From positions 1 to 21,355 of the forward strand of contig PRDI01000012.1 in assembly GCA_003345595.1 (NCBI GenBank): DNA of 21,355 bases, read 5' to 3'. Below are positions 1-21,355 of this stretch, piece after piece. Source of the stretch: Candidatus Thorarchaeota archaeon. GTDB lineage: Archaea > Asgardarchaeota > Thorarchaeia > Thorarchaeales > Thorarchaeaceae. A model generated the notes under the pieces. It saw nothing but the letters and a program-made list of their open reading frames with translations, was not told where the DNA came from and did not search any database. The position numbers and the translations under genes are program-made. How positions within the stretch are numbered: the stretch's first letter is position 1; every line of letters begins with the position of its first letter.

Positions 1-85
1 CTCATGGGCTGACTGACAGTGCTCACCGATGCGAACGATAATGCAGCAGATGTGCGGGCCTCTCGATAGAGGACTTGAGGACAGT

Positions 86-170
86 AAAGGCACGGGAGCG
101 AAAGAACGCGGCTGGAAGGAGGAAGTGAAGAGCGAGATCGTTTGACAAACAAACCCACTCCCGTGCCTTT
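86..170. repeat. Perfect 13-bp inverted repeat / long stem-loop
   Basis: AAAGGCACGGGAG at 86-98 and its exact reverse complement CTCCCGTGCCTTT at 158-170. On the minus strand the stem extends to 15 bp with a U-G and a G-C pair. Confidence 0.85.
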
Positions 171-554
171 CTTCTGCGAAAAGTATTTGTCGCAAAGGAT
201 TTTTAACATTATGATTAAGGCGAAGACCTATCCAAACTCGCTGCGAAACTCGCAATATACAAGCATAAGAATTGCGAATATATCACAAAGCCTATATTCC
301 TGTTCCAGTTTCTGCATATAGTCCGGTCGAGGAGGCGCCAATCAAGCGTTTCTCGTCCTGCTGCGACGAGCTCTCCCCACAGAAATTGCACACATCTTCC
401 CCCTCAAGCAACCACGAAGCGAACCTGCTACTTTTCTGGCGCCTCCTCACGGACATCGATCGATTGTCTGAAGAATCAGGGTCGCTTTTCTCGCAATGTC
501 TTTAAGTCTGTGGGCTGACACTAGCCAGCCCCAGAGAGGTTAAGGTGTAACGAC

Positions 555-1334
555 TTGAGGTACGCACTAGGGATTCTCTATGGTGCTCTTTTGCCTGGAA
601 TCATTTTCATGGTAAGTGCTTTCATCAAACTGATGGGAGTGGGTGAAACCGACCCCGCTGCCTTGGCGGCGATTTGGGACATCTTCATAATCTGGGTTCT
701 CGTGTCTGTGATCATCTTGATAGCTCCTCTGTTGGTCCTATACATCGCACGTCGGAGTATCCTCAAAGAAGCCGCCTTCTTCGAGATTGGCGGACTAGCT
801 CTGTTCACACCATTCTGGTTTGCGCTGGCCACAGAACTGTCTGGCGAACCTTGGCTTCAAGTCTTGCTGTCCGGAGTCGAAGGGCTGCCGTTCTTTGGAC
901 CGGGGGGTACCATTATCAGTGGCCGAATTGACTCTATGTTGCTGATTCCCACATTCATCGTACTTCCTTTGCTCGGGGTTTTTGTCCTGCGGCCGTCCTT
1001 CATAAGAAGGAAGACGTCTGCAGTGGAACCTGCTAAACCTGCACCCATCGAGCGGAAGGCCGATACTGAGGGGGAATCGATCGAGGCTGAGATGCCAGGT
1101 GTTACCGCACCGGTGGCTGATGAAAAGAGTGTGACGAAGCTAAGGAATCTGCTGACAGAGATTGGTGCGCCTGACACAATCATAAAGGCGATTATGGATG
1201 CAGGTATTGCCACTGTGGAGGACCTCGTCGGAACCGGACCAGATCAGCTGTCTACGATTCTGGGTGTTGACAAGAAGACCGCCGACGCCCTTCTTATGGC
1301 TGCGCAGAAGCGAGTGTGGTTCGGCGGCATCTAA
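555..1334 (+). CDS. Integral membrane protein (about 4 TM helices) with C-terminal helix-hairpin-helix (RadA-N/HhH_5-like) domain
   Basis: Four hydrophobic segments within aa 1-145, then a Pro/Ala/Glu-rich linker, then LTEIGAPDTIIKAIMDAGIATVEDL...LSTILGVDKKTADALLMAA, which matches the tandem HhH pattern of RadA/Rad51 N-terminal domains. TTG start; TTTAAG box near 500-506. Confidence 0.75.
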   Translation: MRYALGILYGALLPGIIFMVSAFIKLMGVGETDPAALAAIWDIFIIWVLVSVIILIAPLLVLYIARRSILKEAAFFEIGGLALFTPFWFALATELSGEPWLQVLLSGVEGLPFFGPGGTIISGRIDSMLLIPTFIVLPLLGVFVLRPSFIRRKTSAVEPAKPAPIERKADTEGESIEAEMPGVTAPVADEKSVTKLRNLLTEIGAPDTIIKAIMDAGIATVEDLVGTGPDQLSTILGVDKKTADALLMAAQKRVWFGGI

Positions 1335-1351
1335 GCACCGCGTCCTTAGAC

Positions 1352-2104
1352 TCATTTTGCGACAGATCCAAGTTTGCTCAGAGCATCAAGAGCGATGCAC
1401 GTGAGTTCATCTATCCGAGGTTTTTCTATGATTCTGGACTCTTTGTCTATCGATTCACCAACAATAACACAGATGGAACCCACCCTGACGCCTCTGAGCT
1501 GCCCTATGATGAACAGTGCGGCAGACTCCATCTCTGTGGCTATCACGTTTGCTCGGCGTAGCGTATTCCAGCGGTCTTTCATCCGATTCGGGTCAGCAAC
1601 AAGCCCCGGGTACTCACTGTAAAATGCATCCTTGGTATGACCGATACCGGTTCGATATCTTGCCCCTCTTCTTCCTGCCGATTCGCTAAGCGCCATCACT
1701 AGCCCGGGATCGGCCACTGCCGGGAACTCAATAGGGACATATTGTCTGGACGTGCCGTCGTCTCTTACGACCCCGGTGAATATCACGAGATCGCCAGCGT
1801 TCAATGACGGATCGATTGCACCAGCAGTCCCTACTCGTACGAATGTGTTGCAGCCAACTCTGACGAGCTCTTCAAGAGCGATCGCCGCAGAAGGGCATCC
1901 TATGCCTGTCGAACAGACGCCCACCGGTGCTCCTTCGTACTCTCCTCTGAAGCTCCAGTACTCTCTCTTGTGTGCGACTTCCACTGGCTTCTTGAAGAAC
2001 CTCTCTGCAATCAGCCGTGCTCTATCAGGGTCTCCCGGTAGTAGCACGGAAGGCGGCATCTCTCCAGGCGCAATCGATATGTGATATTCTCTCTCTTGGG
2101 CCAT
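1352..2104 (-). CDS. udp: Nucleoside phosphorylase, NP-I family (uridine phosphorylase/PNP-like)
   Basis: Motifs YHI, LLPGDPDRA, HKREY, STGIGCPSAAIALEEL, RVGTAG, RDDGTS, DAFY and EMESAA. Start moved to ATG 2104 (MAQEREYHI) because GGTGA lies just upstream and TTTTTAT is near 2140-2146. The E. coli Udp Gln-x-Arg after DAFY is absent, so base specificity is uncertain. Confidence 0.88.
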   Translation of the reverse strand: MAQEREYHISIAPGEMPPSVLLPGDPDRARLIAERFFKKPVEVAHKREYWSFRGEYEGAPVGVCSTGIGCPSAAIALEELVRVGCNTFVRVGTAGAIDPSLNAGDLVIFTGVVRDDGTSRQYVPIEFPAVADPGLVMALSESAGRRGARYRTGIGHTKDAFYSEYPGLVADPNRMKDRWNTLRRANVIATEMESAALFIIGQLRGVRVGSICVIVGESIDKESRIIEKPRIDELTCIALDALSKLGSVAK

Positions 2105-2291
2105 CAGGTCACCAACCCTTGTCGGCGTCACGGGGTCCGATAAAAAGGATTTCGCAGCATGCCGACCAAGGCAATCGGAAGGATGCATCCCATCAATCTA
2201 GCCAAGCTGAGGCGATTCCGCCCCACTAGCACATGCTTCCACTCCGACACCCTTAAAAGATTCAGACCAGGGTCGGGGCAGAGTGACGACC

Positions 2292-2522
2292 ATGAGCACC
2301 GATCTGACAGACCTTCAGCAGAGAGTTCTCGCCCTTGTTAGCAAGGACAGTCATAGGCCATCTGCGATAACGAGAGTGCTCGTTTCCCGTCGATTCCCAT
2401 GTGATCAGAATCAAGTGAACCAGGCTTTGCTGGAGCTCGAGAAGAAAGGCCTTGTGGAGAGGTTCACAGCAAAGACTTGGGTGGCCACTTCAAAAGGTCA
2501 GTCGGAAGTACAGGGAACATAA
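2292..2522 (+). CDS. Small winged helix-turn-helix protein
   Basis: LTDLQQRVLALV...VNQALLELEKKGLVER..W..TSKG is a typical wHTH pattern. TTAAAA box at about 2253-2258. The start is either ATG 2292 or GTG 2283. Confidence 0.75.
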   Translation: MSTDLTDLQQRVLALVSKDSHRPSAITRVLVSRRFPCDQNQVNQALLELEKKGLVERFTAKTWVATSKGQSEVQGT

Positions 2523-2742
2523 CTCAGCTTCGTGCCGCAGTCGGATTTGAGATCGGTTCTAACGTCTGCAGCTCAATCAGACTCGTGCTATTCATTAGCT
2601 TGTTTGTTCCAAGATGTTGACACAGCTTCTGCCGCTCAGTTTTTCAACAGGTGACCAGTCTAGAGGAACGCTCAGTCAGCGATGCCTCTTGGCGAAGCCA
2701 GTTGTATGTTACTGCCTACAGGCGTCAACCCTCTGCCACTCA

Positions 2743-3750
2743 TCAGAGAACCTTGACCAGTGAATCGACTACGTTGTATGTACTCTCTGGTCTAGAATCA
2801 GAGAAAGCCCGTGTTCTGATTGTATTGGATGTGACAATCCTCCCCTTGCTTCTTTCCACCAGGTTCTCAAGCAGCTGTTCACCCTTCTCAAGAAGCGGCA
2901 TTACGTGAACGACCGCAAGACCAACATCTGATGCCCCTTGGGCATGGATCTTCTCGGCAGCCTTGAGCAGAGTATTTCCGCTCTTTGTCAAGTCATCAAG
3001 GACTATGACGTTCTTGCCCTTTACTCCAACTTCCCCCTCAAGCTCCACAGTGTAGGAGTCACGACGGTGTTTCCCGAATCCCTCGACAGCGAATCGCTCT
3101 TGGCCGCCCTCGTCAGGCGTTATGACAGTATAGTCATGAAAGCCGAACCTAGCTGCTGCGAACTTCACGAGGTCGTGTGTGATGTCTATCTCTTGATAGA
3201 GGCCTTTCCCTCCAAGGGTCTTGACCCACTCCAAGCTGTCTGGCGCATGAGGGTTTACCACCCAAACCTTGTTGCAGGCACCCGCTATCAGATTCGCGGC
3301 CCATCTGCAGGAAACTGCTTCCCCTGTCTTGAATGCCTTGTCCTGCAGAGCAAATGGCTGGAACGTCAGTACGACTTCCACATGTGATGGCGGAGGAATG
3401 GACTTCGTCCTGTATTCCTTATGGGCCATTTCCTCCACTTCCACAGGGTGAGTCAGACTGTCGAGCATCAGCAGGAGCTCAACTAGGCGGTCGGAGGTTG
3501 TGAACACCTCTTTCTCGACAGGACTTGAACCTGTGCAGCTCTGGATAACCACGACTCTCCGGTCCGAGATCTGGACCACATCCGGTATTCGCGCGTATAT
3601 GTCTGCATTTGGGAACATATGGCGTCCATCGTAGTTCATTCCACAGCCGAACACACGATATCCGAGCTTCTCGAATCTCGCTCTCAGATGGTCAGCACCG
3701 CTGGCAAGAACTACGTCATACTTCTTCATGCTGACTAACTCGCGCGACAT
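2743..3750 (-). CDS. prs: Divergent ribose-phosphate pyrophosphokinase (PRPP synthase)-like protein
   Basis: VVVIQS, DRLVELLLMLDSL, QDKAFKTGEAVS, TPDEGG, K-x-R (GKHR), and the PRT motif VIVLDDLTKSGNTL followed by AAEKIHAQGA..V...VVH and VTSNTI. These follow the two-PRT-domain PRS layout. Confidence 0.8.
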   Translation of the reverse strand: MSRELVSMKKYDVVLASGADHLRARFEKLGYRVFGCGMNYDGRHMFPNADIYARIPDVVQISDRRVVVIQSCTGSSPVEKEVFTTSDRLVELLLMLDSLTHPVEVEEMAHKEYRTKSIPPPSHVEVVLTFQPFALQDKAFKTGEAVSCRWAANLIAGACNKVWVVNPHAPDSLEWVKTLGGKGLYQEIDITHDLVKFAAARFGFHDYTVITPDEGGQERFAVEGFGKHRRDSYTVELEGEVGVKGKNVIVLDDLTKSGNTLLKAAEKIHAQGASDVGLAVVHVMPLLEKGEQLLENLVERSKGRIVTSNTIRTRAFSDSRPESTYNVVDSLVKVL

Positions 3751-3892
3751 CCCCCTTTATGAGAGTTGTCCCACAAGTGAGTCTGTCCGTCAGCCGGATA
3801 GGAAGGTCTACTGAGGTTCTCGATGAATATACTCTTCCCATTCGACAACCTAAAATGACTCCTGTCACAAGAGTACGTGCCGCCGCAGGTAC

Positions 3893-4618
3893 GTGTGTCC
3901 ATTGAGTCTTACAGCTCGTGACTTGCTCCGAAAGCTCGCGGATGACTCAGGTCTAGAGTACAAGCAATTGGCTCTGCGAGTGAATAGAGAGATGAGCAAA
4001 GGAGAGAGCTTTGTCCGCTCTGTGAATTCGATAGCACGGGAAATCGGTCTAGACCCTGACGGGTACAAGCTGAATCCCGAGTCGATAGCAGACGAGGCCT
4101 TGGGCATCCTGCAGAGAGACTACTCACGTACCCTCATGATGTCTGCCGTCCTTGCGCGCATGATGGAGTCGAAGGGCAAAGATGCTTTGCCACCTCCGGC
4201 CTTCTTCGCCTTTCTCGAACTTCTGTCAGCGATTCCCGATGCACCTCGCCGAATCTCAGATGGAGTATCGATGGAAGTGGATGAGAACACAACTAGGATA
4301 ATAGAGCTGCTGACAACTCTAGTGTCTCTCATATGCGAATGGTCCAAGGATGGAATTCACGGCGTGGCACGAAACTGCCCTGAGTCATTGATTCCGATGG
4401 CCCGCTCTGTCTTCCGCAAGACCAAACTGTATCAAGGAGGGCTTTGGACGTGCATTTCGTGCGGCAGAATAGTCGGGCTGGGCGAAACAAGGGCATTGGT
4501 GTGTTCACAGTGTGACACGAGAATGGCCCACACCTTTCCCGGGGTGGGTTTGCCTTCGTCAAAGGAAAGAGAACGTGTGGGCTATGGTCGGGCCGAAGAT
4601 GGGAAGCCTCTCGAATAA
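3893..4618 (+). CDS. Hypothetical helical protein with C-terminal Zn ribbon
   Basis: 241-aa ORF with protein-like composition, containing WTCISC-x13-CSQC. The start may be TTG 3902. Confidence 0.7.
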   Translation: MCPLSLTARDLLRKLADDSGLEYKQLALRVNREMSKGESFVRSVNSIAREIGLDPDGYKLNPESIADEALGILQRDYSRTLMMSAVLARMMESKGKDALPPPAFFAFLELLSAIPDAPRRISDGVSMEVDENTTRIIELLTTLVSLICEWSKDGIHGVARNCPESLIPMARSVFRKTKLYQGGLWTCISCGRIVGLGETRALVCSQCDTRMAHTFPGVGLPSSKERERVGYGRAEDGKPLE

Positions 4619-4668
4619 GACTCCGGTCCTCGCGAAGAGCTTACTCAATCGAGTGTTGGGCACTGAGC

Positions 4669-5313
4669 CTATTGTGTTGGAAGCCTCAAGTCGAGTCCTT
4701 TTGAGAGCAGCAGCCTAGCGTTGTCATAATCCCCCTGAGTCACGGCTATCTCATCTACTTGGAGAATCACTTCTGTTTCCGGCTCCTCTTCCAGGAATAT
4801 GACAACCGGATCAATGCCTGCAACATCTCCCACGCTGACTAACGGTCCAGTCAGTCCATCATAGAAGTTGGGCCTCCCTGCTGGAACCCCCATACGTTTC
4901 AACAGTTTCTCTCCCTTCTTAGAAATCGTCATCCCACAAGTGGGGCCGTCATGAGTCATGAAGGCGATTGTGTGATTAATCGGCACGCAGCCACGCAGGT
5001 AGAACAGCATATCAGCGAGCCACTCATAGTCCTTGATCACAACGTCGCCGAAGACCAACATTACATCATCGGAAACCATTCCATGAACAGGGACGACTGG
5101 TGGTCTGATGTCGGCCGGGTAGCGGTTCCACGTTGTAAACTGTGGGGAGTTGAACACCAAAACGGTTTCGAAATGGATTTCTTCATACAGGCGTCTACAT
5201 AGGACTTGACCTATGGCATTGAGTCCGAGGATAACAGTCAGAGGATCCTCAATCTTCCTCTTCTTGTATACCTCGAGAATCGGGGATATCCACTCCTGCT
5301 CGAACACCAGCAT
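4669..5313 (-). CDS. Divergent PAC2-family (proteasome assembly chaperone PbaA/PbaB-like) protein
   Basis: Elements occur in PAC2 order: KIEDPLTVILGLNAIGQV, FNSPQF, RPP, MLVFGD, KLLKRMGV, DGLTGPLVSVGDVAGIDPVVIFLE, D..NARLLLSK.L. Confidence 0.6.
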   Translation of the reverse strand: MLVFEQEWISPILEVYKKRKIEDPLTVILGLNAIGQVLCRRLYEEIHFETVLVFNSPQFTTWNRYPADIRPPVVPVHGMVSDDVMLVFGDVVIKDYEWLADMLFYLRGCVPINHTIAFMTHDGPTCGMTISKKGEKLLKRMGVPAGRPNFYDGLTGPLVSVGDVAGIDPVVIFLEEEPETEVILQVDEIAVTQGDYDNARLLLSKGLDLRLPTQ

Positions 5314-5351
5314 GATATCGAAACCTACGTTTCCTCTATCTCAAGTTGCTA

Positions 5352-5735
5352 ATGACTGTTCCCATTGTCATCGATTCGTCAGCCCTACCGGCTGACATCC
5401 ATTGCATGCAACGAGTCGAGCGATTCTGACTTTGCGCACTTTAGAATCGCTCAAGGCATCCTAACCCTGTGCTTCTCAGACCTCGAAAGGAGAGGGAGAG
5501 GCAATGTTCGGGAAAACCAGAATCCGCGTGGCTCGTTGAAGGATTCTTGCCGTTTCTGATAGTGCTGACGAAGATACATGATTGTCAGCAGCTCTCCCAG
5601 TGGCTCACAAGTAGATTCGAACTGAAAACGAGAACACGCTCGGCGTGCTGAAGAGAATAATGTGGAGGACGCCGGTTTTCCTCGCGACTTGGGCGCACCT
5701 TGGAGGCGGCTGTCGCAGGGAATTCGAGCGTCCTC
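5352..5735. ncRNA. Candidate structured non-coding RNA or long UTR (unassigned family)
   Basis: At least eight stems in a 460-bp gap with no convincing ORF; pairings are listed in the matching finding. Confidence 0.4.
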
Positions 5736-5777
5736 GAGGCACTCACAGTTCTAAGGTCCATCTGATTGCTCGGCAGC

Positions 5778-6062
5778 TCAATGATGAGTAAGAGCTTCTT
5801 CTACAACGCTGAGTGAAACCTTAGGACTGGCTGACTCCATCTCTCTCAACTGCTTGCGAGCCTTGTCTGTGATCTCGAATCGCGGGCCACCAGCCAACGA
5901 CCACTCCCTAGACTCGACTCGTCGAGCGAGCCCTGCCTTCTCGAGAGCTTCGAGAATCGGCAGTGGCTCAGCAATGTTTGTGTGCAGCGAGATGAAGCCC
6001 AGCGGGCAGGAACCCTTGGCCATATCCAGCGCTTGAAGCACAACGATCATTTTCTTTTCCAT
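5778..6062 (-). CDS. Small winged-helix protein, probably co-transcribed with the upstream dehydrogenase
   Basis: ILEALEKAGLARR...RFEITDKARKQL wHTH wing pattern. GAGGTGA SD just before ATG 6062; 24 bp after the stop of 6087..7313. Confidence 0.72.
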   Translation of the reverse strand: MEKKMIVVLQALDMAKGSCPLGFISLHTNIAEPLPILEALEKAGLARRVESREWSLAGGPRFEITDKARKQLREMESASPKVSLSVVEEALTHH

Positions 6063-6086
6063 TCTTTCACCTCATTGGTTTCTTGT

Positions 6087-7313
6087 TCAAAGACTCCCCT
6101 TGTTCATGCGTCGCTCGGTTGCCTTCAGGACCCTCTCCTTGGCAATCATCATTGCGACAGCCCTCGGAAGCATCACAACATCACCACTGATCGAGCTGCT
6201 CAGGACTGTCTTCGTGTTCTCCCTGATTCTGGCATCGATCATTGCGAATGCTTCGTCTATACTCTTCCCCAGATACTCAGCATAGGAGCCTATGACGCCC
6301 CCAGAGTTGGCCAGCATGTCTGGCAGAATCAGGATACCCCTCTTGAAGAGTATCTCTTCGCCTGCTGGCGTGGTGGGATTGTTTGCACCTTCTACTATGA
6401 GACCTGCCTTGATCCTGGACGCGTTCCGTTCCGTGATGACATTTCCGACCGCTGCTGGAATCAACACATCACATTCGACTTCGAGAACGTCGTCTCTGCC
6501 AAGCTCCTTGGCTCCCTTGAGGTGCTTGCAGGAGTGCGCTTCATCAGTTGCATAGGCATGTTTCATTGCTTGATCAATGTCAATGCCCTTTGGGTTGTAG
6601 GCGCCTCCCCAATAGTCTCCGATGGCTACAATCTTCGCACCCTTGCGGGCAAGGTACTTGGCCACTTCTGACCCGACATTGCCGAATCCATGGACTGCCA
6701 CGGTTAGACCTTCAGGTGTGTCCTTGATAGGCACAAATTCGGACAGCATGCTGAGCGTTGTTTCTATGGTAACTCCGAGTCCGAATCCAGTCGTCCCCAG
6801 CTCGTGGGGTATTCCTCCTAATCTCTCCGGTTTTCCCGTGGCGGCTTTTCTGTCGCCAATGACTTCAACGAATGCTGCTATTTCTTCCTCCCCGACATTC
6901 ATGTCCGGCGCGGAAACCCATTCGTTTGGTACATGAGCCGAAACCGCTTTCGCGAATGCTCTGACGTATGATTGCTTGTCGATCGAATAGGGATCTGCAC
7001 TTATTCCTCCCTTCGCTCCCCCGAAAGGCAGATTGGCAAGTGCACACTTCCACGTCATGGTTCTGGCCAGGCCAAACACCTCAAGCGGGGTGAGGCCTGC
7101 TCTGATTCTGAATCCACCTTTACCGGGACCTAGAGCAGTGTTATCTATGATGAGGATTCCTTCCATGCCGAGTTGCGGATCATAGACACGAAGGACTTTC
7201 TCCGGGCCCCACTTGTCACTGAAAGCAGCAATGTTAACATCCTCAAGCAAGCGCTCGAGCATAGCCAGCTGCTGCGATTGGACTTGTGTCGATGCATCTT
7301 TCAATGTTGCCAT
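6087..7313 (-). CDS. gdh: Glu/Leu/Phe/Val dehydrogenase, short type with LeuDH-like N-terminus
   Basis: DNTALGPGKGG, MTWK, LPFGGAKGG (catalytic Lys), SAPDMN, TGKP, Rossmann GFGNVG, EGANNP and PDMLANSGGVIGSYAE. Confidence 0.92.
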   Translation of the reverse strand: MATLKDASTQVQSQQLAMLERLLEDVNIAAFSDKWGPEKVLRVYDPQLGMEGILIIDNTALGPGKGGFRIRAGLTPLEVFGLARTMTWKCALANLPFGGAKGGISADPYSIDKQSYVRAFAKAVSAHVPNEWVSAPDMNVGEEEIAAFVEVIGDRKAATGKPERLGGIPHELGTTGFGLGVTIETTLSMLSEFVPIKDTPEGLTVAVHGFGNVGSEVAKYLARKGAKIVAIGDYWGGAYNPKGIDIDQAMKHAYATDEAHSCKHLKGAKELGRDDVLEVECDVLIPAAVGNVITERNASRIKAGLIVEGANNPTTPAGEEILFKRGILILPDMLANSGGVIGSYAEYLGKSIDEAFAMIDARIRENTKTVLSSSISGDVVMLPRAVAMMIAKERVLKATERRMNKGSL

Positions 7314-7568
7314 GTTTTCTAGCTCCTATGGGCAGTCTGCAAGAGCTTGTGATTTTTCGGGCAAATGGAATACACTTAAGCCCGGCGGACCCACAGGTGA
7401 TGCGTGGTGTCAGGAAGTGTACAATTGGCCCATAGAGAGTGCACTTGCGTACCATTCTTCTAGGTTCTATGTGTAAATAATATCACCCTGCAGTGTTGCT
7501 GGTCTTCTGACATTTCTGGCATTGCATCTACGAGAAAGTATTAATTATGTCACTGAGGGATCCGTCGC

Positions 7569-8651
7569 GTGCCAGATCTTCTAGCTGACAAGAACAACCT
7601 AGTAATACTAGAGGAGTTGCTATCCGGGGATGCCGTAAGTGTAAACCTTAGCGAACTCTCTCGCGAACTGGGACATCACAGGCACACGATTATGGGCAGA
7701 GTCAAGGCCATAATTGACAATCGGATTCTAGATACTCCGTACGTTCCATTCGTCGGATTGGGCAAAGTCTATCCGCTGTTCGTGATTCTCTATCTCGAGG
7801 CTCCAGATGACGTCCGGTTCGAGAAGTGGATAAGAGAAGACCCATACATATTTGCAGCCTTCCGAACCAGACAGTCAGATTTCAACACCCTGCTCTTCGT
7901 ATACCATGAGAGCCTGACAAGCTATCTCCGCTGGAGGGAATCACTTCCGTCAGTCATGAAGACAGAGTACAATATCCCTGAGGAACTTACATCATTTCTT
8001 TCGAGTTCATTCTACCACTCAAACGAGCTGACAATCAAGCACGAACCGTCATCTGGATTAGCTCTAATGGTTGAAAAGGCTCGAATGAATGATACTAACA
8101 ATAACGGCGGGTTCATGCTCAATGATTTAGACTTCAAGATACTGAATAGCCTGTGTTCGGGAGTTGGTCTCAAGATCAATGAGGCTCATCTATGCAAGAA
8201 AACCGGCCTGCATCGAAAGACGGTTGAAAAGAGGATTGCCTCGCTGATGGACGAAGGGTACATCGCTCGCCCAGTTTGCAGTTTCCCGAGTTACTTCGTT
8301 CCTCCTGATTGCATGCTGACCCTCTCATTGGTCGAAGTGAAGAAACAATCGGAGAAGATCATACGCGATATTATGGCCGACCCGCATGTTCCTGTTGCTT
8401 TCAGGACAGTGCAGGGCCGGTATAATCTCCTTCTACTTGGCAATCACTACAGTATTGGCGACTATCTGAGTTGGGACGATGGCTACAGAGAAAGATTCCC
8501 TGGCGCCCTCGGAGGTGCCAACGTTACATATCTCACACCTCGCATGACTATCCTCTTCAGTCACAAGATAGTCGCTTTGATGTTCATTCGCAAGAGAATG
8601 GAGATATATAAGGGTAGGAAGCTTAGGGAGCTGCTAAAACCGGCTCGCTAG
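7569..8651 (+). CDS. Tandem (two-unit) Lrp/AsnC-family transcriptional regulator
   Basis: Two HTH+RAM-like units: ILEELLSG...LSRELGHHRHTIMGRV / ILNSLCSG...LCKKTGLHRKTVEKRI, and DPYIFAAFRTRQSDFNTLL / DPHVPVAFRTVQGRYNLLL. TATTAATTA at 7539-7547, about 25 bp before the GTG, suggests a leaderless transcript. Confidence 0.8.
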   Translation: MPDLLADKNNLVILEELLSGDAVSVNLSELSRELGHHRHTIMGRVKAIIDNRILDTPYVPFVGLGKVYPLFVILYLEAPDDVRFEKWIREDPYIFAAFRTRQSDFNTLLFVYHESLTSYLRWRESLPSVMKTEYNIPEELTSFLSSSFYHSNELTIKHEPSSGLALMVEKARMNDTNNNGGFMLNDLDFKILNSLCSGVGLKINEAHLCKKTGLHRKTVEKRIASLMDEGYIARPVCSFPSYFVPPDCMLTLSLVEVKKQSEKIIRDIMADPHVPVAFRTVQGRYNLLLLGNHYSIGDYLSWDDGYRERFPGALGGANVTYLTPRMTILFSHKIVALMFIRKRMEIYKGRKLRELLKPAR

Positions 8652-8661
8652 ATATACAGCA

Positions 8662-8687
8662 AGCCCGCTGTCTGTGAGGGGCGGGTT
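8662..8687 (+). terminator. Possible 3' hairpin after the regulator
   Basis: AGCCCGC (8662-8668) pairs with GCGGGTT (8681-8687), about 10 nt after the stop codon. Confidence 0.3.
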
Positions 8688-8855
8688 CCGGTTCTACCTG
8701 TTGGCAAGGCAGTAAGGGGAGCTGAGTTGAGTGATGTTGCAATGAAACCAAAATGAGCCACAGACTGTTCTGAATTCGTTGTGTTCCCGTTCCGTATTAC
8801 TGTGGCAATTCAGTACACAAGGTCTTGTCAGAGGCGACACATTGCGACCCTTGTC

Positions 8856-8870
8856 TGTCATATTATGGCA
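8856..8870. promoter_or_regulatory. Putative Lrp-type operator (15-bp semi-palindrome)
   Basis: TGTCA-TATTA-TGGCA with an AT-rich core, about 60 bp upstream of the TTTAATA box (8927-8933) of the + strand GDH. Confidence 0.35.
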
Positions 8871-8992
8871 TAACTTCACAAAAAGGGTGGCTCATTCTAT
8901 CCACAGTTGTCAGATGACCGTCAGTGTTTAATAGGCGGAGCATCAACGCGCGCATGCCTTTCCAGAGCATGTTCCAATGGAGGAACGCGAAG

Positions 8993-10261
8993 TTGGAAGA
9001 GGAAACACATCGTAGTACAACGAACAACCCATTCGAAATCGCTCAGCATCAGATAGACATCGTCGCGAAGCGTATGAAAATCGACCCTGGTATCATCGAG
9101 ATCATCAAACAGCCCAAGCGTGTCCTAGAGGTGTCAGTTCCAATAAGAATGGACAATGGTCAGCTCCGCGTGTTTCGCGGTTATAGAGTCCAGCACAACG
9201 ACGCGCGTGGCCCCTTCAAGGGAGGTATTCGCTATGGCCCTCAGGTGAATCTTGATGAGGTCAAGGCACTTGCCACTTGGATGTCTATGAAGACGGCAGT
9301 CGTGGACATACCATATGGTGGCGCTAAGGGTGGGATTATCTGTAATCCCAAAGAGATGAGCAGTGCCGAGCTCGAAAGGCTGACCCGTAGATTCACGTCA
9401 GAGATCAGCTCCATTATTGGCCCATTGAGGGACATTCCCGCACCTGACGTCAACACCAACCCTCAGACAATGGCGTGGATAATGGATACATATGGCGCAG
9501 TAGCAGGGATTGCCGAGCCCGGCGTTGTTACAGGCAAACCGATTGCACTTGGCGGGTCCTTGGGTCGGAACGAGGCAACATCGAGGGGTGTGGTCATATG
9601 TGCCAGAGAGGCGGCCAAGGTCACAAGTACAAAACTGGAGGGCTCCAGTGTTGCAGTGACAGGGTACGGAAATGTCGGCTACAACTCAGCCTGGCTGGCA
9701 GCAGATCTTCGCATGAGGCTCGTTGCTTGTAGTGACTCTCAAGGTGCGATCTACAATCCCGATGGACTCGATGCTCGAAAGGTTGGTGACTTCAAGGCAA
9801 GAACCGGGACTGTGAAAGGTTACCCCGGAGCCAGACAGATACCAATCGACAAGGTGGTTGAGCTCGATGTTGACTTCTTGTTTCCATGCGCTCTGGAGAA
9901 CGAGATAACCGCAGCCAACGCCGCTTCAGTCAGCGCGAAGATAATCGTGGAAGGGGCCAACGGTCCGACCACGCCTGAAGCCGACGACATTCTCTTCGAA
10001 TCTGGGACTTTTGTTGTTCCTGACATCCTTGCCAATGCTGGCGGTGTGACAGTCTCCTACTTCGAGTGGCTCCAGAACTTGAGGCGAGAGTACTGGACTG
10101 AGCAGGAAGTGAATGCCAAACTTGAGGCGCGTATTGTGAAAGCATTCCGCGAAGTCTATGAACTCTCCAAGAAGGAAACAGTCCATATGAGGACTGGGGC
10201 GTTCATGCTAGCTGTAGGCAGGATAGCGTCAGTCATGCAGCAGCGTGGTTTGTTTCCATAG
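8993..10261 (+). CDS. gdhA: Glutamate dehydrogenase, canonical hexameric type
   Basis: GYRVQHNDARGPFKGGIRY, MSMK, PYGGAKGG, DIPAPDVNT, TGKP..LGGSLGR.EAT, GYGNVG, SDSQG and NAGGVTVSYFEW. Start reassigned to in-frame TTG 8993 after GGAGG (8979-8983); the ORF track start 8924 overlaps the TATA box. Confidence 0.95.
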   Translation: MEEETHRSTTNNPFEIAQHQIDIVAKRMKIDPGIIEIIKQPKRVLEVSVPIRMDNGQLRVFRGYRVQHNDARGPFKGGIRYGPQVNLDEVKALATWMSMKTAVVDIPYGGAKGGIICNPKEMSSAELERLTRRFTSEISSIIGPLRDIPAPDVNTNPQTMAWIMDTYGAVAGIAEPGVVTGKPIALGGSLGRNEATSRGVVICAREAAKVTSTKLEGSSVAVTGYGNVGYNSAWLAADLRMRLVACSDSQGAIYNPDGLDARKVGDFKARTGTVKGYPGARQIPIDKVVELDVDFLFPCALENEITAANAASVSAKIIVEGANGPTTPEADDILFESGTFVVPDILANAGGVTVSYFEWLQNLRREYWTEQEVNAKLEARIVKAFREVYELSKKETVHMRTGAFMLAVGRIASVMQQRGLFP

Positions 10262-10270
10262 ACTCTCTTG

Positions 10271-10292
10271 GGACCATCCATCCGGATGGTCC
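10271..10292 (+). terminator. 9-bp hairpin just after the GDH stop, followed by a pyrimidine-rich tract
   Basis: GGACCATCC-ATCC-GGATGGTCC, then ACCACTCTTTCTT. Confidence 0.55.
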
Positions 10293-10493
10293 ACCACTCT
10301 TTCTTACGCTCTGGTTCTAGCTGGTTTGGGCCACTCATCTTGCTCGCAGGGAGCATGAAACAGCCTAGGTCACCGAGTCATTGGGTGGTGTCGCTGGGCG
10401 TCCAGATGTTGTTCACGCTGGTTTCTTGTGCAAAGCTAGCTAGAATCCTCTCATGGAGATTCTGTCACGGTCGAGCCACTGACACGTGATGGA

Positions 10494-11756
10494 CTACGGG
10501 AATATACCCCTCAATTCTATGGCCTTGGCTACTCGTCCTACTGCCAATGCGAGGGCCGCAATTCGGAGGTTTCTGATATTGAACTCCGTTGCTTTGTTGT
10601 TTACCTCGTTGAACGCTTTGACTAGGATATCGCGAAGTGCCTGATTGACCTGTTGATCACTCCAGAAGAAGTGCTGTAGTCCTTGAACCCACTCAAAGTA
10701 GGAGACTGTCACACCGCCAGCATTGGCAAGGATGTCTGGGACTACTGTCGTCCCCTTTTCTGACAGAATCGCGTCAGCTTCCGGAGTGGTCGGACCGTTC
10801 GCTCCTTCCACTATCAGTGGGGCCTTCACAGAATCAGCATTGCCCTTGTTGATGGCATCGCCCATGGCACAGGGGGCGATAACATCCACATCGAGTCCAA
10901 AGATCTCCTCGTTGGTCATAGTGTCTGCATCGGGAAAGCCTTCAACTGACCTCTTAGGATGTTTCGAGGAATACTCGATGAGCTTCGGGATGTCAAGCCC
11001 GTTCGGGCTGAAGACTCCGCCAAATGCGTCGGTGACAGCAACTACCTTGAAGCCCGCTTGGTGGGCGAACCGGCAGAAGTAGCTGCCTACATTGCCAAAA
11101 CCCTGTACCGCCACCCGAATACCTTTCGTACTTCGGCCTCTCTGTCTCAGAGCCTCCTCCATTACATAGAACAGCCCTCGCCCTGTCGCTTCGGTTCTGC
11201 CAATACTACCACCGATTTCCACTGGTTTTCCCGTCACAACGCCAAGCTCAGTGTGGCCGGTTATCATGGAGTATGTATCGAGTATCCACGACATAACCTC
11301 GGGGTTTGTGTTCACGTCAGGTGCGGGTATGTCGGACTCGGGGCCAATCATGTTGATCAAGCTGTAAGTGAATCTCCGTGTCATTCGCTTTAGCTCACCA
11401 GCACTCAGCTTCCATGGATCGCAAACAACTCCTCCTTTCGCGCCGCCAAAAGGAATGTTTACGACAGCGGTCTTCCATGTCATCAGAGCAGCCAGAGCTT
11501 TGACTTCATCAAGGCTTAGGTCCGGCGCGTATCGAATTCCGCCCTTGCATGGTCCTCGATGATGCGAGTGTTGCACTCTGTAACCTTCGAAGATCTCAAG
11601 ATGTCCATCGTCCATGATCACCGGGAAATATGTTATTAGCACCTTATCGGGCTTCTCGAGTATCTTGAGTATGTTTCCATCCAGCTTTATGGCCTCAGCA
11701 GCAGTGCGCAGCTGGGTCAGAACAGCCTCCCATGGATTGAACCCAGAGCTTGACAC
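10494..11756 (-). CDS. gdhA: Glutamate dehydrogenase, canonical type, second paralog
   Basis: GYRVQHSHHRGPCKGGIRY, MTWK, PFGGAKGG, DIPAPDVNT, GGSIGRTEAT, QGFGNVG, TDAFGG and NAGGVTVSYFEW. Start reassigned to in-frame GTG 11756 after GGAGG (11771-11767); TTAATAT box at 11807-11801. Confidence 0.95.
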   Translation of the reverse strand: MSSSGFNPWEAVLTQLRTAAEAIKLDGNILKILEKPDKVLITYFPVIMDDGHLEIFEGYRVQHSHHRGPCKGGIRYAPDLSLDEVKALAALMTWKTAVVNIPFGGAKGGVVCDPWKLSAGELKRMTRRFTYSLINMIGPESDIPAPDVNTNPEVMSWILDTYSMITGHTELGVVTGKPVEIGGSIGRTEATGRGLFYVMEEALRQRGRSTKGIRVAVQGFGNVGSYFCRFAHQAGFKVVAVTDAFGGVFSPNGLDIPKLIEYSSKHPKRSVEGFPDADTMTNEEIFGLDVDVIAPCAMGDAINKGNADSVKAPLIVEGANGPTTPEADAILSEKGTTVVPDILANAGGVTVSYFEWVQGLQHFFWSDQQVNQALRDILVKAFNEVNNKATEFNIRNLRIAALALAVGRVAKAIELRGIFP

Positions 11757-11942
11757 GGTTTCTCTTCCTCCGTTCTCTGGCAGGTCAGCCGCAGAAGAAG
11801 ATATTAACGGTTTGGTTAGTGACGCGCCCAGCTCTGTCCATTGAAGATGCGGACTTCCACGCAAGGACACAACAGCGAATCATGAGTTGGTCATCAGAAT
11901 CCCGATTCAGCCGATTCTATCGCCCGTCTGTGAGCTCCATCT

Positions 11943-12554
11943 CTACTTGCGAATTATCTCTAGGAGCTCCCCCAAACGATTCTTGATGTCAGTTTCAAGT
12001 GTTCTGAGCTCTGCTAGCTGCCGGATTTGGGCCACTCGAGCGCCACGATACTCCGCGTCCGATATCTTGTCTGCTCTACGACGGAGCTCAATCTTATCCA
12101 TCTCCGTCGTTATGTTCTTCCTTCTCTCCATAACAAGATCGAAGCCTTGCTTCAGTGCCATCCACTCGACCAAGGCATTACTCTTCTCTTGCTCAATGTG
12201 TTCCCTCTTGAGTTTCTCCTCCTCCATTTCCTTGAGCTTCTTGTTGGCAGCTCTTATCTCTCGCTGGATGTCGTAGAGTCTCGACTCGACTTCTCTTTTC
12301 ACTTCGATCATTTGTGTGGATGTGGTCCATCTCTCCCTGTACTGCTGTAGATGTTCCTGTTCTGTTATCTCGCCCTTCTTGAGCTTCTGGTCCAGCGCCG
12401 TCAGTTCAGTCTGCACCTGTAGGAGTCTTGCCTTAACCTCTTCATATGACTGACGGAGGGCCACCCACTCCACACTGTACTGAGCCAGCACCTCTTTTGG
12501 ATCGAGATAGAGGTAGTCTTCCCCACCTTGTCTAAACCCTGAACCGTGGCTCAT
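11943..12554 (-). CDS. Coiled-coil protein made of two helical-hairpin repeats (CdvA-like / steadiness-box-like turn)
   Basis: Ungapped internal repeat with a 101-aa period: VEWVALRQSY / VEWMALKQGF and KGEITEQEH / ADKISDAEY. Charged heptad-rich sequence. Confidence 0.75.
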   Translation of the reverse strand: MSHGSGFRQGGEDYLYLDPKEVLAQYSVEWVALRQSYEEVKARLLQVQTELTALDQKLKKGEITEQEHLQQYRERWTTSTQMIEVKREVESRLYDIQREIRAANKKLKEMEEEKLKREHIEQEKSNALVEWMALKQGFDLVMERRKNITTEMDKIELRRRADKISDAEYRGARVAQIRQLAELRTLETDIKNRLGELLEIIRK

Positions 12555-12739
12555 GGATAGCGTCCTTCTGTGATGTCTGCCGGCAAAGCTATGCCACCGT
12601 GATGTTCGTCAGACAGACTTAACGTTTTCTGACCGGCGGCCCAAATGTGCAGTGGCTCCCTGCGTTCCTGTTGTTGGCTCAACTCAACCAAAAGCCTAAA
12701 GGTCAGGTGCCCTCAGCCCGTCAAGCGTCGTGCGGGTAC

Positions 12740-13804
12740 ATGAAACTGAAAGTGGACTTAATACCCCTCAGGCAGAGGAAGCAGAAGCCGACCGACCCGC
12801 TCAAGCTGGAGTTTGGCACAACCTTCACCGACCACATGTTCACAATGAGTTATCGAGAAGGTATGTGGAATGACCCGAGAATAGGTCCCTTTCAGCCCTT
12901 GTCGCTGAATCCCGCCGCAATGTGCCTTCATTATGGACAGGGAGTGTTCGAGGGTATGAAGGCCTACCGAAGGAAGGGGAAGGTGTATCTCTTCAGACCT
13001 CGTGACAACATTCTAAGGCTCAACTCCTCTGCAAAGAGAATAGTCATGCCAGAGGTTGACATTGACTTCACTCTAGACTGCTTAAAGGATCTCATACGTA
13101 TTGAGCGCGACTGGATACCCGAAGTCTCCGGGACCTCACTCTATATCAGACCAACAATGATAGCGACTGAGCCAAAGCTCGGAGTCCGGGCTTCACTTGA
13201 GTATCTGTTCTATATCATTCTCAGTCCAGTAGGTCCCTATTTTAGAGAAGGGTTCAACCCCGTGAAACTGTTGGTATCAGAGAAGTACGTGAGGGCCGTA
13301 CGCGGCGGCATTGGTTTCTCTAAGACGGTAGGTAACTATGCCGCGAGTCTGTTGGCTGGAAAGGAGGCAGCGGACCAGGGCTATTCGCAAGTCCTATGGT
13401 TGGATGCACTTGATCGGCAATACATCGAAGAAACGAGCACAATGAATGTGTTCGTGAAGTTCAGAGATGAACTTGCTACGTCTCCACTAGATGGGACAAT
13501 ACTGCCCGGTATTACTAGGGACTCCGTTCTACGAATATCTCGTGACTGGGGGTTGAAGGTCAGCGAGCGACGTGTATCCATCCATGAGCTATTGAAAGGA
13601 ATTGAGGCCGGAACGGTGCAAGAGGTTTTCGGCGCAGGTACGGCGGCAATAATAGCACCTATCGGTGAGCTTTCATATCAGGGGACGGCGTACGTGATAA
13701 ATGGCGGGAAGACAGGCGACCTAACTCGAAGGCTGTACGATGAGATCCTTGGGATACAATGCGGAGAAAGGCAGGACAGTCACGGTTGGGTCTTGAGCGT
13801 CTGA
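12740..13804 (+). CDS. ilvE: Branched-chain amino acid aminotransferase (PLP fold IV, long subfamily IIIa type)
   Basis: FGTTFTDHM, LHYGQGVFEGMKAY, LFRP, LYIRP, PLP Lys in SKTVGNYA, ILPGITRDS and FGAGTAA. Start reassigned to ATG 12740 (MKLKVD). Confidence 0.95.
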   Translation: MKLKVDLIPLRQRKQKPTDPLKLEFGTTFTDHMFTMSYREGMWNDPRIGPFQPLSLNPAAMCLHYGQGVFEGMKAYRRKGKVYLFRPRDNILRLNSSAKRIVMPEVDIDFTLDCLKDLIRIERDWIPEVSGTSLYIRPTMIATEPKLGVRASLEYLFYIILSPVGPYFREGFNPVKLLVSEKYVRAVRGGIGFSKTVGNYAASLLAGKEAADQGYSQVLWLDALDRQYIEETSTMNVFVKFRDELATSPLDGTILPGITRDSVLRISRDWGLKVSERRVSIHELLKGIEAGTVQEVFGAGTAAIIAPIGELSYQGTAYVINGGKTGDLTRRLYDEILGIQCGERQDSHGWVLSV

Positions 13805-13882
13805 CGGACACGCACAGAGCAGGAAGCTTTTAGCGTGATTCTGTGTACGGGCACGCTAGATGAGGTGGATACTCTGCCTTCA

Positions 13883-14380
13883 ATGCTGATCGTTGACCAA
13901 ACGAAATGCACCGGTTGTAGAATATGTGAGCTCGCATGTTCTGCAAAGAAAGAAGGTGTCTTTCGGCCCAGTCTTGCCCGGCTCAAGGTAGTCCGATATG
14001 ACGACTTAGGTGTGGACATTCCCAATGTGTGCGGGCCTTGTGAGGAAGCACCATGTGTTGAAGTCTGTCCTGTCTATGCGATGCGGCGGGACCCCATTTC
14101 GAGGATGACCTTTCTTGATGAAGACAAATGCATCCTGTGCAAGTCCTGTGCAGGAGCTTGCGTCAACGGCGTCATCCGGCTTGACACCTCTCGTATGCGA
14201 ATCCTGAAGTGCGATCATTGTGGTGGCGACCCCGAGTGCGCAAAAGCATGCCCGACGGGTGCCATTCAGTATGCGACAGCCGCCCAAGCATCAGTTCTCA
14301 GTAGGCACGACAAGATCACAGGATACCTGAGAGAGATCAGACGAACTGCGCAGACGCAGGAGTCAGGCGGAGAGAGTTGA
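13883..14380 (+). CDS. 4x[4Fe-4S] electron-transfer subunit (DmsB/HycB-like) of the aldehyde oxidoreductase
   Basis: CTGCRICELAC, CGPCEEAPCVEVCP, CILCKSCAGAC and CDHC..DPECAKACP. Its stop is 1 bp before the AOR start. GAGGTG SD at 13862-13867; the start is ATG 13883 or possibly CTG 13874. Confidence 0.9.
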   Translation: MLIVDQTKCTGCRICELACSAKKEGVFRPSLARLKVVRYDDLGVDIPNVCGPCEEAPCVEVCPVYAMRRDPISRMTFLDEDKCILCKSCAGACVNGVIRLDTSRMRILKCDHCGGDPECAKACPTGAIQYATAAQASVLSRHDKITGYLREIRRTAQTQESGGES

Positions 14381-14381
14381 A

Positions 14382-16283
14382 TTGAAGCCAGGAGGATATG
14401 CAGGCAGAATACTGAGAGCCGACCTCAACAGACGCGACTTTCGAGTTGAGCCAGTGCCGTCTGAGTGGGTCGCCGAGTACATTGGAGGGGATGGGTTTGC
14501 CGCGAGGATTCTATATGACGAAGTGCCAGCAAAGGCTGACCCGCTGGGCGAGAAGAATAGGCTGATATTAGCGACTGGACCCGTGACCGGGACACTATGG
14601 CCAATGAGTGGCAGAACGGTGTTCATCTCCAAGTCACCTCTAACGGGCATATGGGGTGAGTCTCATGTCGGAGGCTTCATTGGACCAGAGCTGAAGTATG
14701 CCGGGTATGATGTTTTAGTGATTGAGGGTCGGGCCGAAAAGCCCGTCTATGTCAGTATTTGTGATCAGGATCTTGAGATAATCAATGCATCTGATCTTTG
14801 GGGGTTGAAGACAGATGAGGTGTCAGCTGCAATCAGGAGCCGGCACAATGATCCCGATGTCCAAGTCGCGGCAATAGGTCCTGCGGGAGAACGATGTGTC
14901 CGTTTTGCATCGGTAATAGTGAACAACGCTCGTGCGGCGGGCAGAACAGGTATGGGTGCAGTCCTCGGGTCGAAGAACGTGAAAGCAATCGCAGTTCGAG
15001 GTCACCAAGGGATTGCGGTCAACGACCATGAGCGGTTCGTGGAATTGGCGAACGACGCCCACAGGAGAGTCAGGCAGAATCCTCAGGCTCAGCAAATGCA
15101 CAAGTATGGCACATGGGTTCTCACTGCTGTCAAGCAGACAATAGGCGAGCTGCCAACCTACAATCACCGCACGGGTGTTTTCTCAGGTTGGGAGAAGCTC
15201 AGCGGCGATTACATCAGACCCAGATACACTATCGGCGACAGGGCATGTTTCGGCTGCAGCCTTGGGTGCAAGAAAGTCAACTACATTCGCGAAGGTCCGT
15301 ATGCTGGCACTCTCGAAGAAGGACCTGAGTATGAAGGTCTAATGGCATTCGGTAGCCTTCTGGGAATCTCAGATTTCCCAACTGCTCTCAGAGCCAATCA
15401 GATCTGCAACAGACTTGGAGTAGATATGATCTCAGCCGGGTCCTGCATCGCCTTTGCCACCGAAGCGTTTCAGAATGGCTTGATTGACAGCAAGATGACC
15501 GGCGGCATCGACCTTGAGTGGGGCAACAGCGAACAGGCCTTACGGCTGCTTGATATGATTGGCAACAGAACAGGCTTCGGGGACTTACTGGCGGAAGGGA
15601 GTCGGGAGGCTTCTCGAAGAATAGGACGCGGTTCTGAGCAGTTCGCAATCCATGTCAAGGGGCTTGAGGTCTCTGGCCAGGATGGTAGAACTCACAGGAG
15701 TATCGGACTGTCTCATGCCACGGGTGCCCGAGGAGCTGACCACCTCCGGAGTCTTGTTACCGTGGATCAGCTGGGCTATCAGGAAGTTGCCGCCAAGAGG
15801 TGGGGTTGCGACAAGCTCCCAGAGATTGTGGACCCGTATACTGAGAAGTACAAAGCCGCAGCTGTCGTCGAGACTGAGAACACGTACTGTATTCGTGATG
15901 CTCTGATTGTGTGCTGGTACTCTGTGTCATGGCCGCCAATCTTCTGGATGGAGGACTTCGCACAGATGCTACCTGTCCTGACCGGAGTGAGTAGGTTTGG
16001 AGAGAGAAAGAACTTGATCGAGATTGCAGAGCGGCAGGTGACTCTGAAGCGGCTTTTCAATGCACGAGAGGGAATCAGTCGGAAGGACGACACTCTTCCG
16101 AAACGTTTCACTGTTGATCCGATGCCAGAGGGACCTGGAAAAGGTCAGAAGGTCAACCTAGAACCGATGCTCAATGATTACTACAGATTACGAGGCTGGG
16201 ATGAAATAACGGGATTGCCTACCGAGGAAACAGTCCGAAGGCTAACGCTAGAGTGGACACATAGTCATTCGGCAAGCTCGTAG
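14382..16283 (+). CDS. aor: Tungsten-containing aldehyde:ferredoxin oxidoreductase family catalytic subunit
   Basis: GYAGRILRADL, YIGGDG, KSPLTG, IGPAGE, AAGRTGMGAVLGSKNVKAI, CFGCSLGC, GPEYE, DMISAG, HVKGLE, RGADH, DALIVC, FNAREG...DDTLPKRF and YYRLRGWD. Confidence 0.95.
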   Translation: MKPGGYAGRILRADLNRRDFRVEPVPSEWVAEYIGGDGFAARILYDEVPAKADPLGEKNRLILATGPVTGTLWPMSGRTVFISKSPLTGIWGESHVGGFIGPELKYAGYDVLVIEGRAEKPVYVSICDQDLEIINASDLWGLKTDEVSAAIRSRHNDPDVQVAAIGPAGERCVRFASVIVNNARAAGRTGMGAVLGSKNVKAIAVRGHQGIAVNDHERFVELANDAHRRVRQNPQAQQMHKYGTWVLTAVKQTIGELPTYNHRTGVFSGWEKLSGDYIRPRYTIGDRACFGCSLGCKKVNYIREGPYAGTLEEGPEYEGLMAFGSLLGISDFPTALRANQICNRLGVDMISAGSCIAFATEAFQNGLIDSKMTGGIDLEWGNSEQALRLLDMIGNRTGFGDLLAEGSREASRRIGRGSEQFAIHVKGLEVSGQDGRTHRSIGLSHATGARGADHLRSLVTVDQLGYQEVAAKRWGCDKLPEIVDPYTEKYKAAAVVETENTYCIRDALIVCWYSVSWPPIFWMEDFAQMLPVLTGVSRFGERKNLIEIAERQVTLKRLFNAREGISRKDDTLPKRFTVDPMPEGPGKGQKVNLEPMLNDYYRLRGWDEITGLPTEETVRRLTLEWTHSHSASS

Positions 16284-16301
16284 AACTGCCGTTCCAGAGG
16301 A

Positions 16302-17279
16302 CTATATGCGAACGTATTCAACTCTGTGAGAGCTCTTACAGGACGGACACGCATACTGGTCGGGGCCTACCCAGTCAATCTTTTCCCAAGAAAGCGGCGC
16401 GTTGCAGTAGCTGCATCTGTCCTTAATGACGGGTTTCATGAAAACTGTGGTTGTTCCCGCAGGCATTCCTGCACTGACCTGGATGTCTTCTCTGCTTTCG
16501 GTGGCAGCAGCCATCGGTTTGAGAACAGTCATGTCGGTGTACGCATACTGAGGTAATGGACTGATGGTCTGTATCTGAGAAAGCGGCATGATCAGCCAAT
16601 CAAGGTTGGTCTTAGGAAGGGACTCCCACGCCCTCGCCTGCCAGACTCTTAGGAGGTGGTCCTGTCTGGGGACCTTCCCTTTGATCTCGAACTTCCCAGA
16701 CACCGCACTGATCAACAGCTTGTTGCCTTTGGCCTCGAAAGTCTCTACCATATTCATGGGAAACATGAAGAGCTTCCTTGTCTTGGCGTCATACTGGTAT
16801 AGTCTGTATGTTGTCAGTATGAAGCTATCCGGGAAGTATGTGAATATTTCCTCGCCTTTCAACCAAGCGAAGCCCTCATAGAATCTTCTGCAGAAATCCT
16901 GATGATAGCCCGTGCAGATCCAACGGCTGTACGGCTGATCGGGATGAATGAAAGGCACACCGCATACATCACACAGCTTCTTCTGGTCCCCCACTCGAAG
17001 CCGCTCGTACTCTCTTAGGCTCAGGGCTCCTCTCATTTCTTCTCTTTGCGGCATCGTGCCCAAGACGTTCACAATGCCATTTGTCACCTTGAACATGGCC
17101 GCGGTCGGAGTCAGCTTGTACTCCTTAATCATATGGAGAGGCAGACTGACAGTGGTCTTCGATCCGCGGTCGTACTGAACAAGCCTGTAGTTGCTCAGCA
17201 GGTACTCTGGCTTTTGAACGACAATCCGTTCACCCTCGATGGGAATGAAGACAAGCGACGACAAAGTTGTAAGCACCAA
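16302..17279 (-). CDS. Protein with two tandem PH-like (GRAM/GLUE/bPH-type) repeats and a C-terminal Zn ribbon
   Basis: Internal repeat GERI...YLLSNYRLVQYD...LPLHMI / GEEI...FILTTYRLYQYD...FPMNMV. C-terminal CSYC...CPSC. Central CDVC plus further Cys/His residues. Confidence 0.7.
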   Translation of the reverse strand: MVLTTLSSLVFIPIEGERIVVQKPEYLLSNYRLVQYDRGSKTTVSLPLHMIKEYKLTPTAAMFKVTNGIVNVLGTMPQREEMRGALSLREYERLRVGDQKKLCDVCGVPFIHPDQPYSRWICTGYHQDFCRRFYEGFAWLKGEEIFTYFPDSFILTTYRLYQYDAKTRKLFMFPMNMVETFEAKGNKLLISAVSGKFEIKGKVPRQDHLLRVWQARAWESLPKTNLDWLIMPLSQIQTISPLPQYAYTDMTVLKPMAAATESREDIQVSAGMPAGTTTVFMKPVIKDRCSYCNAPLSWEKIDWVGPDQYACPSCKSSHRVEYVRI

Positions 17280-17364
17280 CCTAAGAGCTACTGCTTCCTA
17301 GGTGGGGGTGAGGACCCTATTAAAAGTTGGTCGTGCGAGGTACCAATTTGGGCAGGGCTACAAA

Positions 17365-17583
17365 CTATGCCCCCTGCCTCGGAATGGAGATGTAGAGGAC
17401 ATCCTCAAACCCAAGCACACCGAATCCTGATGGATTCTCAAGCCATACATAATCATCATGCACTTCGCCAACACGGACATTAGGTATCTTGGCGAGCGTG
17501 TCTTTTTGCATGTAGCGCAAGTAGACTGTGAAGGTCTGGCCCTTGGCCTTCAAGTCTTGGAATATCTCCTTCCAGTCTGGCAT
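17365..17583 (-). CDS. Small protein, probable Sm/Hfq-like beta-barrel fold
   Basis: 72 aa from ATG 17583, with GGAGG at 17596-17592 and an ATTAAAT box near 17630-17624. N-terminal helix then strands FTVYL, VGEVHDDYVWLE and VLGFEDVLYISI. Confidence 0.6.
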   Translation of the reverse strand: MPDWKEIFQDLKAKGQTFTVYLRYMQKDTLAKIPNVRVGEVHDDYVWLENPSGFGVLGFEDVLYISIPRQGA

Positions 17584-17893
17584 CCAAGCATCCTCCAGTA
17601 GGATTCGCATAGAGAGGCCGCACATTTAATGCTTGCTCTCAGCTGAAACGCGTTCACTAGAGTGTTGGAATGCAACTTGTCCATAGACTTGAGGACAGAG
17701 AAGACCAGTTGGTTCCGTTAGACTCTGACACCCCGAAACCTGCCGTTCACGAAACGCCTTGAAGCAGGATCGGCGGCAGAGAGGATATCGAAACGTGGCA
17801 AACCGGGGTGTCGCCAACGAAAGACATTTGTCTATAAGTCCGGCCGCTTTGTTAAGTGCGAACTGCTAAACATACGGAATCGGAGTACTCGCC

Positions 17894-20722
17894 ATGCCCG
17901 ATCGTCTCTGGCACGCCAATGATGCTGATTATGTCATAAGAGAGCTCCAGACCACTCCGAAGGGTCTTACGACAACTGAAGCCCAAGCCCGAATCCAGGT
18001 CTATGGCTACAATGAGCTTGTGGCGGCGAAACGCGCAAGTATGCTTAGCCAGTTCTTGGGTCAGTTCAAGAATCCCATGGTCGTTGTTCTGCTTGTTGCC
18101 ATCGCCATCACCCTAGCAGCATCATCGATTCCGGGATCAGGTGATGAGGGGGGTATCATCGATGCAGTCGTCATCGCAGCGATTGTGTTAGCTAATGCGC
18201 TCTTCGGTTTTGTTCAGGAGTACAAGTCAGAGCGTGCCCTAGATGCCCTAAAGCAGATGGCGGCGCCAAAGGCACGTGTCATGCGAGATGGACTGTGGAC
18301 CGTTCTCGAGTCGCGTGAGATAGTACCGGGCGATCTCATCTCACTAGAAACCGGTGATCGGCTTCCCGCCGATGCACGGGTGATGAGTGCAGTTGGCTTC
18401 TCGGCAGACGAGTCAGTTCTCACGGGTGAATCGCTGTCTGCTCAGAAGACATCAGAGCCCATGAGTCAGGAACACGCTTCTTTAGGCGACAGGAACAACA
18501 TGGTCTATCAAGGAACCATAGTAACCTCAGGAAAGGGTCGTGCACTTGTAGTCGCGACTGGGATGGAAACAGAGTTCGGCAAGATAGCTGAGGTTGTGCA
18601 ACAGCGCGACGAGGTCATAACTCCCCTCCAGAAGGACTTGGACGACCTCGGCAAGAAGCTGGGCATTGTAGTAGTTGTCTTAGCTGCTATCGTACTGGCC
18701 GCTGAGGTATTGCGCGACGTATCTGACTCATTTGTTGAGGAGCTGATGGCAGCAATTGCCCTTGCCGTTTCTGCGATACCAGAAGGGTTGCCTGCCGTTG
18801 TCACGATTACACTCGCAATCGGCGTACAGAGGATGGTCCAACGCAACGCAATCGTGAGGAAGCTGCCCTCTGTGGAAACACTTGGTTCTACGACAGTGAT
18901 TTGTTCTGACAAGACGGGCACGATAACGAAAAACGAGATGACTGTGAAGACACTCTACGCTGACAGAAAGCTATTCCAGGTGAGCGGTTCTGGCTACACT
19001 AAATCAGGGGACTTCGTCCATCATGACCACAAAGTTGACCCGATGGCTGATACGCAGCTGAGAAGATTGCTCTTAATAGGACAGCTATGCAGCAACACTA
19101 TTCTGCAAGATGGTCCGACTGACAAGGGCGATTACAATGTCGTGGGGGATCCAACCGAAGGTGCTCTCATGGTGCTCGCCGAAAAGGGTGGTCTCTCGTA
19201 TCATGAAACAGCTTCAAAGTACAGGGAGATTCATGAGATATCTTTCGACTCTGTCAGGAAGCGGATGACATCCATTGTCGCTGACACTTCTGGTGAGATA
19301 TATGCTTTAACGAAGGGTGCGCCCGAAGTCGTGGTTCCACTATGCAGCGGCGCTCTGGAAAACGGCGTTGTCAAGCCTCTTGATAGCCATCTTAGAAAAG
19401 AGATACTGGATACGAACGCGCAGCTCGCTGAAAAGGCCCTCAGGGTGCTGGCTTTGGCATATCGACCTCTTGAGAAAGATCTGATCGACTACGACCCTAG
19501 CAACGTGGAGCAGAACTTAGTATATGTCGGGCTGGCTGGAATGATCGACCCACCAAGGAACGAGGTGAGAGCCGCAATTCATCTATGCAAGACAGCCGGA
19601 ATCCGTGTCATGATGATTACAGGCGACAACCACCTTACTGCGAAAGCGGTCGCTCAGGACGTAGGGCTCATCGAGAAGGATGGTCCGGTGGTGACAGGTG
19701 AAGAACTCGACGCGATGACCGACGATGAGTTCAGGAGATGCGTGTTTGAGAACAACGTCTTCGCCAGAGTCGCCCCGGAACACAAGCTGAGAATCGTGGC
19801 CGCTTTGAAGAGCATCGAAAACGTGGTTGCAATGACTGGTGATGGAGTGAATGATGCACCGGCCATCAAGTCGGCCGACATTGGCATATCCATGGGCATC
19901 CGCGGGGCTGATGTCACAAAGGAGGCATCCGATGTCATTCTGGTCGATGACAATTTCGCTACAATCGTTTCTGCTGTTGAAAAGGGACGCGAGATCTATT
20001 CGAACATACGGAAGTTTGTCCGATTCCTTCTGTCTGCAAACTTCGACGAGCTTTTCCTAGTCTTCACAGTGGTGATGATTGGACTGCCGATCCCAATCAC
20101 GGCAATCCAGATACTCTGGCTCAACTTGGCCACTGACGGCTTCCCGGCATTGGCGCTTGGAGTCGACCCGCCCGAGAGAGGTCTGATGGAACGGGCGCCT
20201 AGGAAACCCGGGGCGAAGATGTTGGATCGAAGAATGGCCGCGTTCATAGTGATCGTTGGAGCTACGGGCTTCCTTGCGTCTCTTCTGGTGTATCTGTATT
20301 CACTTGTCACATACGGCGGGTACATCCCCGGCTTAACTGGCAATGCTTTGTCTGATTTGGAGTGGAGAACTGGCATCTCTGCAGTGACAGGTATAGCGTG
20401 GGCTGATGTCATAGTGCACGCTAGAACTGCGGTCTTCGCTGCCGTTGTCACATTCGAGCTCGTCTTTGTCTGGAACTGTAGAGACGAGCATCGACCGGTC
20501 TGGAGAACGAGCTTGGCAGGGACGAAGTACCTGTTCGTAGCTGTGATGGCTTCCGTTGTATTGACACTAGCAACAATCTATCTTCCATTCGCACAGCCAC
20601 TGTTTGAAACCATGCCTCTCAACTTACGCGATTGGATGGTCATACTGCTGACCTCTCTGCCCTCTATTCTGATACCTCCCCACATCATCTTCGGGCACTG
20701 GAAACGCGGGCAGAATCGCTAG
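17894..20722 (+). CDS. P-type ATPase, type IIA (SERCA-like Ca2+ pump)
   Basis: [58 protein letters not shown] and [15 protein letters not shown]. Confidence 0.95.
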
Positions 20723-20757
20723 GGGTCGATAGCGTCATAAGGACGGCGTCGTCCACC

Positions 20758-21355
20758 ATGACGGAGAAGATGACCCCTACAGAGATTGTCCCCGGAGTAT
20801 ACGCCATAAAGGGCAGGTTCGCAGGTGAGTTTGGTTTCATATCGAGCTACTTAGTCGTGGAAGGCGAGCAGGCTCTGGTCATAGACCCGGGAACAGCGGG
20901 AGATCCGGGGGAGGAAATCGTCAAGGGAATGGTGAGTCTTGGTCTGAACCCCAAGAAGGCTCTCATCGGAATCCTGTGTACTCATGGTCATCCCGATCAT
21001 GTCGGTGGAGCTGCCCGGCTGCGCAGGAGCACCGGGGCACAGATAATGATCCATAGTGGAGACGTGGACCTCTTGGAGAATCCTCGCTTGTTCATCAAGC
21101 AGAGGTTGAGGCTCGGCGCTGCCGAAAGACTCGCAATGAAGATGGACAGAAGTCCGCTCCGGATCAACTACACAGGGACAAAGCCTGACAGGATACTCCG
21201 GCAGGGCGATGAGGTCAAGATTGGCCATGTGGTCTTGAAAGTCATTCATACTGGAGGCCACTCGGCCGGGCATTGTGTGTTTCTAGACGCTGACAGGAAA
21301 ATCCTGTTCTCGGGTGACGAGCTGAATAACCTTCCCGATGATTCCCGCAAGTTCT
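20758..21355 (+). CDS. MBL-fold metallo-hydrolase (glyoxalase II-like), truncated by the window end
   Basis: Absent from the ORF track because no stop falls in the window. Hand translation from ATG 20758 gives MTEKMTPTEIVPGVYAI..., LVIDPG, THGHPDHVGG (HxHxDH), HTGGHSAGH and LFSGD. Confidence 0.93.
   Translation, partial: MTEKMTPTEIVPGVYAIKGRFAGEFGFISSYLVVEGEQALVIDPGTAGDPGEEIVKGMVSLGLNPKKALIGILCTHGHPDHVGGAARLRRSTGAQIMIHSGDVDLLENPRLFIKQRLRLGAAERLAMKMDRSPLRINYTGTKPDRILRQGDEVKIGHVVLKVIHTGGHSAGHCVFLDADRKILFSGDELNNLPDDSRKF

Follow-up and report, generated by a model that had tools for sequence, protein, structure and literature searches.

The window analysed here, a stretch of 21,355 nucleotides that makes up an entire contig of a MAG (2.73 Mb, 83% complete) from an uncultured Asgard archaeon of the Thorarchaeota, carries an orderly and conserved amino-acid-breakdown cluster in which three dissimilar glutamate dehydrogenase (GDH) genes lie together with a presumed regulator gene (REG), a branched-chain aminotransferase gene (ilvE) and the genes of a tungsten aldehyde:ferredoxin oxidoreductase (AOR). 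All of its parts are known, and the locus is not a new type of system. The three genes are the only ELFV dehydrogenase genes of the genome and lie within 5.8 kb, whereas the chance of finding two further such genes no more than 5.8 kb from a first one is, by our own estimate, of the order of 1e-5. The explanation that we favour, and consider reasonably probable, is that the locus encodes independently transcribed GDH isoenzymes that share out the tasks of the glutamate node in peptide fermentation and nitrogen metabolism.

Table 1. Features of the cluster, with positions in the window
Feature	Position	Strand	Remarks
Winged-helix (MarR/Sso10a-like) 94-aa protein	5778..6062	-	immediately downstream of GDH1
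GDH1, divergent glutamate dehydrogenase	6087..7313	-	408 aa; PF00208 165 bits, PF02812 81 bits
GDH1/REG divergent promoter spacer	7314..7568		255 bp
TATA-like box of GDH1, TTAAGTGTAT	7370-7379	-	invariant across 7 Thor loci
REG promoter block, AAAGTATTAATTATGTCAC	7535-7553	+	invariant across 7 Thor loci
REG, single-chain tandem Lrp/AsnC fold	7569..8651	+	360 aa; two HTH plus alpha/beta units
TATA-like box of GDH2, GTTTAATAGG	8926-8935	+	conserved in orthologous loci
GDH2, Thermococcus-type glutamate dehydrogenase	8954..10261	+	PF00208 272 bits; 476 bits to 1bvu/1euz; ORF opens at 8924, likely start ATG 8954, conserved among orthologous loci
GDH3, Thermotoga-type glutamate dehydrogenase	10494..11756	-	PF00208 263 bits; 488 bits to 1b3b/1b26; ORF 10494-11870, likely start GTG 11756 (GTG/ATG conserved in promoter and start alignment)
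TATA-like box of GDH3, GTTAATAT	11801-11808	-	from promoter and start alignment
Coiled-coil 203-aa protein	11943..12554	-	internally duplicated; retained as a neighbour in Thor loci
ilvE, branched-chain amino-acid aminotransferase, class IV type II	12740..13804	+	ORF opens at 12647; start from orthologs
WorS/AorA-like electron-transfer subunit	13883..14380	+	ORF opens at 13835; four Cys4 = four [4Fe-4S] motifs
WorL, tungsten AOR catalytic subunit	14382..16283	+	AFOR_N 263 bits, AFOR_C 409 bits

The clustering of three ELFV dehydrogenases, as proposed in an initial annotation, is real, with all three proteins passing both Pfam GDH domains. GDH2 and GDH3 are 50% identical to each other and GDH1 is 32-34% identical to either, its best PDB match reaching only 206 bits. 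In a phylogenetic tree the paralogs fell into three separate, old lineages, each grouping with other Asgard homologs, and GDH1 belonged to a divergent archaeal clade with a long stem that also holds proteins from Bathyarchaeia, other Asgard archaea and ammonia-oxidising archaea. All of the active-site and specificity residues expected were present, namely GPxKGG, the second lysine (in TWKCA, SMKTA or TWKTA), GGAKGG, APD and GGVxxS, with K65, K89, K101, D137 and S343 retained in GDH1. The strand-end motifs GDYWG, SDSQG and TDAFG were likewise found as described; the Asp within them, previously put forward as discriminating between cofactors, is identical in all three paralogs, however, and is no predictor of specificity in the GDH family (PMC12364357). 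NAD/NADP fingerprint residues do not predict cofactor specificity in GDHs (PMC12364357), and whether the three enzymes use NAD or NADP cannot be read from their sequences.

The whole cluster was also found in three further genomes of this genus. A reduced version, in the order AOR, Fe-S gene, 203-aa gene, GDH2, REG, GDH1 and 94-aa gene and thus lacking GDH3 and ilvE, was present at two loci of a sister Thor lineage. The cluster is therefore neither unique to this assembly nor a mis-assembly. Because the genome has 11 AOR-family genes, an AOR close to GDH genes would be no great surprise (about 4% by chance, on our own estimate), and what supports a link between AOR and the GDHs is its reappearance in two further lineages: an AOR-WorS pair adjoins GDH genes in the sister Thor lineage too, and in a genome of the Atabeyarchaeia an AOR with 39% identity to that of the window lies beside REG-GDH1.

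REG is a co-inherited partner of GDH1 specifically, among the GDHs of the cluster. Among the 21 closest GDH1 loci, 20 had REG adjacent to GDH1 and divergent from it, with representatives in Thor, Atabeyarchaeia, Hermodarchaeota, Bathyarchaeia and other groups; REG adjoined GDH1 in seven of the nine genomes of relatives with a full-length REG, and the same three groups appeared in the REG and GDH1 trees. The REG paralogs of two genomes (G020 and G025) stand away from any GDH gene, so that the family is not solely GDH-linked. A homolog of the 94-aa gene lay downstream of GDH1 in 13 of 20 REG-bearing loci. The AF2 model of its product (pLDDT 83.4) gave Foldseek matches to MarR-family and Sso10a winged-helix proteins, and one homolog (L013) had a borderline Pfam match to TrmB.

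The earlier description of REG as a tandem Lrp regulator agreed with its AF2 model (pLDDT 88.9, pTM 0.83), for which Foldseek returned a full-length match to NirDL first and then Lrp/AsnC regulators, with AldR (4pcq) among the fold matches. HTH_24 was found in the second repeat only, and both HTHs carry an invariant HR.T motif, at a position that we take to be the beginning of the Lrp recognition helices. REG is thus presumed, on its modelled fold, to be a transcription factor of GDH1; since the protein that it matches best in structure over the full length is an enzyme, it could also have an enzymatic or protein-binding role. Like REG, the siroheme decarboxylase NirDL (4ch7) has two Lrp units per chain, but the identity is only 12-13% and the REG locus is without genes for heme d1 or the alternative heme pathway. 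The double Lrp/AsnC proteins of about 350 aa in Archaea and Actinomycetota also have two Lrp units, and the Atlas contains clusters that resemble REG in length and fold, some of them bearing the name of Lrp/AsnC regulators, whereas REG's own family is nameless. As a working model for REG-GDH1 we used mycobacterial AldR, an Lrp/AsnC protein that reportedly controls the adjacent alanine dehydrogenase gene ald (work ascribed to Jeong et al. 2013 and 2015 and Dey et al. 2016). The AldR-ald arrangement is divergent and likewise places an Lrp-fold gene beside an amino-acid dehydrogenase gene; REG differs in being a fused double Lrp protein, in lacking a Pfam AsnC_trans_reg match and in having a GDH gene as its presumed target.

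Ortholog-conserved TATA-like boxes precede GDH1, REG, GDH2 and GDH3, giving each GDH a candidate promoter of its own; the REG mRNA is probably leaderless, and GGAGGA precedes the GDH3 start. The half-site GTGACATAA of the REG-GDH1 spacer showed no enrichment elsewhere in the window, and a search for a motif common to this spacer and the GDH2, GDH3 or ilvE promoters found none. Co-regulation of the whole locus is therefore unsupported, and the proposed control of the entire cluster by its regulator narrows to a tie between REG and GDH1.

The order ilvE, Fe-S subunit and aor was confirmed by profile matches and the Cys4 motifs. The ilvE product scored 455 bits to NF009897 (cut-off 307) and 381 bits to TIGR01123 (cut-off 250), the Fe-S subunit 117 bits to AorA (8c0z_C), 112 bits to WorS (9mqx_E) and 92 bits to the WOR5 small subunit, and WorL 420 bits to 9mqx_D, 415 to 1aor and 362 to 8c0z_A. 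With ilvE and the Fe-S gene about 78 nt apart (30 nt by ORF call) and WorL starting 1 nt after the Fe-S stop, the three genes form, as read from their spacing and direction, one operon. Adjacent genes for an L and a four-cluster S subunit are also seen in the WorSL/AorAB systems (P. furiosus WOR5, Aromatoleum AorABC 8c0z and A. mobile WorABCSL 9mqx; PMC12318220), but the pair in the window has neither AorC (FAD/NAD subunit) nor bifurcating WorABC genes as neighbours, and its L subunit is closer to AOR-type enzymes than to WOR5.

Together these genes suggest three units. The first, consisting of REG, the divergent GDH1 and the small winged-helix gene, is co-inherited and would be old and mobile; REG would most likely bind the shared spacer as a pseudo-dimer and adjust the transcription of GDH1 and of itself to an amino-acid or 2-oxoacid effector, much as Lrp-family regulators act on adjacent amino-acid dehydrogenase genes elsewhere. 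The second would be formed by GDH2 and GDH3, of classical hexameric type and each with its own promoter, and the third by the ilvE-WorS-WorL operon. The aminotransferase would pass amino groups to 2-oxoglutarate, which the GDHs, as separate isoenzymes with divided roles, would regenerate with release of ammonium and NAD(P)H, while the 2-oxoacids would go to ferredoxin-dependent oxidoreductases encoded outside the locus and the two-subunit tungsten AOR would oxidise the derived aldehydes. No Glu_synthase domain scored over threshold in four genomes of the genus (MAGs 83-93% complete), and glutamine synthetase was present in the three of them other than the genome of the window; because no glutamate synthase was found, one of the GDHs probably also synthesises glutamate. 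GDH1, the clade of which includes the GDH homologs of ammonia-oxidising archaea, is a candidate for this, the division into anabolic and catabolic roles being based on homology and on gene absence from these incomplete MAGs.

The fermentation part of the initial annotation thus held, with a real conserved locus, the ilvE-Fe-S-aor unit and AOR genes beside GDHs elsewhere, whereas control of the whole cluster by its regulator lacks support as proposed, its hetero-hexamer is weakened and its cofactor-discriminating strand end gives no guide to specificity. The Thermococcales scheme comprises aminotransferases, GDH, 2-oxoacid:ferredoxin oxidoreductases, AOR and ADP-forming acyl-CoA synthetases, all of which this genome encodes (three to five 2-oxoacid oxidoreductase alpha subunits, and ADP-forming acyl-CoA synthetase domains). 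The corresponding genes of Thermococcales are dispersed, usually with a single GDH; here BCAT, GDH and AOR are physically linked, three GDH lineages are neighbours and the AOR comes with a WorS-type subunit. Several distinct GDH paralogs also occur in Halobacterium salinarum, for which Ingoldsby et al. (2005, Gene 349:237) are said to have reported four GDH genes, but to our knowledge haloarchaeal GDH genes are not grouped round a regulator. The same fermentation scheme has already been proposed for Asgard archaea (PMC8163825).

Mixed hexamers built from two or three of the paralogs, with one subunit regulatory as in the leucine-activated GdhA/GdhB of Thermus thermophilus (PDB 3aoe), appear improbable. 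The genes are adjacent as in Thermus, all encode homologs of hexamer-class (50-kDa) GDHs, the identity between GDH2 and GDH3 is compatible with such an assembly, and Thermus and plants offer known cases of GDH hetero-hexamers (PMC12364357). However, the genes are arranged divergently or convergently, each behind a conserved promoter of its own and not in an operon, catalytic residues are kept in all three, and each type stands alone in some related genomes (GDH3 type only in G016, GDH2 type only in G005 and G020, and GDH1 type without the other two in many lineages). Moreover, 3aoe_A, taken here as GdhB, outscored 3aoe_E, taken as the regulatory GdhA, for all three (453 vs 317, 401 vs 340 and 180 vs 128 bits). 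With the types occurring alone and none closest to GdhA, an obligate hetero-hexamer is unlikely. Similarly doubtful is a transhydrogenase cycle, in which paralogs of opposite NAD/NADP preference would run simultaneously in opposite directions and shuttle reducing equivalents between the pools. The residues after the conserved Asp do differ (Y-W, S-Q and A-F), as do the nearest characterised relatives in cofactor use, the T. profundus GDH being NADPH-dependent and that of T. maritima dual (PMC12364357); yet the Asp at P7 and an aromatic residue at P2 are common to all three, and as such fingerprints do not predict GDH specificity (PMC12364357), the idea is speculation.

Somewhat less unlikely is accretion, whereby a mobile REG-GDH1-winged-helix unit landed beside unrelated GDH and AOR genes and the neighbourhood persisted by descent inside a single family, without co-regulation or metabolic coupling. 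This would agree with the many differing contexts of REG-GDH1 across other phyla, the reduced locus of the sister lineage, the missing shared operator and the many AOR paralogs, but not with the gathering of all ELFV genes of the genome at one place, the independent occurrence of AOR beside REG-GDH1 in Atabeyarchaeia, the closeness of BCAT to WorS-WorL in the same direction, or the match of the gene functions to one known pathway. We regard it as most unlikely that GDH1 lacks glutamate dehydrogenase function here, acting instead on another substrate or as a sensor or regulatory pseudo-enzyme together with REG. GDH1 reached 215-226 bits against NCBIfam GDH equivalog cut-offs of 620-750, and key lysines are lost in some REG-linked homologs (K to Q in L021, K to N and K to R in L024, K to E in L022); the GDH1 of the window and its close orthologs, on the other hand, keep the three lysines, the Asp and the Lys/Ser pair binding the glutamate side chain. 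Separate isoenzymes remain our preferred reading.

The N-termini derived from ORFs were overlong for GDH2, GDH3, ilvE and the Fe-S gene. The coiled-coil gene between GDH3 and ilvE, which the initial annotation had omitted, matched no Pfam family and was present in the clusters of all three other genomes of the genus (L004, L005 and L019, corresponding to G001-G003) and at both loci of the sister Thor lineage (L006 and L008); the Atabeyarchaeia locus mentioned above is L009.

The gathering of three glutamate dehydrogenase (GDH) genes around REG, which encodes a 360-aa double Lrp/AsnC-fold protein, was found to be real and not an artefact of assembly, because the full gene order (AOR, Fe-S, ilvE, 203-aa gene, GDH3, GDH2, REG, GDH1, 94-aa gene) recurs in three further genomes of the same genus (G001, G002 and G003, with loci L004, L005 and L019, respectively). 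The source metagenome-assembled genome (MAG) comprises 2.73 Mb in 129 contigs at 83% completeness, with the window making up its contig C12 entirely. In the sister Thor lineage (L006, L008) the order is AOR, Fe-S, 203-aa gene, GDH2, REG, GDH1 and 94-aa gene, without GDH3 and ilvE. GDH1 is 95% identical between the window and L004; in L019 it is broken by a single frameshift (L019:10001-10735, G003:C3:738823-739534), which marks a pseudogene or else a sequencing error of the G003 assembly. Rfam and tRNA scans of the whole window gave no match, a literature search on PDB entry 8kao turned up no pertinent work, and a scan for bacterial-type promoters and terminators gave counts at the level of shuffled sequence, the model being uninformative for an archaeon. 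Asgard archaea are thought to be mostly amino-acid fermenters, with glutamate dehydrogenase as the hub of that lifestyle, and a locus that combines a transaminase–AOR operon with three isoenzymes and a single dedicated regulator offers a compact and conserved test set for glutamate breakdown versus synthesis.

Coordinates of the genes in the cluster, with start positions revised by alignment of orthologous loci, and of the GDH regions in a closed Atabeyarchaeia genome
Feature	Position	Strand	Start revision
94-aa gene	5778-6062	-	
GDH1	6087-7313	-	
REG, 360-aa HTH protein	7569-8651	+	
GDH2	ORF 8924-10261	+	moved inward to ATG 8954
GDH3	ORF 10494-11870	-	moved inward to GTG 11756 (ATG in L005, L019)
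203-aa coiled-coil gene	11943-12554	-	
ilvE	ORF 12647-13804	+	moved inward to ATG 12740
Fe-S gene	ORF 13835-14380	+	probably ATG 13883
aor	14382-16283	+	
GDH regions of G036 (Atabeyarchaeia)	C1:1339037-1341440 and C1:1283402-1285938		

All three GDH genes encode ELFV dehydrogenases, as the initial annotation had claimed, with both PF00208 and PF02812 above the gathering cut-offs (weakest in GDH1, at 165 and 81 bits) and with catalytic and specificity residues retained in each, since alignments and a motif scan found GPxKGG, the second lysine, GGAKGG, APD and the serine of GGVxxS intact throughout. In structural work on GDH, the lysine of GGAKGG and the aspartate of APD are catalytic, the other lysines bind carboxylate, and a Lys/Ser pair selects glutamate over Leu, Phe or Val. 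These three were the sole ELFV genes found in the 83% complete genome. Identity is 50% between GDH2 and GDH3 and 32–34% between GDH1 and either of them. None of them reached the NCBIfam equivalog cut-offs for GdhA_Arch (NF040817, 750 bits) or GdhB_Halo (NF041398, 620 bits), with respective scores of 563 and 511 bits for GDH2, 513 and 466 for GDH3, and 215 and 226 for GDH1; judged by these profiles, they are members of the GDH family and not equivalogs of either type.

The closest solved structures were those of Thermococcus GDHs for GDH2 (476 bits to 1bvu/1euz) and of Thermotoga maritima GDH for GDH3 (488 bits), with GDH1 scoring 206 bits at most to any solved GDH. A quick IQ-TREE search, with SH-aLRT as its sole support measure, gave a tree of 78 GDH sequences taken from the window, from 40 relatives and from the fetched loci. 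It placed GDH1 in a long-stemmed clade with sequences of Bathyarchaeia, other Asgard archaea, Caldarchaeales and Nitrososphaerales, and GDH2 and GDH3 in two distinct subclades of the classical class, both of them well supported and both with further Thor/Asgard members. On this tree, the three enzymes are three lineages and not products of a recent duplication. A fourth type, which closely resembles the GDHs of C. glutamicum and E. coli (600 bits to 5gud), was present in 17 of the 24 same-family genomes searched, and thus in most of the family, while being absent from the window's genus. Several GDH paralogs in one archaeon are in themselves known, Halobacterium reportedly having four GDH genes; what we did not find described in the literature searched is a set of three GDH lineages assembled around REG–GDH1 in one Thor genus. 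Three GDHs are also present in the closed Atabeyarchaeia genome G036 (CP147779.1), where a tandem classical pair are mutual closest relatives in the tree and REG–GDH1 lies about 53 kb away (locus L009), with an AOR gene adjoining REG.

Searched against Pfam at E ≤ 1, REG matched only HTH_24, weakly (24 bits) and in its second repeat, with no match to AsnC_trans_reg, and a sequence search of the PDB gave no match. An AF2 model built from 17 homologs (pLDDT 88.9, pTM 0.83) showed two consecutive units, in each of which an alpha/beta (RAM-type) domain follows a winged HTH, so that both halves have the Lrp/AsnC layout. Foldseek gave NirDL, a fused siroheme decarboxylase, as the top full-length match to this model (E 5e-10); many Lrp/AsnC regulators ranked after it, among them FL11, mycobacterial AldR, and both Lrp and AsnC from E. 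coli. The earlier designation of REG as a tandem Lrp regulator accordingly holds as a statement about the fold, as found with AF2 and Foldseek, but not at the level of sequence profiles, where both HTH_AsnC-type and AsnC_trans_reg models remained unmatched. The double-Lrp architecture is not new, because the ESM Atlas contains clusters of double Lrp/AsnC proteins of about 350 aa in Archaea and Actinomycetota, and no part of the locus is a new kind of protein.

Gene neighbourhood, here more informative than fold, points to REG as the presumed regulator of GDH1 in particular. Of the 21 loci that are closest to GDH1, 20 had the two genes divergent and adjacent, and the REG–GDH1 loci cover Thor, Atabeyarchaeia (L009), Hermodarchaeota (L010, L021), Bathyarchaeia (L012–L018, L024) and bins that carry the labels Thermoplasmatales and Thaumarchaeota; in Nitrososphaeraceae and Caldarchaeales, whose GDH1-like genes are more distant, no REG adjoined these genes. 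Among 40 relatives, nine genomes had a full-length REG, adjoining GDH1 in seven; the two exceptions (G020, G025) had REG paralogs beside ETF, peptidase or other genes, away from any GDH. The paralog of G025 (L086, C23) adjoins genes for ETF alpha and beta and for a C13 peptidase, and those of G020 (L084, C7; L085, C37) adjoin genes for a family X DNA polymerase and for hydrolases, one of the G020 copies having a stop codon. Trees of REG and of GDH1 gave the same three groups, which argues that the pair is inherited as a unit, a unit that apparently was also transferred between phyla. A small gene downstream of GDH1 was present in 13 of 20 REG-bearing loci, its model (pLDDT 83) being a MarR/Sso10a-like winged helix (wHTH), and outside Thor a neighbour survey found wide recurrence near REG–GDH1 to be limited to REG itself and this small wHTH gene. 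AldR–ald is a known case of an Lrp-family protein that controls the amino-acid dehydrogenase gene next to it, and what appears to be new, in that we did not find it described in the literature searched, is a fused double Lrp co-inherited with a distinct GDH clade across Asgard archaea and Bathyarchaeia. A divergent GDH clade common to these groups is thereby brought to light together with its co-inherited double-Lrp partner, and both proteins lend themselves to expression studies and to work on DNA and effector binding.

Both HTHs of REG carry an invariant HR.T motif at the point where the recognition helices of Lrp begin, consistent with a DNA target that is conserved. A perfect palindrome, TATGTCAC-TTA-GTGACATA, in the REG–GDH1 spacer of L009 (9732-9976) and the half-site GTGACATAA at window 7545-7553, in the REG promoter and present at that promoter in all four same-genus genomes, constitute a candidate operator for REG, which as an Lrp/AsnC-type protein would bind DNA sequence-specifically under modulation by an amino acid, with k-mer and pattern tests giving no above-chance support. 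Using 14 non-redundant REG–GDH1 spacers analyzed against shuffles, the best 8-mer, TGACATAA, was found in seven and was no better than the shuffle maximum; a window scan for GTGACATAATTAATAC and GTGACATAA gave chance-level matches, with none in the other promoters of the cluster, and an inverted-repeat search in four promoter regions gave one weak pair only. These k-mer, pattern and inverted-repeat searches thus gave no evidence of an operator shared by the cluster. As nothing resembling the palindrome or half-site was found before GDH2, GDH3 or ilvE either, the proposal that the regulator controls the whole locus went unsupported, with no sign of REG acting on those promoters.

With regards to how the three enzymes would function side by side, they are most likely separate isoenzymes and not parts of one complex, because each gene has its own TATA-like box, conserved among orthologs, because the gene directions differ and because each type occurs alone in some relative (GDH3 type only in G016, GDH2 type only in G005 and G020, and GDH1 type without GDH2 or GDH3 types in many lineages). 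A leucine-activated hetero-hexamer of GDH paralogs as in Thermus, which had also been suggested, is unlikely, as separate promoters and opposite orientations mean that these paralogs are not co-transcribed, as single occurrence in relatives shows that they are not constant companions, and as all three score higher to 3aoe_A than to 3aoe_E, which we take to be the regulatory Thermus GdhA chain, leaving no GdhA-like paralog among them. A transhydrogenase cycle among the paralogs, the other arrangement envisaged, is possible in principle but has nothing to back it other than the differing residues that follow the conserved Asp, the strand-end motifs of the three enzymes having been read correctly in the initial annotation. 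The ‘discriminating’ position itself is Asp in all three alike, as it also is in the NADP-specific E. coli GDH, and prediction of GDH cofactor preference from such residues has been cautioned against (PMC12364357), so that the NAD or NADP preference of these enzymes cannot be read from their sequences.

Considering the three enzymes as separate isoenzymes, their roles could differ with regards to glutamate supply. No glutamate synthase domain (PF01645) scored above threshold in the four same-genus genomes G000–G003 (83–93% complete), while glutamine synthetase was present in the three sister genomes G001–G003, and GDH is therefore probably also a route to glutamate in this genus. Glutamine synthetase was missing from the window's MAG only; a true absence was rejected in favour of a gap in the MAG, since all three sister genomes carry the gene. 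GDH1, under putative control by REG, would be the candidate for a biosynthetic or nitrogen-sensing role, because its clade takes in GDH-like genes of ammonia oxidisers and because it lies beside glutamate-synthase-like genes in L020, L021 and L024, and GDH2 and GDH3 would be on the catabolic side.

In L020, L021 and L024, the GDH1 homolog is followed by an HdrA/MvhD fusion and then by FrhB-like, GXGXG, Glu_synthase and CCG-domain genes, a set that in the neighbour survey outside Thor recurred in these three loci only. Key lysines were lost in several REG-linked GDH1 homologs, with GGAQAG in L021:10001-11140, both GPGNGG and GGARSG in L024:9767-11158, and GPGEGG in L022:9953-11212. Such homologs may be non-catalytic GDH-fold proteins inside a glutamate-synthase-like cluster. 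It is a speculative and rather improbable extension that REG–GDH1–wHTH would form a glutamate-sensing control module, so far undescribed, in anaerobic archaea of sediments, moving between phyla, in which the double Lrp and a GDH-fold partner cooperate, the partner in some lineages being lysine-less and maybe a pure sensor near glutamate-synthase-like or Hdr-like genes, and which in the Thor genus would head a three-isoenzyme switch including mixed oligomers or NAD/NADP exchange.

The adjacent operon encodes a branched-chain aminotransferase, an Fe-S subunit and an AOR. The ilvE product is of class IV type II (455 bits to NF009897, cut-off 307; 381 bits to TIGR01123, cut-off 250). The Fe-S protein has four Cys4 motifs, and its nearest matches are AorA from the AorABC enzyme of Aromatoleum, WorS from Acetomicrobium WorABCSL and the WOR5 small subunit of P. 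furiosus. The AOR, starting one base past the stop of the Fe-S gene, is nearest to AOR-type enzymes, namely WorL of 9mqx (9mqx_D), P. furiosus AOR (1aor) and AorB (8c0z_A). The pair thus has an AFOR_N plus AFOR_C subunit with an adjacent subunit of four [4Fe-4S] motifs, as in the WorSL/AorAB type, which is already known (PMC12318220), and homology to 1aor, 9mqx and 8c0z suggests a tungsten and not a molybdenum cofactor, as well as aldehyde substrates. WorS/AorA subunits hold four clusters and can join catalytic subunits to further modules (PMC12318220); because no gene for an NAD-linked or bifurcating module (AorC, WorABC) was found beside WorS–WorL of the window, this would, as far as the locus shows, be a plain two-subunit enzyme. 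Since AOR clade 87 is said to hold no heterodimeric WorSL enzymes (PMC12318220), the window pair (13883-16283) may be the heterodimeric type missing from that clade. Beyond its last Cys motif, the Fe-S subunit extends for about 40 residues, a tail that could be the helix used in filament formation.

That an AOR adjoins REG–GDH1 in L009 as well speaks for AOR and GDH being functionally linked, tempered by the 11 full-length AOR-family genes of the window's 2.7-Mb genome (contigs C7, C16, C23, C40, C58, C108, C121, C122 and others). One of these sits within a 1217-aa open frame on C58. The genome also has 2-oxoacid:ferredoxin oxidoreductases and domains of ADP-forming acyl-CoA synthetase, which complete the Thermococcales-type peptide-fermentation scheme, already put forward for Asgard archaea (PMC8163825).

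A PRPP-synthase-like gene with two phosphoribosyltransferase-type domains (window 2743-3750) lies near the GDH1 unit in all Thor loci (L004–L008, L019); regulation of Thermus GDH reportedly proceeds via an inactive homolog of adenine phosphoribosyltransferase. In related Thor loci (L004:14567-16667, L005:13619-15310), a protein of 563 aa with a zinc ribbon at its C-terminus is encoded between the PRPP-synthase-like and PNP genes, and this gene seems to have been deleted from the window's genome, because only 555 bases (2189-2742) are kept at the corresponding position.
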